In this document: positions 1 to 64,000 of the stretch, piece by piece | Position numbering within the stretch: the stretch's first letter is position 1 | Layout: every line of letters begins with the position of its first letter | Sequence record: ON529855.1 | DNA length: 64,000 nucleotides | Reading direction: 5' to 3' (one strand) | Notes under the pieces: model-generated | What the model saw: the letters and a program-made list of their open reading frames with translations, nothing else | What the model was told of the DNA's origin: nothing | Database searches by the model: none | Translations under genes and position numbers: made by a program

Positions 1-27
1 CGGGCAGCAGAGGCAGATCGGACTGGC

Positions 28-627
28 TCACAGGGTCACCGGGGTCTTGATGATGCGCAGACCGTGCGCGGCGGCGTAGGCGCGGTAGCGGTCGGTCTTT
101 GTGGTGTATCGCCCGAACGCCCGGTCATAGTTCATCTGCTGGATCACCACCGCATGACGTCTGATCTGGAACGACCACCGTTTCGTCAGCGCCAGCTTTT
201 CGTTGAGCGTCAACCGCGACAAATCCACGTCCGGCTCGAAGCTGAGCGCGTATTGCGTGGCGTGCACGGCGGCCGTGTAGGGATCGGCGCTGAAGCAGAC
301 GACGTCGCGCCCCTTCAGGGTCACGTAGATCGTGCGCGCGCCGTCCTGGAAGGTGAAGGTGTAGATCACCCCTGGCGCAGCCGTGCGCCGGATCAGGGTC
401 AGGCCTTCAGCGGTCTCACCCTTGCGCAGCTTGCTGCTCAGGCGCCGGATCGCCTTCAGACGGTCTTCACCGAACTGACGCGCGAAACCGTCGGACGGGT
501 CCTTGACCTCGTCTTCACGGATGATGCGCTCGGTGCCGCGCCGGGTGTATTTGTCCAGCACCACGGGCGCCTTCGGATCGGCGGCCGGCGTGCGCTTGGT
601 GTTCCATTGAACGGTGGCGACGGTCAC
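28..627 (-). CDS. hypothetical phage protein (199 aa)
   Basis: ORF with high-GC3 codon usage; 4-nt overlap with upstream ORF. Confidence 0.7.
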   Translation of the reverse strand: MTVATVQWNTKRTPAADPKAPVVLDKYTRRGTERIIREDEVKDPSDGFARQFGEDRLKAIRRLSSKLRKGETAEGLTLIRRTAAPGVIYTFTFQDGARTIYVTLKGRDVVCFSADPYTAAVHATQYALSFEPDVDLSRLTLNEKLALTKRWSFQIRRHAVVIQQMNYDRAFGRYTTKTDRYRAYAAAHGLRIIKTPVTL

Positions 628-1073
628 GACGGTTCAGGCCCTTTCGGCAGCATCGAGCCCAGGTCGATCAGGGCGTCTCGGGCTTCGACCCCTCGCGCCA
701 TTTCGGCCGTCAAGGCGGCGACCTCGCCCAACTGATGCTGGAGCGCGTTGATCTGTTCGTCACGGCGGCTGACCATGTTGAACAGGTCGATCACCGTGTC
801 GACCAGGTCGGGGTAGGATTCGTAGAGCAGGTCGTGTTCGGCGTCGTCCTGCCGGGCGTCGCCGTTCTCGATGACGTCGGCCAGCAGCAGGACCTTGACC
901 CAGTCGTCGCCCTTCATTTCCTGCACCTGCGTGCGGGCGTTCGGGCTCAGCCAGGGGCCGTCGCGCAGCAGGGCGCCGACCAGCAGGCTCTGCACCCGGT
1001 TGTCGCGCGCGCTCGCCGTCCACTCGCGACCGCCCATGGAGGGCTCGTGGCGCAGGTCGATGGTGTGATTCAT
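624..1073 (-). CDS. hypothetical protein (149 aa)
   Basis: ORF tightly packed in minus-strand run. Confidence 0.7.
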   Translation of the reverse strand: MNHTIDLRHEPSMGGREWTASARDNRVQSLLVGALLRDGPWLSPNARTQVQEMKGDDWVKVLLLADVIENGDARQDDAEHDLLYESYPDLVDTVIDLFNMVSRRDEQINALQHQLGEVAALTAEMARGVEARDALIDLGSMLPKGPEPS

Positions 1074-1074
1074 A

Positions 1075-1341
1075 TCAGTCTACTCCGTAGGCGCCGGGTT
1101 CGTGGATGTGCATCTCGCATCCATGCAGACCCACGATTCGCTGCGCCGCTTCAAGTGGCATGCCGGCGTTTTCCACACAATATCCCAGCAGACGCCCCAC
1201 CAGGTCCTGCAAATCGGTGATGTCGGCCGCCATCCGATCGAGCGTGTCGCTTCGGTCGTTCGGGTCTGGCGTCAGGGCGTCGTCCACCGCCATCACCTGG
1301 GGCGCACGGCCGGACCACTTGCGCGTGACGACGACCTTCAT
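1075..1341 (-). CDS. hypothetical protein (88 aa, MKVVVTRKW...)
   Basis: Start re-assigned to ATG 1341, overlapping the stop of the upstream ORF. Confidence 0.65.
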   Translation of the reverse strand: MKVVVTRKWSGRAPQVMAVDDALTPDPNDRSDTLDRMAADITDLQDLVGRLLGYCVENAGMPLEAAQRIVGLHGCEMHIHEPGAYGVD

Positions 1342-1634
1342 CGGGCGGCCCCCTCGGCGCGACGCAGCAGGGCGATGACCTCGTCCTGGGTGCGGGCCTC
1401 GTCGTTCAGCCAATCCGTCAGCGACCACACCTCCAGAATGTGCCCCAGAAACCAGACGGCTTCCTGGTAGAGGGCGGCGATGCTCTGTTCATCGGTCTGC
1501 ATGGGGTAGTGTCTCAGCGCCGCGCGATAGACGGCGGCGTGCAGGCTTAGCCCCGCGCCATCGGGGGCGAACCGGGGCGGCTTCCAGCCAGCCGCCGTGA
1601 GCATGTTGGCGGCCAGATCGTACAGGCTATGCAC
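1338..1634 (-). CDS. small phage protein, DUF6197-like
   Basis: C-terminal W-N-D...RT..EV..LL pattern typical of this phage family (recognised by eye). Confidence 0.55.
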
Positions 1635-2574
1635 AGGACGTTTCCTTCAAGCCCGTCAGCACCTCCGGCTCCAGGAACATGCCGCACGACGCCTTCACGT
1701 CCAGACCCACACGGGGCACGATGCGCGATTTCGGCGCGTCAAGGGCCGTCGCCAGCTTGGCGGTCAGGTAGGCCAGGTCGCGCTCGTCGGGCTCGACCCC
1801 CTGGGCGGGGCTGTAGGGATTGTAGCGCACGCAGTTGAAACGGGTCTTGAGTCCGCGATCCTTCGCCGCCTGGATGATCTCGTCGACGGTGTCTTCGTCG
1901 TCGTTCTGGCCCTTGATGAAGGACCAATGCAGGACGATTTCGCCGGGCTCGCGACCGTAATCCGGGGCTGTGCGTTGGAACTCCGCCAGCATGTCCAGGG
2001 CCGTATTCGGGTCCATCGCCTTGGGCAGCCAGCGCTTCCGGAACGCGGGGCGCATCGAATAGAGGCTATAGTAGATGTTGAGGCCAGGATGCGACGGCCC
2101 CAGCACATCTACCAGCGAGCGCCCCTCCAGATCGCGGGGCATGATGGTGCTGTAGTTCAACTGCGCGCGCGGCACGCCGGCGAACAACGCCTCCTCGCGC
2201 AGCGCCTTGAACAGCGCCGGATGCCCGCCGTTGAGGATGTCAGGGTTGGCGAAGGGCTCGCCCCGCGCCATGAAGTTGAAGTTGACGAACTGGGGCTCGT
2301 CGTCGACCGCTCGCTCGGCCTTGTAGCGCGTCAGCACCTGCCGCGCCTGGTCCAGGTAGTCCCCATGGCGCGCGGGCGTCATCATGGTCTGACCGGTCTG
2401 GGTCAGGTGACACATCCGGCAGGCCTTGTCACAGCCGGAATGGCTGGACAGGTAAACGATGAAGTAGGCGTCGACGCGGCGCACGAAGCGGCACTCGAAG
2501 GCGCCCCCGTCCTCGGTTTTGAGGACGTGGTTGACCGAGGCGTCCTGGGTCGAGACGAGAGTCTTGTAGGTCAC
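1627..2574 (-). CDS. RlmN/Cfr-like radical SAM RNA methyltransferase (atypical)
   Basis: CDKACRMC (CxxxCxxC), MARGEP (MGMGEP-like), C-terminal [11 protein letters not shown] (GxDIxAACGQL-like). Confidence 0.85.
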
Positions 2575-2900
2575 GTCTGGCCCATCCGATCCACGCCGGT
2601 CACGCGATACGCCTGGGCCACGATCCGCGAGCCCTTCGGCGGGGTCGCGGGGGCGGAGGCCGTCAGACTGCTACGGTTCAAGGCGTCAATGAAGGCCTCG
2701 ACCTCCGTCGCCGGCACCTCCACCAGGACTTCGCGCATCTCCTGGAAGCGCAGCTTCACGGTCGGGATGTTGCTGTTGGGGCAGACCTGTTGCAGGCGCG
2801 TATCGCCGGCGGCGTCCGTCCCGCGACAGTGGATGCAGATTTCGTCGTACAGGGACGAATCCGAGAAGCGGGTCTCGTGCCCCAGGCTCTCAAACGACAT
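2571..2900 (-). CDS. hypothetical protein (109 aa; CIHC...C motif)
   Basis: ORF overlapping neighbours. Confidence 0.65.
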
Positions 2901-3108
2901 TACGGGTCTCCGTCAGGGCCGTCCACTTGGCGGACAGCAGCGCGCCCTGGGCGGGCGACGCCTCGATGCAGTCGGCAAAGGCGCCTTCACCCACAATGCA
3001 GCCGATTTCGCGGGCGTAGGCGGCGAAAGCGGACATGATCGACTGGGCGGCGATCTCCTGGGCGAGCAGGGCGTTCAGGTCGACCGTCCGGATGGTCCCC
3101 TTGGTCAT
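2890..3108 (-). CDS. hypothetical protein (72 aa)
   Basis: ORF overlapping neighbours. Confidence 0.65.
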   Translation of the reverse strand: MTKGTIRTVDLNALLAQEIAAQSIMSAFAAYAREIGCIVGEGAFADCIEASPAQGALLSAKWTALTETRNVV

Positions 3109-3467
3109 GCGCGTGCGATCCGGTTCAGCATCCGCTGCTTGTCCCAGCGACCGACGTTGTAATAGACGCGGACAGGCGCGCCTTCATATTGCCAGCGGGG
3201 CGGGCGCGAAGACGTGGTGCGGCGATCGGATTCGCCGAGGTAGACGACCTCGACCGCCCACTCCTCGGCGCACCACTTCGTCTTGGACTTGCCGTTGGCA
3301 TCGGTGGTGGTGCCGCAGGTCCGGCGGGGACGGTGGTCGATGTCGGTGATGCGGCCCTGGGCGACCTGGGTCGGCGTGCCCGCGTAGTTGCCGACCATAT
3401 AGCTGACGCCGCCGACCAGCAGGAGGACGATGGAGACGCCGATGGCGATGAGACCCTTGTCGGTCAT
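3105..3467 (-). CDS. membrane-anchored hypothetical protein (120 aa)
   Basis: N-terminal hydrophobic helix LIAIGVSIVLLLVGGVSYMV. Confidence 0.7.
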   Translation of the reverse strand: MTDKGLIAIGVSIVLLLVGGVSYMVGNYAGTPTQVAQGRITDIDHRPRRTCGTTTDANGKSKTKWCAEEWAVEVVYLGESDRRTTSSRPPRWQYEGAPVRVYYNVGRWDKQRMLNRIARA

Positions 3468-3468
3468 G

Positions 3469-3672
3469 TCAGGTTTCCTCTGGAAATTCGTTGTGCAGGC
3501 TGAGCGCCAGGCGGATCACCGCGTCTTTGGACATGGCGCGCAGTTCGGCGTAGGTCGGCGCCGCCTTGTCGAGCGCCCGACACATGGACTGGATGTTTTG
3601 CTCGGCCACGCTGCGGTTGCGCTTCGCGTAGTAGCGGTAGCTGACCGTGGCGACATAGGTGACGATCGCCAT
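3469..3672 (-). CDS. hypothetical protein (67 aa)
   Basis: TGATG stop/start coupling with upstream ORF. Confidence 0.65.
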   Translation of the reverse strand: MAIVTYVATVSYRYYAKRNRSVAEQNIQSMCRALDKAAPTYAELRAMSKDAVIRLALSLHNEFPEET

Positions 3673-3893
3673 CAGGGCAGTCCCTGGGCCACAATGACCG
3701 CGACAGCGTGGTCGACATCGCCGGTGAAGTCCACGCCGCGCTCGATCGCCAGGGCGATCAGTTCGTCGGCCTTCTGATCCACAGGGCCGCCTGCGGCGGG
3801 ATAGGTCCCGCCGTTCAGCGCCGTCACCAGGGCACGGTGGACCTTGAAGGCCCAGCCGCCGTCATCTGTGTCGCCGAGGGTCAGGAGCGACAT
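3672..3893 (-). CDS. hypothetical protein (73 aa)
   Basis: TGATG coupling. Confidence 0.65.
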   Translation of the reverse strand: MSLLTLGDTDDGGWAFKVHRALVTALNGGTYPAAGGPVDQKADELIALAIERGVDFTGDVDHAVAVIVAQGLP

Positions 3894-4483
3894 CAGTCCT
3901 TGATCCTCCGGGCGGCGTTCCAGGCGTCGACCACGCCATGAGCGAACTCTTCGGCCTGCGCCACTGTGTCGAAGGCGTCGGAGGCGACGCGCAAGACGGT
4001 CATCGACCGGGTGTCATTCAGGCGGATGGCCGTGCGGGACACGGGCACATAGAAGCGCCCGTCGTCACGCGCGACCTTGTCGCCGACCGCCAGCTTTTGA
4101 CCGGCAAATTCATCCACGCCAGGGTTGCAGTAGGTTTCCGCCGCCATCAGCAGTTCGGGGCCGGTCATGGCCGCGTCTTGGCGGACCATGCCCGCCGCGA
4201 TCAGGACGTTGCCCAGGGCCTGACCCAGCATCTTCAGGCGCGCCTCCGCCTGTTCCAGCGACCCGGCGTCCCGATAGGTCGTCCGGGCGTAGGGGTATAT
4301 CCGATCGAAGGCGGCGCGTTTGCCGCAAGCGGAGCAGATATGCTCGTACTTCGGCGGATCGCAGGTGTAGACCGTGTCGCCCACCTTCATGTCACCCTTA
4401 CCGCAGGTCTCGCAGCGGTAGCGGACGGTCGTCACAGTGTCGGGCACCTGGGCGGGCGCCGCTGCATCCTGATACTCGGCCAT
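3893..4483 (-). CDS. zinc-ribbon-containing hypothetical protein (196 aa)
   Basis: CETC...CSAC pair near N-terminus. Confidence 0.65.
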   Translation of the reverse strand: MAEYQDAAAPAQVPDTVTTVRYRCETCGKGDMKVGDTVYTCDPPKYEHICSACGKRAAFDRIYPYARTTYRDAGSLEQAEARLKMLGQALGNVLIAAGMVRQDAAMTGPELLMAAETYCNPGVDEFAGQKLAVGDKVARDDGRFYVPVSRTAIRLNDTRSMTVLRVASDAFDTVAQAEEFAHGVVDAWNAARRIKD

Positions 4484-5002
4484 CTATGTCTCCTGGCTCC
4501 ATCCCATGGCCTCGGCGGCCTTGATCCAACCAGCGTTTCGCAGCACCGGTCCCTGCGGGGTTTGCTTGCGACGCCGGGCCACCCAGACCTGAAGGCCCCA
4601 GGTCCCGTGCGCCTTGTGGATGGCGGCGATCTCGCCCCACTGGTCCGGAGACACCTCTTCGCAATCGGCCACGGCCCAGTGAAAGAGGTCGTTGCACAGG
4701 ACGGCGACAGCAGGCCAGTTTCGGGCGCCGGAGGTCTCAACGAGCCGTCCGTCACGGCTCTCGAAGGACGGCGGCGTCTCCCAGTGCGTGCACCAGAAGA
4801 TCGCGTCGTCCAGGAACATCCGCCGCAAGACCGGGGGCGTCGCGTCTTCGAGCGCCATGACCAGGGATTCAAGCGTGGCGGCGGCGCCCTTGCGTTGTTC
4901 GGGTGTCAGCGGCGCGTCGCTGCGCAGCAGCCGATAAGAAACGGCCGCTTCACGCGTCTCGGGCGTGTCGATGGTCCAGTAGTCGGGGAGAGGCTCGGTC
5001 AC
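4484..5002 (-). CDS. hypothetical protein (172 aa)
   Basis: ORF abutting neighbours. Confidence 0.7.
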   Translation of the reverse strand: MTEPLPDYWTIDTPETREAAVSYRLLRSDAPLTPEQRKGAAATLESLVMALEDATPPVLRRMFLDDAIFWCTHWETPPSFESRDGRLVETSGARNWPAVAVLCNDLFHWAVADCEEVSPDQWGEIAAIHKAHGTWGLQVWVARRRKQTPQGPVLRNAGWIKAAEAMGWSQET

Positions 5003-5193
5003 CGGCGCTTCTTGCTCCAGTTGAAGACGTAGGACAGGCCCGTGCCCAGCCAGGAGAAGGTGGTGCGCACGCCGCGCCGCCCGACGTTGGTGGTGAAGCC
5101 GCGCGGACCGATCGAGGTCGACACGCCCGTCTTGGACAGGTTGAACTTCAGGCCCGGCAGGATGCTGAACGACTTACGAAAACGGAAACCCAT
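4999..5193 (-). CDS. DUF4236 domain protein (64 aa)
   Basis: MGFRFRKSFSILPGLKFNLSKTGVSTSIG...GTGLSY is the characteristic DUF4236 sequence. Confidence 0.8.
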   Translation of the reverse strand: MGFRFRKSFSILPGLKFNLSKTGVSTSIGPRGFTTNVGRRGVRTTFSWLGTGLSYVFNWSKKRR

Positions 5194-5195
5194 GG

Positions 5196-6008
5196 TTATG
5201 CCTCTTGGAGAATGTCGGCCGCCTCCAGGCGGCCCTTGAGATAGGCGCGGGCCACGACCTGGGAGCCGAACCCGATCGGATCGCCCAGCGGCATGTAGAC
5301 GACCTCGTCGTCGCCATCCCACTTGCCCCGGATCAGGCCGACATCCGGGTCCACCAGGCCGTCGGTGCGGAACAGGCGATCCCCGTAGACCAGCCAGTTG
5401 CGCACATAGGCGATCTGGTCCGGCGCATCGGCGCGATAGCCGCCCCAGGCGACGTCGATGGTCTTGCAGCGGACCTCGCCGCGCGCCACCGTCTTGGACT
5501 TCTGGCGGCGGTTGTTCTTGGCCCGGCGACGTTCATGGCGGTTGACGTCACGCGCCGGCCCAGCCGCCAGGTCGCCCGGCAGCTTGTCGGACTTGAAGCG
5601 GTTACAGGGGCTGCACATGGTCTGGTAGTTGAAATCCGCGTCCGGCCCGCCTTTCGAGCGCGGCTGGATGTGGTCCTTGGTCATCAGCACCAGCTTGCCT
5701 CCAGCGTCGAGCGCATAGAGGTTGAAGTGCCACTTGTTGGTGGTCGCCTCCCACTGGCCGGTCGACTTGCGCAGAACCGCCGAGCGCTCCTTGGCGAACC
5801 AGAGGCCGACAATCCCGCAAGAGACGCAGATCGAGGACTTCTGGAACAGGCGGTAGCGCGCCGACGTCATGTCGATCACGTCATCGTCGAAGACGTGCGT
5901 GCCCTTGTCCAGGTGCTGGAAGACTTCCTCGCAGGTGTAGAACCCCCGCCGCTCGTAGCCCGGCACAAAGCCGTGCGACCGCACCCCTTTAGGCCCGTTG
6001 GTGGTCAC
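5196..6008 (-). CDS. HNH endonuclease
   Basis: TKDHIQPRSKGGPDADFNYQTMCSPCNRFK HNH motif; upstream CVSC. Confidence 0.85.
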   Translation of the reverse strand: MTTNGPKGVRSHGFVPGYERRGFYTCEEVFQHLDKGTHVFDDDVIDMTSARYRLFQKSSICVSCGIVGLWFAKERSAVLRKSTGQWEATTNKWHFNLYALDAGGKLVLMTKDHIQPRSKGGPDADFNYQTMCSPCNRFKSDKLPGDLAAGPARDVNRHERRRAKNNRRQKSKTVARGEVRCKTIDVAWGGYRADAPDQIAYVRNWLVYGDRLFRTDGLVDPDVGLIRGKWDGDDEVVYMPLGDPIGFGSQVVARAYLKGRLEAADILQEA

Positions 6009-6697
6009 TGCTCACCCGTATAGAGGTAGCCCTTGCCGACGCGCTGGAAGCTGTCCGGCGGGCCGCCGGCGGCGCCGATGGCCTCCAGGGCGGCGATGCT
6101 TTCGGCGGACGACCGGTGGAAGACGCCGATGCCGCCCGCCTCCGCCCACGCCAGGACGTTGGCGATCCGATCGTCGACCAGGATTTGGTGGACGCCGTGC
6201 AGGCGGTGCATGAACTCGAATTTCCGCGCCGAGGTGGTGCAGATGAAGTTCTCGTCCGGGATGGCGATCCGTGCCTTCACCGTAGCGAAGACCATGGCGT
6301 CGCTGTATTCTTCCTGGACCACCGCCGGCAACAGCACGGTCTCGACCCAGACGCGCTTCTGGTAGGCCGCGCCCAGCCAGAAGGGGTTGAGATAGTAGTC
6401 GTCTTCCGTGGCGCCGAACTTGGGCGCCGCCGTCACGATGACCGGCAGCCGGGCGGAGGCCGCCATCAGACGCGCCGCCGCACGGTAGAGCGCCACGGCG
6501 CCCTCCTGAAGCGGCAGGTTGCGATAGAACTCGGTGCCCTTGATGCGCTCGTACATCTCGCGCTTGAGCGGATGGGAGGTGCCGGACCGGTTCAGGTCGC
6601 GGCCCAGGGCGGGGTCGACGTCGTAGCCGAGCGCGGCCATGCCGGCGGCGTAGTCGGCCTCGACGCCGTCCAGGTCCAGAGAGACGACAAAATCCAT
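6005..6697 (-). CDS. HAD-superfamily 5'(3')-nucleotidase-like phosphatase
   Basis: N-terminal DLDGV (DxDGV) motif and LVDDRIANV...GG motif; start re-assigned to ATG 6697. Confidence 0.8.
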   Translation of the reverse strand: MDFVVSLDLDGVEADYAAGMAALGYDVDPALGRDLNRSGTSHPLKREMYERIKGTEFYRNLPLQEGAVALYRAAARLMAASARLPVIVTAAPKFGATEDDYYLNPFWLGAAYQKRVWVETVLLPAVVQEEYSDAMVFATVKARIAIPDENFICTTSARKFEFMHRLHGVHQILVDDRIANVLAWAEAGGIGVFHRSSAESIAALEAIGAAGGPPDSFQRVGKGYLYTGEQ

Positions 6698-6924
6698 TAC
6701 ACGCCTACCTTCCACACACGGCGCGCCACGACGACGCCGACGCCCATGCCGACGAGGGTCAGCACCGCAAGAAATCCGCCACGCAGGGCGTGCTCCGCCT
6801 GACCCTCGCCGTATCCGGCGAGACGTTTGATCCAGTAGGCGGAGCCGCCCATCATCACGATGGAGACGTACACGCCGACCAGGACCGACGACCACAGGCG
6901 CAACGCCTTCACTCCGGCGCTCAT
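6697..6924 (-). CDS. small two-TM membrane protein (75 aa)
   Basis: Two hydrophobic segments; ATGA overlap at 6921-6924. Confidence 0.65.
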   Translation of the reverse strand: MSAGVKALRLWSSVLVGVYVSIVMMGGSAYWIKRLAGYGEGQAEHALRGGFLAVLTLVGMGVGVVVARRVWKVGV

Positions 6925-7295
6925 GAGTGAATCTCGTCGCGCCCGTCCAGCGCGTCGTCGCGCTGGCACAGGTCGACCAGGCGGTGGACCGAGAGATGGC
7001 GATCGTAGATGGCGCAGCCGTCGAACTTGAACAGTTCCGACGCTTCATGCATCAGGGCGCGCTGCACCGCCGCCCAGAGCGTCTGGACGATCTCGGTATC
7101 GGTCATCCACTGCGACAGCTTCCACTTGCGGCCCTTCCATTCAATGGGCAGGCCGGTGGAGGTGTCGACGCCGTCAGGGCAGATGATCTGGCACCAGGGC
7201 TCGTCGATCGAGCCCGAGACCTTGAACGTGAAGCCGGGATAGCGGCATCGCGCCACCACCGCCTCCAGTTCGGCGAAGGTTTTCGGATCGAACAT
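6921..7295 (-). CDS. hypothetical protein (124 aa)
   Basis: ORF; GRKW...S...T..E.VQT...A....MHEA.E.F pattern seen in phage proteins. Confidence 0.7.
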   Translation of the reverse strand: MFDPKTFAELEAVVARCRYPGFTFKVSGSIDEPWCQIICPDGVDTSTGLPIEWKGRKWKLSQWMTDTEIVQTLWAAVQRALMHEASELFKFDGCAIYDRHLSVHRLVDLCQRDDALDGRDEIHS

Positions 7296-7825
7296 CAGGC
7301 GGGCGGCCGGGCTTTCGCCCGCGCCTCCAGCGCTGCCATGAGGCGGCTGTTGTCGTAGCGGACCTGACCCGGCAGGGCGGCCTTCAGCGCCTTCACATCC
7401 TTGATGTGACGGGTGAACATCACCACCGGCGGCACGTCATCCGCCAGGGACTCGCCGGTGTAATGGTACATCTCGGCTTCGATCACCAGGACGTCGCCGT
7501 CAAAGACCTTGACGCGAGGACCGGTCAGTCCGGCCTTGTAGCCATTGTGGGAATCCCAGGCCTGACCCAGTTCCCCTTCGAAACGGGGGTCCTTGAGGTC
7601 GACGCGCACGTCGATAGGCCAGGTCTCCTGACCAATGACGTGACCGTCAGCCTGGACCTGCTTGATCCAATCCACGGCGAGCGAGGCGTGCTCATGGCGG
7701 AAGGCCTCCTGCGTGAAGGTCACGGCGCGCAGCGTCGGTGGCGTCACGGCAGCCAGGGCGGCGGCGGGTAGGGCGCTCAGCGCCGCAGCGGCGCCGGCGG
7801 ATTTGAACAGGGTGCGGCGGTTCAT
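7295..7825 (-). CDS. twin-arginine (Tat) signal-containing exported protein (176 aa)
   Basis: MNRRTLFKSAGAAAALSALPAAALA: RR-x-hydrophobic-K, hydrophobic core and AxA cleavage site; SD GAGGAG. Confidence 0.7.
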   Translation of the reverse strand: MNRRTLFKSAGAAAALSALPAAALAAVTPPTLRAVTFTQEAFRHEHASLAVDWIKQVQADGHVIGQETWPIDVRVDLKDPRFEGELGQAWDSHNGYKAGLTGPRVKVFDGDVLVIEAEMYHYTGESLADDVPPVVMFTRHIKDVKALKAALPGQVRYDNSRLMAALEARAKARPPA

Positions 7826-7835
7826 CAGGGACTCC

Positions 7836-8084
7836 TCAGTCGAGAGGGATGTCGTGATAGGCGAGCCAGTCCTGGAGTTCCCCGCGCGAAGAGAAGTCAT
7901 TGACCTCCAACTCGCCCGAGGCCCCCGACAGGGTGCAGCCCCAGTAGCCTTCATCGTCATCCTGTTCGAGGAATTGCGCCGTCACGTCGTCGTCTTCGGC
8001 CGCCTCCCCGAAGCGCTCGAACCAGATCAGACCGAGGTCGTCGCCGGGTTGCAGCACGGGGGCGTTGAAGAAGTCCTGACGCAA
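7836..8084 (-). CDS. acidic hypothetical protein (82 aa, TTG start)
   Basis: GAGGA 6 nt upstream of TTG. Confidence 0.65.
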   Translation of the reverse strand: MRQDFFNAPVLQPGDDLGLIWFERFGEAAEDDDVTAQFLEQDDDEGYWGCTLSGASGELEVNDFSSRGELQDWLAYHDIPLD

Positions 8085-8104
8085 GACGCATCCTCAGAGA
8101 AAGT

Positions 8105-8351
8105 AGAGTGGGAGCGAGGGCGGACGACGCATGAGCACAGGGCAAAAAGCACAGGGCAAAAAGCATCCCAGCAAACGTGTCACAAACCCCGAGCAATAGA
8201 GCAGCGCCATTGTTTCAGGCGGCCCGAAGGCACGTTGTTTGATCGGGGGCAGCACGACACGATCCCATAAAAGGGTGGTGCGTATGTTTTCCGCATCTAG
8301 GCCCGAAGGCCTTGATGTTTTGGGCGCCGCCCGTATCCTCGCTCCCACCCC
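8105..8351 (-). ncRNA. candidate novel structured RNA (~245 nt)
   Basis: 12-bp stem (8337-8348 with 8108-8119) stacked on a 10-bp stem with 2 G-U pairs (8324-8333 with 8121-8130); two cUUCGg hairpins (8294-8317, 8222-8231); 14-nt tandem repeat 8134-8165; lies in a 313-nt ORF-free gap in a genome where gaps are usually <20 nt. Confidence 0.7.
8134..8165. repeat. tandem repeat, 14-nt unit agcacagggcaaaa x2.3
   Basis: Exact copies at 8134-8147 and 8148-8161, plus partial copy 8162-8165. Confidence 0.9.
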
Positions 8352-8359
8352 TCGGTTCA

Positions 8360-8379
8360 GGCAGGCCCTAAGGCCCGCC
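8360..8379 (-). other. 8-bp GC-rich hairpin between 198-aa ORF stop and the candidate ncRNA
   Basis: GGCGGGCC-UUAG-GGCCUGCC on minus strand (one G-U pair). Confidence 0.6.
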
Positions 8380-8397
8380 GTCCCCAAGCGGGTGAAA

Positions 8398-8994
8398 TCA
8401 GTTCAGCTTGAAACGCTCGACCAGCGTCACCACAGCCTCGGGCAGGGTGATGCGATGGCCGGCGTTCAGGCCCAGCAGTTCGTCGGCGATCTCCGCCTTC
8501 TCGCGGCGAATGTCGCGCAGGGCGTCCTCCAGGCCGTCGTAGGCCGAACGGGGGACCCGCACCGAAACGCTGTCGGCGGCGGCGGCGCGAACGCCGGCGG
8601 TCTTGGCGGCCTCGTGCTGCGCCAGGAGGGCTTCGAAGCGGCGCGGGGCCAGGACGACCTCATCGGACGCCGAGGCGGCGGGCGCATAGGCGAAGACCTG
8701 CGTCAGCAGCTTCTCCTTGCGATCGAGCAGCGCCTTGCGGGTCAGGACGTCGTTGATGCCTGAGGTGTGGAAGGCCTTGCCCATCAGGGCGCGCACGGCG
8801 TAGGCGGCCTCGGTCAGCGCCAGGGCGTCCTCCAGGGCGGTGCGCATCGCTTGGGCGGCGGCGTCCACCTTGCCGGCGAAATCGGGGGCCGTGTCGTAGA
8901 TGGAGAACGCCACAGCGTGCTCGGCGGACTGCTTCAGGGCTTCGTCTTGAAGCGATTTGGCGAGCGCGTTGGCTTTGCGCAGATTGACTTGCAT
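8398..8994 (-). CDS. conserved helical/coiled-coil phage protein (198 aa), possibly DIP1984-like
   Basis: Ala/Leu-rich heptad-like helices; MQVNLRKANAL... start and K.EI.DELL.LN...I.L end; SD GGAGGA; own promoter. Confidence 0.75.
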   Translation of the reverse strand: MQVNLRKANALAKSLQDEALKQSAEHAVAFSIYDTAPDFAGKVDAAAQAMRTALEDALALTEAAYAVRALMGKAFHTSGINDVLTRKALLDRKEKLLTQVFAYAPAASASDEVVLAPRRFEALLAQHEAAKTAGVRAAAADSVSVRVPRSAYDGLEDALRDIRREKAEIADELLGLNAGHRITLPEAVVTLVERFKLN

Positions 8995-9019
8995 CGGGTC
9001 CTCCGTAATTCGTTTGCCG

Positions 9020-9049
9020 TGTTTACTGGCACTTGGCGCCGTCTGTCAA
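9020..9049 (-). promoter_or_regulatory. sigma70-like promoter for 198-aa ORF and candidate ncRNA
   Basis: TTGACA (9044-9049) with TAAACA-like -10 about 18 nt downstream. Confidence 0.55.
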
Positions 9050-9056
9050 CTCTTAA

Positions 9057-9392
9057 TCACATCGGTTTCAGCTTGATCATCAGGGGAACGCCGTTGACGT
9101 TGAACCGCACGATCTCCACCCGATCCGCGCGCACCAGCTTCTGGATCGTCGCCGCCGAGAAGCTTTTCTCCTTGAAGGCCCCTTCGGCGTCACGGGGCTG
9201 TCCCATCACGTTGTAGAGCCCGAGGCTGTCGCGCTCCATGGCATGGGAATCGTGGACCGCCATCATCATCAGGGCGATCTCGGCGGCGGGGGCCACAGAG
9301 CCCTTACGCAGGCCGCCCAGGTAGCGGACGACCCGTTCCCGCTGCTGCGCCTGCAACTGCTGGCGAAAGGCGATCTGCGACGCGGTGGGCAT
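9057..9392 (-). CDS. hypothetical protein (111 aa, MPTASQIAF...)
   Basis: Start re-assigned; TGATG coupling at 9392. Confidence 0.6.
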   Translation of the reverse strand: MPTASQIAFRQQLQAQQRERVVRYLGGLRKGSVAPAAEIALMMMAVHDSHAMERDSLGLYNVMGQPRDAEGAFKEKSFSAATIQKLVRADRVEIVRFNVNGVPLMIKLKPM

Positions 9393-9649
9393 CAGAAGGT
9401 CGATTGCATGGCGGCGACATCCAGCACGATCAGGACGCCGGTGTGAACCCGCAGGCGATCGGAGTTGATGCCGGACAGGAAGACGGGGGCCTCGTCGGTG
9501 CCGGGTCGAATGACACAATAGGGCTGCTGCCGCAGGCGTCCGGCGTCAGAGGCGTGTTCAACGAGGGTCCAGGCGACCGCTTCGGCGTCGCCTCGGTCGT
9601 GCCCCAACCGCGTCAGCCAGTCGACGCAGTGGGTGTGGAAATGGCGCAT
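9392..9649 (-). CDS. hypothetical protein (85 aa, MRHFHTH...)
   Basis: Start re-assigned to ATG 9649. Confidence 0.6.
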   Translation of the reverse strand: MRHFHTHCVDWLTRLGHDRGDAEAVAWTLVEHASDAGRLRQQPYCVIRPGTDEAPVFLSGINSDRLRVHTGVLIVLDVAAMQSTF

Positions 9650-9656
9650 GCTCGTC

Positions 9657-10418
9657 CTAGCCGCCGGCTTTCTTGATCGCTTCAGCGAGGGCGGCGGCCT
9701 CGAAGTTCGATAGGTCCTGGCCGAGGCGGTCCTGGATGGAGCGGAGCCCCTCCAGAGTGTCGGCTTGAAGTTGTTTCCGTGCGGCGACTTCAAGAGCGTG
9801 AATGCGATCGCGCTCTTCTCGGTCCGTCTTGTCCTGGAGCGCCTTGGCGCGCGCCCGTTCGGCGCTGTCGATCCGCGCCTGCTTCGCGTCGGCGATGATC
9901 TGCACCACCGCCGCCGGGTTCGGCAGGCGCCCAGCTTTCAGAAAGCGCGGAACGAAAGACGCCATATGCTCGCGGCTCTTCCAGCCGCGCCAGTCGCTGA
10001 CCTCGCTGTCGCCCCACCGCCCGTGATCTTCGTCGGGCTCGACGTCCTGACGCCAGGGCGTCAGCGGCGCCAACTTGCCCATGAGACCGCTATAGCGGCC
10101 CCAGACCGGAAGGTTGCCGCACTCGGGGTTCGGCGGCGGCGGGTTCCAGGCGTGGACGAAGCTGTCGCTGTAGGTTTGCGTGCAGCCATTCGGCACGAGG
10201 GCGGTGAAGACCCACGGCTTGCCGACGCCGATGGGATAGAAGGCGAAGCCCACCAGGTCCTCGCCGACTGTGATCTCCCACTTCGAACGCTGCTGCGGCG
10301 TCAGTTCCGTATTGAAACTGATCCCCAGATCGGGATCGACCTGGGTGAACACGACGTCGACGCCGTCGACCTGATAGGTCTCGACCTTACGCTTGCGCGG
10401 CCTGGCGTCCCCGGTCAA
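9657..10418 (-). CDS. hypothetical protein (253 aa) with C-terminal coiled coil
   Basis: ORF overlapping upstream stop. Confidence 0.7.
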   Translation of the reverse strand: MTGDARPRKRKVETYQVDGVDVVFTQVDPDLGISFNTELTPQQRSKWEITVGEDLVGFAFYPIGVGKPWVFTALVPNGCTQTYSDSFVHAWNPPPPNPECGNLPVWGRYSGLMGKLAPLTPWRQDVEPDEDHGRWGDSEVSDWRGWKSREHMASFVPRFLKAGRLPNPAAVVQIIADAKQARIDSAERARAKALQDKTDREERDRIHALEVAARKQLQADTLEGLRSIQDRLGQDLSNFEAAALAEAIKKAGG

Positions 10419-10642
10419 TCCAGGTCCTTCTCATAGTCGTAGGTCGAGGTCGAATTGCCCTTGGGGTCGACCGAGAAACGCTGCGTGCGGTGTTTGCCCG
10501 TCGTGCGGTTGATCGTCTCGATCTCGACGACGGCGTTGTCGCCGTCCATGTTGTGCCCCAGGTTGGTCAGCACCCATCCGGAACCGGAGGCCCGGTTCTT
10601 GATCGACTGGATGGCGGTGTGTTGATAGTCGTTCGCGGGCAT
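10415..10642 (-). CDS. hypothetical protein (75 aa)
   Basis: ORF. Confidence 0.7.
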   Translation of the reverse strand: MPANDYQHTAIQSIKNRASGSGWVLTNLGHNMDGDNAVVEIETINRTTGKHRTQRFSVDPKGNSTSTYDYEKDLD

Positions 10643-10644
10643 GG

Positions 10645-10698
10645 TCAGAAACTCAGGCAGATGATCAGGAGGCAGGTCAAAAGGGGCAGGGCGCGCAT
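10645..10698 (-). CDS. 17-aa hydrophobic microprotein MRALPLLTCLLIICLSF
   Basis: Strong SD GGAGGACCCC-ATG; stop 2 nt before next ATG; first ORF after a promoter-like gap; below ORF-track cutoff. Confidence 0.55.
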   Translation of the reverse strand: MRALPLLTCLLIICLSF

Positions 10699-10764
10699 GG
10701 GGTCCTCCAAAAAAGTCGTCGGAAGACCCCTATCGCACTGAGTGCCGTTCGTCAACACACGGCG

Positions 10765-11622
10765 TCAGGCGACGCGCAGGCGTTCCACGAAGGGCGCTTC
10801 CAGCGCCATCAGTTCGTCACGCCGCGCGCGCAGGCGTTTGAACTTGTCGCGATAGCCGTCCTGCTTGTCGTATTCCTTGGCGAGGCAGGCGTGGTAGAGG
10901 CGGTCGGCGAAGTCGAACGTCAGCTTGTCCAGGACCGTTTGCAGGCTGTCCTCGGGGATGTCGAGGAGGAAGCGCACGGCGCGGACCACCAGGCGGTGGT
11001 TCGGCTCCTGGATCAGGTCCAGGTATTCGGCCGGGGTGGAAATGCCCGACAGGTTCAGCGCGGCCTCGATGTCGGCGCGCTCGCCGTTATACTTGGCGTA
11101 GTAGCAGAAGATGTGCGGATTGATCAGGCCCTGATCCTTCAGGAAGGCGTCGATCTTGCGCTCATGGGTGCCGGTGATGGTCACATCGTCGACGAACAAC
11201 AGGACCTTGTCCTGGATGAAGTCGCGATTGATGAACAGCTTGTCGGCTTCCAAAAGGGCCTGGCGCTGCTCCTTGGGCAAGAAGGAGTAGTCGGCGATGT
11301 AGGACATGGTCCGATGCATCGTCGTGAACTCGACCATGCGGTGCCCCTCGCGGGTCAGCAGGTCGTTGAGCCGGTTCATGAAGTGTTCGGCCAGGATCGA
11401 GGCGGCGATCGGCACGACGTTGAACGCCGAGGGCACGACCACGCAGCGGTCGGTGATCAGCATGCGCCGGTGCTTGGCGTAGAAGGCGTCCGCCATGGCG
11501 TGGCCGAACTGACGCGCCACGAGATCGGAGCCGAACTTCAGACGCGAGTAGTCCAGCGGGTTGAAGGAAGCGGTGTCGAGGCACGAAAACTCGTGGACGA
11601 CGAACTGGCCTTTGGCGCTCAA
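10765..11622 (-). CDS. phosphoribosyltransferase-like protein (Ter-stress-associated PRTase type)
   Basis: PRPP-binding loop VLLFVDDVTITGTHE; YSRLKFG N-terminal motif; adjacent HAD gene. Confidence 0.75.
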   Translation of the reverse strand: MSAKGQFVVHEFSCLDTASFNPLDYSRLKFGSDLVARQFGHAMADAFYAKHRRMLITDRCVVVPSAFNVVPIAASILAEHFMNRLNDLLTREGHRMVEFTTMHRTMSYIADYSFLPKEQRQALLEADKLFINRDFIQDKVLLFVDDVTITGTHERKIDAFLKDQGLINPHIFCYYAKYNGERADIEAALNLSGISTPAEYLDLIQEPNHRLVVRAVRFLLDIPEDSLQTVLDKLTFDFADRLYHACLAKEYDKQDGYRDKFKRLRARRDELMALEAPFVERLRVA

Positions 11623-12281
11623 GCGATCAATCCTTTCAGCAGGGGCGCAAGGCCCTCGGGGTTGGGGGTGTAGGCGAAGCGGATGCCGTGGGCTTCACAA
11701 CCGCCGTCGCAGATTTCGTTGTCGCCGACGTGAACGATTTCCGTCGGATAGATGTCGATCGCCGAGGCCTTCGCCTTGACGATGCGCCAGAACTCAGGGT
11801 GCGGCTTGGACACCGCGTGGATGTCCGAGAAGACCTTGAAGGCGAAGGGCACGTCCAGCCGGGCCAGGGCGGCCTCATGCAGCACGCGGCCCCGAATGAA
11901 GTTGGTGTTGGAGCCGATCGACACCTGCACGCCGGCCGCATGGACCGCTTGCAGGGCCTCGATCACGTCGGGACGGATGAGGGGCGGATGGGCGCGGAAG
12001 GCCTCCTCCAGACGGCGCTGCAAGGCCCAGGGGATGATGTCCCCGGTCGGGTCGATCGCCAGGGCGAACTTCTTGTAGGTCGCCTCGCTGGTCAGGCCCT
12101 CGCCGCGTTCCTCGGCGGCGCGATCGGCGCCGTCCTTGTGCTCGCGGTAGACCGCCTTGATCTGGTCCAGATCAAACGGGAGGTCGCGGAACACCGCATC
12201 GCGGGCGGTCGAATAGGCGGGGTTGGCGCTGATGATCGTGTTCCACACGTCCAGCGAGATGAGGCGGGGTTTGGCCGTCAT
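11619..12281 (-). CDS. HAD-superfamily hydrolase
   Basis: ISLDVWNTI motif I, SNT motif II, KPHPEFW and HVGDN..CDG motifs; start ATG 12281. Confidence 0.85.
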   Translation of the reverse strand: MTAKPRLISLDVWNTIISANPAYSTARDAVFRDLPFDLDQIKAVYREHKDGADRAAEERGEGLTSEATYKKFALAIDPTGDIIPWALQRRLEEAFRAHPPLIRPDVIEALQAVHAAGVQVSIGSNTNFIRGRVLHEAALARLDVPFAFKVFSDIHAVSKPHPEFWRIVKAKASAIDIYPTEIVHVGDNEICDGGCEAHGIRFAYTPNPEGLAPLLKGLIA

Positions 12282-12565
12282 GGGTGCAGGGTCCTTTCGT
12301 AGGCTTGGCCGATAGCGCGCATGGCGGCGTTGTCTTCCAGGGTGGCGACACGCTCGTTCAGATGGGCGATCATCTCGTAGACGTCGGCCAGGGTGTGGGC
12401 GTGCATGATTACGGGTTCGTTCGGGCGCCGGCGAAGTTCGGCCGCGACGCGCCGGGCTTCCTGCGCCATCAGCCACGGATGAGCGTTCGGCGTCGGGCAG
12501 GGACGCGGCGGCAGGTTGTGGCGTTCGCGCCAGCGCTTCATCCAGCGATTCAGCCGGGCCTTCAA
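12278..12565 (-). CDS. hypothetical protein (95 aa, TTG start)
   Basis: GGAGA SD; TTGA overlap with upstream stop. Confidence 0.55.
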   Translation of the reverse strand: MKARLNRWMKRWRERHNLPPRPCPTPNAHPWLMAQEARRVAAELRRRPNEPVIMHAHTLADVYEMIAHLNERVATLEDNAAMRAIGQAYERTLHP

Positions 12566-12879
12566 GAGGGATTCTCCGCTGCATAGCGCAGAGACTCCAA
12601 CGCGGCCTTGCGGGTTTCGTGCGGGTGACCGCGCCGAAACTGCCCGGCGGCCACGGCATACCACCGGGGCGACTCCCAGCGTCGGGTGACGATGCGTGCG
12701 CCCTTCGGCTTGATGTCGAAGGTGGTCATGTCCTGGAAGACGCGACCGATCGCCGTCCCGTCCGGCAGGGCGACCGCGTAAGATTTCAGCACACGCGGCT
12801 CGCGGTTCCACTTGCCCCAGACGGCGGTGCGTTCCCGCTCCGGCTGGCGGATCAGGGTCAGGGTCGTGAGATCAATCAA
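12562..12879 (-). CDS. hypothetical protein (105 aa, TTG start)
   Basis: AAGGAG SD upstream of TTG 12879. Confidence 0.6.
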   Translation of the reverse strand: MIDLTTLTLIRQPERERTAVWGKWNREPRVLKSYAVALPDGTAIGRVFQDMTTFDIKPKGARIVTRRWESPRWYAVAAGQFRRGHPHETRKAALESLRYAAENPS

Positions 12880-13174
12880 CGTCGTCTCCTTCAGAGCGGG
12901 GCGACAGCGCGCGCCGGCATAGCGCCGCGACCGCGCGGCCGTCATAGGTGGAACGGTAGCCGTAAACGCCGCGCTCGACGTCGCCGTGGACCAGGCCGTG
13001 TTCGAGCAGTTCTTCGAAGATGCGCGCCTGGCGCTTGTTCTGCGGCGCCAGGAGGATCGGCTTGTTCATCAGGATGGCGCTGAAGTAGTCCTGGGCGCAG
13101 ATGTGGGCGGCTTCGTCGGACAGGGCGTTGGCGGTATCGACCAGTCGGTGCAGTCGAACGTCTTCAGGCGCCAT
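12872..13174 (-). CDS. hypothetical protein (100 aa), possible winged helix
   Basis: ORF overlapping neighbours. Confidence 0.6.
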   Translation of the reverse strand: MAPEDVRLHRLVDTANALSDEAAHICAQDYFSAILMNKPILLAPQNKRQARIFEELLEHGLVHGDVERGVYGYRSTYDGRAVAALCRRALSPRSEGDDVD

Positions 13175-13628
13175 CAGCCAACCCGTCGAAGGTGCAGTCG
13201 CTGCATTCGTTTTCCGGCAGGGTCGCGCCGCAGCGCTCGCACTGATCCACCTGCGGCTCGGGCGCCTGGGCGGCCTTGATCTCCAGGGCGCGCTTGCGGC
13301 TCTTCTTCAGCAGGGTCTGCACCGCCGCCATGAACTCGGCCTCGGTCGTCGGCATAGGCACCGAGGCGCCCAGGCTGTTCGCCCAGCGGTCGAAATAGCC
13401 GTCGCAGATGTCCATGCGGTTGATGTGCGGCAGGACGCGGAAGAAGCGGCGATCGTCGGCGCAGTCCTGGATATAGGCGGTGCGGCGCGACGAGGCGTAG
13501 AAATAGCGCATCCGGCGCCAGTCCTTGGCGTAGCGGCGCGAGCACAGGTAGATGCCGGCCTTCTGCGCCCAGTGCCGCGTGGACTTGGGGATCGGGCGGG
13601 TCGGGTCTTCTTCAGCGATCAGGGTCAT
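13164..13628 (-). CDS. hypothetical protein with C-terminal zinc ribbon (154 aa)
   Basis: CERC...ECSDC. Confidence 0.7.
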   Translation of the reverse strand: MTLIAEEDPTRPIPKSTRHWAQKAGIYLCSRRYAKDWRRMRYFYASSRRTAYIQDCADDRRFFRVLPHINRMDICDGYFDRWANSLGASVPMPTTEAEFMAAVQTLLKKSRKRALEIKAAQAPEPQVDQCERCGATLPENECSDCTFDGLADGA

Positions 13629-14140
13629 CGGCCCAGCTTCTCCGTCAATCGTTTCAGTTCCGCCTCGTCGATCGCCCGCTGGCGCACTTTGGCGGCTTCC
13701 GCGTCGGCGATCGCCTTGGCGGCGGCCCTCTCGGCGGCCTCGGCGCGCCGCGCCATCAGGGTTTTCATGCGGTCGGTGTAGGCCAGGACGGTCGGCGAGA
13801 ATTCACGGATCGTGACGACCTCGCAGATGTCGCCGAAGTCGACCGAGACGTATTCGCCGTTTTTGTTCTTGGCGTGCGACGTGTCGTGGTGGTCGTAATA
13901 GCCCGCCATGTATTCGTAGAGGACTTCCAGAGACGGCGCCGTCAGGGTCTCGATGTCGTCTTCGTCGCACCGCGTTTCCAGATAGTTGTCCCGGTCGCGG
14001 TAGTAGGTGGTGTTCGAGGCCAGGACCTGGAAGCGGCGGCCGTCGTCCGCGTCAATCGTCTCGACCGCGCCCGTCGCATCGAAATCTTCGATCGCCTGGG
14101 TCAGGGTAATGCCCGGAACGGGCGGCTCGTTGATGGTCAT
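13625..14140 (-). CDS. hypothetical protein (171 aa) with C-terminal coiled coil
   Basis: ORF, 4-nt overlaps. Confidence 0.7.
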   Translation of the reverse strand: MTINEPPVPGITLTQAIEDFDATGAVETIDADDGRRFQVLASNTTYYRDRDNYLETRCDEDDIETLTAPSLEVLYEYMAGYYDHHDTSHAKNKNGEYVSVDFGDICEVVTIREFSPTVLAYTDRMKTLMARRAEAAERAAAKAIADAEAAKVRQRAIDEAELKRLTEKLGR

Positions 14141-14418
14141 TTGACCCTCCCCTCGTCGATGTCGGCCTGGGAGACCCAGAACTGCGGGTATGAAAACATG
14201 GCGCTGACGTCGCGGCCGAACAGGGCGCCCGGCGGCGGACCGAGATCACGCAGGACCCGTTCGCCGTCGAAATCGATCACGTCATAGAGTTTGGCGAACG
14301 GCAGGGGGCCGTCACGCCCCGTCTGGAGCCCGAAGGTCGCGGGCGGCGTGATGATCTTGCCCAGTTCGCAGACGAGGTTGTCGCCAAAGGCGACGCGCAG
14401 GATGCGGCCCTGGATCAT
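14137..14418 (-). CDS. hypothetical protein (93 aa)
   Basis: ORF, ATGA overlaps. Confidence 0.65.
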   Translation of the reverse strand: MIQGRILRVAFGDNLVCELGKIITPPATFGLQTGRDGPLPFAKLYDVIDFDGERVLRDLGPPPGALFGRDVSAMFSYPQFWVSQADIDEGRVK

Positions 14419-14597
14419 GAGATGCCCTTCTCAACGAGTTCGACGGACTGGACGTAGTTATGGCCCTCGATCTCCTTGATGATGTCTTCCGGCCGCGACC
14501 AGTAGGCGTCAGGATCAGGGTTCAGCAGCACACGCACCTTCAGTTCGATGATGGTGTCCGTGGGCTGGGGCTTGTAGCGGAACCGGTTGCCCATCAC
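14415..14597 (-). CDS. hypothetical protein (60 aa)
   Basis: ORF, overlaps both neighbours. Confidence 0.6.
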   Translation of the reverse strand: MMGNRFRYKPQPTDTIIELKVRVLLNPDPDAYWSRPEDIIKEIEGHNYVQSVELVEKGIS

Positions 14598-15274
14598 GAG
14601 TCTCCGGCGACGACGACACGGTCGAAGCGGGTCACCTCGACCAGGCGCCAGGACGGATCAAGGGCTTGCAGTTCGGCGTGCTCTTGGCGGGCGACGTCGA
14701 GGTCGGTGTAGTCTGACCGATCGCCGGACGCGTGAACGACCTCCCAGTAGACCTCCTTCTCGGCGTCCTTGGGATCATGGGCGGTGCCGCCATAGGCCAG
14801 GCGGTCGTAGACCTCCTTGATCTGATCCATGTCCTCCAGCTTGGTCTCCATGTAGGCCATGGGGATCATGGCGAACTGGCGCTGGTCGATCGGCGTCAGG
14901 TCGCTCCACAGATAGCCCATGACCGGGAAGGCGTCGGCGACATAGTCCATGATGGCGGTGATGCGCTGCTGCCCATCGAGCAACAGGCCGTCGTAGGGGC
15001 TGTCGAGGCCGCCCACGCGGTTGACGATGTAGGCGCCCAGCGGCAGGCGCTGCCAGATCGATTCGATGAACCGCACCTTCTGCTCGGTCGTCCAGACCGG
15101 AGGGCGTTGGAAATCAGGCAGGATGAAGTTGCCCAGCTTGCGCTCGCCGGCGCGCAGCGGGCGATCCCACATGGCGTCTGGGCGGTAGATGCTCACCAGG
15201 GTGCCCGAGGTGTTGCTGGCGCGGAACCAGGGGCGCGGCATCTTGCAGCCTTCGGGGATGGCGGTCTTGGGCAT
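14594..15274 (-). CDS. DUF262 (ParB/Srx-like, GmrS-type) domain protein
   Basis: LPDFQRPPVW...KVRFIESI...LLDGQQRITAI signature; start at ATG 15274 after GGAGG. Confidence 0.85.
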   Translation of the reverse strand: MPKTAIPEGCKMPRPWFRASNTSGTLVSIYRPDAMWDRPLRAGERKLGNFILPDFQRPPVWTTEQKVRFIESIWQRLPLGAYIVNRVGGLDSPYDGLLLDGQQRITAIMDYVADAFPVMGYLWSDLTPIDQRQFAMIPMAYMETKLEDMDQIKEVYDRLAYGGTAHDPKDAEKEVYWEVVHASGDRSDYTDLDVARQEHAELQALDPSWRLVEVTRFDRVVVAGDS

Positions 15275-15302
15275 GGTGTCCTCCAGGTCGTCGTTGATCC
15301 GG

Positions 15303-15331
15303 TGTGTAAAGGAATGATCTGCGGAGATCAA
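15303..15331 (-). promoter_or_regulatory. phage promoter with CATTCCTTTACA motif
   Basis: TTGATC-N17-TACACA. Confidence 0.7.
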
Positions 15332-15333
15332 GC

Positions 15334-15897
15334 CTAGTTCAGCACCTTCTCCACAAAAACCGCGAAGGCTTCATGTGCGGACGCGAAGTCGCGCGAGGTG
15401 AGGCCGTCGGACAGGGCCAGCCCCAGGCGATCCCCTTCCCACAGGATGCGCCAGGTGCCGGGCGTGGCGGTGCGCTCGCCCTTCTCGTCTTCGGTGAACG
15501 CGGCGCGCAGCCGGGCGACCCGGCCCGACTTGACCCGGTCGTAGGCGCCGGCTTTGTAGTCGATGTCGTAGGCGTCGGCGTCACGCTTGCAAATCGAGAA
15601 GGAGTCCAGGCGGGTCATGGGCGCCGCCGCCGGGCGGCTGATCTCGCCATAGGGATTGTCGGTCTCGATGACGCGCACGCCGAAGGATTCCCAGCGCAGG
15701 GTGTGCGGCGCGTGGCGATCCGACGACTTCAGGGTGATGTGGACGATCTTGTTCAGTTGCGAACGGTCCGAGCCGATGACGGACATCAGGTCGATGAGGG
15801 CCTGGTCGTCGCCGGTGGCCGGCGTGGCGCTATCATAGCGCAGCATGTCCAGAGGAAACTCGGCGCTGTAGCGCAGTTCAACCGTAAAGGTGTGCAT
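15334..15897 (-). CDS. hypothetical protein (187 aa; FPLDMLRYD motif)
   Basis: SD GAGGAGG; start ATG 15897. Confidence 0.7.
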   Translation of the reverse strand: MHTFTVELRYSAEFPLDMLRYDSATPATGDDQALIDLMSVIGSDRSQLNKIVHITLKSSDRHAPHTLRWESFGVRVIETDNPYGEISRPAAAPMTRLDSFSICKRDADAYDIDYKAGAYDRVKSGRVARLRAAFTEDEKGERTATPGTWRILWEGDRLGLALSDGLTSRDFASAHEAFAVFVEKVLN

Positions 15898-15925
15898 GGG
15901 GTCCTCCTCTTGCGTCGTCCAGGCG

Positions 15926-15954
15926 GCTGTAAAGGAACCCCATGCGTCTGTCAA
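15926..15954 (-). promoter_or_regulatory. phage promoter with TTCCTTTACA motif
   Basis: TTGACA-N17-TACAGC. Confidence 0.75.
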
Positions 15955-15966
15955 CGGACGCGGTCA

Positions 15967-16299
15967 TTATTTCCGGCGGCGGAACTCGCGCACCTGGACA
16001 GCCTTGGCCTCGAAATAGACGTCGGGGCCGCCGGATTTCAGCGGCTTTTCAACGAAGGTGCGGGTCTTGGTGTCCTGCATCAGGCGCAGGTGCCCGCTGC
16101 GGGTCAAGACGTCCAGGTGGCGCTCGGCGGCGCGGTCGCCTTCAAAGCGGTAGCGATCGTCGTAGTAGGTCTCGTCGCCGCCGCGTCGCGGCCGCGCCAC
16201 GGGCTTGATGTGGTAGATCGCAGAGACGGTGAAGGTGTCGCCGACGGCGGGGGCGACCTTCTTGAGATAGGCGCGGTTGGCGCGGGTCAGCAGGGTCAT
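15967..16299 (-). CDS. hypothetical protein (110 aa)
   Basis: ORF, ATGA overlap. Confidence 0.65.
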   Translation of the reverse strand: MTLLTRANRAYLKKVAPAVGDTFTVSAIYHIKPVARPRRGGDETYYDDRYRFEGDRAAERHLDVLTRSGHLRLMQDTKTRTFVEKPLKSGGPDVYFEAKAVQVREFRRRK

Positions 16300-16553
16300 G
16301 CCGTCTGGAATCCTCGACTATCAAAGGGCGCGAATTTCGATGTGAACCCGCTGTCGCCCAGGCAGCCAGCAGCGATCTTGGCGTGGATCGACACCTCTTC
16401 GCGATCCAGTTCGCGGGACCATGCCAGAAGACCTAAGAGTCGGATTTCCAGACGGAGGATATTGAAGTGGGTTGGGTATCGCCCGATGTAGCCACGTTCC
16501 TCGTGATACTCGGTGCGCGCAACCACACGCCGACGCTTCTGAATGATTTTCAC
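16296..16553 (-). CDS. hypothetical protein (85 aa, GTG start)
   Basis: GAGGAGG SD; GTGA overlap. Confidence 0.6.
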   Translation of the reverse strand: MKIIQKRRRVVARTEYHEERGYIGRYPTHFNILRLEIRLLGLLAWSRELDREEVSIHAKIAAGCLGDSGFTSKFAPFDSRGFQTA

Positions 16554-16855
16554 GATGGAGCCTCCTCTAGGGCCTTGACCTTGGTGACGACGCCCGGCGC
16601 CAGGACCATCAGGGCCTTGGCGCCGCACGGCAGGATGCCGGCGGGGTCGTAGACGAACCGCCCAACATAGTCCCCGGCCTCGGTCCACAGTTCGATCTCA
16701 TGGCCGTATTCGGGGTCGATCGACGAGCGGCCGCGCGACAGCTTCAACGGCGGATCGTTCTTCGCGTGCTTGCGATTCGAATCGATCGTCCCCCGATTGA
16801 CGTGGATCGTTCGGTCCTGGGGCGTGATCGGCGCGATGGCGCTCATCTTGGACAA
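16550..16855 (-). CDS. hypothetical protein (~100 aa)
   Basis: IHVNR..I..N.K....PP...Y.P...L.CGA pattern seen in phage proteins. Confidence 0.7.
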   Translation of the reverse strand: MSKMSAIAPITPQDRTIHVNRGTIDSNRKHAKNDPPLKLSRGRSSIDPEYGHEIELWTEAGDYVGRFVYDPAGILPCGAKALMVLAPGVVTKVKALEEAPS

Positions 16856-16864
16856 GCGGAACTC

Positions 16865-17680
16865 CTAAGCCTTGATTTTCGTACCGTCGTTCAGGGTGAA
16901 GGTGCGTTCGACCTTCGTGCCCAGTTGAACGTCGTCGCGGGGACGGTAGGGGTGTTTGTAGGCGGCGCCGCCGGGATCGAGCAGGGGCCGCTCGCGCACG
17001 GCGCGCCGGCCGTAGACGGCGGCGCAGGTGTCGCCGCAGAAGTCCGCGTCGAGGTAGGATTCTCCGTCCCAGGTCTCGAACCACCGCACATAGCCGGCTC
17101 GCTTCCGATCGGTGTCGCCATAGTCGTGGATCGCCACAACCCGTCGATTGGTGAGACGCTGGCAGTCCTCCAGCGATCGCGGATGGTTCGGCTCGATTGT
17201 GTGCTCGTAGCGGTAGTGATCGGTGCTCAGCCTCAGCGGCTTCGAGCACTGTCGGCAGGTCTTCACCTCGCCCGTCAGGTCGGCCTGCCAGTTGATGGTG
17301 ACCTTGGCGTAGGCCGCCTTATGCATGGCGCGCGCCTTCATGCGCGTCGGCGGCAGGGGCTTGCCCCCGCCATCCAGCAACACCGTCAGGTTCTTGCGCC
17401 AGGCATGGGTCAGCGCGGCGCCCACGCCGGCGCCGTAGAGCGCGTCGATCTTGGCTTCGGCGGCCTCGAACTTGGCGATCGTCGGCCGGTCGCTGAACAG
17501 CTTCTTCAAGCCGTGCCACGAGGCGTGCTCGTCCCGGTTCCAGTAGTTGCAACCCAGGCCGTTGAAGACCACCGCCGTGGGCGAGCGCATCATGATACGC
17601 ACGTCCGAACCAGGGAAGATCGACCCCGCGATTTGCGGGTGCGCCTTCTCGCTCGGGACGAAGACGATCTCGGGCGTCAT
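16865..17680 (-). CDS. hypothetical protein (271 aa) with Cys motifs (CRQC, FC..TC)
   Basis: Start re-assigned to ATG 17680. Confidence 0.7.
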   Translation of the reverse strand: MTPEIVFVPSEKAHPQIAGSIFPGSDVRIMMRSPTAVVFNGLGCNYWNRDEHASWHGLKKLFSDRPTIAKFEAAEAKIDALYGAGVGAALTHAWRKNLTVLLDGGGKPLPPTRMKARAMHKAAYAKVTINWQADLTGEVKTCRQCSKPLRLSTDHYRYEHTIEPNHPRSLEDCQRLTNRRVVAIHDYGDTDRKRAGYVRWFETWDGESYLDADFCGDTCAAVYGRRAVRERPLLDPGGAAYKHPYRPRDDVQLGTKVERTFTLNDGTKIKA

Positions 17681-17943
17681 GCGCAGCGCACCATGCCGTG
17701 CGGGGTCTGGCCCCATTCCAGCCAGGCGATGACCACCGCCTCCTTCATCAGGTCGGGATCGCTGACCTCGACCGAACGCACGCCGGCTTCGGTCATGAAC
17801 AGCTTGGCGGTCGCCGACCAGGGGACCTGCGTCTGGGTGACGGGATTGAAGGCCCGACCCTTGAAAGTCTGGATGCCGACCAGTTTGCGGGTCTTGGCGT
17901 CGCGGCGCCGGGCGAGAAAGGCGCGCAGCATCAGGCGGGCCAC
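17677..17943 (-). CDS. hypothetical protein (88 aa)
   Basis: ORF overlapping neighbours. Confidence 0.6.
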   Translation of the reverse strand: MARLMLRAFLARRRDAKTRKLVGIQTFKGRAFNPVTQTQVPWSATAKLFMTEAGVRSVEVSDPDLMKEAVVIAWLEWGQTPHGMVRCA

Positions 17944-18287
17944 AGCGAGACGGAGCCCGGATCGCGCCAGGACACTTCATAGCCGTGCTGTTGCGCCCAG
18001 GTCTCGATCAGCGGATGGACCCAGGGATCGAACGGGGCGAACTCGCCCTCGAACTGACCCAGATAGTGTGCGAAACCACGCCCATCTTCGGCCGAGATGA
18101 TGATCTCGCGGACGTCGTCCTGGGAGGCGAAGGCCGACGGGTGCAGGTCGCGGGTCTCCCATTCGGCCAGGCCGTCGGCCCCGGTCACTTCGTTGCCGTC
18201 GGCGTCGCGCTTCAGCTTGTAGAACGGGTCCACCACCGTCAGCTTTTTGAGCGATTCGACGGCGTCGTCGCGGGTCTTGAACGGCAT
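17931..18287 (-). CDS. hypothetical protein (118 aa)
   Basis: SD AGGAG; promoter upstream. Confidence 0.7.
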   Translation of the reverse strand: MPFKTRDDAVESLKKLTVVDPFYKLKRDADGNEVTGADGLAEWETRDLHPSAFASQDDVREIIISAEDGRGFAHYLGQFEGEFAPFDPWVHPLIETWAQQHGYEVSWRDPGSVSLWPA

Positions 18288-18316
18288 GGGCTTTCTCCTG
18301 TTCGTCGTCGACCTGG

Positions 18317-18345
18317 TGTGTAAAGGAATGTTCTGCGGCTGTCAA
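18317..18345 (-). promoter_or_regulatory. phage promoter with CATTCCTTTACA motif
   Basis: TTGACA-N17-TACACA. Confidence 0.75.
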
Positions 18346-18410
18346 CAGGGTGTTCACTCGTGCGCTCCGCGCCCTCGTGCCCGGCTCCGCCGGCCCCACC
18401 TTCGGTCAGG

Positions 18411-18956
18411 CTAGGCGGCGTATCGGTCGAGCATCCAGTGCAGGTCCATCGGCTCGAAGGCGTCGAACTCCTCGATCAGGTCGGCCGTCACGGGGAACAT
18501 GATCACTTCAGCCGAGGCGGGCGGGACGACGCTGCGGCGACTATCGGCCACGGCGCCCTTGCCGCGTCCGATGCTCTGGCGAGGCTTCACGCCGCGTTTC
18601 GGCTTGTAGGTCGCCTTGCGGCGCAGGGCGTTGCTCTGCTTGGACGTCTCGGCGGCGTCGGCCCGCTTCAACCCCAGGCGGTCGAGCCGGCCCAGGACGG
18701 CGCTGCGGCTGCGATTGCCCATGAGCAGGCTGATCTCCTGGGCGGTCTTGCCTTCGCGCCAGAGCCGTATCAGTTCGTCAACCTCGGTCTGCGGCCAGCC
18801 GTGGGTCGGCTTTTTCGGCTGAGCGGCCCTGCGGGCCTGGACCTTTGCGATCCGACGCAGTTCTGCCCGCTCCTGCGGATCGGCGGGGACCTCCATGTCG
18901 TCCCAGTCGCCAGAGCCGCGCCAGTCTCGGCTCGGATCGCCTTCCAGAAGCGTCAT
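18411..18956 (-). CDS. gcrA: GcrA-like cell-cycle regulator (N-terminal GcrA domain only)
   Basis: WPQTEVDELIRLWREGKTAQEISLLMGNRSRSAVLGRLDRLGL matches the GcrA N-terminal HTH pattern; no C-terminal CxWP..DP domain. Confidence 0.75.
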   Translation of the reverse strand: MTLLEGDPSRDWRGSGDWDDMEVPADPQERAELRRIAKVQARRAAQPKKPTHGWPQTEVDELIRLWREGKTAQEISLLMGNRSRSAVLGRLDRLGLKRADAAETSKQSNALRRKATYKPKRGVKPRQSIGRGKGAVADSRRSVVPPASAEVIMFPVTADLIEEFDAFEPMDLHWMLDRYAA

Positions 18957-20263
18957 CACCCCGCCAACCCGACTTCCGGCAGGCGCGGGCGCAGGTAGGG
19001 GACCAGAATGGCCGGCATGTCGACGCCGCCGTCGTCGGTCTGATGGTTCTCGAACAGCGCCGCCAGGGTGCGGCCGACCGCCAGGCCGGAGCCGTTCAGG
19101 CTGTGCAGGTAGCCCAGCTTGCCGTCCGCCTGGCGATAGCGGCCCTTCATCCGCCGGGTCTGGAAGTCGCCGCACCAGGAGATCGAAGCGATCTCGACAT
19201 AGCGTTGCTGGCTGGGCATCCAGACTTCCAGGTCGATGGTCTTGCGGGCGGCGAAGCCCATGTCGCCGGCCGCGAGCAGCACCTTGCGATAGGGCAGTTC
19301 GAGGTATTGCAGGACCGCCTCGGCGCAGGCGACCTTGCGATCGAACTCAGCCTCGGCCTGTTCGGGCTCGACCAGGGAGACCAATTCCACCTTCATGAAC
19401 TGATGTTGGCGGATCAGGCCGGTGGTGTCGCGGCCGGCGGCGCCGGCTTCGGCGCGGAAACAGGGCGTCAGGGCGGTGAACCGCAGCGGCAGGGCCTCGC
19501 GCTCGGTGGTCTGCTCGCGCGCCAGGTTGGTCAGCGGCACCTCGCCGGTGGGGATCAGCAGGTTGCCGTCCGTCAATTGGAAAAGGTCGTCCTTGAACTT
19601 CGGCCACTGCCCGGTGGCGTACATGACGTTGGGCTTGACGATGCACGGGACCGACTTTTCGACGTAGCCGTGCCGGTGCACATGCAGGTCGAGCATGAAC
19701 TGGCCCAGGGCGCGCTCAACGCTGGCGAAGGCCCCCGACAGGACGGCGTAGCGCGATCCGCTCAGCCAACCGGCGACGGCGCTGTCGTAGCTGTTCCCGG
19801 CCAGGGTGACATGGTCCTTGGGCTCGACATAGGCGCGGCGCTGGCCCCATTCGCTGATGACGATGTTGTTCGCTTCGCCGCCCTCGGGGATGTCCTCGGC
19901 AGGCAGGTTCGGCAGTAGGTCGACCAGGCCTTCGCGGGTCTTGTAAAGGGCGTCTTCCTGCTTCGCCAACCGCTCCAGGCGCGGTTTGATCTCGGCCATG
20001 CGGGCGCGCAGGGTCTCTTCCTCGGACGGGGGCGCATCGTCTTCCCGCGCCGCCACGGGCCGAACGTCCCGGCGGAGTTCACCGATCCGGGTCGAGATAG
20101 CGTTGCGCTCGGTCTGAAGCGCCTGGAGTTCGGTGCGGGTCGCCTGGAGGTCGCGATGCGCCGCGCGGGCGTCGTCGACGATGGTCTTCACAGCCCCGCC
20201 GCGTTTGGCGATCGCCGCGACGACAGCGTCGGGTTCATTGTCGATCAGGTGAAAATCAAGCAT
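18956..20263 (-). CDS. serS: seryl-tRNA synthetase
   Basis: N-terminal coiled arm; LIPTGEVPL; motif 2 FRAEAGAAGRDTTGLIRQHQFMKVEL; motif 3 LNGSGLAVGRTLAAL. Confidence 0.95.
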   Translation of the reverse strand: MLDFHLIDNEPDAVVAAIAKRGGAVKTIVDDARAAHRDLQATRTELQALQTERNAISTRIGELRRDVRPVAAREDDAPPSEEETLRARMAEIKPRLERLAKQEDALYKTREGLVDLLPNLPAEDIPEGGEANNIVISEWGQRRAYVEPKDHVTLAGNSYDSAVAGWLSGSRYAVLSGAFASVERALGQFMLDLHVHRHGYVEKSVPCIVKPNVMYATGQWPKFKDDLFQLTDGNLLIPTGEVPLTNLAREQTTEREALPLRFTALTPCFRAEAGAAGRDTTGLIRQHQFMKVELVSLVEPEQAEAEFDRKVACAEAVLQYLELPYRKVLLAAGDMGFAARKTIDLEVWMPSQQRYVEIASISWCGDFQTRRMKGRYRQADGKLGYLHSLNGSGLAVGRTLAALFENHQTDDGGVDMPAILVPYLRPRLPEVGLAG

Positions 20264-20822
20264 CGTCGTTCTCGTCGTCGGGTGCGAAGGTCGGCTCGAT
20301 CTTCACGATCTCGCCCTGGGCGTCCAGCAGATAGGCCTGCTGTCCGATGGCGGGCGCCGTCTTGGCGAAGGCCTGCGCCTCTTCGAGGGTATTGAACACG
20401 GCGCGCGTGAGGCGCCAGCCCCAGAAAATTTCATCCAGTGACGGCGGGCTCCGATCAGAGCACCGCAACCGGTAGGGCGTGTGGAGGTGCGCCTTCATCA
20501 AGCCCCATTGACCGGTCTCCTGATCCTGCACCACGCGCCACGGCACGGGAGGCCCCTGCTCGCGCAGCGCCGCCTCCCGCTGATCCGAAGCGGCCTCGTA
20601 TTCGTCCCAGCGGCGTTCGTCGATCTTGCGCCGCTCCTGGTCACGGCGGTGGCTTTCCGACCTGCGCAGGTCTTGCTCGGCGGAAGCTTCGCGGCGCTCG
20701 GCTTCGACCTGGGAGTCATAGGCGGCCCAGGCGTCCCGTTTGTGGTTGCGCCAGACGATCACGCCGAGCGGCACGAATATGGCGGCGACGCCGACGGCGA
20801 TCCCCAGCAGTTGAGCCTGCAT
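20256..20822 (-). CDS. membrane-anchored hypothetical protein (188 aa)
   Basis: N-terminal TM helix followed by charged coiled coil. Confidence 0.7.
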   Translation of the reverse strand: MQAQLLGIAVGVAAIFVPLGVIVWRNHKRDAWAAYDSQVEAERREASAEQDLRRSESHRRDQERRKIDERRWDEYEAASDQREAALREQGPPVPWRVVQDQETGQWGLMKAHLHTPYRLRCSDRSPPSLDEIFWGWRLTRAVFNTLEEAQAFAKTAPAIGQQAYLLDAQGEIVKIEPTFAPDDENDDA

Positions 20823-21367
20823 CAGGTCTTTCCCTTGATTCGCGCCACAGCGGCGTCATGCCGGGCCTGCATGTCGGCGAGCGCGGCGGGTGTGGTGAGT
20901 TTGCGGAAGACCCGCGCGTGGTGACGTTCGTCAGGCAGGGCCGACGCCAGAAAGCCCTTGATGTCGGCCGGCGTGCCCTCGTGGTCGAGCAGGACCTGGA
21001 AGCGCTCGGCCGCCAGGTGTTCGCCCATGTAGAAGACGGCCGCGCAGGTCTCCAGGCTGACCACGCCCTTGTCCATGTCCTCCCAGTAGGTGCTCTCGGG
21101 CGGAGCCTCGGCGATCGGCCAGGCCCCGCGTCCGATCAGGATCGTCTCCAGCAGGGCGGCGTGACGCAGTTCGTCGTCGCCGGTCTTCATGAAGATGTTC
21201 ATGACGCCGAGGTTGCCGCCGCTCCAGCGTTTGGCGGCCTGATAGTTGTCCTCAAAGCCGCCGTGTTCGGTCGCCCACAGCTTCTGGAGCCAGCGGATCA
21301 TGCGGGCGTCGTCGGCCAGCAGCTTGTCCCACCATTGACGGGTGAAGGCGTAATCTTCCGGGGTCAT
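20822..21367 (-). CDS. ferritin-like (di-iron four-helix bundle) protein
   Basis: ATEH, DELRHA, GEHLA, DERHHA: paired ExxH motifs. Confidence 0.75.
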   Translation of the reverse strand: MTPEDYAFTRQWWDKLLADDARMIRWLQKLWATEHGGFEDNYQAAKRWSGGNLGVMNIFMKTGDDELRHAALLETILIGRGAWPIAEAPPESTYWEDMDKGVVSLETCAAVFYMGEHLAAERFQVLLDHEGTPADIKGFLASALPDERHHARVFRKLTTPAALADMQARHDAAVARIKGKT

Positions 21368-22011
21368 GCGACGACGTGCGCCGGCAAGAGGGCGATCGAC
21401 GGGGCGCCGAGCGGGTGACCCGTGGCGTTGTAGCCCCAGGCTGTATCCCCTGGATGGAGGCAGACCCCCAGCCAGCGCTCCGCATCGGGCGCCGTCGGGA
21501 AGCTGTGGCGCGTTTCGATCCGCGTATAGTGGGACGTGTATTGAGGCGCCTCCGCCGGCGGCGCCTCCGTATAGAAGGAGTGGTGCTTGCCGTGCTGGTC
21601 ATAGGCGTATTCATACGGACGGAAGGCGCGATCGCCGTGGACCTCCCGTTTGAAGACGTAGTAGTTGGGATAGTCCGCACCGGTCGCCATGCGGATGATG
21701 TAGGCGGGGTCGGTGGTTTCGGCCTTAAAGGCGTCGCGCGCCGCTTCCACACGCTTGTCGTAGGCCTCCCACAGGGGCTCGACTTCCTCATGCCGCGCAC
21801 GCAGGCGCTCAAACTTCAGACGCGCGGCCTCGTCGCTGGCGGCCTCCGCCGCCTTCCTGGCCTGAGCCTCGATCCAGGCCCGGTGGAACTTGCCGCTATG
21901 GTAACCGGCATAGAAGACGCCGAGGCTGACCAGGAGGCCCAGGAAAATAGAAAGGTAGATGTTCACGGAAGCCCCGATGTCAGTTTTCGCGACACTAGCT
22001 GTCGCGATCAC
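21364..22011 (-). CDS. membrane-anchored hypothetical protein (~200-215 aa)
   Basis: TM helix IYLSIFLGLLVSLGVFYAGY; true start possibly GTG near 21966. Confidence 0.65.
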   Translation of the reverse strand: MIATASVAKTDIGASVNIYLSIFLGLLVSLGVFYAGYHSGKFHRAWIEAQARKAAEAASDEAARLKFERLRARHEEVEPLWEAYDKRVEAARDAFKAETTDPAYIIRMATGADYPNYYVFKREVHGDRAFRPYEYAYDQHGKHHSFYTEAPPAEAPQYTSHYTRIETRHSFPTAPDAERWLGVCLHPGDTAWGYNATGHPLGAPSIALLPAHVVA

Positions 22012-22017
22012 TGGCTG

Positions 22018-22656
22018 TCAACGCTCGGGGTCAGGAAAATCTTTCCGCAGGATCGCCTCCAGGATGGGCTTGAGGTCCTCGACGTCGCGGGCCTCGGCGA
22101 GTTGCGCGCGCAACTCCCGCCCGCGCAGAATGGCCCTGGCCTGATTGTAGGAGACGCCCAGCCTGGCGCTGAGCGCCTTCACCTCGGGCAGGGCGACGCG
22201 CGACCGACCGATCGGGGTGACGTCCTCAGCGGGATAGTCCGCCGATCCGCCGCCCTGGAACACCACCATGCGCCGCCCCAGGGTTTCGGCGACAAAGACG
22301 CCCTTGCCCCAGTCGTCACGCTCGCGGATGTAGATGCGCACCTTGGCTCCAGGCGTCAGGCCGTCCTCGGTCTCGGTCTTGATCTCGTGCGGGTAGGGAT
22401 CAGCGTTTTCCAGCCGTTCGATCTGGTGCGCCGGCCAGTTGGCGATCCAGGGTCCAGCCTTATGCGCCACCAGGGGCGCGCACAGGAAGGCCGGCCCTTC
22501 GGGCGCGCCCGGATAGCGCGCCACGACCCAGCCGCGCGCGTGTTCATACCCGTCGGAGAGGACCACCCGCGCCGCCTCGCCGACAAGGGGCGCACGGCCC
22601 TGGGGGGACCACACGGGGCGACGGCTGGGTTCGTTGCGGGATTTCGAGCGGAACAT
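22018..22656 (-). CDS. hypothetical protein with SH3/Tudor-like beta-barrels (212 aa)
   Basis: GAKVRIY..DW.KGVFV....RRMVVF...SADY pattern; start uncertain. Confidence 0.55.
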   Translation of the reverse strand: MFRSKSRNEPSRRPVWSPQGRAPLVGEAARVVLSDGYEHARGWVVARYPGAPEGPAFLCAPLVAHKAGPWIANWPAHQIERLENADPYPHEIKTETEDGLTPGAKVRIYIRERDDWGKGVFVAETLGRRMVVFQGGGSADYPAEDVTPIGRSRVALPEVKALSARLGVSYNQARAILRGRELRAQLAEARDVEDLKPILEAILRKDFPDPER

Positions 22657-22669
22657 GCGTATAAGTCCC

Positions 22670-23119
22670 CTAGTGCAGGGTGCTGCGCGGAAACGCGTCC
22701 AGCGCCTTGATCGCGACGGCCATCGCCTGAGCCACATCAGGCGCGCAGCAGATTTCCACATCTTCATTGCAGTCGCAGAAAACGATGGCCTCGACCCTGT
22801 CTCGGAGATCGCGTTCCACGGTGATGATGTAGCCGTCCTGATCAAGGCCGGGGATGTCGTCGGAGACGAAGACCACCGTTGCGCTGTCGGGCGCCGGCGC
22901 CAAGGGACGCAGGAACAACGTCTGGACCATGTCGGCGAACAGCAAGGCCACCTCGATCGGAGCCTGCAAGATGTCGCCTTCGGCGTGATCGATGATCGCC
23001 ACCGCGTCGATCCGGCCCGAACCCTCACGCGCCGTCTTGATCTCGAAGCCCTCTTCCAGGCCCTCGGGGTCTTCATTCGACGCATAAATCGTGGACACAG
23101 CGTACTCGATGAAAATCAT
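22670..23119 (-). CDS. acidic hypothetical protein (149 aa)
   Basis: SD AAGGAG. Confidence 0.65.
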   Translation of the reverse strand: MIFIEYAVSTIYASNEDPEGLEEGFEIKTAREGSGRIDAVAIIDHAEGDILQAPIEVALLFADMVQTLFLRPLAPAPDSATVVFVSDDIPGLDQDGYIITVERDLRDRVEAIVFCDCNEDVEICCAPDVAQAMAVAIKALDAFPRSTLH

Positions 23120-23151
23120 CCGGTCTCCTTGGCTTGCGTTCGTTGACAGAA

Positions 23152-23712
23152 CTAGCGCTTATGCTTGCGCGTGTCGGCGCGGTCAAGCGCCTTCTTCCAT
23201 AGATCGAGCATACTGCGCTGAATGGAGGCCAGCCCGCGCAGTTCCTGAGGCGTGAGCACGATCCCGTCCAGAATCCCCGTCTTGCGCAGCGACTTGAAGC
23301 CGGGCGCGCGCTCGAACTCGGAGGCCGACTTCTCGATCTGATCGATGGCGTTCAGACGTTCGGAGGCCGCCGCCAAGCCCTCACGCGCCGCATCCTGGAA
23401 GGCGTAATAAAGGCCCTCTGGCAGATCGATCCGGCAATAGACCTCACCGGCCTCGTCGCCGCCCGCCTCGTAGAATTGCGGTGTGAACGCCGGTTCCCAA
23501 CGATCCGCTTCCGTGGGGCGGCGAATCACCTTGAGACCCTGCGTGCGCAGCAGCGCGACGATGGCGTCCTCGATCTCCACAGGCGTCGGAGCCGCCTGAT
23601 CCTGCACGCCGGCGACATCCTGCTCCAGGTGAGACGGGTAGGACAGCATCCACCCCCGATCCTTCAGATGGCGGCGAAGCGTGTGGATATGCGGCGTCAA
23701 CGCTTCATCCAT
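23152..23712 (-). CDS. hypothetical protein (186 aa)
   Basis: ORF; SD GGAGG. Confidence 0.65.
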   Translation of the reverse strand: MDEALTPHIHTLRRHLKDRGWMLSYPSHLEQDVAGVQDQAAPTPVEIEDAIVALLRTQGLKVIRRPTEADRWEPAFTPQFYEAGGDEAGEVYCRIDLPEGLYYAFQDAAREGLAAASERLNAIDQIEKSASEFERAPGFKSLRKTGILDGIVLTPQELRGLASIQRSMLDLWKKALDRADTRKHKR

Positions 23713-23861
23713 CGCGCCACCTCCCAGACCACGAACATCAGCAGGCCGATGAGGCTGCCCTGGACCAAGGAACGCGCCAGCCAGCCGATGGTGTTGAGCC
23801 CCAGCATCAGGACGATGCCGAGCAGAATGCAGATGACCAGGCCGGTCAGGTGAGTCTTCAA
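23697..23861 (-). CDS. 54-aa two-TM membrane microprotein (MKTHLTGLVICILLGIVLMLG...)
   Basis: AAGGAG SD; TTGA overlap with XRE gene stop; not in ORF track. Confidence 0.6.
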   Translation of the reverse strand: MKTHLTGLVICILLGIVLMLGLNTIGWLARSLVQGSLIGLLMFVVWEVARWMKR

Positions 23862-24304
23862 GACTTGGGCTCCTTCAGTTCAGTGAGGGACGTCACCAGG
23901 GCGGCGACGACCTTGCGGCGCCCCGGCGACAGGGCGGTGAAATCGGCCAGCAGCTTGACGCCGCCCTGGGCCAGCAGGGCCGAGTGCTCATCCATGAGGG
24001 CGGGGTCCGTCGCCGGGAAATTCGACGACGGGTCCTTGTAGAAGTAGTTGGGCGAGACCTGGAGGGTCTCGGCCAACAGGTGAATCGTGCCCGCCATCAG
24101 TCGATTCTCGCCCGATTCGTATTTGGCGATCTGCTGCGGCGTCAGATTCATCTTCAACGCCAGAGCCTTCTGCGTCAGTCCGATTTCGGTGCGGCGCGTC
24201 AGCAGTCGCGTGGCGATGCGCCGGTCCACCTCGGCGGTGATGTAGCGCTCGCCGTTCTTGCGTCCGGTCGAGACCTTCTTGGGCTTCTGGGGATTGTCAG
24301 TCAT
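23858..24304 (-). CDS. XRE-family HTH transcriptional regulator (alphaproteobacterial type)
   Basis: VDRRIATRL..RR..IGLTQ..LA..MNLTPQQIAKYESGENRL...IHLLAETLQVSPNYFY. Confidence 0.9.
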   Translation of the reverse strand: MTDNPQKPKKVSTGRKNGERYITAEVDRRIATRLLTRRTEIGLTQKALALKMNLTPQQIAKYESGENRLMAGTIHLLAETLQVSPNYFYKDPSSNFPATDPALMDEHSALLAQGGVKLLADFTALSPGRRKVVAALVTSLTELKEPKS

Positions 24305-24312
24305 GGATACTC

Positions 24313-26439
24313 TTACGCAATCAGGGGTTCGTAGCCGCCGTTTTCACGCGTGCGGCGGAAGCAGTTCAGGTGTTCGGGCGGGCGCGGATGCGGATACAGC
24401 TTCTCCAGCGCCTTGCGGCCGGACTTGGACAGGGGCGCCTTGACCCTGAAATCCAGTTTCAGCCAGGGGTTGCGGACCATCCAGGAGACCGGGTCGATCC
24501 GGTTGAGCAGGTGGTTGCCGGCATGGTCCGCCTTGACGTCGTGGTGCTGGAGCACGTCGGGCAGGTCCTGGACCGCGACGCCGCAGAGCCAGGCGATGTC
24601 GGCCGCCGTGTGCGGGGAGAAGATGGCGGTGTAGGTCGCCTTGGCCTCGTTGACCGCGCACACCTCGCCGCGACCGTAATTCTCATAGCTGCCGAGACTG
24701 AACCCGGCATGACGGCTCACGAGATCGCCGTAGTCCAGGTTCTTGGACGGGATGCTGATGTCATAGGTCATCAGGAAGCGGGAATAGGTCTGGCGCAAAG
24801 CCCCCTCTCCGACCCTGTGCTCGGCCCCGTGGGCGGTTGCGTAGGCCGAGAAGCCCTCGCCGCCCGCGCGCCCGACCCAGACCTCGCCCAGGGCGGCGAC
24901 TTCCAGCAGGCGCGCTCGATTGGCCGTGACCTTGGCCTGGAACCAGGCGAGGACCTCGTCCTTGCGTCGCTCGTACTCGGCGTCCGCCAGGACCTGGACC
25001 TGTTTGGCGTAGGTGGCGCGCGCCAGGAATTTGCGATCGGCGTCGAGTTGTTCGGCCGTACCGAAGGCGGTCAGCCGCATGGGCTCGATCGTGGCGACCT
25101 TGCGGGCCGCCGCGATGTCATGCTTGAAGAAGGGATTGAGGGCGCGTTCCTTGTCTTTTTCCGCAACCTTGACCGCCTGACCGTCGGCGGGCGTGATCTT
25201 GAAGACGTCGCCGGCGTGACCCAGCAGGTTCAGCGGCGCGTCGCTCAGCGCCGGCGCATAGCGGCGCTCCAGCCAGGCGTTATGATCGCCGCCCTTCTTG
25301 CCCAGCGCCTTCTCGTCGTGCGCGGCGTCGGGACCGATGTCGGCGACCGTCAAGGACGACAGGCCCAGGGTCTTGACGTTGGTCGTCGGCAGGTGGGCCG
25401 CCCGCGCCAGCAGGGCCATTTCGTTTTCAGGGCGGATCATCTCTCCGGTGTAGGAGAGTTGCGGCGCCTTGAAGCCCTGCTTCCAGAACTTTTGCACGAT
25501 CAGATCGAGCATCATCGTCAACCAGATGGTCTCAGGGGCGCCGATCTCGCCGATCTTCTTGGTCTTGACGCCGTCCTCGTCGTAGACGGCGACCCCGGTC
25601 TCCTCGCTCGCGGCGAAGATCAGGCGGCCTTCTTCGTCCCAGTCGACGTTGAGCAGTTCGTAGGGATACCAGTTGCGCGAGATGCGCGCGTTCATGGCCT
25701 TGTCGGGACGGCGCGCCATCTTCGACGCCAGCGGATGGGCGTGCTCGGGCACGTCCGTCAGCACGAACAGGTTGGCGCCGTTGCGGATCGCGAAGGCGAA
25801 GAAGGTGTCGTAGATGAAGGGGTCGCGGATCATCGCCAGGCAGACGCCCGACGGGGTCGCGGTCATGGCCCCGAGAAAGGAGTTGATGTTCCAGTATTGA
25901 CGGATCGATTCGACGTAGACCGGCTTGACCTGCGGGTCTTCGCCCTGACCGTCCAGGAACTGGTCGACGCGCAGGTTCTGGAGCGAACGCAGGGCGTCGC
26001 GGCGCAGGATGGCGACGACGTCTGGCTTGGCGAGCAGGGCCTTGACGTCTTCACGGTCGGCGGCGCCGTAATGGGCCAGGCCCTCGCGCAGACGTTCAAT
26101 GAAGGCGTCCCGCGCCTCTACGATCTCGTCACGATCAATGATCGCCAGCAGCTTCTTGGCGGTGGTGACCTGCGCGCCGATCTTATCGGGATTGTCCAGC
26201 AGGTCCTGCATGTTGGTGGTGGCCGACTTCAGCCAGTCCATCACATAGACCTTGAACATCAAGGTGGCGGTGATCTCGGTCGGATCGAGTTTCAGCGCCT
26301 CGCGCAGCCCGTGGTAGGCGTCACGCACGTTCCAGTCGCCGATCGTATGAGCCTTGACCTCGCCGTCGGCGCCGACCTTGACGCCGGTCAGCTTGCCCCA
26401 CAGTTCAATGGCGGCCCAGAGCGGGCTTTCCTCGTGCAT
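24313..26439 (-). CDS. large hypothetical protein (708 aa)
   Basis: Long ORF, strong GC3 bias, SD AGGAGG, promoter upstream. Confidence 0.85.
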   Translation of the reverse strand: MHEESPLWAAIELWGKLTGVKVGADGEVKAHTIGDWNVRDAYHGLREALKLDPTEITATLMFKVYVMDWLKSATTNMQDLLDNPDKIGAQVTTAKKLLAIIDRDEIVEARDAFIERLREGLAHYGAADREDVKALLAKPDVVAILRRDALRSLQNLRVDQFLDGQGEDPQVKPVYVESIRQYWNINSFLGAMTATPSGVCLAMIRDPFIYDTFFAFAIRNGANLFVLTDVPEHAHPLASKMARRPDKAMNARISRNWYPYELLNVDWDEEGRLIFAASEETGVAVYDEDGVKTKKIGEIGAPETIWLTMMLDLIVQKFWKQGFKAPQLSYTGEMIRPENEMALLARAAHLPTTNVKTLGLSSLTVADIGPDAAHDEKALGKKGGDHNAWLERRYAPALSDAPLNLLGHAGDVFKITPADGQAVKVAEKDKERALNPFFKHDIAAARKVATIEPMRLTAFGTAEQLDADRKFLARATYAKQVQVLADAEYERRKDEVLAWFQAKVTANRARLLEVAALGEVWVGRAGGEGFSAYATAHGAEHRVGEGALRQTYSRFLMTYDISIPSKNLDYGDLVSRHAGFSLGSYENYGRGEVCAVNEAKATYTAIFSPHTAADIAWLCGVAVQDLPDVLQHHDVKADHAGNHLLNRIDPVSWMVRNPWLKLDFRVKAPLSKSGRKALEKLYPHPRPPEHLNCFRRTRENGGYEPLIA

Positions 26440-26467
26440 GTCAGTCCTCCTTCGTCGTCAACGGGAG

Positions 26468-26496
26468 GCTGTAAAGGAATGTTCTGCGCATGTCAA
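26468..26496 (-). promoter_or_regulatory. phage promoter with CATTCCTTTACA motif
   Basis: TTGACA-N17-TACAGC. Confidence 0.75.
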
Positions 26497-26747
26497 CCGG
26501 CGATCGCCGCCCGACCTGCGTCAGTGATGACGGCAAAGGCGATCTTGCCGCCTTTGTGGGTCTTGTAGGGGCTGACCATGGACTCTTCTGTGATCAGGTC
26601 TTCCCGGCGCAGACGATTCGACACGCCAGGATTGATCTCCTGCATCGGCATGGCGCCGCGCGACAAGGCGCGCAGCACGCCCAGGGCGTGGGCGGACAGC
26701 GGATGGGTCTTGGTCCCGTTGTTTGGCGGGATCGTCGTCTGATCCAT
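26493..26747 (-). CDS. small winged-helix-like protein (84 aa)
   Basis: LS.HA..VLR.L.....P...INPGV...L....L...AVITDAGRAA pattern; SD GGAGG. Confidence 0.6.
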   Translation of the reverse strand: MDQTTIPPNNGTKTHPLSAHALGVLRALSRGAMPMQEINPGVSNRLRREDLITEESMVSPYKTHKGGKIAFAVITDAGRAAIAG

Positions 26748-26773
26748 ATGTTCCTCCGCTGCTGGTATGACGG

Positions 26774-26802
26774 TTCTTACGGCGCCTGGCGCCAGTCGTC
26801 AA
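26774..26802 (-). promoter_or_regulatory. sigma70-like promoter
   Basis: TTGACG-N17-TAAGAA. Confidence 0.6.
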
Positions 26803-26819
26803 CGCTCAACGTCTGGCGT

Positions 26820-27638
26820 TCAGGCGTCGTCCAGGGCCGGCTCGCCGGTCATCCGGCGTTGCCCCACCACCACGATGGCGTTCATCAGCCCCTGGCGCTG
26901 GAAGTTGGTCAGGGTCTCGCGTGCGAGGATGTCGTTCAGCGCCTCCAGGGTTTCGTCCTGAAGCGCCTGGCGCGCCTGCCGCCGCGTTTCGCGGGCTTGC
27001 GCAGCGGCCTCGGCGGCGGCGCGGTGTTGAGCGTGCTCGGCGTGCAGTTGCGGCCCGGTCTTGAGCCAGCCCGAGGCCACATAGGCCTCGCAGGCCAGAG
27101 CGGCGGCCTCCTTGGAGCGATACCGCAGGACCTCGTTGCCGAGATAGGCGTAGAGGGATCGGGTCGCCGTCGCGCCGCTGTCGTCCATGGGCATGGTGGC
27201 GTTGCGCACATAGGGGCCGTCGGCCTTGGCCTGGTGGTCGTATCGCTCGATCTCTAGCGGGTAGATGCGCCAGAAGTGGTCCTGGTAGCCGACGTAGGCC
27301 ACCGCCTCGCCGTCGAACAGCACCCTGGAGCCGCCCTCGTGACGGAACCCGCCGCGCGCCGACTTGTCCGCCTCGATCGTCAACTTCGGCGCCGAGGACG
27401 GCCGCGCCTTGATCAGGCGCGCCGCCGTCTTCTTGTTGCAGGTCGGGCAGGTGATGTTGTTCGCCCGCTCGTCGAAGGTGTGATCGGTGTCCCACTTGGC
27501 GCGGATGCTGTAACCGCAGACAGCGATCCGCACATCCTCGATCTCCTTACGCCCGGTCGGGGTATGATTGTCGGTGAAGACGGTGAACTTTTCCTGGACC
27601 ACCCGGTCCAGGGCGTGCGTGTGGCGGGCGCGGCCCAT
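26820..27638 (-). CDS. hypothetical protein with zinc-binding motif (272 aa)
   Basis: H...AVCG...ITCPTC. Confidence 0.7.
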   Translation of the reverse strand: MGRARHTHALDRVVQEKFTVFTDNHTPTGRKEIEDVRIAVCGYSIRAKWDTDHTFDERANNITCPTCNKKTAARLIKARPSSAPKLTIEADKSARGGFRHEGGSRVLFDGEAVAYVGYQDHFWRIYPLEIERYDHQAKADGPYVRNATMPMDDSGATATRSLYAYLGNEVLRYRSKEAAALACEAYVASGWLKTGPQLHAEHAQHRAAAEAAAQARETRRQARQALQDETLEALNDILARETLTNFQRQGLMNAIVVVGQRRMTGEPALDDA

Positions 27639-28018
27639 CAGGAGGCGGCGCGCGGGAGGGCGCCGCGCGCACGCAGCGCCGCGATGTTGTCGGCGGCCTG
27701 GGCGATCACGCGGTCGCGCGCCGGGCCGTCCATGGCCGAGCCGAAGCCCTCGCTGACGGCGAAGGTCGTGCAGTCGGGGTTGGAGTCCTTGATCAGCCCG
27801 TAGAGGACGGCTTCGAACTCGCGGTATCCGTCCGAGTTGTCCAGCATCAGCCCAAGCGCCAGGAGTTCGCCGCGCAGGTGCTGGAAGGTCTCGCCGAAGA
27901 AGGCGCTCAACGCCTTGGCGTCTTCGTAGGCGCCCTCGGGGGCGTTCTCGGCGCAGGCCTCCAGGTTTTCAAGCTGGTTGTTCAGGGCGCGGGCGTCGAT
28001 GCAGGTGCGGATGGTCAT
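27638..28018 (-). CDS. hypothetical protein (126 aa)
   Basis: SD GAGGAGG; TGATG coupling. Confidence 0.7.
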   Translation of the reverse strand: MTIRTCIDARALNNQLENLEACAENAPEGAYEDAKALSAFFGETFQHLRGELLALGLMLDNSDGYREFEAVLYGLIKDSNPDCTTFAVSEGFGSAMDGPARDRVIAQAADNIAALRARGALPRAAS

Positions 28019-28048
28019 GGCGGGTCCTCCTCAATGTCGTCAAACAGG

Positions 28049-28077
28049 GTTGTAAAGGAATGATTTGCGCAATGCAA
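28049..28077 (-). promoter_or_regulatory. phage promoter with CATTCCTTTACA motif
   Basis: TTGCAT-N17-TACAAC. Confidence 0.65.
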
Positions 28078-28080
28078 GCC

Positions 28081-28506
28081 CTATTCTACGCCTGTCGTTT
28101 CGACCTTCGCCGCGCGCTTAGGGGTCAAGCGCCAGTCCAGGAAGAACGCCCTGAAGCCGAGTTTGGACCGCATCAGTTGCAGGCCCAGCAGGTCGAACTG
28201 AATGTACCCCAGGTCCTTGGTCAGCGCCTCGGACAGGCCGTAATCCTCCACCGGTCCCGCCTGGTAGGCCCAGGCGAGGTTGAAGAGCCGACTCACGCCC
28301 AGGGAGACGGCGTAGACGCGCTGGGACTGATCCCAGTTGATGTCGAAGCCGGCCCCGAGCAGGCGGGCGCGACGGGTCCAACGGGTCGCGGGCCGGGACA
28401 GGCCGAGGAAGGGCGCCCAGTCATGGTGGTGGAAGGAGACCTTCAACCAGGGACGGCTGATGCGGAAGGTTCCAGGGTTCTGATGCGGCGTGGCGGTAGG
28501 GGTCAT
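28081..28506 (-). CDS. hypothetical protein (141 aa)
   Basis: SD AAGGAGG. Confidence 0.7.
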   Translation of the reverse strand: MTPTATPHQNPGTFRISRPWLKVSFHHHDWAPFLGLSRPATRWTRRARLLGAGFDINWDQSQRVYAVSLGVSRLFNLAWAYQAGPVEDYGLSEALTKDLGYIQFDLLGLQLMRSKLGFRAFFLDWRLTPKRAAKVETTGVE

Positions 28507-28535
28507 CCAAGTCCTCCTTGATTATCGTCCTGACC

Positions 28536-28564
28536 GCCTTAAAACATTCCTTTACACAAGTCAA
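28536..28564 (-). promoter_or_regulatory. promoter containing the CATTCCTTTACA motif in inverted orientation
   Basis: TTGACT-N17-TAAGGC on minus strand; motif at 28545-28556 on plus strand. Confidence 0.6.
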
Positions 28565-28683
28565 CGCCGGCGAAACCAGCGCCGGAACCAGGCCCAGTCG
28601 AACGTCACGGTTTTGCGGAAAGCTTCGTTGCGCGTGATCCAGGGTCCGAAACGCGAAGCGTTCCAGGGGTCGGGCAGGTGCAT
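28561..28683 (-). CDS. 40-aa Trp/Arg-rich microprotein (MHLPDPWNASRFGPWITRNEAFRKTVTFDWAWFRRWFRRR)
   Basis: GAGG SD; fills an otherwise empty gap; not in ORF track. Confidence 0.5.
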   Translation of the reverse strand: MHLPDPWNASRFGPWITRNEAFRKTVTFDWAWFRRWFRRR

Positions 28684-28703
28684 GACGGGCCTCGTAAACG
28701 ACT

Positions 28704-28735
28704 AAGGCCGTCCACCTTAGCCCAGCGGACGGCCT
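28704..28735. other. 9-bp inverted repeat (hairpin)
   Basis: aggccgtcc...ggacggcct immediately after stop of 28749-29240. Confidence 0.5.
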
Positions 28736-28748
28736 CGTCTAGCCTCGA

Positions 28749-29240
28749 TCACGCAAACTCGAACCGATCATGACAGGAACCCTGGCAATCCATCGGGGCC
28801 AGGTTGACCAGAACGTCATAGACCGCCTTGACCTTGGGATCGTCCTGCGCCTCGCACTCGACGCCGTACTTGGCCTCGAAGGTCTTGGTTTTCGACCCCA
28901 CGTCGATCTCGACGTAGAGGCGCAGCTTGGTGAGGTATCGGGAGATATACTCGCCGCGCTCCTGGCAGCCCCTGTGGTAGGGACTCAGGTCGATCCGCAC
29001 CCGAAACGCCTGGGAGCGGGCCAGGGCCATGCCCATCTCGCCCCAGACCTCCTCATCGAACAGGTCGGCTTCCGCCGGCACATACTCCTTGAGCATGTCC
29101 CGGTAGGACTGGAACCGTCGCTTGGCGTCGGGATGGCCGCACATCATGGCGGTAGCAGCGGCGAGCGACATCGCGTGCAGCAGCATCGGGGCGTCGGTGA
29201 CGTCGAACTCGAATGTTCTCTTGTTGCGGCTGTTGCTCAT
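28749..29240 (-). CDS. hypothetical protein (163 aa)
   Basis: SD GAGGAGG; start ATG 29240. Confidence 0.7.
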   Translation of the reverse strand: MSNSRNKRTFEFDVTDAPMLLHAMSLAAATAMMCGHPDAKRRFQSYRDMLKEYVPAEADLFDEEVWGEMGMALARSQAFRVRIDLSPYHRGCQERGEYISRYLTKLRLYVEIDVGSKTKTFEAKYGVECEAQDDPKVKAVYDVLVNLAPMDCQGSCHDRFEFA

Positions 29241-29303
29241 CGGGTCCTCCTCAAGGTCGTCGCCCGGCATAAAGCACAGCCGACGCCTTTTGTAAAGGAA
29301 TGA

Positions 29304-29981
29304 TCAGCGATGAAACGCCGGCAGTTGCACATGACCCGGCGACGAGAACCCGGTCCCGGCCTGCGCCTCCAACCACTGACGCGCGATCAACTGGTGCGTC
29401 GGCCAGCAGAGTTCGAAATCGCTGTCGCGATGCAGCACGGTCCAGTCGTACATCTCGCTGGTGTCTTGCAGCTTGTCGAAATCCTGCTGCGCCAGGGCGG
29501 TGTTGTTCTGTACGAAGACGAGCGACTGCGTGCCGCTGGTCGAGGGCAGGTCCCCCAGGGTGATGCAGGAGCGGGATTTCACCGCGCCTAGATCGACGCC
29601 GGTTTCTTCACGGAATTCGCGACACGCGCCTTCCAGCGAGGTCTCGCCGATTTCCTGGAAGCCGCCGGGGAGGGCGTAACCGTGCTTTGCGGGCTCGATG
29701 CCCCGTTTGGCGACCGCCAGGCCCAGGCCGCCCGAAACGAGGACCGGTTGCAGCAGCAGCAGGACCGGACGCGGATTTTGCCAGTCGGTGGTGTTGCAGG
29801 CGTGGCAGTGAGGATGGGGCTGCGCGCGCTCGACCGCCAGGAAGGCGGCGCCGCAGGAGGAGCAGTGAGGAGGGTTCATTTGAGCCTTGGCGATGGAGGT
29901 GAGGCGTGCGCGCTCGCGGTTGGAATAGGCGTCGGCGACTTCGTTGATCTCGGCGACGATCGCAGCGCTGAGCAAGGTCAT
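29304..29981 (-). CDS. Nudix hydrolase with N-terminal zinc ribbon
   Basis: CSSC...CHAC; Nudix box GGFQEIGETSLEGACREFREETG. Confidence 0.9.
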   Translation of the reverse strand: MTLLSAAIVAEINEVADAYSNRERARLTSIAKAQMNPPHCSSCGAAFLAVERAQPHPHCHACNTTDWQNPRPVLLLLQPVLVSGGLGLAVAKRGIEPAKHGYALPGGFQEIGETSLEGACREFREETGVDLGAVKSRSCITLGDLPSTSGTQSLVFVQNNTALAQQDFDKLQDTSEMYDWTVLHRDSDFELCWPTHQLIARQWLEAQAGTGFSSPGHVQLPAFHR

Positions 29982-30292
29982 GGCAGCAGCTTGTAGTCGG
30001 AGCCGCCATTGGTGCTGCGGTTGCGCGGGGAGCAGACAGCGCCGCGCACGGGGACGCCGGCGCGCTTGGCGGTGAAGAAGAATCCTTCACGCTGGGGCGA
30101 CCAGATGCTTTGCGCCGGGCGCGGCTCGCCCTCCGTGGCGCAGTCGAAGCCGCGCGGCTCCAGACGCACCTCCGTGAACCCCGCCAGACGGAGGGTCGCC
30201 GATGCGCGGTTGCCGGCGAAACCGCTTTCGGGCGGCAGGGTGCAGGAGGCCGCCAGCATCAGCAGGGTGGCGGCGAGGGTCAGTCGGAACAT
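29978..30292 (-). CDS. putative lipoprotein (104 aa)
   Basis: Signal peptide ending in lipobox LAASC. Confidence 0.7.
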   Translation of the reverse strand: MFRLTLAATLLMLAASCTLPPESGFAGNRASATLRLAGFTEVRLEPRGFDCATEGEPRPAQSIWSPQREGFFFTAKRAGVPVRGAVCSPRNRSTNGGSDYKLLP

Positions 30293-31017
30293 CAGTCGTC
30301 CTTGTTGTTTTTCAGCGCGGCGATGACCCGATGGGTGATCTTGCGGCGTTCTCCGGCCGTCTCGCTCAGGGCTTCCAGTTCGGCGATCGTGCGCCGTTCC
30401 GGCGTGGACAGCCAGTCGTTCAGGTCGACCGGGGCCGGGCTCATGTTGACGAAGGTCGGCGAGGCGCGCAGGCCTTGGATCAGGCCGTGAACCAGGGGTC
30501 GGTTGTGACTGACCACCACCACGCCGTGGCAGGTGTCGTTCATGCCCCCGTCGGCCTGCGTCGTGCGGGCCTTGACGCCGATCAGTTCGCCCAGGGCGCG
30601 GGCGTAGCCGTCCGACAGGCCCATCTCGGGCTCGTCCAGCATCAGCACGCCGGCGTCGCCGTCGCGCCCGGCGTTGTTGAAGCCGCTGCGCACCACCCGC
30701 GCCGAGGTGGCGCCGGTGGACTGCTCTTCCTCGTCGCCGTAGATGAAGGCGCGGCGCATGCGCGCCATCTCGAAGGACCCACCGCCGGTCCGCTCGCGGA
30801 TCGACAGGGTGACGGCCGTGATCTTTTCCTGCTGAAGCGTCCCCGCCAGGATGCGGAACACCAGGCTCTTGCCCGAGGCGTTCTCGCCGGTGATCACCAC
30901 CACGCGCGGATCGCCCTCATGGAACTGGCCCTTGAACGGGCAGTCGGGGTGCTCGAAGAAGGGCGACTGCTCGAACAGGTCGCGCGTGACGCGCGGCAGG
31001 AGGAAACGTTCGCTCAT
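30292..31017 (-). CDS. stand-alone ABC-type ATPase
   Basis: Walker A GENASGKS; Walker B LMLDEPE; H-loop VVSHN. Confidence 0.8.
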   Translation of the reverse strand: MSERFLLPRVTRDLFEQSPFFEHPDCPFKGQFHEGDPRVVVITGENASGKSLVFRILAGTLQQEKITAVTLSIRERTGGGSFEMARMRRAFIYGDEEEQSTGATSARVVRSGFNNAGRDGDAGVLMLDEPEMGLSDGYARALGELIGVKARTTQADGGMNDTCHGVVVVSHNRPLVHGLIQGLRASPTFVNMSPAPVDLNDWLSTPERRTIAELEALSETAGERRKITHRVIAALKNNKDD

Positions 31018-31018
31018 G

Positions 31019-31270
31019 TCAGTCCTCGAACTGCGCCGTGCCGAGGTCGATCACGCCCTTGTCGGGGAAATCGTCGCGGGCGTAGATCGGCAGAAATACC
31101 GGCGCGCCCTCCATGACGAAGAGCACCGACGCCTTGGACCCTGAATGGGCCGAAAACACCGTGCGGGCGTGCGCCATCGCCAGGGCGGCGTCGGGCGCCC
31201 GCACCCGATAGGCCTTGGGGTTCGCCGCCTCGTAGGCTTCGGTCACGATGACCGTAAACAGTTTCAGCAT
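31019..31270 (-). CDS. hypothetical protein (83 aa)
   Basis: SD AAGGAGG; promoter upstream. Confidence 0.7.
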   Translation of the reverse strand: MLKLFTVIVTEAYEAANPKAYRVRAPDAALAMAHARTVFSAHSGSKASVLFVMEGAPVFLPIYARDDFPDKGVIDLGTAQFED

Positions 31271-31296
31271 GGGGTCCTCCTTCGTCGTCAGGAGAC

Positions 31297-31325
31297 GCTG
31301 TAAAGGAATGTTCTGAGGCTGTCAA
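31297..31325 (-). promoter_or_regulatory. phage promoter with CATTCCTTTACA motif
   Basis: TTGACA-N17-TACAGC. Confidence 0.75.
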
Positions 31326-31690
31326 TCGGCATTCGCGATCTCGCACAGCCAGTCGCCGTGACAGCGCAGAGGGGCGCAGGCGCACATCAGGTGGCGGCCC
31401 TTGAGTTGGCGCCGCACGAGAGCGAGGAAGGATTCGTCCTGGCTCTTCTCGGCGATGAACTTGTCAATGACCGTATCCCGGTCCCCATCCCGGCCGATCA
31501 GGTAGCCATTGCCGTAAGGCGTGCCGCGCATGATCGAGGTCGTCCCCGGCGGCCAGTTATGGCGGTCGAAATCGCGCGCGTTCAGGACCTCGGGCGGACG
31601 CGGATGCTTCGCCTTCAGGTGGGTGCGCAGATGCGACTTGCCCAGGAACCACTCGTCGCAGTCCGGGCACTTGTAGGAGGCGCCGCCCAT
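31322..31690 (-). CDS. C2H2 zinc finger - DUF4326 fusion (122 aa)
   Basis: CPDC-x12-H-x4-H, then RGTPYGNGY.IGRDGDR..VI.KF...L.G..L.C.CAP..CHGD.L (DUF4326). Confidence 0.8.
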   Translation of the reverse strand: MGGASYKCPDCDEWFLGKSHLRTHLKAKHPRPPEVLNARDFDRHNWPPGTTSIMRGTPYGNGYLIGRDGDRDTVIDKFIAEKSQDESFLALVRRQLKGRHLMCACAPLRCHGDWLCEIANAD

Positions 31691-32205
31691 CAGCGTTCGG
31701 CCCTCGGGTGCGTGTTGGACAAGGCCCAGCCTTGCTGGAAAGTCGTCAAAGACGCCAGTTCGTCGGGGCTGAGCGCCTTGGCCCGGCCGCCGTTGCCCCA
31801 GCCGAACCAGGTTTGGAACGGCGCGGTCGGCAGGGCGTGAGCCTCCGCCATGCGGGCGACGGCGGCGCATTGCTCTGCGTCCGCGCCCCAGGTGGCGAGG
31901 TCGATCACGCCGTCGTCGCGCACGCCAAGAAGGATGGCACCGTGCAACGCGCGTTGATCCGGCGCCAGAGCGCCATGCCAGCCGCGCATGTAGTCCGCCA
32001 GCACGGCGGCGTCTTCCTCAATCAACCCCCGCGCCCGCCAGCCGGTGAAGCCGTCCAGCAGGAGCAGCAGGCCGATCGCCTTCAAACGGTGGAGCGCCAT
32101 CAGCGCGTCCATCCGCTCATGGTGCTGCTCCCGCGCCTCCGCCGTGAAGAGGTCACGGGCGTCGACGGCCTTGAGACGGCTGTCAGGATCATCGGTAATC
32201 GCCAT
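31690..32205 (-). CDS. hypothetical protein (171 aa)
   Basis: TGATG coupling. Confidence 0.65.
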   Translation of the reverse strand: MAITDDPDSRLKAVDARDLFTAEAREQHHERMDALMALHRLKAIGLLLLLDGFTGWRARGLIEEDAAVLADYMRGWHGALAPDQRALHGAILLGVRDDGVIDLATWGADAEQCAAVARMAEAHALPTAPFQTWFGWGNGGRAKALSPDELASLTTFQQGWALSNTHPRAER

Positions 32206-32639
32206 CAGGTCTTGTCCAGATCGTAACGCTCGCGATCGGCGGGCGTCAGAATGCGTTCCAGGTCATTCAGCGGCTTGACCAGGGACTGGGGGCCGCCCTT
32301 GACGGCGTCTTCGAACCGCACCGTCGCTTCCTTAGTGTCCTCATCGATGAAGGCGATCCGCCCCTTGCAGTCGGGGTAGACGTGATGTTGGAACTGGACG
32401 CGATCGCCCACCCGCAAGGGGCGCCACTTGACGGCATGCACCAGATTAGAGCCGATCCGGAGCGGCTCCAACGGCTTTTCCCGTTGCTCCGAAAACAGAC
32501 GCGTGTCGAAGAACGGCCCCACCACGGACAAGGACACGCCGTTGGAATCAAAGTGATTGTTGCTGCGAACGACCCGCATGGGCACGAGGATGACGTCGTC
32601 TTCCCGCAGATTGTGGGCGTCTTCTTTAGAGAGCGGCAT
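32205..32639 (-). CDS. hypothetical protein with KOW/SH3-like C-terminus (144 aa)
   Basis: LRVGDRVQF...G.I...D.....V.F pattern. Confidence 0.65.
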   Translation of the reverse strand: MPLSKEDAHNLREDDVILVPMRVVRSNNHFDSNGVSLSVVGPFFDTRLFSEQREKPLEPLRIGSNLVHAVKWRPLRVGDRVQFQHHVYPDCKGRIAFIDEDTKEATVRFEDAVKGGPQSLVKPLNDLERILTPADRERYDLDKT

Positions 32640-33015
32640 CGGCGCTTCTTTCGGCGATCAGGCGGTAGAGGGACTGGGGACTGGCGCGCTGGAGTCGGCG
32701 ACGAACATCCCGGTCGGGGTGGGTGCAGGGCGGCCACACGACCAGGAGGTCGCGCCGCAGGGCGAGATAGTCGGCGGTGGGCAGGCCGTTGGGGCGGCTG
32801 ACGTTGCACGCCACGCACGCCCCTCGGGTGTTGTGTTCGGCGTAGGTCCCGCCGTCCGACCGCTGCGTCAGGTGTTCCAGCGTGATCATGTCGGGCGGTT
32901 GATAACCGCCCTCCACCGCGATCAGCCGCATGGGTCCCACGCAGTAGTGGCACCGGCCGTCCTGGGCGTCGAACATGGCGCGCCGGCGCTTCTGCCGGGC
33001 GGACGACCGGCTCAC
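32626..33015 (-). CDS. HNH endonuclease-like protein (129 aa)
   Basis: CHYC...TLEHL....GG.....N...ACVACN. Confidence 0.75.
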   Translation of the reverse strand: MSRSSARQKRRRAMFDAQDGRCHYCVGPMRLIAVEGGYQPPDMITLEHLTQRSDGGTYAEHNTRGACVACNVSRPNGLPTADYLALRRDLLVVWPPCTHPDRDVRRRLQRASPQSLYRLIAERSADAAL

Positions 33016-33018
33016 AGG

Positions 33019-33768
33019 CTAGGCCTCCTGGTTGCTCAGGGCGATGACCCGGTCCAGGCCGATGGCGACCTCGAACACCGTCAGGCTGTTCTTGGGCGTC
33101 GTGCCCAGATAGGGGTCGAACACCGGGAAGTCCGTGCGGCGCGAAGTCGAGGCGACCTCCTTCCACTCGGACTGACCGCCGCCGCGCCAGACGCCCTCGA
33201 TGTCGATCGTCTCGGTGGCGTAGCTGGGCAGGCGATCCGAAGGCACCAGGCGGGTGCGCTCGTTGATGATCGCCGCGATCTCCTCCTCCAACGCCTCGCG
33301 CAGCGCCGTGGCGTAGTCCGCATGGCTGTCGGCGCGGTAGATGCACTGGAATTCCAGTTGATAGAAGGCGTTGAAGCGCAGTTTCGCCGCCGTGGCGCCG
33401 TCGGCGGCCTCGGTGCGGAACGACAGACCGGCCTGCCACACGCACAGCGGCGGCTTGACGCCGGTCGCCTGGAGCAGGTGTTGCGCATAGAGGTAGGAGC
33501 CCGGCGTGGTTTCGGCCCGCAGCGCCCAGGTTTCGGCGTTCATCTCGCGGCGCAGCGAGAAGACGTCGTCGGCGTCATAGGCGTCCGAGAAGCCGGCGAG
33601 CGGCATGATGACCGGCGCCTCGACCCGTTCCAGGCGCCAGGACTGGTTCAGGTCCAGCAAGGTGCGTTCGACGCATCCCTTCAGTCGACCGATCGCCTGT
33701 TCGCGCTGCTGAATTTCCTTTTCGCTCCAGAATCGCAGACCTGCGATCGGATATAGCGCGCGACTCAT
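33019..33768 (-). CDS. class II aminoacyl-tRNA synthetase-like (GlyRS-like) catalytic domain without anticodon-binding domain (249 aa)
   Basis: LRAETTPG (LRPETAQG-like), motif 2 QAGLSFRTE...LRFNAFYQLEFQ, motif 3 FEVAIGLDRVI. Confidence 0.75.
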   Translation of the reverse strand: MSRALYPIAGLRFWSEKEIQQREQAIGRLKGCVERTLLDLNQSWRLERVEAPVIMPLAGFSDAYDADDVFSLRREMNAETWALRAETTPGSYLYAQHLLQATGVKPPLCVWQAGLSFRTEAADGATAAKLRFNAFYQLEFQCIYRADSHADYATALREALEEEIAAIINERTRLVPSDRLPSYATETIDIEGVWRGGGQSEWKEVASTSRRTDFPVFDPYLGTTPKNSLTVFEVAIGLDRVIALSNQEA

Positions 33769-33798
33769 GTCGGGCTCCTTCGTTTGACGTTGGCGGTG

Positions 33799-33828
33799 AC
33801 AGTAGCCGTCAGGATTGTTGACTGTCAA
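33799..33828 (-). promoter_or_regulatory. sigma70-like promoter; -35 lies within TTGAC-T-GTCAA palindrome
   Basis: TTGACA-N18-TACTGT. Confidence 0.55.
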
Positions 33829-33848
33829 GGCTTAGAGGGCGCCCGGCC

Positions 33849-34394
33849 CTACGACCAACGGGTCACCCGCACGTATTCGCGGGCCTGCGCGGGATCGCGT
33901 CCGGCCTTCAACCAGTCCTTCAGGATAAAGTCGGGCCGCAGCATCGGCCACTCCCGCGCCAGCCCCGCGACGGCGCCGTCGTCGAACGCCGCCTGATCCA
34001 TGGCGATGTAGCTGACGGGCAGGTGAAGGGATCGCGCCAGGTCGATCTCGCCGCGCACGCCCTCCGAGGCCAGGACCCCTGGCATGTCGATGACGCAGAT
34101 CGCATCGCACCGGGCCAGCAGCCGGCGGGAATAGTGCTGCCAGAACTCCCAGTTGCCGGGGATTTTATGCTTGCCGAGGATGGCGTGGTTCATCAGAGGC
34201 GACACCGGGAAGGTGTCGCCGGCCGTCAGCATGTCGGCGATCGTCTTGTCGAAGGCGCTCATCCGCGCGGCGATAATCACCGGGTCGGGGTCGCTGTAGG
34301 GCGCCGCGACATAGACGAGGGAGGCGCTTGGCGACGGCTTGGCGAAGTAGGGGTCGGCGATCTCTTCAGGCGTGGGGTATTGGATGTCGGTCAT
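33849..34394 (-). CDS. DUF1937/DUF4406-like (nucleoside deoxyribosyltransferase-fold) protein
   Basis: VYVAAPYS...SPL..H...W...L.RCDA......SEGV.GEI..A...LPV. Confidence 0.75.
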   Translation of the reverse strand: MTDIQYPTPEEIADPYFAKPSPSASLVYVAAPYSDPDPVIIAARMSAFDKTIADMLTAGDTFPVSPLMNHAILGKHKIPGNWEFWQHYSRRLLARCDAICVIDMPGVLASEGVRGEIDLARSLHLPVSYIAMDQAAFDDGAVAGLAREWPMLRPDFILKDWLKAGRDPAQAREYVRVTRWS

Positions 34395-34990
34395 GCTTCT
34401 TCAGGCTCCGGCCATACGATTTCATTGTGCATGACCTTGTCAAATTCATCCCAGGCCGCCTCGGGCGAGGCGTGCAGGGTGGGCGACCAATCGCCGCCGG
34501 CGTGGACCCGGTATCCCCCGTCTTCCGCCAGAACGGCCCAGCCGGTCCGATTCAGAGCCGGCATCGCCTGGGAGCGATCCACCAGCCGCGAGTGCACGAT
34601 CCCCTCGGGATTGAGGGCGGGGTCGTAATAGTTCCCGGCGAGGATGGCGCGGATGCGGTCGTCCGGTTTCAGCGGCTCACCGCGATCCAGCCGGCGCAGG
34701 ACGGCGCTGTCATGCTGCTGTTGCGAGAGCGGCGGCAGGGGCGTTTGTGTGATGGCGCCGATGCGTGCGACCCGCGCCTTTCCGATCGGGCGATCCAGGA
34801 TCGTCTTTTCACAAAAATCATCCGCCAGGACCTGGGCGCGATAGGCGTCGGCGCTGGCGCAGTCGATCTCGACGATGTGTTCGGTGGTGACGAAAATCCG
34901 GGCCTTGAAGGACCGAGGTCTGTCGAGAATGTCGTCGTACATGAAAAAAGGCCGCCTCCCTTGCAGGAGGCGACCTCTATCAAGCCGCAT
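34391..34990 (-). CDS. hypothetical protein (~183-199 aa)
   Basis: ORF; start may be ATG 34942 (MYDDIL). Confidence 0.6.
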   Translation of the reverse strand: MRLDRGRLLQGRRPFFMYDDILDRPRSFKARIFVTTEHIVEIDCASADAYRAQVLADDFCEKTILDRPIGKARVARIGAITQTPLPPLSQQQHDSAVLRRLDRGEPLKPDDRIRAILAGNYYDPALNPEGIVHSRLVDRSQAMPALNRTGWAVLAEDGGYRVHAGGDWSPTLHASPEAAWDEFDKVMHNEIVWPEPEEA

Positions 34991-35017
34991 TGACGTCTGT
35001 CAACGCTCGAAAGCTGA

Positions 35018-35257
35018 TTACGTCTGCGACGCCGTCGTGGTTTCGGCGCCCTGTTGCGCGGCGCCGAAGGTGACGCGGTCGCCGTCCTGGACCATGGAGA
35101 TGCCCTCGACGCCGATGGCCTGTTCCTGCTGCTCGCCGACCGGTTCCGCCTGCCCGATCTGACCCAGCGACAGCTTCGTGTCGTCCGGGAGGGCCTGAAG
35201 GCCCTGCTTGAGGTCGCCCACCGTCTTGAAAGTCGTCATGCCTTGGTCTTGCGCCAT
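35018..35257 (-). CDS. hypothetical protein (79 aa)
   Basis: SD AAGGA; TVGDLK..L..LPDD pattern common in small phage proteins. Confidence 0.6.
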   Translation of the reverse strand: MAQDQGMTTFKTVGDLKQGLQALPDDTKLSLGQIGQAEPVGEQQEQAIGVEGISMVQDGDRVTFGAAQQGAETTTASQT

Positions 35258-35280
35258 GGTGTGGTCCTTACGTCTAGGGG

Positions 35281-36528
35281 TTAGGCCGCGACCTGCTCCT
35301 CGGAGAGGCCCAGCAACCTGTTTTGGACCTCGGCGGGCGACAGAGGCAACTCGCTTTCGATGCTGCTCACGAAGGTGTGAGCGCAGCCCTCGGGGAAGAA
35401 GGTCTCGTACATCGTCGTCACCTCTTCGGCGCCGATGTGATCCAGGACGTAGCGACGGTCGATGCGGCCAGGCCGCATCAGGGCGGCGTCCAGGGTATCG
35501 GCGTGGTTGGAGGTGATGAAGAGCACCCGGCCGTCGCGCGCGCCGATGCCGTCGATCGCGTTCAGGATGCCTGACAGAGTGATGCCGCTCTTGGCCGCCT
35601 CGCCGCCGCTGTGCAGTTGGATCGGCGCTTCCTCGCTCGTTTGGCTGGAGGAACGCTCGCCGGCGGCCTTGACCGCATCGAAGTCCTCGACGACGACGAA
35701 GTTGGAGCCCGCCTGATTGATGGCCCGCTGTAGCTGGTTGTCGTTGTCCAGGGCCGCTGGATTGATGATGTAGACGGGCTTGGAGAAGTAGGAGGCCAGG
35801 GCGAAGATGAAGGTGGTCTTGCCGGTGCCGGGCGGCCCCTCGAACGAAAACCCGCGACGATAGGGAATGCCGCGCAGGGCGTACCACATACGACGCGCCA
35901 GGAAACGGGCGATGTCGGCGATGACGGCGGACTTGATCGCGGGGTCGAGGTAGACGGTGTCCATCGACCGTTTCGGGCGACGTTCGATCAGGCTGTAGTC
36001 GTGGCCCGCCCACAGATAGACCGGAATGGTGTTCTTGTCCTCTTCGACGGACTTGATCGACTCCAGCAGAAGACGCAGGACGTCATGGTTTCGACCTGGC
36101 GTGGTGATGGTGATCGACTGCTTGCGCCGCTTGGCCGCCGAGTAGGCGTCGGCCTCATCACCCTTGTCTTCGATATGGCGGTGCACGAACCAGAACCGCA
36201 TGCCGTTGCGCAGCAGATGGAATCCGGCGCCGGGCGACAGGTTGAAGTCTTCCTTGTCGTTGGCCCGGTCGTACCAGGCCGCGACGCCGAAACGACGCGA
36301 ATGCTTGGCGTCGGGGTGCTTGGACAGCCACAGGTCGACGAAGCGGAAAACGGTGTCTTCGGAATAGACCGTCAGGGTGGTGGTGAACTGGGCCTTGATG
36401 AAGCCCAGAAGCTTCAGCGGCACCGACTTGGCCTGCATCAGGACCCAGCCGGTGATCGCCAGGGTCAATCCGCCGCCCACCAGCGGATTGCTGCTCAAAA
36501 ACGTCGTGATAGACTCGAACATGGGCAC
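35281..36528 (-). CDS. BCS1-like AAA+ ATPase with N-terminal TM helix
   Basis: TM, BCS1_N-like region, GIPYRRG..FEGPPGTGKT, ITLSGILNAIDG, ITSNH...LDAALMRPGRID. Confidence 0.9.
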   Translation of the reverse strand: MPMFESITTFLSSNPLVGGGLTLAITGWVLMQAKSVPLKLLGFIKAQFTTTLTVYSEDTVFRFVDLWLSKHPDAKHSRRFGVAAWYDRANDKEDFNLSPGAGFHLLRNGMRFWFVHRHIEDKGDEADAYSAAKRRKQSITITTPGRNHDVLRLLLESIKSVEEDKNTIPVYLWAGHDYSLIERRPKRSMDTVYLDPAIKSAVIADIARFLARRMWYALRGIPYRRGFSFEGPPGTGKTTFIFALASYFSKPVYIINPAALDNDNQLQRAINQAGSNFVVVEDFDAVKAAGERSSSQTSEEAPIQLHSGGEAAKSGITLSGILNAIDGIGARDGRVLFITSNHADTLDAALMRPGRIDRRYVLDHIGAEEVTTMYETFFPEGCAHTFVSSIESELPLSPAEVQNRLLGLSEEQVAA

Positions 36529-36555
36529 TCGGGGAAGATGAGGGATCGTCCGCGA

Positions 36556-36584
36556 GTGTTAATGTGACTGGCACAGAGTGTCAA
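36556..36584 (-). promoter_or_regulatory. sigma70-like promoter for BCS1-like gene
   Basis: TTGACA-N17-TAACAC. Confidence 0.65.
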
Positions 36585-36596
36585 GTTTTACGGCAC

Positions 36597-37067
36597 TCAT
36601 TCGGCCTTGTTGATGCCCCAGCGTTCGATGCGCGAGTTCAGCCCCGACACCGTCAGCCCCAGTTTTTTCGCCGCCTCCTTCTTGTTTGGCGCGGCGTCCA
36701 GGGCCGTCACGGTCTCCGAATAGAGGCGCTCATCCCGATCGCTGCGGGTCAGGGTGTCCTCGATCCCGTAGCGGCGCAGGCGCGAGTTCAGGCCGGACAC
36801 GGTCAACTTGAGCGCGCGCGCGGCTTCGACCCGCGTTCGGGCGCTCGCCAGGGCCGCCTCGGTCTTCTTGATCATCTCCTGCTGGTCAGGCGTCGGGGTG
36901 AAGGCGATAGGTTGGGCGGCGTGCGACAGGTCCGGAGCCCGTTCGGCGATAATCTGACTGACCCGCATGCGTGAAATGCCGAAATGCCGCGCGGCATCCG
37001 CCGGGATGAAACCCTGACGGACATAGGCGACGACGGCGTCGCTGTCGACGGTGGAGGGACGGGCCAT
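36597..37067 (-). CDS. multi-HTH DNA-binding protein (156 aa; one N-terminal HTH and two Fis-like HTH repeats)
   Basis: EAARALKLTVSGLNSRLRRYGI and EAAKKLGLTVSGLNSRIERWGI. Confidence 0.75.
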   Translation of the reverse strand: MARPSTVDSDAVVAYVRQGFIPADAARHFGISRMRVSQIIAERAPDLSHAAQPIAFTPTPDQQEMIKKTEAALASARTRVEAARALKLTVSGLNSRLRRYGIEDTLTRSDRDERLYSETVTALDAAPNKKEAAKKLGLTVSGLNSRIERWGINKAE

Positions 37068-37068
37068 A

Positions 37069-37407
37069 TTAGGTCTCCTGGAGCAGACGGCGGGCGTAGG
37101 CGCGCGCGTCTTCGTTAGTCGCCGGCAAGCCGGCGTATTCTTCGGCCGAGATCGGCGCGATGGTGATGATGGAGTCGGCGAACCCCGCCATGGTCTTGGG
37201 GGACCATTCGCGGTAGAGCCCGTCGGGGCTGTTGGCGACAGGTTGATAGCGCTCGGACGGCCGCGCATCGATTGAGGCGTAACCGGCCTTGGACACCCTG
37301 GTCACCTGGGCGCGGCGCACCAGCATGACCTTGCCCCGGTTGCCGCCCCAGGCCCGGACCGAGGTCAACTTGACGAAATCACCCTTCTTCAGCATGTGCT
37401 CGTCCAT
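37069..37407 (-). CDS. hypothetical protein (112 aa)
   Basis: TGATG coupling. Confidence 0.65.
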   Translation of the reverse strand: MDEHMLKKGDFVKLTSVRAWGGNRGKVMLVRRAQVTRVSKAGYASIDARPSERYQPVANSPDGLYREWSPKTMAGFADSIITIAPISAEEYAGLPATNEDARAYARRLLQET

Positions 37408-38828
37408 CAGATGAGGCTGCCCGGTTGGAACTCGTCGTAGACGGCGCGGGTCAGCACGGTTTCAGGTTTGCCGTCCATCTTGGACAGGGCGTGTTTTTTG
37501 ATCGTCGCCTTGATCCGGTAATGCTTGCCGGCCTGCGGTCGTTGCTCGCCGGTCGCGAAATGGACGCAGCGGCTGCCGTCGTCGCCCAGGATCGCCACGA
37601 CGGTCTTGGGTCCGAACTGGCTGGGGATCACGGTGCAGCGCTCGATCCTGCCCGTGAAGGCGTAGCGGCCGCCTTCGTCGCCCTTCAGATGCTTCGGTTC
37701 AGGACGGGCCTGGGCGATCGCCGCGTCTTCCCGGCGCTGCAACGAGCGGCCGACGAACATGGCGACGCCGGCCAGGATGATGTTGTAGCGCTTGTTGCGC
37801 GCGTATTCGCACGACAGAGCGATACGCAGGTTCTCACCGAAATCCCCAGACGCCTTCTCGACATAGTCGACCAGCGCCAGCAGATCGAGCGGCTCCTTGA
37901 GCGGATGCGCCTTGTGCCAATCGCGCGCCTCCTTGAAGCGACGGTCGTAGCGGGGGTTCAGATCGATCGCGCCACGCAGGGCGAGGACGTCGTCGCGCAG
38001 GGCATCGCGGATGTCGCGACCATAGCCGCCGTAGCGGACCGCCGCCTGATAGACGTCGCGGACCAGGCCTTCGACCCAGAAATGGGTGGCGTGGGCGCCG
38101 CCCCAGGCGTCGCTGTCGACCCGATCGCCGACGAGGGACGAGCGCACGGCTTCGCGCGCCAGGATGTCGTTGGCTTCCAGCCCCAGGAAGTCGCGCGAGC
38201 ATTGGCGGCCGATCACCAGGCGACGCCCATCGGTGGTCTCCACCAGGAAGGAGGCGCGGCGGTCGCGTTTGTGGCCGCAATGGTCGCAGTCGCGCCAACG
38301 CGGCAGATAGGGCTCAAGGTCAGCGGGATCGGCTCCGTTCAGGGCGTGGCGATAGACCTGGACGTTGTCCTCGGCCATTTCGAAGGCGCCGATCAGTTTC
38401 GCGTTCTCGCCGGCGACGGCGGGCGCCTCTATGGTGATCAGGACCTGACGGATCATCAAGGGGCGGCCCAAGCGATCCCGCCGGAAGCGGTTCTCTACGA
38501 AGGTTTCTTCCGTGTGGACGATGTCGACCGTCTGGTTGTAGCGCTTCATGCGCTTGTCCAGCTTGGCGACTGCCTTGACCACATCGGCCTCGGCGCCGTC
38601 GTCGCACGTCAGGACGAACCGCTGACGACCGACAGGGGCGCCCTCGACCAGACAGACGCGATGATGGCGATGGGGTTCCGGAGGGTTCTCGCGGCGCTCC
38701 GCCTCGATCCAGGCCTCGACATAGTTGGGATCGTCGAACGGATCGGCGCCAGCGGATTCGAACGCCGCCGCGACGGTCTCACCCTCGCGGTGTTCCAGTT
38801 CGGCTCTCCAGTCCTCGGCGTCGTACAT
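37407..38828 (-). CDS. conserved-type phage protein with Zn motif and C-terminal OB-fold-like domain (473 aa)
   Basis: CDHCGHKRDR...IGRQC; C-terminal beta-rich FTGRI...SQFG....I.ATIKKH....ETVLTR; SD GAGGAGG. Confidence 0.7.
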   Translation of the reverse strand: MYDAEDWRAELEHREGETVAAAFESAGADPFDDPNYVEAWIEAERRENPPEPHRHHRVCLVEGAPVGRQRFVLTCDDGAEADVVKAVAKLDKRMKRYNQTVDIVHTEETFVENRFRRDRLGRPLMIRQVLITIEAPAVAGENAKLIGAFEMAEDNVQVYRHALNGADPADLEPYLPRWRDCDHCGHKRDRRASFLVETTDGRRLVIGRQCSRDFLGLEANDILAREAVRSSLVGDRVDSDAWGGAHATHFWVEGLVRDVYQAAVRYGGYGRDIRDALRDDVLALRGAIDLNPRYDRRFKEARDWHKAHPLKEPLDLLALVDYVEKASGDFGENLRIALSCEYARNKRYNIILAGVAMFVGRSLQRREDAAIAQARPEPKHLKGDEGGRYAFTGRIERCTVIPSQFGPKTVVAILGDDGSRCVHFATGEQRPQAGKHYRIKATIKKHALSKMDGKPETVLTRAVYDEFQPGSLI

Positions 38829-38853
38829 GGCGTCCTCCTCGTGTCTGGGGAGG

Positions 38854-38882
38854 TGTGTAAAGGAACTAACTGCGGAAGTCAA
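38854..38882 (-). promoter_or_regulatory. phage promoter with TTCCTTTACA motif
   Basis: TTGACT-N17-TACACA. Confidence 0.75.
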
Positions 38883-38884
38883 CA

Positions 38885-39631
38885 CTAGCGAAGCACGCGG
38901 TCCGCGTAGAGGCATTTGGCGTTGAACATCGACGCTGGCGCGCGCAAGGCTGACCCGCCGCGACTGTCGAACACGAACAGACCCGCTGAAGGGGCCTCCC
39001 CCGCGCCGCTGTAGAAACCGTAGCCGCAGGCGATGAAGTTAACGCCATCGACGGCCACCAGATACAGACGAGCGAACTCTACCTCTCGACCCGTTGCGCG
39101 GGTCACGGCGCGCGCCACCTGTTCCATCCGTTCCTCAGGCGATACGGACGATAGCGGCCCCCAGGAGAGACGTTGGCGCGTCGCGCCTTCGTTCGCATAG
39201 ACAGAGGTGATGCGCGGGTTGGTCATCGAAGCGCCCCAACCGCCGACATCGGACGGCAGGGCGAACCACGGCGTATCCACGCCCCGACCGACCCGGACCA
39301 GAGTCTCGCGCACGCGCTCGTCGAGGAGGCAGGCGCGCGCCAAGTCCCGGTCCAGAAAGCGACAGCCGGCCTGCCCTTCTTGGATCAGTCGTATGACCCT
39401 AGCCTCTTCGCCAGGAAGCCAACCCCGCACCACGGGCGGGATGTCGACTAGACGTTCTACCATCAGATTGCGCGGCTCCAGCAAATAGGCGCGCACGTCA
39501 GGATCAGCGCGACAGGCGTCGGACAGGGCCGGCTCGACGTACTCGCAGGTTTCGGGGTCGCCGGCGCGGGCGTCGGACGCCAGCAGACTGGCCCACAACC
39601 AGGCCAAGGCGATCGCGATGATGAGGCGCAT
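38885..39631 (-). CDS. secreted/periplasmic hypothetical protein (248 aa)
   Basis: Signal peptide MRLIIAIALAWLWASLLASDARA; several Cys. Confidence 0.65.
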   Translation of the reverse strand: MRLIIAIALAWLWASLLASDARAGDPETCEYVEPALSDACRADPDVRAYLLEPRNLMVERLVDIPPVVRGWLPGEEARVIRLIQEGQAGCRFLDRDLARACLLDERVRETLVRVGRGVDTPWFALPSDVGGWGASMTNPRITSVYANEGATRQRLSWGPLSSVSPEERMEQVARAVTRATGREVEFARLYLVAVDGVNFIACGYGFYSGAGEAPSAGLFVFDSRGGSALRAPASMFNAKCLYADRVLR

Positions 39632-39640
39632 CCTGATCTC

Positions 39641-39868
39641 CTACAGCCGCGTGTGTTCGACGTCGCCGTTGGCGTGGAAGGTCCAGGCGTTTAGCCCGAA
39701 CCATTTCGGATTGTCCGCGTCCTGTTTCTGATGCTCCACGGTGATTTCAGGCGCGCAGTTCACCGGCAGCTTGCGCTTGGCGTAGGCGAAGGCCAGACCC
39801 TTGCGCTGGAAGGGGTGGTCAGTATACCGCCCTTCCTCAGGACAGACGGTGACGACAAAACGCTCCAT
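39641..39868 (-). CDS. hypothetical protein (75 aa)
   Basis: TGATG coupling. Confidence 0.65.
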   Translation of the reverse strand: MERFVVTVCPEEGRYTDHPFQRKGLAFAYAKRKLPVNCAPEITVEHQKQDADNPKWFGLNAWTFHANGDVEHTRL

Positions 39869-40428
39869 CAGGCCGGCACCAGGCCCCGGAAGGTCAAGGA
39901 GATTCGCGGGCCGATGTCACGGCCTTCCACCTTGGGGATCGCGTGCAGATGGGTCTGCTGCATGCCGGGGCGCATGATCAGCAAAGAGCCCGATTCCAGG
40001 AACATGCGCTCTGGATGCGCGCCCTTCACGTTGCGCTTGAAGGCGATGTCGCGTCCTTCACCCAGGGTGATCACGGCGATCGGGCGGTTATGATCGATCT
40101 TGGGATCGTCGTCGGCGTGCCAGCCCAGGCCGTCAGACCCGTTGTGGTAGAGGTTCAGGAAGCACCCCTCCAGACGCACGCCGGCCTCGACCTCGATCTG
40201 GTCGCGGCAGACGTCGATGAAGGGGTGGCTGGGGCGCGCCTCATAGGTCCGGCGCCCAGGCCCTTCACCATAGGTGTAATCGCGCTCGAAGGTGTTGGTC
40301 CAGTATTCCGAACGCGGCGCGGTCTCCCGGCGCTCCCAGGCCAGACCGTCGCGCAGCATGAGGAAGGCGGCGTCCCGGATGGGCTCGCTGATGAAATCAT
40401 CGAAATACACCACGGGGGCGTCAGACAT
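39868..40428 (-). CDS. AlkB-family 2OG-Fe(II) dioxygenase (ALKBH2/3-like)
   Basis: LNLYHNGSDGLGWHADDD, LESGSLLIM, HLHAIPK, RISLTFR. Confidence 0.9.
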   Translation of the reverse strand: MSDAPVVYFDDFISEPIRDAAFLMLRDGLAWERRETAPRSEYWTNTFERDYTYGEGPGRRTYEARPSHPFIDVCRDQIEVEAGVRLEGCFLNLYHNGSDGLGWHADDDPKIDHNRPIAVITLGEGRDIAFKRNVKGAHPERMFLESGSLLIMRPGMQQTHLHAIPKVEGRDIGPRISLTFRGLVPA

Positions 40429-40512
40429 GGGGACCTCCTAATGCAACTGAAGCGGGTGTCGTAGCGGGCGAGAGTTCCGTTTGTCAACACTCTCGCGCCA
40501 GAGGGAAACTAC

Positions 40513-41565
40513 TTAGTCCGGCGCGTCATTGCCCGTAACGACGTCAGACCGGGGAGGGTTCAACGCCATCAGGACCGTTTTACCGATGCTCAAGGGGTCG
40601 ACGCCGGACGCCAGGGCGTCGTGCAGGCGGGCGCCCAGGGCGCGCTCGCCCAGACGTTGCATGGCGAAGTCGACATGGGCGTCGATCTCGCTCTTGGCGT
40701 TCTCGCTCATTTCGGTGATCGCCTCGTGGGCCTGTTCGGCCACATAGGGCATGTTGGCGGTGAACTCGCGCTCGGCCTTGCTCAACTTCTCCAGCACCTC
40801 GTTGAGGTCGCCCTTGCGCACGGGTCCGGCGCCCAGCAGAACTTCAAGCGCCTGCCGGGCCTGGGTGAGGCCCTCGGCCGCCGAGGACGCCTTCTTGGTG
40901 ATGGCGGCCCGGAAGGTTTCCTCGTCGTGCTTGTGGCGCTCGGGAACGCGGGGCGTCATGAAGTCTCCGGTCTGGGGGTCGCGGTAGCGTCGCAGGGTGC
41001 AAGGCACGCTGCCGGTGTTGAACGACGACATCAGCCGCGCCCACTGGACCTCGCTCATCTCGATACGCACGACGTTGCGGTTTTCAAGCACCCGGTCGCC
41101 GGCGTCGCGTTTGATCAGTTGGGCGGTGTTGATCTCCAGGGCGATCGCATGTCCCTGGGGGTAGTCGACCATGAACAGGTCCGTATCGCCCGACACCCGG
41201 CCCACCGAGACCGCGCCGAAGGAGGCGTGTTCGATTTCGTAGCCGTGCAGGTCCGGATCGCGCACGTCGATCTCAATGATCTTGGAGGGATCGTCGATGT
41301 CGTCCCAGCGCGACAGCAGACTGCCGCTGTTGTTACGGGCGACGAAAACCGTGCGCGGTTCGGAAAGCACCAGGGCGTTGAGTTTGTCGTTGGCTGAAAC
41401 CCCGCCGTAGTTCTGGAAGTCGTGGGGCTTGATGCCCAGGAGGCCACAGGCCTCCTTCTGGGTCGGAGCCGCGACGTAGCAGTGCGCCTGGTTGTGGTGC
41501 GGCGACACCGCTTTCAGACGCGGATCGGTCTTCATATACCAGTAGACGTGCAGGCGTTCGGTCAT
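40513..41565 (-). CDS. hypothetical protein (350 aa)
   Basis: SD GGAGG; start ATG 41565. Confidence 0.75.
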   Translation of the reverse strand: MTERLHVYWYMKTDPRLKAVSPHHNQAHCYVAAPTQKEACGLLGIKPHDFQNYGGVSANDKLNALVLSEPRTVFVARNNSGSLLSRWDDIDDPSKIIEIDVRDPDLHGYEIEHASFGAVSVGRVSGDTDLFMVDYPQGHAIALEINTAQLIKRDAGDRVLENRNVVRIEMSEVQWARLMSSFNTGSVPCTLRRYRDPQTGDFMTPRVPERHKHDEETFRAAITKKASSAAEGLTQARQALEVLLGAGPVRKGDLNEVLEKLSKAEREFTANMPYVAEQAHEAITEMSENAKSEIDAHVDFAMQRLGERALGARLHDALASGVDPLSIGKTVLMALNPPRSDVVTGNDAPD

Positions 41566-41595
41566 CGGGTCCTCCGGGGTGTCGTCGTCGTGATT

Positions 41596-41624
41596 TTTGT
41601 AAAGGAATGTTTTGCCGAGGTCAA
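41596..41624 (-). promoter_or_regulatory. phage promoter with CATTCCTTTACA motif
   Basis: TTGACC-N17-TACAAA. Confidence 0.75.
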
Positions 41625-42610
41625 GCGTCCAGCTTGACCCAGGCCCCGTCGCGACGCTCGTGCGTCTGACGCCAGCCGTCATAGCGCGGCTGATGATAGG
41701 CGATTTCGCCCGTCAGGGTTTCGATCTCATGGCGAATGCGGTGCAGCTTGGAGGCTTTGAGGCGGTCGTAGGTCACCTCGGGGTGCTGGGCGCGCCGGAT
41801 CGCCTTCGTCGCTTCAAAGACGGCGTCGAAGGTCTCGCGGGTGACCTGATGCCGGGCCGTCTGGGCCTTGGACCAGGCGTTGGGCCGCGTCGTCTCGTCC
41901 GCGAAGGCCCAGGTCAGCGCATATTTTTCGGCCTCCGTGTCTTCCAGCGACTTCTCCGCCACGGCCTTGCTCGTCCGCAGCATCTTCAGCATCGCGCCGA
42001 GGCGCTCGCGCGACACTTCCCAGGGCAACGCCTTCGCCCCGTAGCAGGAAGCGGTCTGCCAGCCGGAACCGGGCCGCTGATAGCCGTGGTGGGCGATCTC
42101 GCCCGTCTCCGCCAGAATGCCGCGTGCGCAGCATTGGCAGGTCATGGCCTTGGCGTCGCGTTCTTCGCGGGCGATCGAGGTCTTGGAGGGACGCGGCGCC
42201 CGCTTGCCGATCAGGGGTTTGAGGTTGTCGAGCGCCTGGGACAGGGGAACCATCTCCTCCAGCAGGGCGACCATGGCGTCGCGCATGGCGCTTTCGCCCT
42301 TGAAGGCCTTCGCCCGCTTGAGATAGCCCGGAACCAGGTGAGGATAGGGGTGGCCCAGTGACCAGGCCAGGTCCTGCTCCTTCTCTGACAGGGGAGAGGT
42401 TCCGCCGCCCCAGCGGTAACCTTCGCCGATGACCTTCTTCCAGGCGGCGTCCATGGCGTTGGAGATGTGGTATTTGACGTCGGCGAACTCCGCCTTGATC
42501 AGAACGCCTTCCGCGTGGAAACCGGCGATCTTGCCCAGGGTGTCTTCGAGGTTCCGGGCGTAACGGTCCGAGACATTGGCGAAAATCGAGGGGAAATCGG
42601 TCGGCGTCAT
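41621..42610 (-). CDS. hypothetical protein with CQCC...HHGY..PG....SC motif (329 aa)
   Basis: ORF; SD AAGGAG; promoter upstream. Confidence 0.75.
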   Translation of the reverse strand: MTPTDFPSIFANVSDRYARNLEDTLGKIAGFHAEGVLIKAEFADVKYHISNAMDAAWKKVIGEGYRWGGGTSPLSEKEQDLAWSLGHPYPHLVPGYLKRAKAFKGESAMRDAMVALLEEMVPLSQALDNLKPLIGKRAPRPSKTSIAREERDAKAMTCQCCARGILAETGEIAHHGYQRPGSGWQTASCYGAKALPWEVSRERLGAMLKMLRTSKAVAEKSLEDTEAEKYALTWAFADETTRPNAWSKAQTARHQVTRETFDAVFEATKAIRRAQHPEVTYDRLKASKLHRIRHEIETLTGEIAYHQPRYDGWRQTHERRDGAWVKLDA

Positions 42611-42639
42611 GAAAGGGCTCCTTCCTGAATGGTGGGACG

Positions 42640-42668
42640 GCTGTAAAGGAACGATTTTAGGTTGTCAA
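42640..42668 (-). promoter_or_regulatory. phage promoter with TTCCTTTACA motif
   Basis: TTGACA-N17-TACAGC. Confidence 0.75.
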
Positions 42669-42695
42669 TCACAGGCGAACTGATTGCCGTAATTA

Positions 42696-42724
42696 TTGAC
42701 ACTGAGCATGGTTAACGCTATAAG
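42696..42724 (+). promoter_or_regulatory. near-consensus sigma70 promoter with CtrA half-site in spacer
   Basis: TTGACA-N17-TATAAG; ATGGTTAA (reverse complement of TTAACCAT) at 42708-42715. Confidence 0.7.
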
Positions 42725-42785
42725 GAATGCCTCAAAATGCCGCGTTTTTGTCGTGGCTGACAGCCCTCCCACCGGTACAAAAAAC

Positions 42786-45700
42786 ATGGCACCTGTCCGC
42801 ACGAAGCGCATCGCGCTCGTCTCTACGCGCATCCCTAACTATCCGCATCGCAAGAAGGATGGAGGGGGATCAGGCGGCGGTTCGGGTTCCGGGCCTCAGG
42901 TCCATGACATCGTCTTTGACGGTCCCGCCCTGATCACCGAGGGCGCCGCCGCCGGCACCGTCGTGGCCGGCGTGTCCTCGCTGCCGCCGGAAGCCGAACT
43001 GACCCTGGTCAACGACGCCGGCGGGCGCTTCGCCCTGGAAGACGGCGTTCTGATCGCCGGCGCGACCCCGACCGACTACGAGGCCGCAACCCAGCATACG
43101 GTGGTCATTCGCGGCGCGCTCGGCGCCAGCGCCCTGGACAAGCCCCTGGTCGTCTCGGTGGTCAATCTGGTGGAACTGGTCGACTTTGACCTGACCGGAC
43201 TGACGGTGCGTGAAGACGCCGCTCAAGGCGCGGTCGTCGGCGTCCTGTCGTCTGATCCGACGGGAGCCGCCTTCACCCTCACCAATACCGCTGGCGGACG
43301 CTTCGCCCTGTCGGGTTCGAACGTGGTGCGCGGCGCGACCGCGCTCGATTATGAAGCCGCGACCAGCCACGACATCACCATCAGCGCCGCCCTGGGCGGC
43401 GAGGTCATCAACAAGACCTTCACCATCCAGGTCACCGACGTCGACGAACTGACCAGCTTCGCCCTGTCGGCCAACACCATCGCCGAGAACTCGCCGGCCG
43501 GCACCGCCGTGGGCACGCTGTCGTCGGTCCCCGCCGGCGCCACGTTCACCTTGGTGAACAACGCCGGAAACCGGTTCGCGCTGACGGGCGGAGCCCAGAT
43601 CGTCGCCGGTTCGGTCGCCACGGATTACGAGAGCGCCACCAGCCACCAGATTACGGCGCGCGCGACTCGGCTGGGCGAAACGATCGAGCAGAACTTCACG
43701 ATCAACGTCACCAACGTCAACGAACTGACCAATATCACCCTGAGCGCGGCGACGGTGGTCGAAAACACCGGACCGGGCGTCACGGTCGGAGCCCTGGCCT
43801 CGGTTCCCCCCGGCGCCGCCTTCGCCCTGACGGATAACGCCGGGAACCGCTTCGCCGTCTCCGGCTCCAACCTGGTGACGGGCGCGGTCAGCACCAACTA
43901 CGAAGCCGCGACCAGCCATAATGTGACGGTCGAGGCGACGCGCGGCGCCGACGTCATCACCCGCTCCTTCACCGTCAACGTGACCGATGTCGTCGAGCCG
44001 CTGTCCATCGACCTCGCTCCCGCGTCCATCGCCGAAAACTCTCCCCAGGGCGCCCTTGTCGGCACGCTGACTTCGGACCCCGCCGGGGCGACCTATACGC
44101 TGACGGACTCGGCCGCCAGCCGCTTCGCCCTGGCGGGCGACACCATCGTCGTCGGGACGGTCCTGACGGACTTTGAGACGGCGGCGAGCCACACGATCAC
44201 GGTGGATGCGGAACTGGACGGCGTGGAGACCTCCCGCACCTTCACCATCACCGTGACCGATGTGGCTGAACTCACCGACATCGCCCTGTCCAACACCACC
44301 GTGGCGGAGAACATCGCCAGCGGCGGCGTCGTCGGCGCGCTGACGTCGACGCCGGGCGGCGCGACCTGGACCCTTGTGGACAACGCCGGAAGCCGTTTCG
44401 CGATCACGGGCGGCAATGTGGTGCGCGGCGCGACGGCGCTGGATTACGAGGCGGCGACTTCGCACAACATCACCGTGCGCGGCACGCGCGGCGGAGAGAC
44501 CCTGGAGAAGACCTTCACCATCACGGTCACCAATGTCGTCGAAATCAGCGACATCACCCTGTCGGCGAACACGACTCCGGAAAACTCCGTGGCGCCCGCC
44601 GTGGTGGGCGCACTGACGTCGACGCCTGCCGGCGCCAGCTTCATCATGACCAACAACGCCGGCAACCGTTTCGCCCTGTCGGGATCGAACGTGGTGCGCG
44701 GCGCGACGGCGCTCGATTACGAGAACGCCACCGCGCACGACGTCACCATCCGGGGGACCCGTCAAGGCGAGACCTTCGACAAGACGTTCACCATCAACGT
44801 CACCAACGTCAATGAGATCACCGACATCACCCTGACGCCGTCCAGCGTGGCGGAAAGCATCGCCCAGGGCGCGACCATCGGCGCCCTGACTTCGGTTCCG
44901 GCCGGAGCCTCCTTCGCCCTGCTGGACACGGTCGGCGGCCGCTTCAACATCGTGGGCACCAACCTGGTGCGCGGCGCGACGGCGCTCGATTACGAGAACG
45001 CCACCTCGCACCCCGTCCAGGTCCAGGCGACCCTGGGTCCGGACACCTTCAACAAGACGTTGACGGTCACGGTGACCAATGTCTCCGAACTGACGGCGAT
45101 CAATCTGTCGGCGAACACGATCGCCGAGAACTCCGTGGCGGGAACCGTCGTGGGCGGCCTGACGTCGACCCCCGCTGGAGCGACCTTCACGATGACCGGC
45201 AACGCCGGCAATCGCTTCGCCCTGTCCGGAAACAACGTCGTCGCCGGATCGGTCTCGACCGATTACGAAGCCGCGACCAGCCACGAGGTGACGATCCAGG
45301 GGGCGCGGGGCGGCGAAACCCTCAACCAGACCTTCACGATCAACGTGACCGACGTGGTGGAGACCGTGCCGCAGCCGGAAGAGAGCCGTCCGGCCCAGAC
45401 CGACATCATGATCACGCAGGAATACGCCTACTCGGGAGCGCCCGACGGCGACCTCGTCGGCGTCCTGCTGGCGATTCCGAAGACCAAGGCGGAGTATTCC
45501 GCCTATGTGTCGGGCGTGACCTATACCCTGCTCGACGACGCGGGCGGCCGCTTCAAGCTGGCGACGGGATCATCCCATTCGCGCCAACTGCTGGCGGGAC
45601 CGACGGCGACCAACGACGCCGTCGCCACCGAGCACTCCATCACCGTGCGCGCCGAATGGGGCGCCGGGGCCTATACGCGCGAACAGACCTTCGTCCTGTC

Positions 45701-45995
45701 GGTCCGTCCCGCCGGATCGATGCGCGGCGGCACCAATCAGGTGCTTGCGGCGGGCACCGCCAACCCCACGGCCACGGCGAACGGTTCGTCGGGTACGGCG
45801 CCCTATACCCACGAGTGGACGATGGAGGCCTCCGAAAACTACGCCATCCAGGCCGGCGCCTCCACCGCCGTCGTTACGTTGGGCTACACCGGCCCGACCC
45901 CCGGCTTCGGTTGGGGGGTCACGCGGGCGGTCACCTACGACAGCGCCGGAAAGCACGCCTGGTCGCGCTTCCTGGTCATCTTCTCGCCCAGCTAA
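42786..45995 (+). CDS. cadherin-like repeat protein (1069 aa, about 10 repeats), putative virion adhesin/fibre
   Basis: ~91-aa repeats with EN...G..VG.L, GRF, (L/T)DYE.A.SH.IT, F.I.VT(D/N)V.E; start re-assigned to ATG 42786 downstream of promoter. Confidence 0.9.
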   Translation: MAPVRTKRIALVSTRIPNYPHRKKDGGGSGGGSGSGPQVHDIVFDGPALITEGAAAGTVVAGVSSLPPEAELTLVNDAGGRFALEDGVLIAGATPTDYEAATQHTVVIRGALGASALDKPLVVSVVNLVELVDFDLTGLTVREDAAQGAVVGVLSSDPTGAAFTLTNTAGGRFALSGSNVVRGATALDYEAATSHDITISAALGGEVINKTFTIQVTDVDELTSFALSANTIAENSPAGTAVGTLSSVPAGATFTLVNNAGNRFALTGGAQIVAGSVATDYESATSHQITARATRLGETIEQNFTINVTNVNELTNITLSAATVVENTGPGVTVGALASVPPGAAFALTDNAGNRFAVSGSNLVTGAVSTNYEAATSHNVTVEATRGADVITRSFTVNVTDVVEPLSIDLAPASIAENSPQGALVGTLTSDPAGATYTLTDSAASRFALAGDTIVVGTVLTDFETAASHTITVDAELDGVETSRTFTITVTDVAELTDIALSNTTVAENIASGGVVGALTSTPGGATWTLVDNAGSRFAITGGNVVRGATALDYEAATSHNITVRGTRGGETLEKTFTITVTNVVEISDITLSANTTPENSVAPAVVGALTSTPAGASFIMTNNAGNRFALSGSNVVRGATALDYENATAHDVTIRGTRQGETFDKTFTINVTNVNEITDITLTPSSVAESIAQGATIGALTSVPAGASFALLDTVGGRFNIVGTNLVRGATALDYENATSHPVQVQATLGPDTFNKTLTVTVTNVSELTAINLSANTIAENSVAGTVVGGLTSTPAGATFTMTGNAGNRFALSGNNVVAGSVSTDYEAATSHEVTIQGARGGETLNQTFTINVTDVVETVPQPEESRPAQTDIMITQEYAYSGAPDGDLVGVLLAIPKTKAEYSAYVSGVTYTLLDDAGGRFKLATGSSHSRQLLAGPTATNDAVATEHSITVRAEWGAGAYTREQTFVLSVRPAGSMRGGTNQVLAAGTANPTATANGSSGTAPYTHEWTMEASENYAIQAGASTAVVTLGYTGPTPGFGWGVTRAVTYDSAGKHAWSRFLVIFSPS
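43200..45360 (+). repeat. ~273-nt period tandem repeat underlying the cadherin domains
   Basis: Near-identical gtggtgcgcggcgcgac.gcgct.gatta segments near 43323, 44418, 44691 and 44964. Confidence 0.8.
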
Positions 45996-45999
45996 TCAG

Positions 46000-46027
46000 A
46001 AAGGCCCGGAGCAATCCGGGCCTTTTT
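46000..46027. terminator. Rho-independent terminator between convergent genes
   Basis: aaaggcccgga-GCAA-tccgggccttttt. Confidence 0.85.
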
Positions 46028-46028
46028 A

Positions 46029-46229
46029 CTATCCGGCGTCGAACTCGGCTGCTTCGATCTTGTCGCGGATCGGCCGGATGGCGGCCGCGTGTTGTTTGAA
46101 CCAGGCGTCGATCTCGGCCTGGGTCAGGAGATCACCGTCGGTGACCGCCAGGAGACGCCGCTTGTCCATGGCGTCGATCATCAACGCCAGCTTGCGCTCC
46201 TCGAACGTAAAGTCCGTCGGGATGATCAT
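46029..46229 (-). CDS. hypothetical protein (66 aa)
   Basis: ATGA overlap. Confidence 0.65.
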   Translation of the reverse strand: MIIPTDFTFEERKLALMIDAMDKRRLLAVTDGDLLTQAEIDAWFKQHAAAIRPIRDKIEAAEFDAG

Positions 46230-46519
46230 CCGAAGTGATGGGCCGGCAAGGGCGGCGTCTCACGCCCCGGCGGATACCGGTCGTAGAAGACCTCTTCCGT
46301 CTTGACCCCGCTGGAGCGGTCGTAGGCGTAGACCCGGTTGATCATCACACGCGGGGACGCGTCCAGACCATATTTCTTGCGCACGAAATCGGACGCCTCC
46401 ATCCAGTTGCGGGCGAAGGTCGCGGTGTGGCGCGGGCCGATCGGGTGGTGATCCACAGGTTCAAGGACCTGGTAATCCACCTGGAACAGGGTATCGTCGT
46501 CTAAGGGGTGCGTGCGCAT
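46226..46519 (-). CDS. hypothetical protein (97 aa, MRTHPLDDD...)
   Basis: SD AGGAGG; start ATG 46519. Confidence 0.65.
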   Translation of the reverse strand: MRTHPLDDDTLFQVDYQVLEPVDHHPIGPRHTATFARNWMEASDFVRKKYGLDASPRVMINRVYAYDRSSGVKTEEVFYDRYPPGRETPPLPAHHFG

Positions 46520-46658
46520 GCGTCCTCCTGCCGTTCGTCGTCCCCGCCCCTTAGACCTCTCCCCACTGTCTGTCAACACTCTCGTTCCAGACGAATGCTG
46601 CTTGCAACAGCACTCGCCCCGCTTTAGTGTCAGTATCTCTGACATGCGGAGTATTTGA

Positions 46659-46841
46659 GTGAGTGAGAAGTCAAGGCCGACCGTGACCGGCCGCTGGGCG
46701 CGCAGCGAGCCCGTCATCCAGAACTTGCCCGGCTCGTTCGCGGACGCCCTGAGTTGGGCCTTCGAGCGTCAAGACTTCTCCGAAGTCCGGCGGCGTCTGA
46801 AGGCGGGCGACCTGGAGCCCCGGAACACGTCTCATGACTGA
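46659..46841 (+). CDS. hypothetical protein (60 aa)
   Basis: GGAG upstream; overlaps next start. Confidence 0.5.
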   Translation: MSEKSRPTVTGRWARSEPVIQNLPGSFADALSWAFERQDFSEVRRRLKAGDLEPRNTSHD

Positions 46842-47334
46842 CGGCGTGGAATCGCCCCTGGAGCATCGCCAGCCGCGTCGTGGCGACAAGGTCGTGTCCG
46901 CCCGGTTCGGCGACGTGGCTGTCGAAGGCGTGGTCGTCTCGTTCGCCTCCGGGCGACTGACCCTGCAAAGCCCTAAGGACGGTCGGCTGACCTTGCCCAT
47001 TCAGCGCTTCACCTGGAAGCCCCGTGCGAAGCACTGGGTATGCTGGCCCGCCGACATGCTGCGCCATATGAAGACGGTGCTTCAGGCCGAAGAGGCGCAT
47101 GCGCGCGCCCGCTATGGTCTGGAGCCTCGCGTAGGCGACTTCTGTCTGATCTCCGGCCGCGCCGGATGGATCAGCCACTACTACGCCAAGCCGGTCCGGG
47201 CCGATCCGAGAGCCGGCGCCATATTCAACGCCCTTGCCGGCTACGAGATCACGACCGCCGCAGGACCTGTGCGCATCGAGTGCGGCCAGATCACCTACGA
47301 CGCCGAGGAACGCCGCTGGATCGCCGCGCCCTGA
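46834..47334 (+). CDS. hypothetical protein with tandem SH3/KOW-like barrels (166 aa)
   Basis: GDKVV...EG.VV and VGDFCLI repeats. Confidence 0.65.
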   Translation: MTDGVESPLEHRQPRRGDKVVSARFGDVAVEGVVVSFASGRLTLQSPKDGRLTLPIQRFTWKPRAKHWVCWPADMLRHMKTVLQAEEAHARARYGLEPRVGDFCLISGRAGWISHYYAKPVRADPRAGAIFNALAGYEITTAAGPVRIECGQITYDAEERRWIAAP

Positions 47335-47363
47335 AAAATCCACAGTCGACTGGCTTTCGAGTG

Positions 47364-47393
47364 TTGACAGACGGCAGACAGCCCTGCTACCAC
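47364..47393 (+). promoter_or_regulatory. sigma70-like promoter of Ter/TelA operon
   Basis: TTGACA-N18-TACCAC. Confidence 0.6.
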
Positions 47394-47433
47394 CGCCATC
47401 GACGACAAAGACACCCTACGGAGGACCCCCTGA

Positions 47434-47709
47434 ATGACCAAGACCGCCGCTGTTACGCCGCTCGCCCTTGTGCCCGCTGAGCCCGCCGCGCCGATGAGCG
47501 CCTCCGAACGCGCTCGCGCTTCCGCCGCCGTCGCCAAGGCTGACGCGCAGGCTGCGCTGGAAAACCTTCAGGCCAAGATTGAGGCCTGTATCGCCGAAGC
47601 CCGCGACCTGTCCACGGTGGATACGATTCCGGAGGCCGTGCGCACCGAGATCAACAAGTTCGCCGGCAACAGCGCCGGGTCGCTCGACGCCATTTCGCGC
47701 GCCCGCTGA
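47434..47709 (+). CDS. small helical hypothetical protein (91 aa)
   Basis: SD GGAGG. Confidence 0.7.
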   Translation: MTKTAAVTPLALVPAEPAAPMSASERARASAAVAKADAQAALENLQAKIEACIAEARDLSTVDTIPEAVRTEINKFAGNSAGSLDAISRAR

Positions 47710-47746
47710 TCCCCTCACACGACCAGGCTTGAAGGAGCCCCTCTCG

Positions 47747-48874
47747 ATGACTGCATCCAAAGGCTTCGACAAGCCTGTCGCCCAACCCGTGCCCCAGGCC
47801 GTCAAAGACGCGGCCGCAGCGACGGGCTGGCACGCCGCCGACACCTATGAGCCCCGCGCGACGGGCTTGAACGTGGCGCAAGGCCAGCCGCCTGCGGTGC
47901 GTCCTGCCGGTGTTCCCGCCGGCCGCGCCCTGACCCCCTTCACCCTGCAAGAGGTGGTGGACTACGGCAAGCCGCAGGCGACCGCCGCCGCGACGGTGGC
48001 GTCGAAGATCACCGGCTCGGCGCGGTCCGGTGACATTGACGAGGTCGGCAAGGCGCTGACCGCCCTGCTGACCGGCGCTCAGCAATATGATCCGTCCAAG
48101 CTGGGCAAGGGCGGGTTCCTCGGCTTCTTCAAGCGCAAGAAGCGCGAACTGGAGGCCCACTACAAGTCGGTCGACGCCCAGGTGAACACCCTGGCGGCCG
48201 ACGTCCAGAAGCACATCGGTCACTTCCAGGGCCGCATCGGCGACCTGGAGGCCCTGAAGAAAGAAAACGCCGCGCGTCACACCGAACTCGGCGCGGCGAT
48301 GGAGCGCGCCAACGAACGCATCGCCTGGATGAAGGCCAACCCGCCGGAGGTCGACGCCACGGACCCGATGTCGGCGACCAATCTCCAGACCTGGAACAAC
48401 GTCATCGCCTACGCCGAGAAACGCGTGGACGACCTGCGTCGCGCCCAGATTCTCTGCGAGATGCAGGCGCCCCAGATCGACATGATGCAGCAGAACGCCG
48501 GCATGCTGGTGATGAAGTTCGGCGAGGTCCAGACCACGACCCTGCCGCAACTCCAGATGGGCTTCTCGCTCTACATCGCCAACATGGAGGCCCAGAAGGG
48601 CGCCGAGTTCTCCAAGGCGATCGACAACATGAACAACGACCTGATCACCAAGAACTCGGCCCAGTTGGGCGCGACGACGGTGGCGGTGCGCCAGCAGATG
48701 GCGCGGTCCTCGGTCGACCTCACGACCCTTCAGACGGTCAAGGACAATCTGTTCACCACCATGGACGAGTGCAAGCGCATCCAGTCCGAACTCTCCACCC
48801 GCCTGCAAAACGAGCGCCCCGCTCTGGAGCAGGCCAGTCAGGACCTCGCCGCCCGCCTTGCGACCGGCGCCTGA
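47747..48874 (+). CDS. toxic anion resistance protein (TelA/KlaA family)
   Basis: GGFLGFF...Y.SV..QV..L; long coiled coil; .KRV.DL...Q....AP.I.M.Q.N...L..K. Confidence 0.85.
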   Translation: MTASKGFDKPVAQPVPQAVKDAAAATGWHAADTYEPRATGLNVAQGQPPAVRPAGVPAGRALTPFTLQEVVDYGKPQATAAATVASKITGSARSGDIDEVGKALTALLTGAQQYDPSKLGKGGFLGFFKRKKRELEAHYKSVDAQVNTLAADVQKHIGHFQGRIGDLEALKKENAARHTELGAAMERANERIAWMKANPPEVDATDPMSATNLQTWNNVIAYAEKRVDDLRRAQILCEMQAPQIDMMQQNAGMLVMKFGEVQTTTLPQLQMGFSLYIANMEAQKGAEFSKAIDNMNNDLITKNSAQLGATTVAVRQQMARSSVDLTTLQTVKDNLFTTMDECKRIQSELSTRLQNERPALEQASQDLAARLATGA

Positions 48875-48916
48875 TTCTTCGCCCGCCTTCCTCCTACAGA
48901 ACAAGGATAATCCCGC

Positions 48917-49684
48917 ATGGCTGTCATCGACCTGGAAAAGAAAGTCGAGAGCGTCACGATCTCGCTGGCGAAGGCCGGCATCACCAAGGTGCCGCCGCTG
49001 CGCGTCGCCGCCGTCTATGACGACTCCTACTCCATGCAGGGCCTGTATATGAACGGAACCGTTCAGAAGGCCGCCGACCAGGTGCTGGCGATCGGTATGA
49101 AGTTCGACGACGACGGTCAGGTGGACAGCTTCAAGTTCAACAACACGGCCGCCTACGTCGGAACCCAGGACGAGAACCAGTTCGGCACCTTCGTCAAGGA
49201 CGCCATCCTGACGCGCGACGATCTGTGGGGCGGCACCAGCTACGGCACGGGTCTCCAGGCGGTCATGGACTTCTTCTTCGGCTCCGGCGTGCGCTCGAAG
49301 GCCTACGTCCCCGGCGAAAAGAAGAAGGGCCTGTTCGGCTTCGGCGGCGGACAGTCCAAGGGCTCCTACCAGGAGAAGGTCTTCAAGAGCGAGGGCAAGG
49401 ACCCGGTCATGGTCCTGTTCTTCACCGACGGCGAACAGACCGACGGCATGGCCGCCTCCAAGATCATCGCGGCGGCCGAGAAGGCCAACCAACCGATCTA
49501 CTTCAACCTGATCGGCGTGGGCAACGCCACCAACTTCCCCTACCTGCGCAAGCTGGCGGACGACTACGACAACTGCGGCTATGTGCACCTGGGCGGCTTC
49601 GCCAACGCCGACGCCGCGCTCTACGACGCCCTGCTGGGCACGGAAGAGGTCGTCGCCTTCCTGCGCAAGCACGGCGCCTCCTGA
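48917..49684 (+). CDS. VWA-domain protein (Ter-associated)
   Basis: MIDAS-like DDSYSM, GGTSY, FFTDGE, F..IGVG...F.YL.KL. Confidence 0.85.
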   Translation: MAVIDLEKKVESVTISLAKAGITKVPPLRVAAVYDDSYSMQGLYMNGTVQKAADQVLAIGMKFDDDGQVDSFKFNNTAAYVGTQDENQFGTFVKDAILTRDDLWGGTSYGTGLQAVMDFFFGSGVRSKAYVPGEKKKGLFGFGGGQSKGSYQEKVFKSEGKDPVMVLFFTDGEQTDGMAASKIIAAAEKANQPIYFNLIGVGNATNFPYLRKLADDYDNCGYVHLGGFANADAALYDALLGTEEVVAFLRKHGAS

Positions 49685-49695
49685 TCAACCCCCTT

Positions 49696-49723
49696 CGGCC
49701 CGGCGGCGGAGATCGCCGGGCCG
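49696..49723 (+). other. intercistronic 10-bp GC hairpin
   Basis: cggcccggcg...cgccgggccg. Confidence 0.6.
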
Positions 49724-49752
49724 CATCATCAACGACATAAGGACCACATCAT

Positions 49753-50748
49753 ATGGACATCGGGCTCGGCTACGTAGCCTTGGCGGTCATCGCCCTGGGG
49801 CTGCTCGCCTTCGATCTTTACAACCACCGCAAGCCCGAAGAGGTGTCGATCAAGAGCGCAGCGCTCTGGTCGGGCTTCTACGTCCTGGCGGCCCTGGGCT
49901 TCGCCCTCTACATCAACTTCCAGTATTCGACCGAGTGGGCGCAACTGTTCCTGACCGGCTACGCGCTGGAGAAGGTCCTGGCGGTGGACAACCTGTTCGC
50001 CTTCATGATCATCTTCTCCTACTTCGGCGTCGCGTCGAAGTTCCAGCACAACATCCTCTACTGGGGCATCCTGGGCGCCATCATCTTCCGGGGCGTGTTC
50101 GTGGTGCTGGGCACGTCGTTCACGGCCCTGTTCGGACCCTGGGCGCTGCTGATCTTCGCGGCCATCATCGGCTACACCGCCATCAAGATGCTCCAGGGCG
50201 GCGGCGATGACGGCGACGAGGCGGTCGACTACGCCGACAAGTGGTATATCAAGGGCGTCAAGCGCTTCCTGCCGGTCACCGAGAAGACCGACGGCGGCAA
50301 GTTCTTCCTGAAGCTGCCGACCAACGCCGGCAAGACGGCCCTGTTCGCCACCCCGATGTTCCTGTGCCTGATCGCCATCGAAGTCACCGACGTGGTCTTC
50401 GCCTTCGACAGCGTCCCGGCCGTGATCGCGGTCACCAAGGAGCCCTTCCTGGTCTATTCGGCCATGATCTTCGCCATCCTCGGCCTGCGTTCGCTCTACT
50501 TCGTGCTGGAAGCGCTGCGCCGCGTCCTGTCGCGACTGGAGACGGCGGTCATCTTCATCCTGCTCTTCATCGCCGGCAAGCTGACGGTGCAGGCGGGCTC
50601 CACCCTGGTCCACGATTTCACCGGCGCCATGCAGCCCGTGCATATCGACCCGCTGCTCAGCCTCGGCATCGTCATGACCCTGCTGGTCGGCGGCGTGATC
50701 TGGTCGCTGGTCAGCCCCGTCAAGGAAGACGAAGCCGAAGCGGCCTAA
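49753..50748 (+). CDS. terC: TerC/Alx family integral membrane protein
   Basis: GYALEKVLAVDNLF, IEVTDVVFAFDSVPAVIA, ILGLRSLYF; multiple TM helices. Confidence 0.95.
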   Translation: MDIGLGYVALAVIALGLLAFDLYNHRKPEEVSIKSAALWSGFYVLAALGFALYINFQYSTEWAQLFLTGYALEKVLAVDNLFAFMIIFSYFGVASKFQHNILYWGILGAIIFRGVFVVLGTSFTALFGPWALLIFAAIIGYTAIKMLQGGGDDGDEAVDYADKWYIKGVKRFLPVTEKTDGGKFFLKLPTNAGKTALFATPMFLCLIAIEVTDVVFAFDSVPAVIAVTKEPFLVYSAMIFAILGLRSLYFVLEALRRVLSRLETAVIFILLFIAGKLTVQAGSTLVHDFTGAMQPVHIDPLLSLGIVMTLLVGGVIWSLVSPVKEDEAEAA

Positions 50749-50763
50749 GTCGACCTCCCCTAC

Positions 50764-50795
50764 AGGGTCGGCGGCGCGGGCGAACCGCCGACCCT
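50764..50795 (+). other. intercistronic 11-bp GC hairpin
   Basis: agggtcggcgg...ccgccgaccct. Confidence 0.6.
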
Positions 50796-50823
50796 CTTCC
50801 TCGCCCACCACAAAGGAAACTCC

Positions 50824-51471
50824 ATGAGCGTTATCGACCTCTCCAAGGGCGCCAACATCAACCTGGCGAAAGACGCCCCCGGCGTCACCCGCTTCGTCAT
50901 CGGCCTGGGCTGGAACGCCAACCCGCAGAGCCCGCCGGACCTGGACGCCTCGGTCCTGCCCTGCACCAAGGTCGGCGGCAACCCGGTCCTGCCGGACGAC
51001 AAGTCGTTCGTCTTCTACGGCAACCTGAAGTCCACGGACGGCGCCATCATCCACTCGGGCGACAACCTGACCGGCGACGGCGACGGCGACGACGAGCGTA
51101 TCGCCATCGACACCGCCAAGCTGAACCCGGCGATCGACGACATCCTGATCGTCGTGACGATCCACCAGGGCAAGGAACGCGGTCAGAACTTCGGCCTGGT
51201 CCGCAACGCCTACGCGCGCATCTACGACGCCGACAAGCTGGCGGCGGCGGAAGCGGCCAATCCGAACCTGTCGGACAAGGAACTGCACGACCTCGCCCTG
51301 GCGCAGTACGACCTCGAAGAAGACGCCGGCGGCTACACCGCCCTGGTCTTCGGCGAACTCTACTCGAAGGACGGCGACTGGCGCTTCAAGGCGCGCGGCG
51401 AAGGCCGCAACGAGTCGCTGGGCGAACTGGTCACCAGCTACCTGCCGGCCGGCGTGTCGGTCTCGGGCTAA
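50824..51471 (+). CDS. terD: TerD/TerZ family stress protein
   Basis: LSKGANINL, GLGW...DLDAS, FVFYGNL, HSGDNLTGDGDGDDE, GELY...WRFKA.GEG. Confidence 0.95.
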   Translation: MSVIDLSKGANINLAKDAPGVTRFVIGLGWNANPQSPPDLDASVLPCTKVGGNPVLPDDKSFVFYGNLKSTDGAIIHSGDNLTGDGDGDDERIAIDTAKLNPAIDDILIVVTIHQGKERGQNFGLVRNAYARIYDADKLAAAEAANPNLSDKELHDLALAQYDLEEDAGGYTALVFGELYSKDGDWRFKARGEGRNESLGELVTSYLPAGVSVSG

Positions 51472-51485
51472 GCCTTCCGATGAGG

Positions 51486-51513
51486 CCGGGGGACGTTCGC
51501 GTCCCCCGGTTTT
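51486..51513 (+). terminator. Rho-independent terminator
   Basis: ccgggggacg-TTCG-cgtcccccgg followed by tttt. Confidence 0.8.
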
Positions 51514-51568
51514 CGACTACCTTGTGAGACGACCGGCCCGCGCGGCCGAAGACCTGGAGGACGTTTCC

Positions 51569-52900
51569 GTGCCCAAGCCCGCCCCGCCCCCGATTGATAT
51601 GGAAGCGCTGGTGCGTCGGCCGAAGAAGGCACAACCGAACGTCCCGCCGCCGATCGACATGGAGGCGCTGGTGCGGCCCCGCAAGCCGTCGGCTCCAGAG
51701 ACGCGCGCCCATCCTGTCGACGTCGACATGGAAGCGCTGGTGCGTCGCCCGAAGAAGGCTCCCGCCAAGGTCGAGCCTGTCGAAGACCCCAGAATTGAAG
51801 TCTACATTCAAAACCGCGTCAACGGATGGAAGCCCGTCATGGCCGCCGGCGCCGCTGGATATAACGGAAATCAGGGCCATTCCCTGGAGAACGATCCGGA
51901 CATCCAGGCGAGGATCGCCCAGCGCCTGGCGACGCGGCCGGGGGCGGTCCCCCAGAGCACGGGCGGCGGCTTCTACGGCAAGTCCGCGCCTGCCCCCGCG
52001 ACCGACATGGAGGCTCTCGTGCGCCGCGCGGGTCCGCCCAGCCCCGCCGAGGCATCCCTGACGGAATACACCCTGTACGCCATGGCGCGCAACGACGGGT
52101 ATAAGGGCACGCTTGTAGAGTATGTCACCCAACACCGCGCCAAGGTCGCCGCCGGTCCCGACATGGCGGCGCTGGTCGCCCGCCGGAATGCCCCGTCGCG
52201 TTCCGCCCCTGACATGACGGACTTGATCCGCCGCCCCGCTCAGGCCGCCGCGCCCTCGAACGCCAACGCCCGACGCAACCAGCAGGTCAATGCGCTGATC
52301 GAGCGCGCGCGCCAGGTGGAGCCCAGCGTTGTGGACGGCATGCGCTTCAACACCCGGCTCCACCGCTTCCTGGACCTGCGGCCGACCGCCTGGACGACCT
52401 GGGGCGAGGACGAAGCCCGCGTCGTGGTGCAGTCCGCCTCGGGGCAGGCGGAGGCGTCGCGCCAGCTTTCCCTCGCCAACGCCGTCAAGTGGGCCGCTGA
52501 ATGCGAACAGGCCTACGCCAAGCCGCCGGGGTTCATGGACCGCTTCTCCCAGCAGACGCGACCGGAGTTCTATCGGGTCCGGCTGGAGCAGTCCCGCGAC
52601 ATGCTGATCAAGGTCCAGGACGATCTTCAGCAGGTGCAGGACCGGGTGCGCGAGAACCTGGACCGGCTGCGGATCGACGTGGTCGTGCTTCAGGTCGCCA
52701 CCGAGCAGGTCACCGACGCCTCGGACTCGATCATCGCCACGCGCCGCCTCCAGACCCTGGTCCAGGTCCAGGCGACCGCCGCCATGATTCTCCAGGGCTG
52801 CGAGAGCCTGGCCCAGACCGCCGCCGCCCAGGCGGCTACGGTGTCGTCGTTGCTGACGGTGACGATCCCCAACTGGATCATCGCCCAGCAAAATCGCTGA
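51569..52900 (+). CDS. protein with N-terminal DMEALVRR repeats and C-terminal TelA-like helical domain (443 aa)
   Basis: GGAGG SD before GTG 51569; six DM(E/A/T)(A/D)L(V/I) motifs; C-terminal coiled coil with PPGFMDRF and RRLQTL. Confidence 0.7.
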   Translation: MPKPAPPPIDMEALVRRPKKAQPNVPPPIDMEALVRPRKPSAPETRAHPVDVDMEALVRRPKKAPAKVEPVEDPRIEVYIQNRVNGWKPVMAAGAAGYNGNQGHSLENDPDIQARIAQRLATRPGAVPQSTGGGFYGKSAPAPATDMEALVRRAGPPSPAEASLTEYTLYAMARNDGYKGTLVEYVTQHRAKVAAGPDMAALVARRNAPSRSAPDMTDLIRRPAQAAAPSNANARRNQQVNALIERARQVEPSVVDGMRFNTRLHRFLDLRPTAWTTWGEDEARVVVQSASGQAEASRQLSLANAVKWAAECEQAYAKPPGFMDRFSQQTRPEFYRVRLEQSRDMLIKVQDDLQQVQDRVRENLDRLRIDVVVLQVATEQVTDASDSIIATRRLQTLVQVQATAAMILQGCESLAQTAAAQAATVSSLLTVTIPNWIIAQQNR

Positions 52901-52920
52901 GGGAGCGTGGCGCTTATTAG

Positions 52921-52950
52921 TTGACGGCTGCCGTCAAAACTGGTTAGTAG
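52921..52950 (+). promoter_or_regulatory. rtcB promoter; -35 is part of palindrome TTGACGG-CTG-CCGTCAA
   Basis: TTGACG-N18-TAGTAG; perfect 7-bp inverted repeat 52921-52937. Confidence 0.6.
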
Positions 52951-52979
52951 TGCCAAGATAACTGGCAGAGGAGTCCGCC

Positions 52980-54218
52980 ATGCACGAGATTAAAGGTTGG
53001 CATGGCGGCAAGATCAAGGCCTTCACCCAGCATCCCGACGGCCGCGAAGTCGCGTTCGAGCACGCGGCCCAGGTCCAGGCGTTCAACGCCGCCGCCCTGC
53101 CGTTCATCCACGAACATGTCGCCATCATGCCGGACGTGCACGCCGGATATGGCTCCACCGTCGGATCGGTGATCCCGACCAAGGGCGCCATCATCCCGGC
53201 GGCGGTCGGCGTCGACATCGGCTGCGGCATGATGGCGGTGCGCACCACCCTGACCGGGGACGACCTGCCCGACAGCCTGGAAAAGCTGCGCTCGCTGATC
53301 GAGCACGCCGTGCCGCACGGCGGGCCGGGCAAGCACGGCTCCTGGCTGGAGCCGGGCCGCCAGGGCATCCCCAACGCCATCATGAACGCCTGGGTCAAGA
53401 CGGGCATGGAAGCGCGCTTCAAGGTCCTGTGCGACAAGCACCCGATCATCGAGCAGTCCTTCCACGTCGTCCAACTGGGCTCGCTCGGCGGCGGCAACCA
53501 CTTCATCGAAGTGTGCCTGGACAAGGACAACCGCGTCTGGGTCATGCTGCATTCGGGATCGCGCGGCGTCGGTAATGTGATCGGCCGCTACTTCACCGAG
53601 AAGGCGAAGGAGGCGCTGAACAAGCGCGGCGGTTACATCCCGCAGGACAAGGACCTGGCCTGGTTCGAGGAGGGTGAACAACTCTTCGACGACTACGTCG
53701 AGGCGGTCGGCTGGGGTCAGGACTTCGCGCGCCTGAACCGCGAGATGATGATGGTCAACGTCCTGCGCGTCATGCGCACGGTGCTGCCGCCGTTCAAGAC
53801 GGACAAGGAGGCGGTCAACTGCCACCACAACTACGTCACGAAGGAACATCACTTCGGAGCCGACGTCTTCGTCACCCGCAAGGGCGCGGTGTCGGCCAAG
53901 GACGGCGAACTGGGCATCATCCCCGGCTCCATGGGCGCGCGGTCCTACATCGTGCGCGGCAAGGGCAACCCGGATTCGTTCTGCTCGTGTTCGCACGGCG
54001 CCGGGCGGACCATGAGCCGCACCAAGGCCAAGGCCGAGTTCACGGTCGAGGACATGGTCAAGGCCACCGAAGGCGTCGAGTGCCGTAAGGACGCCGGCGT
54101 GATCGATGAAATTCCGATGGCCTACAAGGACATCGACACCGTCATCGACATCCAGGTCGCCTCCGGGCAGATCGAGGTCGTGGCGATCTTGAAGCAAGTC
54201 TTGTGCGTGAAAGGTTGA
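52980..54218 (+). CDS. rtcB: RtcB RNA 3'-phosphate/5'-OH ligase
   Basis: MPDVHAGYG..VG, GVDIGCG, GSLGGGNHFIE, HSGSRG, HHNY, PGSMG, HGAGR, DEIPMAYKDI. Confidence 0.97.
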   Translation: MHEIKGWHGGKIKAFTQHPDGREVAFEHAAQVQAFNAAALPFIHEHVAIMPDVHAGYGSTVGSVIPTKGAIIPAAVGVDIGCGMMAVRTTLTGDDLPDSLEKLRSLIEHAVPHGGPGKHGSWLEPGRQGIPNAIMNAWVKTGMEARFKVLCDKHPIIEQSFHVVQLGSLGGGNHFIEVCLDKDNRVWVMLHSGSRGVGNVIGRYFTEKAKEALNKRGGYIPQDKDLAWFEEGEQLFDDYVEAVGWGQDFARLNREMMMVNVLRVMRTVLPPFKTDKEAVNCHHNYVTKEHHFGADVFVTRKGAVSAKDGELGIIPGSMGARSYIVRGKGNPDSFCSCSHGAGRTMSRTKAKAEFTVEDMVKATEGVECRKDAGVIDEIPMAYKDIDTVIDIQVASGQIEVVAILKQVLCVKG

Positions 54219-54219
54219 G

Positions 54220-54837
54220 ATGAACGCCCACGTCAACTCCATCTACGCCTACGAGGTTCACGACCACAAGGGCACCAAGGCGGCTGTCTTGGGAGCCCTA
54301 TCGGCGGCGGGGTCACGCGGGCTTTGCTGCGAAGAACTCGAAGATCGCCTGGGTGACGCCCATAACACGATCTCGGCCGCCTGCACCCATCTGCGCAAAG
54401 GTTATGCGGGCGCCCCCTTGATCTGCTGGACGGGGCAGAAGGTGCGGACTCGGAGTGGACGCAGCGCCGGACGCATGCGCCTGGTTCTCGCCGGTGAAAT
54501 CGTCGCCGCCGAGCCGGTGAAAAAGAGGCTGCCCCGGTCCTCCAGCAGTTCCAGCGTCTTCACCAACGGAAACGCCAACTCTGCGGCGGCTGCTCGATCC
54601 ATGACTGGGGCGGCGCAGGCGCAGGAGGTCAAGGTGTTGGACGCCTTGTTGATCAACCGCACCGCCGACCAGATCGCCATGGTGACGGGACTTCGCCCGC
54701 AGTCCGTGACGGCGAGGTTGAGGGCTCTTAAGGCCAGGGGACTGGTGCGCGAGACCGGCGCCACCCGCATGACGCGGAAGAATCGCCCGGCCGCCGTGCT
54801 GGAACGGGTGACGCCTATGCTGGGACTGACACACTGA
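54220..54837 (+). CDS. tandem winged-helix DNA-binding protein (205 aa)
   Basis: Two related HTH units, each ending in a T/R-R-(S/K)-(G/N)-R wing. Confidence 0.7.
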   Translation: MNAHVNSIYAYEVHDHKGTKAAVLGALSAAGSRGLCCEELEDRLGDAHNTISAACTHLRKGYAGAPLICWTGQKVRTRSGRSAGRMRLVLAGEIVAAEPVKKRLPRSSSSSSVFTNGNANSAAAARSMTGAAQAQEVKVLDALLINRTADQIAMVTGLRPQSVTARLRALKARGLVRETGATRMTRKNRPAAVLERVTPMLGLTH

Positions 54838-55076
54838 TGTGCCCGGAGAACGAGCACGACTACGCCTATACCGGCGTGCGGTTCAAGGACGACCCCTTCA
54901 ACCGCCCCGGCGGCAGCGCCCACGACCGCTACTACGCCCACGTCTTCCACTGCCGCAAATGCCTGGACATCAAGTCCGAGCAGATCGGTCGTGACGGCAC
55001 GAACTGGGACGGGGCGAAATACGACGCCACCCCGGCGACCGGGGATGAAGTTCAGGCTCCAAAGGGACGGTACTAA
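54837..55076 (+). CDS. hypothetical protein with Cys/His motif (79 aa)
   Basis: C..EHDY...FHCRKC; TGATG coupling. Confidence 0.65.
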   Translation: MCPENEHDYAYTGVRFKDDPFNRPGGSAHDRYYAHVFHCRKCLDIKSEQIGRDGTNWDGAKYDATPATGDEVQAPKGRY

Positions 55077-55081
55077 CTGAC

Positions 55082-55387
55082 ATGACCTCCATCATCGACG
55101 CGATCTACCCCGAGACCCTGCCGTGGGAACTCGATCACACCGTCACCGACGAGCACAACAACTCGGCGGTGGTGGACGAGCACCGCGTCGTGATCTGCTT
55201 CATGAGCGACGACGGCCTGACGGACGACGAGCGCGACGACATCATCGACGCGCGCGGCCGCATGATCGCGGCCGCGCCCGAGATGGCGATGGCCTTGCTG
55301 GCGATCGTTGCTTCGGGCGTCGCCCTGCCGGTCGCCGTGACCGAGGCGGTCGAGAAGGCGATGGACAAGGTTCGCGGCGATGACTGA
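55082..55387 (+). CDS. small phage protein (101 aa; LPW...ARGRMIAAAPEM family)
   Basis: TPxPW / A.LIAAAP.L-like motif widespread in phages. Confidence 0.7.
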   Translation: MTSIIDAIYPETLPWELDHTVTDEHNNSAVVDEHRVVICFMSDDGLTDDERDDIIDARGRMIAAAPEMAMALLAIVASGVALPVAVTEAVEKAMDKVRGDD

Positions 55388-55775
55388 TTGCCATCCTGCG
55401 GAGATGACCCACGAGCGCCTCGCGGCGCGGCAGGTCAAGGCCTACGACTGGGCGGTCGCCACCTACGGCGCCGCCCGCGTCACCCAGCGCCGCTATCAGG
55501 CCTTCCGCCTGCTGGAGGAGGTCATGGAGTTGTGTCAGGCCCAGGGGCTGGGGCTGGAGGACTTCGAGCGCACCGCAAAATACGTGGCGGCGCGAAAGGT
55601 CGGCGACACCCGTGAGGAGATGGGCGACGTCCAGATTTGCCTCGACATCATGGCTGAAAACCTCGGGCTGTCCCTGGACGCCTGCCACACCACCGCGCTG
55701 AACCGCATCCAGGGTCTGGACCCGGTCAAGTGCAAGCTGAAGGACGACGGCAAGATCGCCGCCGGTTTGATCTAA
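55380..55775 (+). CDS. MazG-like nucleotide pyrophosphohydrolase
   Basis: LLEEVMEL...REEMGDVQI all-alpha NTP-PPase motifs. Confidence 0.75.
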   Translation: MTDCHPAEMTHERLAARQVKAYDWAVATYGAARVTQRRYQAFRLLEEVMELCQAQGLGLEDFERTAKYVAARKVGDTREEMGDVQICLDIMAENLGLSLDACHTTALNRIQGLDPVKCKLKDDGKIAAGLI

Positions 55776-55981
55776 TGAACGCCACTGACGCCCGCGAGCC
55801 CGAAGACTTCTCGGCCCTGATCGGCCTGACGATCCTGGAAGCCGAAGCCCTGACCGGCGGCAAGGTGCGCGCCACCCTGCGCGACGGCCGGCCTCAGATC
55901 GGAACCTGCGACTATCGTCTGGACCGCATCAACGTCTCGACGGTGGACGGTCTGATCACCGCCGTGGGCGGACGCGGCTGA
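55775..55981 (+). CDS. peptidase inhibitor I78/potato-I-like protein (68 aa)
   Basis: GTCDYRLDRINV...G.I..V..G; TAATG coupling. Confidence 0.7.
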   Translation: MNATDAREPEDFSALIGLTILEAEALTGGKVRATLRDGRPQIGTCDYRLDRINVSTVDGLITAVGGRG

Positions 55982-56121
55982 TGGTGTGGCTGTGGGTGAT
56001 CACCATCGCCCTGGTGGTCTGTGCGATCGTGGCGCTGTTCATGGTCGTGGGGTCCGCCATGCGCGATCCCCGCGATCCTGGCGCGGGCGGCGGCTTTGAA
56101 CTGTGGGACGGTGACGACTGA
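55981..56121 (+). CDS. 46-aa single-TM microprotein
   Basis: MVWLWVITIALVVCAIVALFMVVGSAM...; TGATG coupling on both sides; not in ORF track. Confidence 0.65.
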   Translation: MVWLWVITIALVVCAIVALFMVVGSAMRDPRDPGAGGGFELWDGDD

Positions 56122-56801
56122 TGTCGGACTGGATTTCCAACCTACCGAGCGCGCTGCATCCACGTCACAAGACCGCCTACGCCGAACCGTCGACCCCGGC
56201 GACCCGCGCCTGGTTGACGAACCTTCGGACCCGCGTCGAAGATGCGGAGAAGGCGATCTTCGGGCTGGCGGAGCAGCAGGGGTTCAAGGGCTTCATCGCC
56301 CCGGATCGCGGCGGCTGGCCGACGACCTTCGTCTTCGATGAGGCCCCCGAGAACCCTGCCTTCAAGCGGCTGCGGCGCAAGGGGCGACCTATGGCGACCA
56401 TCGCCAAGTCGATCGAAGGGCAGGTGTTCGAGACCCTGCTGAAGGCGGGTCCGGCGCATCCCTACGTCGACGAGGAATTGCGTCAGGCCCTGAACCTGCC
56501 GTCGTCGGTTCGCTATCACTCGGACCGGGTGAGCGGGATGGCGTCGATCGCCGGGCTTCTGGACTGCTCGATCAACTGGACGCCGAAGCGGCAGTTCATC
56601 TTTTTCGTCAACCCGTTCCACACCTACGCGCGCTTGCGCGAGCAAAACCCTGACGCGGACATCACCTTCACCGGCGAGGACCGCTCATACCCGACACCGA
56701 CCGCGTGGCGCCCGGCGCCCGGTTGGGACCTGCTGACGTCGGCCAAGGTCGACGTGATCTTCGCCCAGGCGCGGGTCGAACAAGAAGAGGAGGCCGCCTG
56801 A
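56121..56801 (+). CDS. hypothetical protein (226 aa)
   Basis: ORF coupled to upstream stop. Confidence 0.7.
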   Translation: MSDWISNLPSALHPRHKTAYAEPSTPATRAWLTNLRTRVEDAEKAIFGLAEQQGFKGFIAPDRGGWPTTFVFDEAPENPAFKRLRRKGRPMATIAKSIEGQVFETLLKAGPAHPYVDEELRQALNLPSSVRYHSDRVSGMASIAGLLDCSINWTPKRQFIFFVNPFHTYARLREQNPDADITFTGEDRSYPTPTAWRPAPGWDLLTSAKVDVIFAQARVEQEEEAA

Positions 56802-56802
56802 C

Positions 56803-57360
56803 ATGGCGAAAGACATCTGGTTCGCATCGGACCATCACTTCGGCCACGAAAAGTGCTGCACCACCTTCCTGCGTGATGATGGCACGCCGCTGCGGCCCTT
56901 CTCGGGCGCCGAGGAGATGAACGCGGCGCTGATCGACCGCCACAACGAGGTCGTCAAGCCGCAGGACAAGGTCTACTTCCTGGGCGACGTCGCCATCACC
57001 CAGAAGAACCTGCCCCTGGTCGGGCAGATGCATGGCTCCAAGCGCCTGATCCGGGGCAACCACGACATCTTCCCCACGAAGAAGTACCTGGAGTTCTTCA
57101 AGGAGGTCTACGGCGTCCGCGTGTTGACCGAGTTCGGCGGCATCGTGCTGACGCACGTTCCCATCCACTCCAGTCAGTTGCGCCGGTTCAAGGTCAACAT
57201 CCACGGGCACCTGCATGACAAGGTGCTGGAGGAGCCCGGCTATATCAACGTCTCGGTCGAGCAGATCGACTATCGCCCGATCCACATCGACGAAATCCTG
57301 GCCCAGGCCAGCCGTTTCAACCCCGGATACGACTTCACCCAAGACGTCCACCCCGGATAA
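56803..57360 (+). CDS. calcineurin-like metallophosphoesterase
   Basis: SDHHFGH, LGDV, GNHD, THVP, HGHLH. Confidence 0.9.
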   Translation: MAKDIWFASDHHFGHEKCCTTFLRDDGTPLRPFSGAEEMNAALIDRHNEVVKPQDKVYFLGDVAITQKNLPLVGQMHGSKRLIRGNHDIFPTKKYLEFFKEVYGVRVLTEFGGIVLTHVPIHSSQLRRFKVNIHGHLHDKVLEEPGYINVSVEQIDYRPIHIDEILAQASRFNPGYDFTQDVHPG

Positions 57361-57367
57361 GGACCCC

Positions 57368-57721
57368 ATGCTGACCGCCCTCTATATCCTCGTCGGCTAC
57401 TTCTTCGCCGCCGGGTTCATCATCGCGCCGCTCGTCTTCCGCGAGCAACTGGCCTCCACCCGCTGGGCCGCCTACAGCATCATCAACGCCAAGTTCTTCT
57501 GGACGATGCTGCCGGTGGCCTTGGTGGTCTGGATGCTGTGGCTGCCGCTTCTGGCCTTCGCCGTCTTCGCCGGCGCCTGGATCGGCATCTTCAACCAGAT
57601 CAAGACGCGCATCCGTATCCGCTCGAACGCGGAAGTCGCGGCGGACCGGTCGGTGCTGGACGTCGACTTCATGGCCCCGACGCCCGGCGACCCGGACATC
57701 GGGCGGGACGGTCGCGCATGA
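57368..57721 (+). CDS. membrane protein (117 aa)
   Basis: Two to three hydrophobic segments; SD AAGGA. Confidence 0.7.
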   Translation: MLTALYILVGYFFAAGFIIAPLVFREQLASTRWAAYSIINAKFFWTMLPVALVVWMLWLPLLAFAVFAGAWIGIFNQIKTRIRIRSNAEVAADRSVLDVDFMAPTPGDPDIGRDGRA

Positions 57722-57918
57722 CCGGCGACGCCCCTGAGGTCGATCTGACCGAGATCGTCGGCATGACGCCGGCCCTGGCGGCGCTGAAGACCCGCATGAC
57801 CATCCGCGAACTCTATCGCAACGGCGCCAAGCAGGTGATCGCCCACGACTACGACGCCAACCGGATCAACGTCACCACCGACGCCGGCTACATCACCCAC
57901 GTTTCTGGAATCGGCTAA
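57718..57918 (+). CDS. second I78/potato-I-like inhibitor paralog (66 aa)
   Basis: IAHDYDANRINV...G.IT.V..IG; ATGA overlap. Confidence 0.6.
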   Translation: MTGDAPEVDLTEIVGMTPALAALKTRMTIRELYRNGAKQVIAHDYDANRINVTTDAGYITHVSGIG

Positions 57919-58757
57919 TGGCGGACCCCATCCCCTTCTGCGGCGACAATACCCGACTCAACCCCGCCAAGGGCGACGAAGGCCGGGTGCGCGTCATGCA
58001 CGCCCACAAGACCAACGACGGCAGGATGATCTCTTGCTGGAAGCTGACCCCGGAGGAGATCGCCAAGGTCGCCGAGACCGGCGAGGTCTGGCTGTCGTTG
58101 TCGTGCGGCGAGAACATTCCTCCGTCCTATGTCTCCGGCACGCCCCTGATGCAGGCCTTCGACCAGGATACGGGCGAGGCGATCAGCAGCTATCGCTCCG
58201 ACGGCGAACATGAAGTGCAGGACATGCGCCGGTTCGCGCTCTTGCATCACGGCGACCAGAAATACGGCCAGCGGCCCTACGCCTACCACCTGGACGGCGT
58301 CGTCGCCATCCTGCGGCGCTGGGGCGCTGATTCGACCTACCTCAAGGCCGGCTACGGCCACGATCTCGAAGAAGACACGATGCAGGACCTGCCCCTGGTC
58401 GACCGCCGCGCCACGGTGCGGGCGCGGTCGGGCGAGGAGGCCGAGGCCTTCATCTGGGCCTGCACCGGCACCCAGGCGACCCGCGAAGCCTGCCTGGAGG
58501 AGCAGATCGCCAAGATCACCGCGCGCCCCGGCGCGGCGCCGGTCAAATGCGCGGATCGTCTGTTCAACATGGCGTCCTGCCTGGAAGAGGTCCAGGAGAC
58601 GCCCACCAAACATCTGCTGAAGCTGTCGCACACCTACGACGGCGAAGCGGATCGCTTCATCTCGGCGATGGAGCCTCTGGTTCCCGCCCAGATCATCGAG
58701 GAACTGCGTGACGTCGCTGGTCGACTGCGCGCCTTCCTCGCCACTCAGGCTAACTAA
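57918..58757 (+). CDS. fusion of small N-terminal domain and RelA/SpoT-type HD ((p)ppGpp hydrolase-like) domain
   Basis: HGDQKYG.RPY.YHL..V, AGYGHDLEEDT, VKCADRLFN. Confidence 0.8.
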   Translation: MADPIPFCGDNTRLNPAKGDEGRVRVMHAHKTNDGRMISCWKLTPEEIAKVAETGEVWLSLSCGENIPPSYVSGTPLMQAFDQDTGEAISSYRSDGEHEVQDMRRFALLHHGDQKYGQRPYAYHLDGVVAILRRWGADSTYLKAGYGHDLEEDTMQDLPLVDRRATVRARSGEEAEAFIWACTGTQATREACLEEQIAKITARPGAAPVKCADRLFNMASCLEEVQETPTKHLLKLSHTYDGEADRFISAMEPLVPAQIIEELRDVAGRLRAFLATQAN

Positions 58758-58765
58758 GGACAGCC

Positions 58766-59287
58766 ATGACCAAATACATCCGCCAGCCGAACCTCGTCGA
58801 GGCTTTCCAATACAATCGCCAGCCCAAGGCCGAATGGCCGCAATGGCTCCAGGACTACCAGATCGCCACCCCGATGGGCTTCCAGGGCGTGGGCGCCGGC
58901 GCCGGCGTGCTGCTGGTCCCGGCCAAGAACGGCCCGACCATCAACGTCACCGTCGGCGAGTGGGTCGTCTACGAGAACGACGTCCTGCTGGTCTTCCGCA
59001 ACGACCTGTTCGAGGCCGCCTTCCAGGAAGAAGGCTACGACGAATGGCTGGCTGAGAAGGTCGCCAAGTCCCAGGCGCAGTTGGACGCCGGTGAGACCAT
59101 CACCGGCGAAGACGCCAACGCCCGCGCCGCCGCCCAACTGGCGGCGATGAGCGACAAGGAACCGTCGGCTGAAGCGCCCGTCGTCGGCGCCGATCCGGTG
59201 ACGCCCGAACCCGCCGCCGACGCCAAGGGCGGCAAGAAGAAACCGGCCGGCGACAAGCCGACCGAAGACGCCCCGGCCGCCGAGTAA
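58766..59287 (+). CDS. hypothetical protein (173 aa) with low-complexity acidic tail
   Basis: SD AAGGA; KY..P..VEAFQY...GEWVVY...F.....F pattern. Confidence 0.75.
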   Translation: MTKYIRQPNLVEAFQYNRQPKAEWPQWLQDYQIATPMGFQGVGAGAGVLLVPAKNGPTINVTVGEWVVYENDVLLVFRNDLFEAAFQEEGYDEWLAEKVAKSQAQLDAGETITGEDANARAAAQLAAMSDKEPSAEAPVVGADPVTPEPAADAKGGKKKPAGDKPTEDAPAAE

Positions 59288-59296
59288 AGGCCTGGC

Positions 59297-59731
59297 GTGA
59301 TGGGACTGACGCTCCTGCGGGGATACCTGCACCGTAAGGCGTGGCCGCAGGGCGTCGGTTTCGAGGCGTTCGGCGTTCCCGCGTCGAGGCCTCCGTGGCG
59401 GGTGAGATGGGCGCGTGGGCTCTACACGGCCGCGCACTTCTCACCCTCTACGTGGCTCCATGATCTAGCCTGGCCGCCCTATGACTGCGACGACTGCATC
59501 GGCATGAGAGATCATGGCTGCCAGTGCGCCGCCGTCGGCGCGGTGGCGCCGGGCGCCATGATCGACCCCTCCCGACACGGCTGGCGCCTGCTGCACGGCC
59601 TGATTTTCATCTGGACCTCGCCCTTCTGGGATGAGGTCGAACGCTCCTGGGAAGACACTGATGTCTGCATATCTCCAAGCCCCAGCCCACATTGCGGCGG
59701 AAGCCGCCGGCCTGACGCCCGCCGATTTTGA
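59297..59731 (+). CDS. hypothetical protein with Cys cluster (CDDC...GCQC)
   Basis: Fills gap, but overlaps next ORF by ~70 nt. Confidence 0.45.
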   Translation: MMGLTLLRGYLHRKAWPQGVGFEAFGVPASRPPWRVRWARGLYTAAHFSPSTWLHDLAWPPYDCDDCIGMRDHGCQCAAVGAVAPGAMIDPSRHGWRLLHGLIFIWTSPFWDEVERSWEDTDVCISPSPSPHCGGSRRPDARRF

Positions 59732-59972
59732 GGGTGTCGACGGGGTCCTGCTCGGCGCCTGGCTCATGGACCGAGACTCGGTGTCGCTGGGGCGCACGGT
59801 TCAGATCGGCTGGGGCTATATCTACGGGGATCGCAAGGGCCGGTTCGAGGACGGCGCCTACATCCACACCTCCTACTTCACTGCGGAGCCTGTCGACGGG
59901 GTCTATAAGACCCTGAACTCGACCTATCGCCTACGTCTGCGCCCGGAGACCGCTGATGACGCTGACGCCTGA
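59661..59972 (+). CDS. hypothetical protein (103 aa; GYIYGDRKGRFEDG..IHTS...TLNSTY)
   Basis: Motif common in phage hypothetical proteins. Confidence 0.7.
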   Translation: MSAYLQAPAHIAAEAAGLTPADFEGVDGVLLGAWLMDRDSVSLGRTVQIGWGYIYGDRKGRFEDGAYIHTSYFTAEPVDGVYKTLNSTYRLRLRPETADDADA

Positions 59973-60222
59973 AGACCTGGAGGCGCAACACCGCGCTATT
60001 CTGGAGTCGATGACGCCGGATCAGATGCTGGTCATGGCGCGTGAGATGGTGGCGTCGCGGGCGCGGCTGGAATCGGAGCGCGTGGGTCAGTTCGTGTCCC
60101 GCAAGGAGAGTCTTGACGCGGTGTTCGCCGCCGAGGCCGCCGCCCGCGATCTGGGAGCCGAGCCGAAGATCGACTTCTTCCTGCCGCTCGACAACGACTT
60201 CCCCGAGGCCCGCCTGCCGTGA
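59956..60222 (+). CDS. hypothetical protein (88 aa)
   Basis: GGAG SD. Confidence 0.6.
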   Translation: MTLTPEDLEAQHRAILESMTPDQMLVMAREMVASRARLESERVGQFVSRKESLDAVFAAEAAARDLGAEPKIDFFLPLDNDFPEARLP

Positions 60223-60959
60223 CGCTTACGGTCAGCCCGACGTTGCGTGCGGCGCTCGGCGCTTCTCTGGACGCGTTCAAGGCGTCGAACGCCCGGCGCC
60301 CGGAGGGTCGGAATGTGCGTCCTTCCTCGGACGCGGCCGATGCGATGCTCTTGGCTTTAGGAGGCCCTATGACCGCCACCGCCGTCCGTCACGCCTTGCA
60401 GGCGGAGAAGGGTCACCACGTCACGATAGCGCAGCTATCGGGCGACCACCGACATGTGCCGATAGCGCTGCTGGAACAGGTCGGGCGCAGCCTGGTGGTC
60501 ACGCTTATCGAGCGCGCCGCTCGGCCGCAGGCGTCTTCACCGACCGCCGCGACAGTCCGCCTATTGGCGGACGCCGCCCTCCTGACGGCCCGTTTGGATC
60601 GCGTGTCGGACGCCGCCTATGACTTCGGCGCCCACGAATGTTCGAGCCGTGGGGAGGGCGAGGCCACCGTGGATCGTCTGACCCGGCGCTTCAACGAGGA
60701 ATGCCGAGGGCGGCCGCTCTCCGGCGTCTCGGTGGTCAAGCGGCTCTTCGAGCGTTTTGACGAGAACGTCTATGGCCTGCAAGCGCTCGTCCTGGAGACC
60801 GCAAAGACCCAGAAGGTCTGGGATTTCAACGCTTGTCATGACTTCTATGGTCGGTATGAGCCTATCGTCGAGGCGGCGATGGACGCGGCGCTGATCCTGG
60901 AATCCCATTTTGAGGACCGCATCTTCGGTCCTCAGGAAGGCGGCGCCGATGCCAAGTGA
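60219..60959 (+). CDS. hypothetical protein (246 aa)
   Basis: GTGA overlap. Confidence 0.6.
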   Translation: MTLTVSPTLRAALGASLDAFKASNARRPEGRNVRPSSDAADAMLLALGGPMTATAVRHALQAEKGHHVTIAQLSGDHRHVPIALLEQVGRSLVVTLIERAARPQASSPTAATVRLLADAALLTARLDRVSDAAYDFGAHECSSRGEGEATVDRLTRRFNEECRGRPLSGVSVVKRLFERFDENVYGLQALVLETAKTQKVWDFNACHDFYGRYEPIVEAAMDAALILESHFEDRIFGPQEGGADAK

Positions 60960-61303
60960 CGCCGAAACCCTGACCCCGGAGGACCTGGCCGACATCGCCG
61001 CGTTCGAGACCTTGCCGCTGGACGCCCAGCTTCTGTTCGGCATCTGGTTCGGCGCGGGTCGCAAGGACAGCTTCACCCTGCGCCACGGCCTGAAGGAATG
61101 GAAGCCGACGACGCGCACTCAGGCCGCTCGACGTCCTGCTGTCCGCCGGGTTCATCTCGGTCGAACAGGAGCCCTGCGGCGCCAAGGTCTACCGGATGCT
61201 CAAGGACGCCCACGCCGCCCTGTTGTGGGCCATGGCCTATATCGAGGCGAACGACGCCCAGCGCGCCGCCGCCAAGTGGCGGCTGATGGAGCCGGTCGCT
61301 TGA
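60949..61303 (+). pseudogene. frameshifted ORF (about 117 aa if repaired; winged-helix-like)
   Basis: Span is 3n+1; phage-like codons continue in another frame after ~61125 (...TQ ALDVLLSAGFISVEQ...). Confidence 0.55.
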
Positions 61304-61361
61304 TCACTCGTGGGCTGCGCCCCCTCGTGACTGGCTGCGCCAGCCGACCTTCGGTCCGCCC

Positions 61362-61538
61362 ATGAGCGATCTGTGGGGCTGGCTGCTGCTCGGCTCGGCC
61401 GTCTGGGCGCTGGCGATGACGTTGTGGGGGCATGGCGGCGTCTTCCACTCCTCCCCGCGTCGGCGTGACGCCGGCCTTTCACTGACGGTCCGCAACGGCC
61501 GTTTGCACACCGGGCGTCGCCCCACGGAATCAACATGA
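61362..61538 (+). CDS. 58-aa single-TM microprotein (MSDLWGWLLLGSAVWALAMTLWG...)
   Basis: ATGA overlap with next ORF; not in ORF track. Confidence 0.55.
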   Translation: MSDLWGWLLLGSAVWALAMTLWGHGGVFHSSPRRRDAGLSLTVRNGRLHTGRRPTEST

Positions 61539-61795
61539 CCGACATCCCCCACAGAGACGACACGTCCAACATGGACGACACGCCTGACATTCTCCCCGGT
61601 TACCAGGAGATGCTTCAGGCCATGGCGAAGCCGGGCGGAACGTTGCGGTGCACGGCGGGCCGCGTTCCGCAAGGCGTGCTGGAGATGGAGGGTTACGGCC
61701 TGCTGGAGGTGATCGATTTTTCGCCTGAAGCGGGCGATCCGACCTATGCGCTCACCAAGCGGGGGAAGGCCTATGTCCAACTCCGCCTCGGCTGA
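61535..61795 (+). CDS. small winged-helix-like protein (86 aa)
   Basis: GLLEV...Y.LT.RGKAY wing motif. Confidence 0.6.
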   Translation: MTDIPHRDDTSNMDDTPDILPGYQEMLQAMAKPGGTLRCTAGRVPQGVLEMEGYGLLEVIDFSPEAGDPTYALTKRGKAYVQLRLG

Positions 61796-62156
61796 TCCGG
61801 CCCAGACGATCGAAACGCTCAAGACGCTGCTTCACGCGCAGCGCGCCATCAGCAACGAGGTCATGACCTACCTGCTGGAGCCTGCTGGGCGCGACCGCCT
61901 GATCCTGTGTGACAAGGTCCACCGGGCCGACGCGGAACTGCGCGTGGCGCTGAACGGCGGCGGATACGTCCGCAACCCCTGGCCCGAGGGCGGCTTCACC
62001 GCCGAGATGACGCGCGACCGGCGCGCCCTGATCGACAAGATGCGCAAGCGCGCGGACGCGCTGCGCAGCCTGTTCCTGCGCGACGACGCCGACCTGATGG
62101 ACCAGGCGGCGCGCGAGATGGAGTATGACCTGCTGGCCTGGGCGGCGCCGCGATGA
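61773..62156 (+). CDS. hypothetical protein (127 aa)
   Basis: Start ATG 61773. Confidence 0.65.
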   Translation: MSNSASADPAQTIETLKTLLHAQRAISNEVMTYLLEPAGRDRLILCDKVHRADAELRVALNGGGYVRNPWPEGGFTAEMTRDRRALIDKMRKRADALRSLFLRDDADLMDQAAREMEYDLLAWAAPR

Positions 62157-62287
62157 ACGGACCGCCAGAGCCGCCGCCGATGCAGGTCGTGGAGCGCGGC
62201 CTGATCGAGCCCTGGGCGATCTGGCCCCTGATGATTCTGATCAGCCTGTCGATCGCCCTGATCCTGTTCGGGCTCGTCCTGGGTTAG
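62153..62287 (+). CDS. 44-aa C-terminal TM microprotein
   Basis: ATGA overlap; WAIWPLMILISLSIALILFGLVLG; not in ORF track. Confidence 0.6.
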   Translation: MNGPPEPPPMQVVERGLIEPWAIWPLMILISLSIALILFGLVLG

Positions 62288-62475
62288 GGCGGGGCCACGC
62301 GATCCAGACCGGCGTCGAGGTGGGCGAGCGCGCGTTGCACCCGGTTGGACAGGGCGCGGACCGGAGCGCGCTCGCCCGACGGGGTCTGCTGCCGCAGCGC
62401 GCCCAGATCATGCAGCAGGGCGTCGAGGCGCTCCGCAATGGCGTCGGCTTCGCCGATAAGGTCTTCGAGGGTCAT
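62284..62475 (-). CDS. lone counter-oriented helical protein (63 aa)
   Basis: ORF with own promoter (62550-62578). Confidence 0.6.
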   Translation of the reverse strand: MTLEDLIGEADAIAERLDALLHDLGALRQQTPSGERAPVRALSNRVQRALAHLDAGLDRVAPP

Positions 62476-62549
62476 GGACAGGGTTCCTGGGATGGAGCCT
62501 GTCCAGGCGCCGGGATGAAGACCCCTGTCCAGGGACCACGCGAGCCTCA

Positions 62550-62578
62550 GTCCTAGCGCGACGGGCGCGCGTCGTCAA
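62550..62578 (-). promoter_or_regulatory. sigma70-like promoter
   Basis: TTGACG-N17-TAGGAC. Confidence 0.55.
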
Positions 62579-62596
62579 GGATTTGGCGCGAGATCG

Positions 62597-62625
62597 TTGA
62601 CAGACTGCACCGACTCGGCTACGCC
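62597..62625 (+). promoter_or_regulatory. sigma70-like promoter, back-to-back with the previous one
   Basis: TTGACA-N17-TACGCC. Confidence 0.6.
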
Positions 62626-62654
62626 GGTTCCTGACGAAGACGAAAGGAGGCCGC

Positions 62655-62957
62655 ATGTACGCCATCATCATGTCCGACGCCCGATCGATTGGTAAGAAGC
62701 CGGCGCTGAAACTGGGCTGGGTGACCAAGCGCCTGCCCGACGGCAGTCTGCGCGCCAACGTCGCGCCCCTCTCCACCCTGGGCAATCCGAAATGGTCCAA
62801 GACCGCGCGCTATGTGCGGGGCAACCAGGTCGCGCAGTTGTTCGGCCCGAACGTCAAGCCGACCTTGGCCGACATCAAGGCCATCCGGGACCGGATGAAG
62901 CCCTACCAGCCTCGCGCCGGCGGATTCGACGAAATGGGGCACTACGGCGGCGTTTAA
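62655..62957 (+). CDS. hypothetical protein (100 aa)
   Basis: SD AAAGGAGG. Confidence 0.7.
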   Translation: MYAIIMSDARSIGKKPALKLGWVTKRLPDGSLRANVAPLSTLGNPKWSKTARYVRGNQVAQLFGPNVKPTLADIKAIRDRMKPYQPRAGGFDEMGHYGGV

Positions 62958-63025
62958 CTTGACGCCGTGAATCCTGACAGTTAATGACGCTGATAACGGC
63001 AATCACGCCGTCTTCGTCATGCGCC

Positions 63026-63060
63026 GTTAACCATATTTGTTAACCGGTGGTTAACCTTAA
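63026..63060. promoter_or_regulatory. CtrA-binding-site cluster
   Basis: TTAA-CCGGTGG-TTAA (63040-63054; TTAA-N7-TTAA) and TTAACCAT half-site (63027-63034). Confidence 0.7.
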
Positions 63061-63087
63061 TGGTCCGGCGCCCTCCAAGGATTCACT

Positions 63088-64000
63088 ATGCCTTTCGTCT
63101 TGATCGGAGGCGCCGTCTTTGGCGTCATTCTGGTGCTCGCCCTTCTGGTCGCGCTCATGCTGCGCCGCGTCGTTCCCACCAACATGGTCCACATCGTCCA
63201 GCGCGGTAAGACGACCATCTCCTACGGCAAGGGCAAGGAAGCCGGCAACGTCTACTACGAGTGGCCCCAGTCGGTGCCGGCGCTGGGCGTGACCGTGACC
63301 CGCTTCCCCGAGAGCGTCTTCGACGTCAGCCTGGCGAACTACGAGGCCTACGACATCGGCCGCCTGCCGTTCGTGGTCGACATCGTCGCCTTCTACCGCG
63401 TCGAGAACTCCGAGACCGCCGCCCAGCGCGTCGCCTCGTTCGACGAACTCCAGCAGCAACTGAAGTCGGTCCTCCAGGGCGCGGTGCGCACCATCCTGTC
63501 GACCAACAAGCTGGAAGAGATCATGCAGGACCGGGCCAAGCTGGGCACCGAGTTCACCGCCGAGGTCAACCACCAGCTTCAGGAATGGGGCGTGACCACC
63601 GTCAAGTCCATCGAGTTCATGGACATTCGCGACAGCAGCGGTTCGAAGGTCATCGCCAATATGATGGCGAAGGAGCAGTCGCGCATCGAGAAGGAAAGCC
63701 GCATCACCGTCGCGGAAAACCTGCGCGAAGCCGAACTGAAGGAAATCGACGCCGACCGCGTCGTCGAGGTCCAGAAGCAGGACGCCCAGCAGCAACTCGG
63801 CATCCGGACCGCCGAGAAGGAACGCGCCGTCGGCATCGCCGATGAGCAGACGCGCCAGGAAGTCCTGCTGGAAAGCAAGCTGACCGCCGAGCGCCAGATG
63901 GACGTTCAGAAGATCAACGACGTGAAGACGGCCGAGATCGCCAAGGACGTCGCCATCGTCAAGGCCGAGCAGGACCGCGAGGTTCTGGTGGTTAAGTCGG
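63088..64000 (+). CDS. flotillin/SPFH (band 7) family membrane protein, runs off window end
   Basis: N-terminal TM, RVVPTN.VHIV, LPFVVDIVAFYRV, LQGAVR.IL, flotillin AE-rich coiled coil. Confidence 0.9.
   Translation, partial: MPFVLIGGAVFGVILVLALLVALMLRRVVPTNMVHIVQRGKTTISYGKGKEAGNVYYEWPQSVPALGVTVTRFPESVFDVSLANYEAYDIGRLPFVVDIVAFYRVENSETAAQRVASFDELQQQLKSVLQGAVRTILSTNKLEEIMQDRAKLGTEFTAEVNHQLQEWGVTTVKSIEFMDIRDSSGSKVIANMMAKEQSRIEKESRITVAENLREAELKEIDADRVVEVQKQDAQQQLGIRTAEKERAVGIADEQTRQEVLLESKLTAERQMDVQKINDVKTAEIAKDVAIVKAEQDREVLVVKS

What the first reader, a model, noticed from the sequence alone, without database searches (positions are those of the whole stretch)
1627..2574. RlmN/Cfr-like radical SAM enzyme that lacks the resolving cysteine
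Seen: CxxxCxxC, MARGEP and the C-terminal ASCG (equivalent to the methylated Cys355 of E. coli RlmN) are intact. The position matching Cys118 (RlmN LCVSSQVGC) reads VYLSSHSGC, i.e. Tyr, and the N-terminal helical RNA-binding extension is missing. Established: RlmN Cys118 resolves the covalent protein-RNA intermediate, and mutants accumulate crosslinks. Inference: the phage enzyme resolves by another route, modifies a different substrate (tRNA, phage RNA or a peptide), or deliberately forms stable adducts on host rRNA/tRNA.
Basis: partly seen in the sequence, partly recalled or inferred. Interest (0 to 1): 0.65.

Follow-up and report, generated by a model that had tools for sequence, protein, structure and literature searches.

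The report
Phage RlmN-like enzyme with tyrosine swap
This jumbo-phage gene belongs to a large, mostly viral sister group of the RNA-methylating radical SAM enzymes RlmN and Cfr. Every member keeps the methyl-carrying cysteine but has a tyrosine where RlmN has its essential second cysteine, so the group must finish its reaction in a way not yet described.

Summary
It has CxxxCxxC (C48/C52/C55), MARGEP and C-terminal ASCG (C297).

- **Alignment:** profile alignment to solved Cfr and RlmN puts Y41 on Cfr C105 / RlmN C118, and C297 on Cfr C338 / RlmN C355.
- **Fold:** the AlphaFold model (pLDDT 87.7) matches the RlmN core (Z 25.6). Model residues 1-304 align to RlmN 80-364, so the N-terminal domain is absent.
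- **Clade-wide trait:** Tyr is present in 121/121 close homologues and 148/148 50%-identity cluster representatives covering the site. Only the three cluster cysteines and C297 are conserved.
- **Clade:** it is well separated from RlmN and mainly viral (T4-like, phiCbK-like and phiKZ-like phages), with about 400-870 clusters at 50% identity.
- **Not an RlmN replacement:** all five bacterial carriers tested keep a true RlmN.
- **Bacterial branch:** one nested branch sits beside an AbiEii nucleotidyltransferase, an LRR protein and a sulfotransferase-like gene.

The gene is under purifying selection. Substrate and chemistry are unknown. My best guess is catalytic methyl-Cys radical chemistry on a nucleic-acid base, with Tyr-assisted resolution that needs no disulfide. 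I rate it a new variant of a known kind, interest about 0.65. No whole genome was held and no reads tools were used.

The parts
1627..2574 (-). Gene DOMOVOI_02490, 315 aa. It is a core-only RlmN/Cfr-like radical SAM protein and a member of PHROG 27142.
   Evidence: ORF and annotation. PHROG 27142 at E 3e-101. TIGR00048 scores only 37.8 bits against a cut-off of 290. AF2 model pLDDT 87.7. Z 25.6 to RlmN 5hr7_A.
2410..2433 (-). CxxxCxxC motif (C48, C52, C55), the ligands of the radical SAM [4Fe-4S] cluster.
   Evidence: Translation. Invariant in 121/121 and 148/148 homologues. Aligned to the Cfr and RlmN cluster motif.
2452..2454 (-). Y41, the tyrosine at the position of the resolving cysteine (RlmN C118 / Cfr C105). 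It is the hallmark of the clade, within the motif Y-L-S-S.
   Evidence: Profile alignment to 9p0p and 3rf9. MAFFT alignment with genomic RlmNs. 100% Tyr.
2494..2496 (-). E27, invariant. It is aligned with Cfr E91 (the 'SAM2' site residue) and the RlmN VETV glutamate.
   Evidence: alignment. Invariant. The Cfr E91A and C105A mutants lose resistance in the table of PMC2836569.
2254..2271 (-). MARGEP, the counterpart of RlmN/Cfr M-G-M-G-E-P (the SAM-binding GGE-type motif). R104 is specific to the clade.
   Evidence: R104 is present in 145/151 representatives and G105 in 151/151.
1681..1692 (-). ASCG with C297, the counterpart of the methyl-carrying RlmN C355 / Cfr C338. It sits in a low-confidence, probably mobile, C-terminal loop.
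   Evidence: C297 is present in 121/121 and 151/151. Mean pLDDT of the block 291-300 is 54.

Best explanation
DOMOVOI_02490 is a functional enzyme of a distinct, mainly phage-borne sister clade of the class A radical SAM methylases RlmN and Cfr. It consists of the catalytic core only.

Shown: it keeps the [4Fe-4S] ligands, the SAM motifs, the active-site Glu and the methyl-carrier cysteine (C297). The whole clade has replaced the second, resolving cysteine by an invariant tyrosine (Y41) and lacks the N-terminal RNA-binding domain.

Inferred: the enzyme still methylates C297 with one SAM. It turns the S-methyl group into a thiomethylene radical with a second SAM and adds it to an sp2 carbon of a nucleic-acid base. 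The most likely target is an adenine in RNA, with tRNA as the first candidate. The covalent enzyme-substrate intermediate cannot be released by a Cys-Cys disulfide. It is resolved instead with the help of Y41, acting as a proton or hydrogen-atom relay to the C297 sulfur, with electrons coming from outside the protein.

It is not a spare copy of RlmN. It serves a phage-specific purpose such as modifying host or phage RNA during infection.
For: Family and fold:
- The fold is closest to RlmN (Z 24-26), then Cfr (Z 18), then unrelated radical SAM enzymes (Z 16 or less) (Foldseek agrees).
- The profile hits Cfr at E 2.9e-14 and RlmN at about 1e-7, with the motifs in register.
- The RlmN and Cfr curated models score far below their cut-offs.

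Conservation:
- Y41, C297, E27 and the cluster cysteines are invariant in 121 close homologues and about 150 cluster representatives. No other column is mostly Cys.
- dN/dS is 0.11-0.5 among Brevundimonas and Caulobacter phage orthologues.
- The clade holds 416 clusters at E<=1e-30 and 869 at E<=1e-10. The Atlas assigns about 75% of the members with a known taxon to viruses.
- The tree gives a 98% supported clade on a long stem. The more distant Tunturi_5 homologue still has Cys at the site.

Not an RlmN replacement:
- 5/5 bacterial genomes carrying the gene also have a canonical RlmN above the cut-off.

Hints toward RNA or tRNA:
- A CCA-adding enzyme and a Thg1-like gene lie 2-7 kb away in Domovoi, and a CCA-adding enzyme lies 1.7 kb away in CcrColossus.
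- tRNA genes lie within the flanks in 5 of 37 viral loci.
- The bacterial branch is linked to an AbiEii-family nucleotidyltransferase. From my own knowledge, characterised members of that family (MenT) modify tRNA 3' ends.

The requirement of C118 and the role of C355 in RlmN are taken from PMC5130265.
Against: - No biochemical datum exists for any member; 7 literature searches found nothing on the clade.
- The Y41-C297 geometry could not be measured, because model coordinates are not exposed.
- The clade is acidic (median pI 6.1, net charge -4). The RlmN cores extracted here have pI 8.3-8.7. With the missing N-terminal domain, this fits poorly with binding a whole tRNA or rRNA.
- Several clade-specific invariant arginines (R29, R104, R179, R288) in an acidic protein would also suit a small anionic substrate such as a nucleotide.
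- In the T4-like clade the gene directly follows the gp47/gp46-type recombination nuclease genes. That is a DNA-metabolism context, not an RNA one.
- The tRNA proximity is modest and partly explained by shared ancestry.
- A tyrosine cannot supply the two electrons that the Cys pair supplies in RlmN. A methyl product therefore needs an unidentified reductant.
Confidence: 0.45

Rival explanations
1. The chemistry is the same, but the substrate is a free (deoxy)nucleotide or DNA rather than RNA. The enzyme would make a modified base for phage DNA or a modified nucleotide. In the bacterial cassette, that product would be used together with the AbiEii nucleotidyltransferase.
For: - The clade is acidic with an arginine-rich conserved core and no RNA-binding N-terminal domain.
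- In T4-like phages the gene is translationally coupled to the gp47/gp46-like recombination genes.
- The distant Tunturi_5 homologue lies near SbcD-like and DnaB-like genes, and the 05F01 homologue lies next to NrdD and a phosphoribosyltransferase.
- The Domovoi neighbourhood holds a deoxyribonucleotidase and a phosphoribosyltransferase-like gene.
- The bacterial partner is an NTP-using nucleotidyltransferase.
- An Atlas structural neighbour is fused to a dCMP/cytidine-deaminase domain. This is an unverified lead.
Against: - All characterised class A enzymes act on RNA adenines.
- None of the Y-clade representatives with N-terminal extensions carries a nucleotide-metabolism domain.
- No conserved nucleotide-metabolism partner is found across phage lineages.
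Confidence: 0.22
2. The enzyme is not a methylase. The conserved Cys-Tyr pair works as a hydrogen-atom/radical relay, as in spore photoproduct lyase. The enzyme would then carry out a SAM-initiated rearrangement, repair or lyase reaction on a nucleic acid, without a methyl-Cys intermediate.
For: - An invariant Tyr sits next to an invariant non-cluster Cys in a radical SAM core.
- From my own knowledge, spore photoproduct lyase uses such a Cys/Tyr relay. It appears among the generic fold matches at Z about 13.
- The DNA recombination and repair neighbourhood in T4-like phages fits.
Against: - The C-terminal S-C-G-M-F loop and the Glu aligned with the Cfr 'SAM2' site are specifically the class A methyl-transfer apparatus.
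- The fold is far closer to RlmN (Z 25) than to the lyase (Z 13).
Confidence: 0.13
3. The enzyme is a deliberate single-turnover crosslinker. Without a resolving cysteine it ends covalently bound to host tRNA or rRNA, acting as a translation-shutoff weapon in phages and as a toxin-like effector in the AbiEii cassette.
For: - RlmN C118A traps the covalent tRNA adduct (entry titles of 5hr6/5hr7; PMC5130265).
- The bacterial branch sits with a toxin-family gene.
Against: - An alanine or any other residue would suffice for trapping, yet Tyr is invariant in about 270 diverse sequences. That points to a chemical role.
- Stoichiometric inactivation of abundant RNAs is inefficient.
- Several bacteria carry the gene without any visible antidote.
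Confidence: 0.1

Closest known systems
RlmN (E. coli; PDB 3RFA, 5HR7; NCBIfam TIGR00048), the dual-specificity 23S rRNA A2503 / tRNA A37 C2-methylase
   Same: - Radical SAM core fold (Z 25.6, 276 residues aligned).
- CxxxCxxC cluster motif.
- G-E-P SAM motif.
- Active-site Glu.
- C-terminal mobile loop with the methyl-carrier Cys (C355 = C297).
   Different: - No N-terminal domain (RlmN residues 1-79).
- Tyr replaces the essential C118.
- The TIGR00048 score is 37.8 bits against a cut-off of 290.
- About 15-20% sequence identity.
- Acidic rather than basic.
- Clade-specific motifs: [19 protein letters not shown], [14 protein letters not shown].
- It coexists with a true RlmN in bacterial carriers.
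Cfr (PDB 9P0P; TIGR04432), the 23S rRNA A2503 C8-methylase
   Same: It is the best sequence-profile hit (E 2.9e-14). It shares the fold and the two-SAM active-site layout. Cfr C338 aligns with C297.
   Different: - Cfr C105, whose mutation abolishes resistance, is Tyr here.
- The Cfr N-terminal domain is absent.
- The TIGR04432 score is 29.7 bits against a cut-off of 550.
- Nothing suggests an antibiotic-resistance role.
PHROG 27142, 'Fe-S-cluster redox domain-containing' (201phi2-1 gp434, CcrColossus gp283, and homologues in Phabio and Psa21)
   Same: Full-length match at E 3e-101. This is the family the gene belongs to.
   Different: The PHROG carries only a generic name. No member has been characterised, and I found no report of the Cys-to-Tyr replacement.
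Other core-only RlmN-like proteins: the Achromobacter paralogue L099, the Tunturi_5 gp170 homologue and the Klebsiella phage 05F01 radical SAM protein
   Same: They are short RlmN-like cores with the C-terminal CG(M/Q) cysteine.
   Different: - L099 and Tunturi_5 keep Cys at the C118 position.
- 05F01 has Val there, with a Cys two residues later.
- All lie outside the Tyr clade in the tree.

Membership tests
Radical SAM superfamily | CxxxCxxC cluster motif in a partial TIM-barrel core | tested here: met
   C48/C52/C55 are present. The fold matches many radical SAM structures. Pfam PF04055 alone is sub-threshold (14.7 bits against 29.5).
Class A radical SAM methyltransferases (RlmN/Cfr type) | RlmN/Cfr-specific core fold | tested here: met
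   Z 24-26 to RlmN and 18 to Cfr. The next family scores 16 or less.
Class A radical SAM methyltransferases (RlmN/Cfr type) | Conserved C-terminal methyl-carrier cysteine (RlmN C355 / Cfr C338) | tested here: met
   C297 is aligned to it and invariant.
Class A radical SAM methyltransferases (RlmN/Cfr type) | Second conserved cysteine that resolves the covalent intermediate (RlmN C118 / Cfr C105) | tested here: not met
   Tyr sits at the aligned position in the whole clade, and there is no other conserved Cys.
Class A radical SAM methyltransferases (RlmN/Cfr type) | Formation of S-methyl-cysteine and C-methylation of an sp2 carbon | not testable with these tools
   This needs mass spectrometry of the purified protein and product analysis.
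RlmN (TIGR00048 equivalog) | Score above the curated cut-off (290 bits) | tested here: not met
   The score is 37.8 bits. Bacterial members of the clade score 41-68 bits, while the true RlmN of the same genomes scores 315-439 bits.
RlmN (TIGR00048 equivalog) | N-terminal helical RNA-binding domain (RlmN_N) | tested here: not met
   The model begins at RlmN residue 80. There is no upstream extension and no RlmN_N in neighbouring ORFs.
Cfr (TIGR04432 / NF000424) | Score above the curated cut-off (550 / 530 bits) | tested here: not met
   The scores are 29.7 and 29.1 bits.
PHROG 27142 | Full-length match to the family profile | tested here: met
   E 3e-101, residues 2-302 on profile positions 5-300 of 300.
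Known anti-phage defence proteins (PADLOC) | Match to a defence-system model | tested here: not met
   The window protein has no match. P0085 has only a weak generic viperin hit at E 4.7e-4.

The most novel reading that the evidence does not exclude
The Tyr clade catalyses a reaction that class A enzymes are not known to perform. Without the two electrons of a Cys pair, the Cys-S-CH2-base intermediate is at the oxidation level of a hydroxymethyl group. Tyr-assisted elimination and capture by water or another nucleophile would then give a hydroxymethyl-type or otherwise substituted methylene adduct on a base of RNA, DNA or a nucleotide, instead of a methyl group. Large phages would use this as a new nucleic-acid modification, for example to escape host nucleases or tRNA-targeting toxins. 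Myxococcota and Planctomycetota would have domesticated it in a four-gene AbiEii cassette.
Probability: 0.12. Interest if true: 0.88.

Novelty: new variant of a known kind. Interest (0 to 1): 0.65.

Why it matters
The two-cysteine mechanism is the defining feature of class A radical SAM methylases, and C118 is required for RlmN turnover. Here a whole clade of hundreds of 50%-identity clusters keeps the methyl-carrier cysteine but has an invariant tyrosine at the resolving position. That implies a different way of finishing the reaction, a different product, or both.

The clade sits in experimentally tractable phages (201phi2-1, CcrColossus, Phabio and the Brevundimonas phages), so the question can be tested directly. 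If the substrate is host or phage RNA or DNA, it would add a new phage-encoded nucleic-acid modification. The link of one bacterial branch to an AbiEii toxin-family gene suggests a role in phage-host conflict.

A practical point: database names such as 'rRNA large subunit methyltransferase N' for these genes are not justified.

Tried and rejected
1. **Split N-terminal domain.** Pfam and NCBIfam scans of the ORFs flanking the gene in Domovoi, 201phi2-1 and CcrColossus found no RlmN_N. The downstream Domovoi ORF is DUF6197.
2. **Another cysteine replacing C118.** C28 and C314 of the Domovoi protein occur only in its closest relatives, and C248's column stays under 20% Cys. About a quarter of the clade has Cys at position 40, next to the Tyr, but Domovoi has Val there. 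By strand alternation that side chain should face away from the active site (inference).
3. **A conserved partner gene in phages.** Clustering the neighbours of 40 viral loci found only within-lineage synteny.
4. **Defence-system membership.** PADLOC gave nothing for the enzyme itself.
5. **The Atlas lead of a deaminase fusion.** None of the Y-clade representatives with N-terminal extensions has any Pfam domain there, so the lead stays unverified.
6. **Literature.** Seven full-text searches found no paper on this clade. The only relevant hits were the RlmN and Cfr mechanism papers.
8. **Whole-genome file.** None is held for this window.
9. **tRNA genes.** There are none in the 64-kb window.
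10. **P-loop partner.** A PDB profile search for the sulfotransferase-like partner of the bacterial cassette found nothing.
11. Neither was used; neither would bear on the question.

Full report
**Source and gene.** The window is bases 124001-188000 of Brevundimonas phage vB_BpoS-Domovoi (ON529855.1, 352.7 kb, Dolichocephalovirinae), matched at 100% identity over the first 12 kb. The finding is the annotated CDS DOMOVOI_02490, 'hypothetical protein', at window 1627-2574 on the minus strand. It has a GTG start and encodes 315 aa. It lies in a long co-directional run of small genes. Its start overlaps the stop of the upstream ORF by 4 nt, and its stop overlaps the next ORF by 8 nt.

**Observation check.** Direct translation confirms every motif at the stated places:
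- VYLSSHSGC with Y41
- CDKACRMC (C48/C52/C55)
- MARGEP
- ASCG (C297)

A 30-sequence profile of the family hits solved Cfr (9p0p, E 2.9e-14) and RlmN (6fz6, 3rf9, 4pl1 and 5hr6, about 1e-7). In the printed alignments Y41 falls on Cfr C105 and on the Cys of RlmN L-C-V-S-S-Q-V-G-C. C297 falls on the A-A-C-G-Q cysteine. MAFFT with bacterial RlmN sequences extracted from genomes gives the same columns.

An AlphaFold2 model (pLDDT 87.7, pTM 0.87) matches RlmN first. The best match is Z 25.6, rmsd 2.9 Å, with 276 residues aligned and model 1-304 on RlmN 80-364. Cfr follows at Z 18.1, and unrelated radical SAM enzymes score 16 or less (Foldseek agrees). The N-terminal domain is therefore absent. It is not encoded by a neighbouring ORF.

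**It is not RlmN or Cfr.** The curated models score 37.8 bits (RlmN, cut-off 290) and about 30 bits (Cfr, cut-off 530-550). Pfam Radical_SAM is sub-threshold. The full-length family match is PHROG 27142 at E 3e-101.

**The Tyr is a clade character.**
- The word-index search found 2430 relatives.
- In the best 120 plus the query, Y41 is 121/121. The only columns with at least 20% Cys are 48, 52, 55 and 297.
- The exhaustive profile search over 1.84 billion cluster representatives found 416 clusters at E<=1e-30 and 869 at E<=1e-10.
- In the best 150 (35-60% identical to the query), Tyr is present in all 148 that cover the site, and C297 in 151/151.
- E27, R29, S43, T58, G105, S170, Y172, H216, N224, N252, G290, G298 and F300 are also invariant there.
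- About a quarter of the representatives have a Cys at position 40, next to the Tyr. Domovoi has Val there, and the position is not conserved.
- H45 and H56, which looked invariant among close relatives, vary in the wider clade. In 201phi2-1 they are Q and W.
- Pairwise dN/dS among Brevundimonas and Caulobacter phage orthologues is 0.11-0.5.

**Who has it.**
- Cultured phages: eight Brevundimonas jumbo phages, Caulobacter CcrColossus (gp283) and CcrPW, and the phiKZ-like Pseudomonas phages 201phi2-1 (gp434), Phabio, Psa21, D6, RVTF4 and Viktualia.
- Uncultured: a clade of T4-like phages in which the gene overlaps the end of the gp46-like gene, a 563-kb phage contig, and 35 IMG/VR contigs, many of 160-465 kb.
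- The Atlas assigns about 75% of the members with a known taxon to viruses.
- Species genomes: only 47 of about 185,000 matched the two search patterns, which is a pattern-limited count.
- All five bacterial genomes tested also carry a canonical RlmN above the cut-off. The Tyr-clade gene is therefore an addition, not a replacement.

**Tree.** In a maximum-likelihood tree of 88 rows, the Tyr clade is one group (SH-aLRT 98) on a long stem.
- Outside it lie the Klebsiella phage 05F01 protein (Val at the site), the Tunturi_5 protein (Cys retained), a short Achromobacter paralogue (Cys retained) and true RlmNs.
- Rows left out as duplicates of others: L050, L051, L058, L061, L067, L091 and L092.
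- Within the clade, viral and scattered bacterial rows interleave. One 'bacterial' MAG contig is identical to an IMG/VR viral contig.
- A single well-supported subclade (98) holds the Myxococcota and Planctomycetota genes. It is nested among viral rows, next to the 201phi2-1/Psa21 group.

**Context.**
- *Across phage lineages:* no neighbour is conserved.
- *Domovoi:* a CCA-adding enzyme lies 2.1 kb downstream of the gene and a Thg1-like enzyme 6.2 kb downstream.
- *CcrColossus:* the CCA-adding enzyme lies 1.7 kb away.
- *tRNA genes:* they lie within the flanks of 5 of 37 viral loci, in one case on both sides of the gene. This is a modest association.
- *T4-like clade:* the context is DNA recombination.
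- *Bacterial loci:* in 23 of 47 the gene sits back to back with an AbiEii-family nucleotidyltransferase (Pfam PF08843 at E 1e-21 to 1e-28, and PADLOC AbiEii models up to E 1e-60). This is followed in 21 loci by an LRR protein with a TIGR02996-like N-terminal region, and in 16 loci by a roughly 295-aa protein with a sulfotransferase-type P-loop. In one locus the order is rearranged but the genes stay together. Those radical SAM genes form one clade. The linkage is therefore real for that branch.
- *Other bacterial loci:* these are variable islands, for example beside a type I-F-variant CRISPR-Cas locus.

**Mechanism.** Established for RlmN (PMC5130265): one SAM methylates C355. A second SAM, bound to the cluster, yields the 5'-deoxyadenosyl radical. 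C118 is required for methylation, and C118A traps the covalent enzyme-tRNA complex, as in the 5hr6 and 5hr7 entries. In Cfr, the C105A and E91A mutants lose resistance (PMC2836569).

Here the methyl-carrier Cys, the Glu, the SAM motif and the cluster are all kept. I infer that the first half of the reaction is retained. The second half cannot use a disulfide.

The invariance of Tyr argues that it takes part chemically. Any residue would be enough simply to trap an adduct. The most economical idea is a proton or hydrogen-atom relay to the C297 sulfur or thiyl radical, with electrons supplied from outside. This is inference. A redox-neutral outcome, in which water or another nucleophile captures the methylene to give a product other than methyl, is chemically attractive and is my 'novel case'.

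**Substrate.** This remains open.
- For RNA: homology, the tRNA-enzyme and tRNA-gene neighbourhoods, and the AbiEii link. From my own knowledge, characterised AbiEii-family members (MenT toxins) modify tRNA 3' ends.
- For a smaller anionic substrate or DNA: the missing N-terminal domain, the acidic character (median pI 6.1, against 8.3-8.7 for the RlmN sequences extracted here), an arginine-rich invariant core, and the DNA-metabolism contexts.
- My weights: RNA base modification with Tyr-assisted resolution 0.45, nucleotide or DNA substrate 0.22, non-methylating Cys/Tyr radical chemistry 0.13, deliberate crosslinker 0.10, and the rest unknown.

**Earlier notes of this scan.** One note reads the Thg1-like and CCA-adding genes just before the window as a tRNA repair kit. 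The record's annotation agrees. Two notes describe an RNA-protein pair at window 8105-9049 that is said to lie usually in tRNA clusters. I did not test that. These notes add to the RNA-flavoured context but are not independent evidence.

**Verdict.** The gene belongs to a large, mainly viral, uncharacterised sister clade of RlmN/Cfr. The clade is defined by a Tyr in place of the resolving Cys and by loss of the N-terminal domain. I rate it a new variant of a known kind, interest 0.65.

Noticed in passing
L008-L043 (e.g. L009:4108-8861): A conserved four-gene arrangement occurs in Myxococcota and Planctomycetota. It comprises an AbiEii-family nucleotidyltransferase, an LRR protein with a TIGR02996-like N-terminus and a sulfotransferase-type P-loop protein, transcribed divergently from the Tyr-clade radical SAM gene. 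It has no AbiEi-type antitoxin. The LRR and P-loop proteins have no PADLOC match. It may be an undescribed conflict system.
   Followed up: partly
window 1338-1634 (-): The ORF immediately downstream of the radical SAM gene (DOMOVOI_02480, 98 aa, 8-nt overlap) matches Pfam DUF6197 at E 9.6e-11. The upstream 109-aa ORF (2571-2900, 4-nt overlap) has no family match.
   Followed up: partly
P0027 (491 aa homologue, JGI metagenome): One family member carries an HNH endonuclease domain (PF01844/PF14279) inserted at about residues 118-153 of the radical SAM core. This looks like a mobile-endonuclease or intein-type insertion.
   Followed up: no
L045 and L089: A 244,062-bp contig binned as a Gammaproteobacteria MAG has the same length as an IMG/VR viral contig, and the two encode identical radical SAM proteins. 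The MAG contig is probably a jumbo phage genome.
   Followed up: no
L027, L046, L013: Pseudomonas megaplasmids of about 0.95 and 1.06 Mb, and a 535-kb Paracoccus plasmid, carry Tyr-clade genes.
   Followed up: no
L100:2863-3792 (Klebsiella phage 05F01): A distant RlmN-like radical SAM gene lies next to the anaerobic ribonucleotide reductase gene. It has Val at the C118 position and a Cys two residues later, and it keeps the C-terminal S-C-G-M-F. It is a second, different departure from the two-Cys pattern.
   Followed up: partly
L099 (Achromobacter anxifer) and two places in the Polyangiales chromosome: Additional core-only RlmN-like paralogues score 97-220 bits on TIGR00048 and start at model position 70-77. 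The one aligned here (L099) keeps the C118-type cysteine. So loss of the N-terminal domain also occurs outside the Tyr clade.
   Followed up: partly
L056 (563-kb phage contig), 18660-19115: The huge-phage contig that carries a Tyr-clade gene also encodes a ribosomal protein L7/L12-like gene and three tRNA genes within 10 kb.
   Followed up: no

Follow-up and report, generated by a model that had tools for sequence, protein, structure and literature searches.

A conserved structured RNA beside the gene for a 198-aa protein in Brevundimonas phage Domovoi and related phages

What occupies an unannotated gap of 313 nt in a phage genome? We analyzed a window of 64,000 nt from the record ON529855.1 of the jumbo phage Brevundimonas phage vB_BpoS-Domovoi (window position + 124000 = record position), in which the gap at positions 8085-8397 is the largest unannotated one. 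A 1.8-kb query from the window matched this record at 100%. An initial annotation had pointed out this gap, which is indeed by far the largest in the window; its remark that gaps elsewhere are typically shorter than 20 nt is only roughly right, since the first 32 kb contains others of 51-123 nt. Domovoi and four close relatives have no annotated feature here, and a syntenic gap of 284-314 nt is present in eight other Brevundimonas and Caulobacter jumbo phages. Judged from the comparisons described below, the gap encodes a conserved, folded non-coding RNA of a family outside Rfam. The locus contains the following elements.

9021-9050, minus strand: promoter-like element GTTGACA-N15-CAGTAAAC, upstream of the gene for the 198-aa protein
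8398-8994, minus strand: gene DOMOVOI_02640 for a 198-aa protein, the conserved neighbor of the RNA
8103-8388, minus strand: the entire conserved RNA, made up of the P0 leader hairpin, the main domain (P1-P1') and a 3' UCUAC tail
7836-8084, minus strand: gene for an 82-aa acidic protein, downstream of the RNA, with the Shine-Dalgarno sequence GAGGA 8 nt ahead of its start codon

The promoter-like element is also kept in Gurke, CcrPW and CcrColossus, and its similarity to the published Caulobacter consensus suggests a promoter of the sigma-73 type. We found no terminator-like site on the minus strand between positions 7000 and 9600, and neither a sigma-70 promoter nor a terminator on the transcribed strand inside the gap. 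The gene for the 82-aa protein is syntenic only in the high-GC clades (those of Domovoi, Gurke and Colossus), and no relatives were found in IMG/VR when the 82-aa protein was used as the search handle. We also considered a capsid-module context and rejected it: the 'major capsid protein' that Kabachok and Papperlapapp have near the locus is encoded by an additional gene that was inserted there.

Fold of the RNA and its conservation

The initial annotation had read a structured RNA from the minus strand, and both the folding energy and covariation among relatives bear this out. The minimum free energy of the minus strand is -109.3 kcal/mol (z = -4.0), a value that none of 200 shuffled sequences reached, and the z score of the plus strand is -3.0. 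The proposed rod-like shape is wrong, as the predicted structure is branched; a closing rod of 22 bp (P1 and P2) leads to a multi-branched, multi-helix core, that is, a junction with P3, P4 and the P5-P8 domain, from which a tract of about 45 nt with regularly placed UG dinucleotides returns to the rod. The main domain comprises 241 nt (8348-8108, minus strand). Its parts and those of the leader are as follows, in 5' to 3' order on the minus strand.

8351-8388, minus strand: P0 leader, a CUUGG/CCGAG helix (8388-8384 with 8355-8351) around an apical hairpin at 8379-8360
8337-8348, minus strand: 5' strand of P1, GUGGGAGCGAGG, half of the 12-bp closing helix
8324-8333, minus strand: 5' strand of P2, CGGGCGGCGC, 10 bp with two G-U pairs
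8294-8317, minus strand: P3, a hairpin with the loop cUUCGg; no other part of the RNA varies as much
8264-8275, minus strand: P4, small hairpin (CCC UUUUAU GGG in Domovoi), seen in the clades of Domovoi and Colossus
8176-8261, minus strand: core domain with P5, P6, P7 and P8
8261-8256 with 8181-8176, minus strand: P5, 6/6 pairs compensatory, 100% of cells paired
8248-8243 with 8192-8187, minus strand: P6, compensatory changes in 3/6 pairs (Infernal alignment) or 5/6 (manual helix table)
8231-8222, minus strand: P7, cUUCGg hairpin, 2/3 pairs compensatory (Infernal alignment)
8221-8205, minus strand: P8 hairpin, 2/4 pairs compensatory (Infernal alignment)
8131-8175, minus strand: U/G-rich tract with UG every 7 nt, including a 14-nt tandem repeat, predicted to be mostly single-stranded
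8121-8130, minus strand: 3' strand of P2, GCGUCGUCCG, partner of CGGGCGGCGC
8108-8119, minus strand: 3' strand of P1, CCUCGCUCCCAC, partner of GUGGGAGCGAGG

Most of the local features reported earlier were recovered. The end pairing of 12 bp and 10 bp corresponds to P1 and P2, and the two G-U pairs in P2 are specific to the minus strand, as they become A-C mismatches on the plus strand. One cUUCGg hairpin is found at 8312-8299 and the other at 8231-8222, the four AAACA motifs are present in Domovoi, and the perfect 14-nt tandem repeat consists of UGCUUUUUGCCCUG occurring twice. The 8-bp hairpin that had been described as a separate upstream element does exist (8379-8360); it is not separate, being enclosed by the CUUGG/CCGAG helix of P0. 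This leader lies directly past the stop codon of the gene for the 198-aa protein. Its base helix is invariant in the three clades, whereas both the length and the sequence of its apical stem differ, with compensatory changes in 5/8 pairs. P0 is followed by UGAACCGAGG, which contains no U-run of the kind that follows the G+C-rich hairpin of an intrinsic terminator or attenuator.

We then asked how this fold compares across phages, using a covariance model (R2) trained on the Domovoi clade alone. At the syntenic gap R2 gave full-length matches, of 126-128 bits for Gurke and Kikimora (E about 1e-38) and of 69-70 bits for CcrColossus and CcrPW (E about 1e-20). Because MAFFT misaligned P5 and P6 between clades, we compiled a helix table by hand and then realigned the sequences with Infernal. 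In the R2 alignment of three clades, which like the other covariation alignment was fitted to its model, compensatory double changes occurred at 38/66 pairs, compared with 21.8 in shuffled alignments; 93.8% of cells were paired (75.0% in shuffles), and the covariation score of 0.310 (0.122 in shuffles) was reached by none of 500 shuffles and compared with 0.035-0.074 in slid controls. The manual table gave compensatory changes at 23/37 positions across the three clades, with one type of mismatch. The changes are spread over the structure: 7/12 pairs of P1 (96.7% of cells paired) and 5/10 of P2 (84%) show them, as do 7/9 pairs of P3, a hairpin that is nevertheless retained at only 65-77% identity between close phages and whose arms are swapped from CAUC...GAUG in Domovoi to GAUG...CAUC in Colossus. 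P4 reads CCGC UUAC GCGG in the Colossus clade and is missing or unclear in Gurke. These compensatory changes show that the predicted fold is conserved. The initial annotation had staked its reading on covarying structure at homologous loci, and the outcome was strongly positive.

The primary sequence is constrained as well. In comparisons with Kabachok and Marchewka, the RNA core was 97.7-98.3% identical, compared with 77-93% at third codon positions of the flanking genes, and the core stretch with the UG tract differed at 3/172 positions in Kabachok and 4/173 in Marchewka. At the level of sequence comparison, these values show that the constraint on the RNA exceeds that on synonymous sites of the neighboring genes. 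It had also been suggested that the AAACA linkers of the 5' half pair with the U/G-rich 3' half. We rejected this pairing because the linkers vary without compensation: in the same two phages, the 5' linkers are 65-77% identical and free to change, the 3' tract is 98% identical, and the AAACA motifs are missing from the Gurke and Colossus clades.

Could the gap instead hold a small protein gene (ORF 8094-8387) or an element acting at the level of DNA, such as an origin, a pac site or the remnant of a transposon with inverted repeats? Perfect inverted repeats of 12 bp do stand around about 220 bp, and in Domovoi an ORF of 97 codons spans the gap. However, the G-U pairs are valid on the transcribed strand only, the compensatory changes preserve pairing rather than sequence, and covariance model R2 found no second copy of the element within the window. 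Kabachok, Marchewka and Gurke have a disrupted frame, with the ORF shortened to 61, 77 and 52 codons, respectively, and the indels in the first two are of 1 and 2 nt, not multiples of three. We thus regard both a DNA element and a protein gene as hardly credible, in line with the earlier view that the gap is not a translated ORF. A MITE or other DNA repeat was also rejected; the 12-mer occurs only at its two arms, near matches are below chance expectation, and the arms covary.

The RNA also lies outside the families that we searched. As had been anticipated, a covariance search with Rfam 15 (4227 models) was empty: no match reached the gathering threshold in the whole window, and none was found at E <= 10 between positions 7900 and 8600, including the YrlA and Y RNA models. 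The counterpart RNAs in two of the low-GC contigs described below (L031 and L016) likewise had no Rfam match. ARAGORN found no tRNA or tmRNA gene in the window, and the combination of a tRNA-like domain and a tag frame that characterizes tmRNA was absent. Type III toxin-antitoxin RNAs consist of tandem repeats of ~34-45 nt beside the gene of an endoribonuclease toxin. A ToxI-like RNA of this type was rejected, as the sole tandem repeat here has a unit of 7/14 nt and the neighboring protein matches no nuclease family.

Linkage to the gene for the 198-aa protein

The 198-aa protein is modeled by AlphaFold as all-helical (pLDDT 90.9). It has no function in Pfam, PDB or PHROG; the fold search returned no solved relative (best PDB E 0.13), and no RNA-binding fold was recognizable from Pfam or the fold search. 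Among cultured phages, it occurs in only nine, which infect Brevundimonas and Caulobacter (gp272 in CcrColossus), and in all nine the RNA adjoins the 3' end of the gene and has its orientation. Hundreds of relatives exist in metagenomes; these are distant (at most 36% identity, and at most 30% over the full length), and the protein-based metagenome scan revealed no further high-GC relatives. A search of IMG/VR with the exact pattern of the high-GC RNAs likewise recovered only CcrPW and CcrColossus, together with two chance matches in coding DNA.

We computed a second covariance model (R1) from low-GC RNAs and applied it to 134 metagenomic loci encoding the protein. A similar RNA was found directly beside the gene at at least 43 loci, and detection by R1 was negative at about two thirds of the 134. 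At 21 of the positive loci the RNA lies directly 3' of the gene (50-261 bits, with all but one truncated copy reaching at least 137 bits); the other 22 harbor weaker RNAs (E 2e-4 to 0.05), of which 19 are directly 5' of the gene and three directly 3'. When only an RNA pattern was used as the query, the gene was found directly upstream in 16/16 informative RNAs, with the motif 152-166 nt past the end of the gene. The low-GC RNAs, which often lie inside tRNA arrays, have a GC content of 29-46% (loci 35-46%), compared with 54-59% in the Domovoi, Gurke and Colossus clades. They covary in their own right (score 0.419 vs. 0.178; double changes at 22 pairs vs. 12.8).

The order of the elements is identical in the high-GC and low-GC RNAs, and the layout proposed for the family was found: an end-closing helix, internal hairpins and an internal domain, five to six UG dinucleotides at a 7-nt period and closing 3' strands. 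Domovoi has five UG copies in exact 7-nt register, and the Gurke and Colossus RNAs and the majority of the low-GC ones have six. Of 1000 dinucleotide shuffles, zero or one matched this period in the case of the 17 RNAs with five to six copies, and 2 and 7 did so for two low-GC RNAs with four copies. The context of UG is mostly UUGC or UUGU, and the rest of the single strand is variable. The low-GC heptads are often UUGCAA or UUGCAU, which are self-complementary; such palindromes are not kept in the high-GC clades. Within the low-GC family, helices predicted inside the UG tract showed no compensatory change. In most RNAs, P1 is followed by an ACC or GCC tail, of which ACC is the usual form.

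Direct comparison of the two sets gave low scores. R1 did not detect the high-GC RNAs (only 2.6-3.8 bits), and nhmmer searches from the low-GC side yielded E values of 7e-4 and 9e-4 for CcrPW and CcrColossus and 0.19 for Domovoi, all at the right place; the reverse searches, from high GC to low GC, were not significant (E >= 1). Among eight low-GC loci, the top match of R2 was at the right place on the L031 RNA (9.5 bits, E = 0.027). These matches hint, though weakly, that the high-GC and low-GC RNAs may be homologous. The loci themselves show that many large phages known only from uncultured sequences carry RNAs of the same predicted layout right beside the gene for a homologue of the 198-aa protein. 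Because the RNA family adjoins this gene in dozens of large phages, the RNA and the protein probably work together.

A candidate ribonucleoprotein and the alternatives

How might the two act? We propose that the RNA and the upstream gene would be transcribed together from the conserved promoter-like element, and that the RNA would then be cut out of the transcript. The enzymes that process tRNAs would be likely agents, because P1 and the ACC/ACU tail resemble the acceptor end of a tRNA and because the RNAs of relatives lie among tRNA genes. The processed RNA may bind the 198-aa helical protein as a ribonucleoprotein, in which the folded part would be the scaffold. The UG heptads, six in number and regularly placed, would present multivalent single-stranded sites to an oligomer of the protein or to a host factor. 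A processed RNA of this kind, co-transcribed with the gene and assembled with its product, is our best reading, and we regard it as an evenly balanced proposition. Among the functions proposed in the initial annotation, 'protein scaffold' fits best, because the RNA is tightly linked to one protein gene. As for the role of such a particle, the genomic context hints at tRNA or translation-related RNA metabolism during infection.

The RNA might instead act purely in cis, as a long structured UTR by which the 198-aa protein or another factor would govern the stability or translation of the protein's mRNA or of the downstream genes, with no free RNA. This is conceivable because the RNA runs without a terminator into the next gene; it is co-oriented with its neighbors, has no promoter of its own, ends ~25 nt ahead of the Shine-Dalgarno sequence of the gene for the 82-aa protein and, in one group of relatives, lies leader-like ~20 nt upstream of the start codon of the protein. 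However, the RNA switches between the 3' and the 5' side of the protein gene, and its neighbor on the other side varies: high-GC phages have the gene for the 82-aa protein there, and low-GC contigs have tRNA genes. An ornate covarying structure of 240-280 nt that has a closing helix and carries an ACC tail is also more usual for stable RNAs, and we consider a cis-acting element unlikely. The RNA might also titrate a host factor as a sponge or as the decoy suggested in the initial annotation; candidates would be RNase E, Hfq, ribosomal protein S1, cold-shock proteins and RNA-sensing defences. Such a role would be in keeping with the repeated, conserved, single-stranded U/G-rich heptads, which form multivalent sites of the sponge kind, and the GC|UUUUU units of Domovoi appear similar to the published preference of RNase E. 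Yet nothing links the RNA to any host factor, and the same design is common to phages of very different hosts, in low-GC RNAs and in those of 54-59% GC alike, which therefore favors a phage-encoded partner; a decoy appears quite improbable.

An assembly made of RNA only, with the protein incidental or acting as a chaperone, seems improbable too. The RNA could form a homo-oligomer, for example via the heptad tract, in the manner of GOLLD and ROOL, which make RNA-only nanocages (PMC12286853). It occupies the same habitat of phages and tRNA islands, with GOLLD adjacent in contigs L013, L014 and L034; the sequence of the tract is conserved without intramolecular covariation, and many low-GC heptads can pair with themselves. 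On the other hand, the RNA is far smaller than GOLLD or ROOL, its tight two-sided link to one protein gene is no reported property of either, and the high-GC clades dispense with the palindromic heptads.

Returning to the ribonucleoprotein, a more specific version is a tentative possibility. An undescribed particle of large phages, widespread in aquatic jumbo phages and located in tRNA/GOLLD islands, would arise by tRNA-like maturation of an ornate ~250-nt RNA whose six regularly placed UG heptads are read by an oligomer of a dedicated helical protein with a fold unlike any solved one. The pair described here would be its founding member from cultured phages, and its target in the infected cell would be the translation or tRNA machinery, or defences directed against tRNA. 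If true, Rfam would gain a new family, the protein would define another with an assigned role, and the pair might inform the role of phage tRNA islands beyond tRNA supply. The RNA is present in cultivable phages, namely CcrColossus and CcrPW (Caulobacter crescentus CB15) and Domovoi (B. pondensis); because such phages and a genetically tractable model host are available, expression, binding, deletion and structure are directly testable. The regular spacing of the UG heptads is unusual, and they are easy to mutate.

Comparison with known systems

The RNA resembles tmRNA, 4.5S RNA and other stable RNAs that tRNA-processing enzymes mature: its two ends form a terminal helix, an (A/G)CC tail comes next, and its relatives lie among tRNA genes. 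It differs from these stable RNAs in lacking a T-loop, a tag reading frame and any Rfam or ARAGORN match, and its processing is purely our proposal. The period of the UG tract recalls, in principle only, the RNA targets of HutP and TRAP, in which triplets recur at fixed spacing around an oligomeric protein, as a short motif (here UG) recurs five to six times at a constant period of 7 nt. The sites of HutP are NAG triplets with 4-nt spacers, which also gives a 7-nt period. The motif differs, however, and the UG tract is located inside a large folded RNA rather than in a leader-terminator switch, with a binding protein that is only presumed.

YrlA and the Y RNAs of bacteria and phages also offer a likeness, since their 5' and 3' ends also meet in a long closing stem, the gene lies beside that of the presumed partner, and there are tRNA-like traits. 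The literature counts CcrColossus as one of the phages that carry both Ro60 and an RNA of the Y type (PMC12135203; PMC4201824). We rejected this identity because there is no Ro60 neighbor and no model match: TROVE/Ro60 is absent among the genes annotated up to 2.5-3 kb away in either direction (Domovoi, Gurke, Kikimora, CcrPW and CcrColossus), and Pfam detected no TROVE domain in seven neighboring proteins. The RNA, in contrast to Y RNAs, has no recognized T-arm and matches no YrlA or Y RNA model, and the protein beside it is predicted to be an all-helical bundle of 198 aa with no significant match to a solved structure.

GOLLD (RF02032) and ROOL are also near in kind, as all three are orphan, highly structured phage RNAs in or beside tRNA arrays; a genomic context of phages and tRNA gene arrays has been reported for GOLLD and ROOL (PMC12286853). 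In the three low-GC contigs named above, the protein-RNA pair has GOLLD as a neighbor within 1 kb, and RF02032 matched separate loci there (187-205 bits), never the RNA with the heptad tract. GOLLD and ROOL measure about 600-800 nt, whereas this RNA measures 240-290 nt, and unlike them it is tied to one protein gene, carries the UG heptads and has no Rfam match. The general category, orphan structured non-coding RNAs of phages, is already known, and the novelty lies in the RNA family and its protein partner. Large structured phage RNAs of the GOLLD/ROOL type are abundant and, to our knowledge, have neither a known function nor a known protein partner. For an RNA that shares their habitat, a strictly linked protein gene provides a concrete biochemical handle.

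Genomic setting and fold of the gap RNA

The 1.8 kb queried around the gap showed 100% identity to vB_BpoS-Domovoi (ON529855.1), a 352-kb siphovirus of the Dolichocephalovirinae, and the annotated genes fit when record positions are taken as window positions plus 124000. The locus is set within a long series of closely packed minus-strand genes and is arranged as follows:

8398–8994, minus strand: 198-aa protein gene (DOMOVOI_02640), upstream flank
8085–8397, minus strand: gap containing the structured RNA (the gap RNA)
7836–8084, minus strand: 82-aa protein gene (DOMOVOI_02630), downstream flank

The gap is unannotated in Domovoi, Papperlapapp, Kabachok, Marchewka and Bambus. Over the window's first 32 kb it is the biggest, followed by gaps of 122–123 nt. 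Of these runners-up, 10643–10764 (122 nt) contains GTTGACG ahead of what may be the start of a small ORF, and 18288–18410 (123 nt) a G+C-rich stretch followed by GTTGACA...CCTTTACA. The 82-aa protein is very acidic, with D and E runs, is kept only in the Brevundimonas and Caulobacter clades, and matched nothing in Pfam or PHROG. About 1.2 kb downstream of the RNA, Kabachok (L149, 11135–12145) and Papperlapapp (L005, 1–610) harbor an extra 1011-nt gene annotated as 'major capsid protein', which is missing from Domovoi, Marchewka, Bambus and Gurke; the insertion site is distant from any structural module, so this capsid gene could be stray or satellite-like.

All sequence features listed in the initial annotation were found on the minus strand at the positions given there: closing helices of 12 and 10 bp (P1 and P2), made strand-specific by two G-U pairs, two cUUCGg hairpins, four AAACA motifs, an exact 14-nt tandem repeat and an 8-bp hairpin (8379–8360). 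The minus-strand fold (–109.3 kcal/mol, z = –4.0) was equalled by 0 of 200 shuffles, and the plus strand folded more poorly. The RNA had been described as rod-like, which we revise: a 22-bp rod (P1 + P2) closes a junction that carries hairpins P3 and P4, a four-helix domain (P5–P8) and a long unpaired U/G-rich strand.

The gap RNA is outside every described family. Rfam 15 gave no match for the whole window at gathering thresholds or for the gap region at E ≤ 10, ARAGORN found no tRNA or tmRNA, the inverted-repeat arms do not recur elsewhere in the window, and full-text searches of PubMed Central and bioRxiv turned up no description of the RNA. For CcrColossus, Ro60 and a Y-like RNA have been reported (PMC12135203, PMC4201824); a Y RNA reading of the gap RNA was rejected, as no TROVE gene was found nearby and no model matched. 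We also rejected the 97-codon ORF at 8094–8387 as a gene, because its frame is not kept in relatives: close relatives differ by indels of 1 and 2 nt, and the longest sense frame in the gap spans 61 codons in Kabachok, 77 in Marchewka and 52 in Gurke.

Conservation and covariation in cultured relatives

Homologues of the 198-aa protein were found by tblastn in nine phages only: the Domovoi clade (five), Gurke and Kikimora (36–37% protein identity), and Caulobacter phages CcrPW and CcrColossus (30–32%). All nine share the gene order of 198-aa gene, unannotated gap of 284–314 nt and 82-aa gene. Among Domovoi-clade phages, the RNA core (gap positions 122–293) is 97.7–98.3% identical, exceeding the third codon positions of the flanking genes (77–93%), while identity in the P3 region is just 65–77%. 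The core is thus under nucleotide-level selection, and P3 under selection for structure.

Between clades, the helices are preserved through compensatory change. The P1 strands are GUGGGAGCGAGG/CCUCGCUCCCAC in Domovoi, GCGGGGACGGAAG/CUUCCGUCCCCGC in Gurke and GUGGAAGCGG/CCGCUUCCAC in Colossus, and those of P5 are CGUGUC/GACACG, GACAUC/GAUGUC and AUCUCU/AGAGAU, respectively. A hand-made helix table contained double changes at 23 of 37 positions and one type of mismatch. We built a covariance model (R2) from the Domovoi clade only, with our own structure of 66 bp. Its scores were 128 bits for Kikimora and 126 bits for Gurke (E ~1e-38), then 70 bits for CcrColossus and 69 bits for CcrPW (E ~1e-20), with every match at full length and at the syntenic gap; no second copy was detected within the window. 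The pair counts in the following table come from only three independent clades and from an alignment fitted to the model.

Pairing in the R2 alignment (observed; shuffles; slid controls)
Cells with a standard pair: 93.8%; 75.0%; 38–45%
Pairs changed on both sides: 38/66; 21.8; 3–8
Covariation score: 0.310; 0.122, observed value reached by 0/500; 0.035–0.074

The fold is conserved and covarying. The original observation is confirmed. Covariation in homologous loci was the refutation test proposed in the initial annotation, and its outcome supports the structured-RNA interpretation.

Three single-strand or base-helix motifs are common to all three clades:

Motif 1, CUUGG ... CCGAGGGG: around the leader hairpin P0
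Motif 2, CUCUA(C/U)C: immediately 3΄ of P1 in Domovoi, Kabachok, Gurke, Kikimora, CcrPW and CcrColossus; variant CCUUAC in Marchewka and Bambus
Motif 3, U/G tract: in all three clades

UG dinucleotides follow one another in the tract with a strict 7-nt period, with five copies in Domovoi and six in the Gurke and Colossus clades (in CcrColossus, UUGUGGG UUGCGCG UUGUCCG UUGUAGC UUGCCCU UUGUCCA). This periodicity was reached by 0 of 1000 dinucleotide shuffles, and other periods gave at most three copies; the 14-nt tandem repeat is two UG heptads doubled. The proposal that the tract pairs with the AAACA linkers failed, since the linkers vary freely in Kabachok and Marchewka with no compensating change in the tract; they are missing from the Gurke and Colossus clades.

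Low-GC metagenomic counterparts

Back-translated searches using the alignment of the protein yielded 80 IMG/VR and 55 metagenome loci, some on contigs of up to 360 kb. Among the IMG/VR loci, 79 of 80 were low-GC (about 35–46% G+C), the remaining one being CcrPW itself; protein identity to Domovoi was 22–36% in the low-GC IMG/VR loci and 23–36% in the metagenome loci. A profile search of 5.8 billion proteins returned at least 552 clusters, all of them lacking a Pfam domain. In each of the 20 low-GC loci that were scanned against Rfam, the gene lay within tRNA gene arrays. GOLLD, a large phage ncRNA (RF02032, 187–205 bits), occurred within ~1 kb of the protein–RNA pair in L013 (1832–2295), L014 (562–1022) and L034 (3946–4409), inside arrays of tens of tRNA genes of uncultured large phages.

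At many loci, an RNA of 258–279 nt without an Rfam match lies directly 3΄ of the gene. Its closing helix P1 and 10-bp P2 are followed by two hairpins (one with a CUUGAAA loop), an enclosed domain with UGCU at its entry that is closed after GCUGCUUGUUGCU (in Domovoi, GCUGCUCUAUUGCU), UUUGUGG with six UG heptads (in L016, UUGUGGC CUGCUUA UUGUAAU UUGCAAA UUGCAGG UUGCUGA) and, 3΄ of P1 in most copies, an (A/G)CC tail. By eye, L090/L091 and L110/L140 are further variants of this design (L110, GUGGAUUG...CAAUCCAC-ACC). In the low-GC family, pairing cells amounted to 92.8% (76.2% in shuffles), double-change pairs to 22 (12.8) and the covariation score to 0.419 (0.178). RNAalifold helices inside the heptad tract lacked compensatory change, so conservation of the tract is at the level of sequence. 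In L031 (3077–3343) and other low-GC RNAs (alignment A6, columns 176–180 with 258–262), the P7 3΄ strand AGUCGC has a second possible partner in a distal GCGACU, which itself forms P2 or a local hairpin, and L012 retains both options as UUACUU/AAGUAA; this dual pairing hints at alternative conformers.

A covariance model built from 15 low-GC RNAs (R1) found 21 copies directly 3΄ of the gene (50–261 bits, at least 137 bits except for one truncated copy) and 22 weaker matches, most of them full-length (E 2e-4 to 0.05). Of the weaker matches, 19 belong to other sub-lineages and sit immediately 5΄ of the gene, and three (L021, L057, L141) are on its 3΄ side. Ascertainment from the RNA side, using a degenerate RNA-only pattern over IMG/VR, gave 18 matches. 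After two were set aside (a chance match without an R1 match and one cut by a contig end), the protein gene was directly upstream on the same strand in 16 of 16, seven of them new contigs, with the motif 152–166 nt past the gene's end. The RNA is thus linked to the protein gene.

The Domovoi RNA agrees with the low-GC family in context, size, element order, heptad tract and tail. Support from search scores is weak. R1 did not detect the high-GC RNAs (Domovoi, Gurke and Colossus clades). A low-GC nhmmer profile had its top match at the right position and on the right strand in every high-GC locus (E = 7e-4 in CcrPW, 9e-4 in Colossus, 0.19 in Domovoi), and the reverse profile was not significant. 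With filters off, the best R2 match was the L031 RNA (9.5 bits, E = 0.027). We consider common descent of the two groups probable because the adjacent proteins are homologous. In the Domovoi RNA we appear to have the cultured representative of a phage RNA that is widespread and accompanies a single uncharacterised protein.

Transcription, the neighbouring protein and possible function

Upstream of the 198-aa gene, a gap of 62 nt contains GTTGACA-N15-CAGTAAAC (9021–9050, minus strand), kept in all three clades (besides Domovoi, in Gurke, CcrPW and Colossus; upstream of the protein gene in L006, L008 and L009). It resembles the published Caulobacter sigma-73 consensus and is likely a sigma-73-type promoter of a protein-plus-RNA unit. 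The RNA gap contained no motif of this type, no sigma-70 consensus promoter and, on the transcribed strand, no terminator-like site. Because the promoter-like motif lies upstream of the protein gene and none lies in the RNA gap, the two probably form a single transcription unit that extends into the 82-aa gene. On the minus strand, the intergenic motif (A/G)ATCATTCCTTTACA recurs at 15312, 15935, 18326, 19949, 26477, 28058, 29298, 31306, 38863, 41605 and 42649, in at least two gaps (15898–15966, 18288–18410) 14–15 nt past GTTGACA; these sites, missing from the RNA gap, are probably a set of phage promoters.

An AlphaFold2 model of the 198-aa protein (37 sequences, pLDDT 90.9) is an elongated all-helical bundle. 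It matched no solved structure (best, BAR-like helices, E = 0.13), and Foldseek against BFVD returned uncharacterised proteins of phages and two giant viruses; same-fold matches included Erwinia phage pEa_SNUABM_47, Vibrio phage Vp_R1 and the giant viruses Catovirus CTV1 and Yasminevirus. The protein has no Pfam match, matches PHROG 25230, a group with no assigned function, and displays no RNA-binding hallmark, and gene linkage is what suggests its partnership with the RNA.

The best-supported guess for the gap RNA, to which we would give an even chance, is a ribonucleoprotein. Its rivals are a cis-acting UTR, a sponge for a host factor and an RNA-only oligomer in the manner of the large phage ncRNAs GOLLD and ROOL (PMC12286853). 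Under the ribonucleoprotein model, the RNA would be released from the transcript. The natural candidates for this step are RNase P and 3΄ trimming with CCA addition, given the likeness of P1 and its RCC tail to a tRNA acceptor end and the location of relatives among tRNA genes. The released RNA would then bind the neighbouring protein, with the heptads possibly acting as a multivalent platform, by analogy with the RNAs that wrap the oligomeric proteins HutP and TRAP via evenly spaced triplets.
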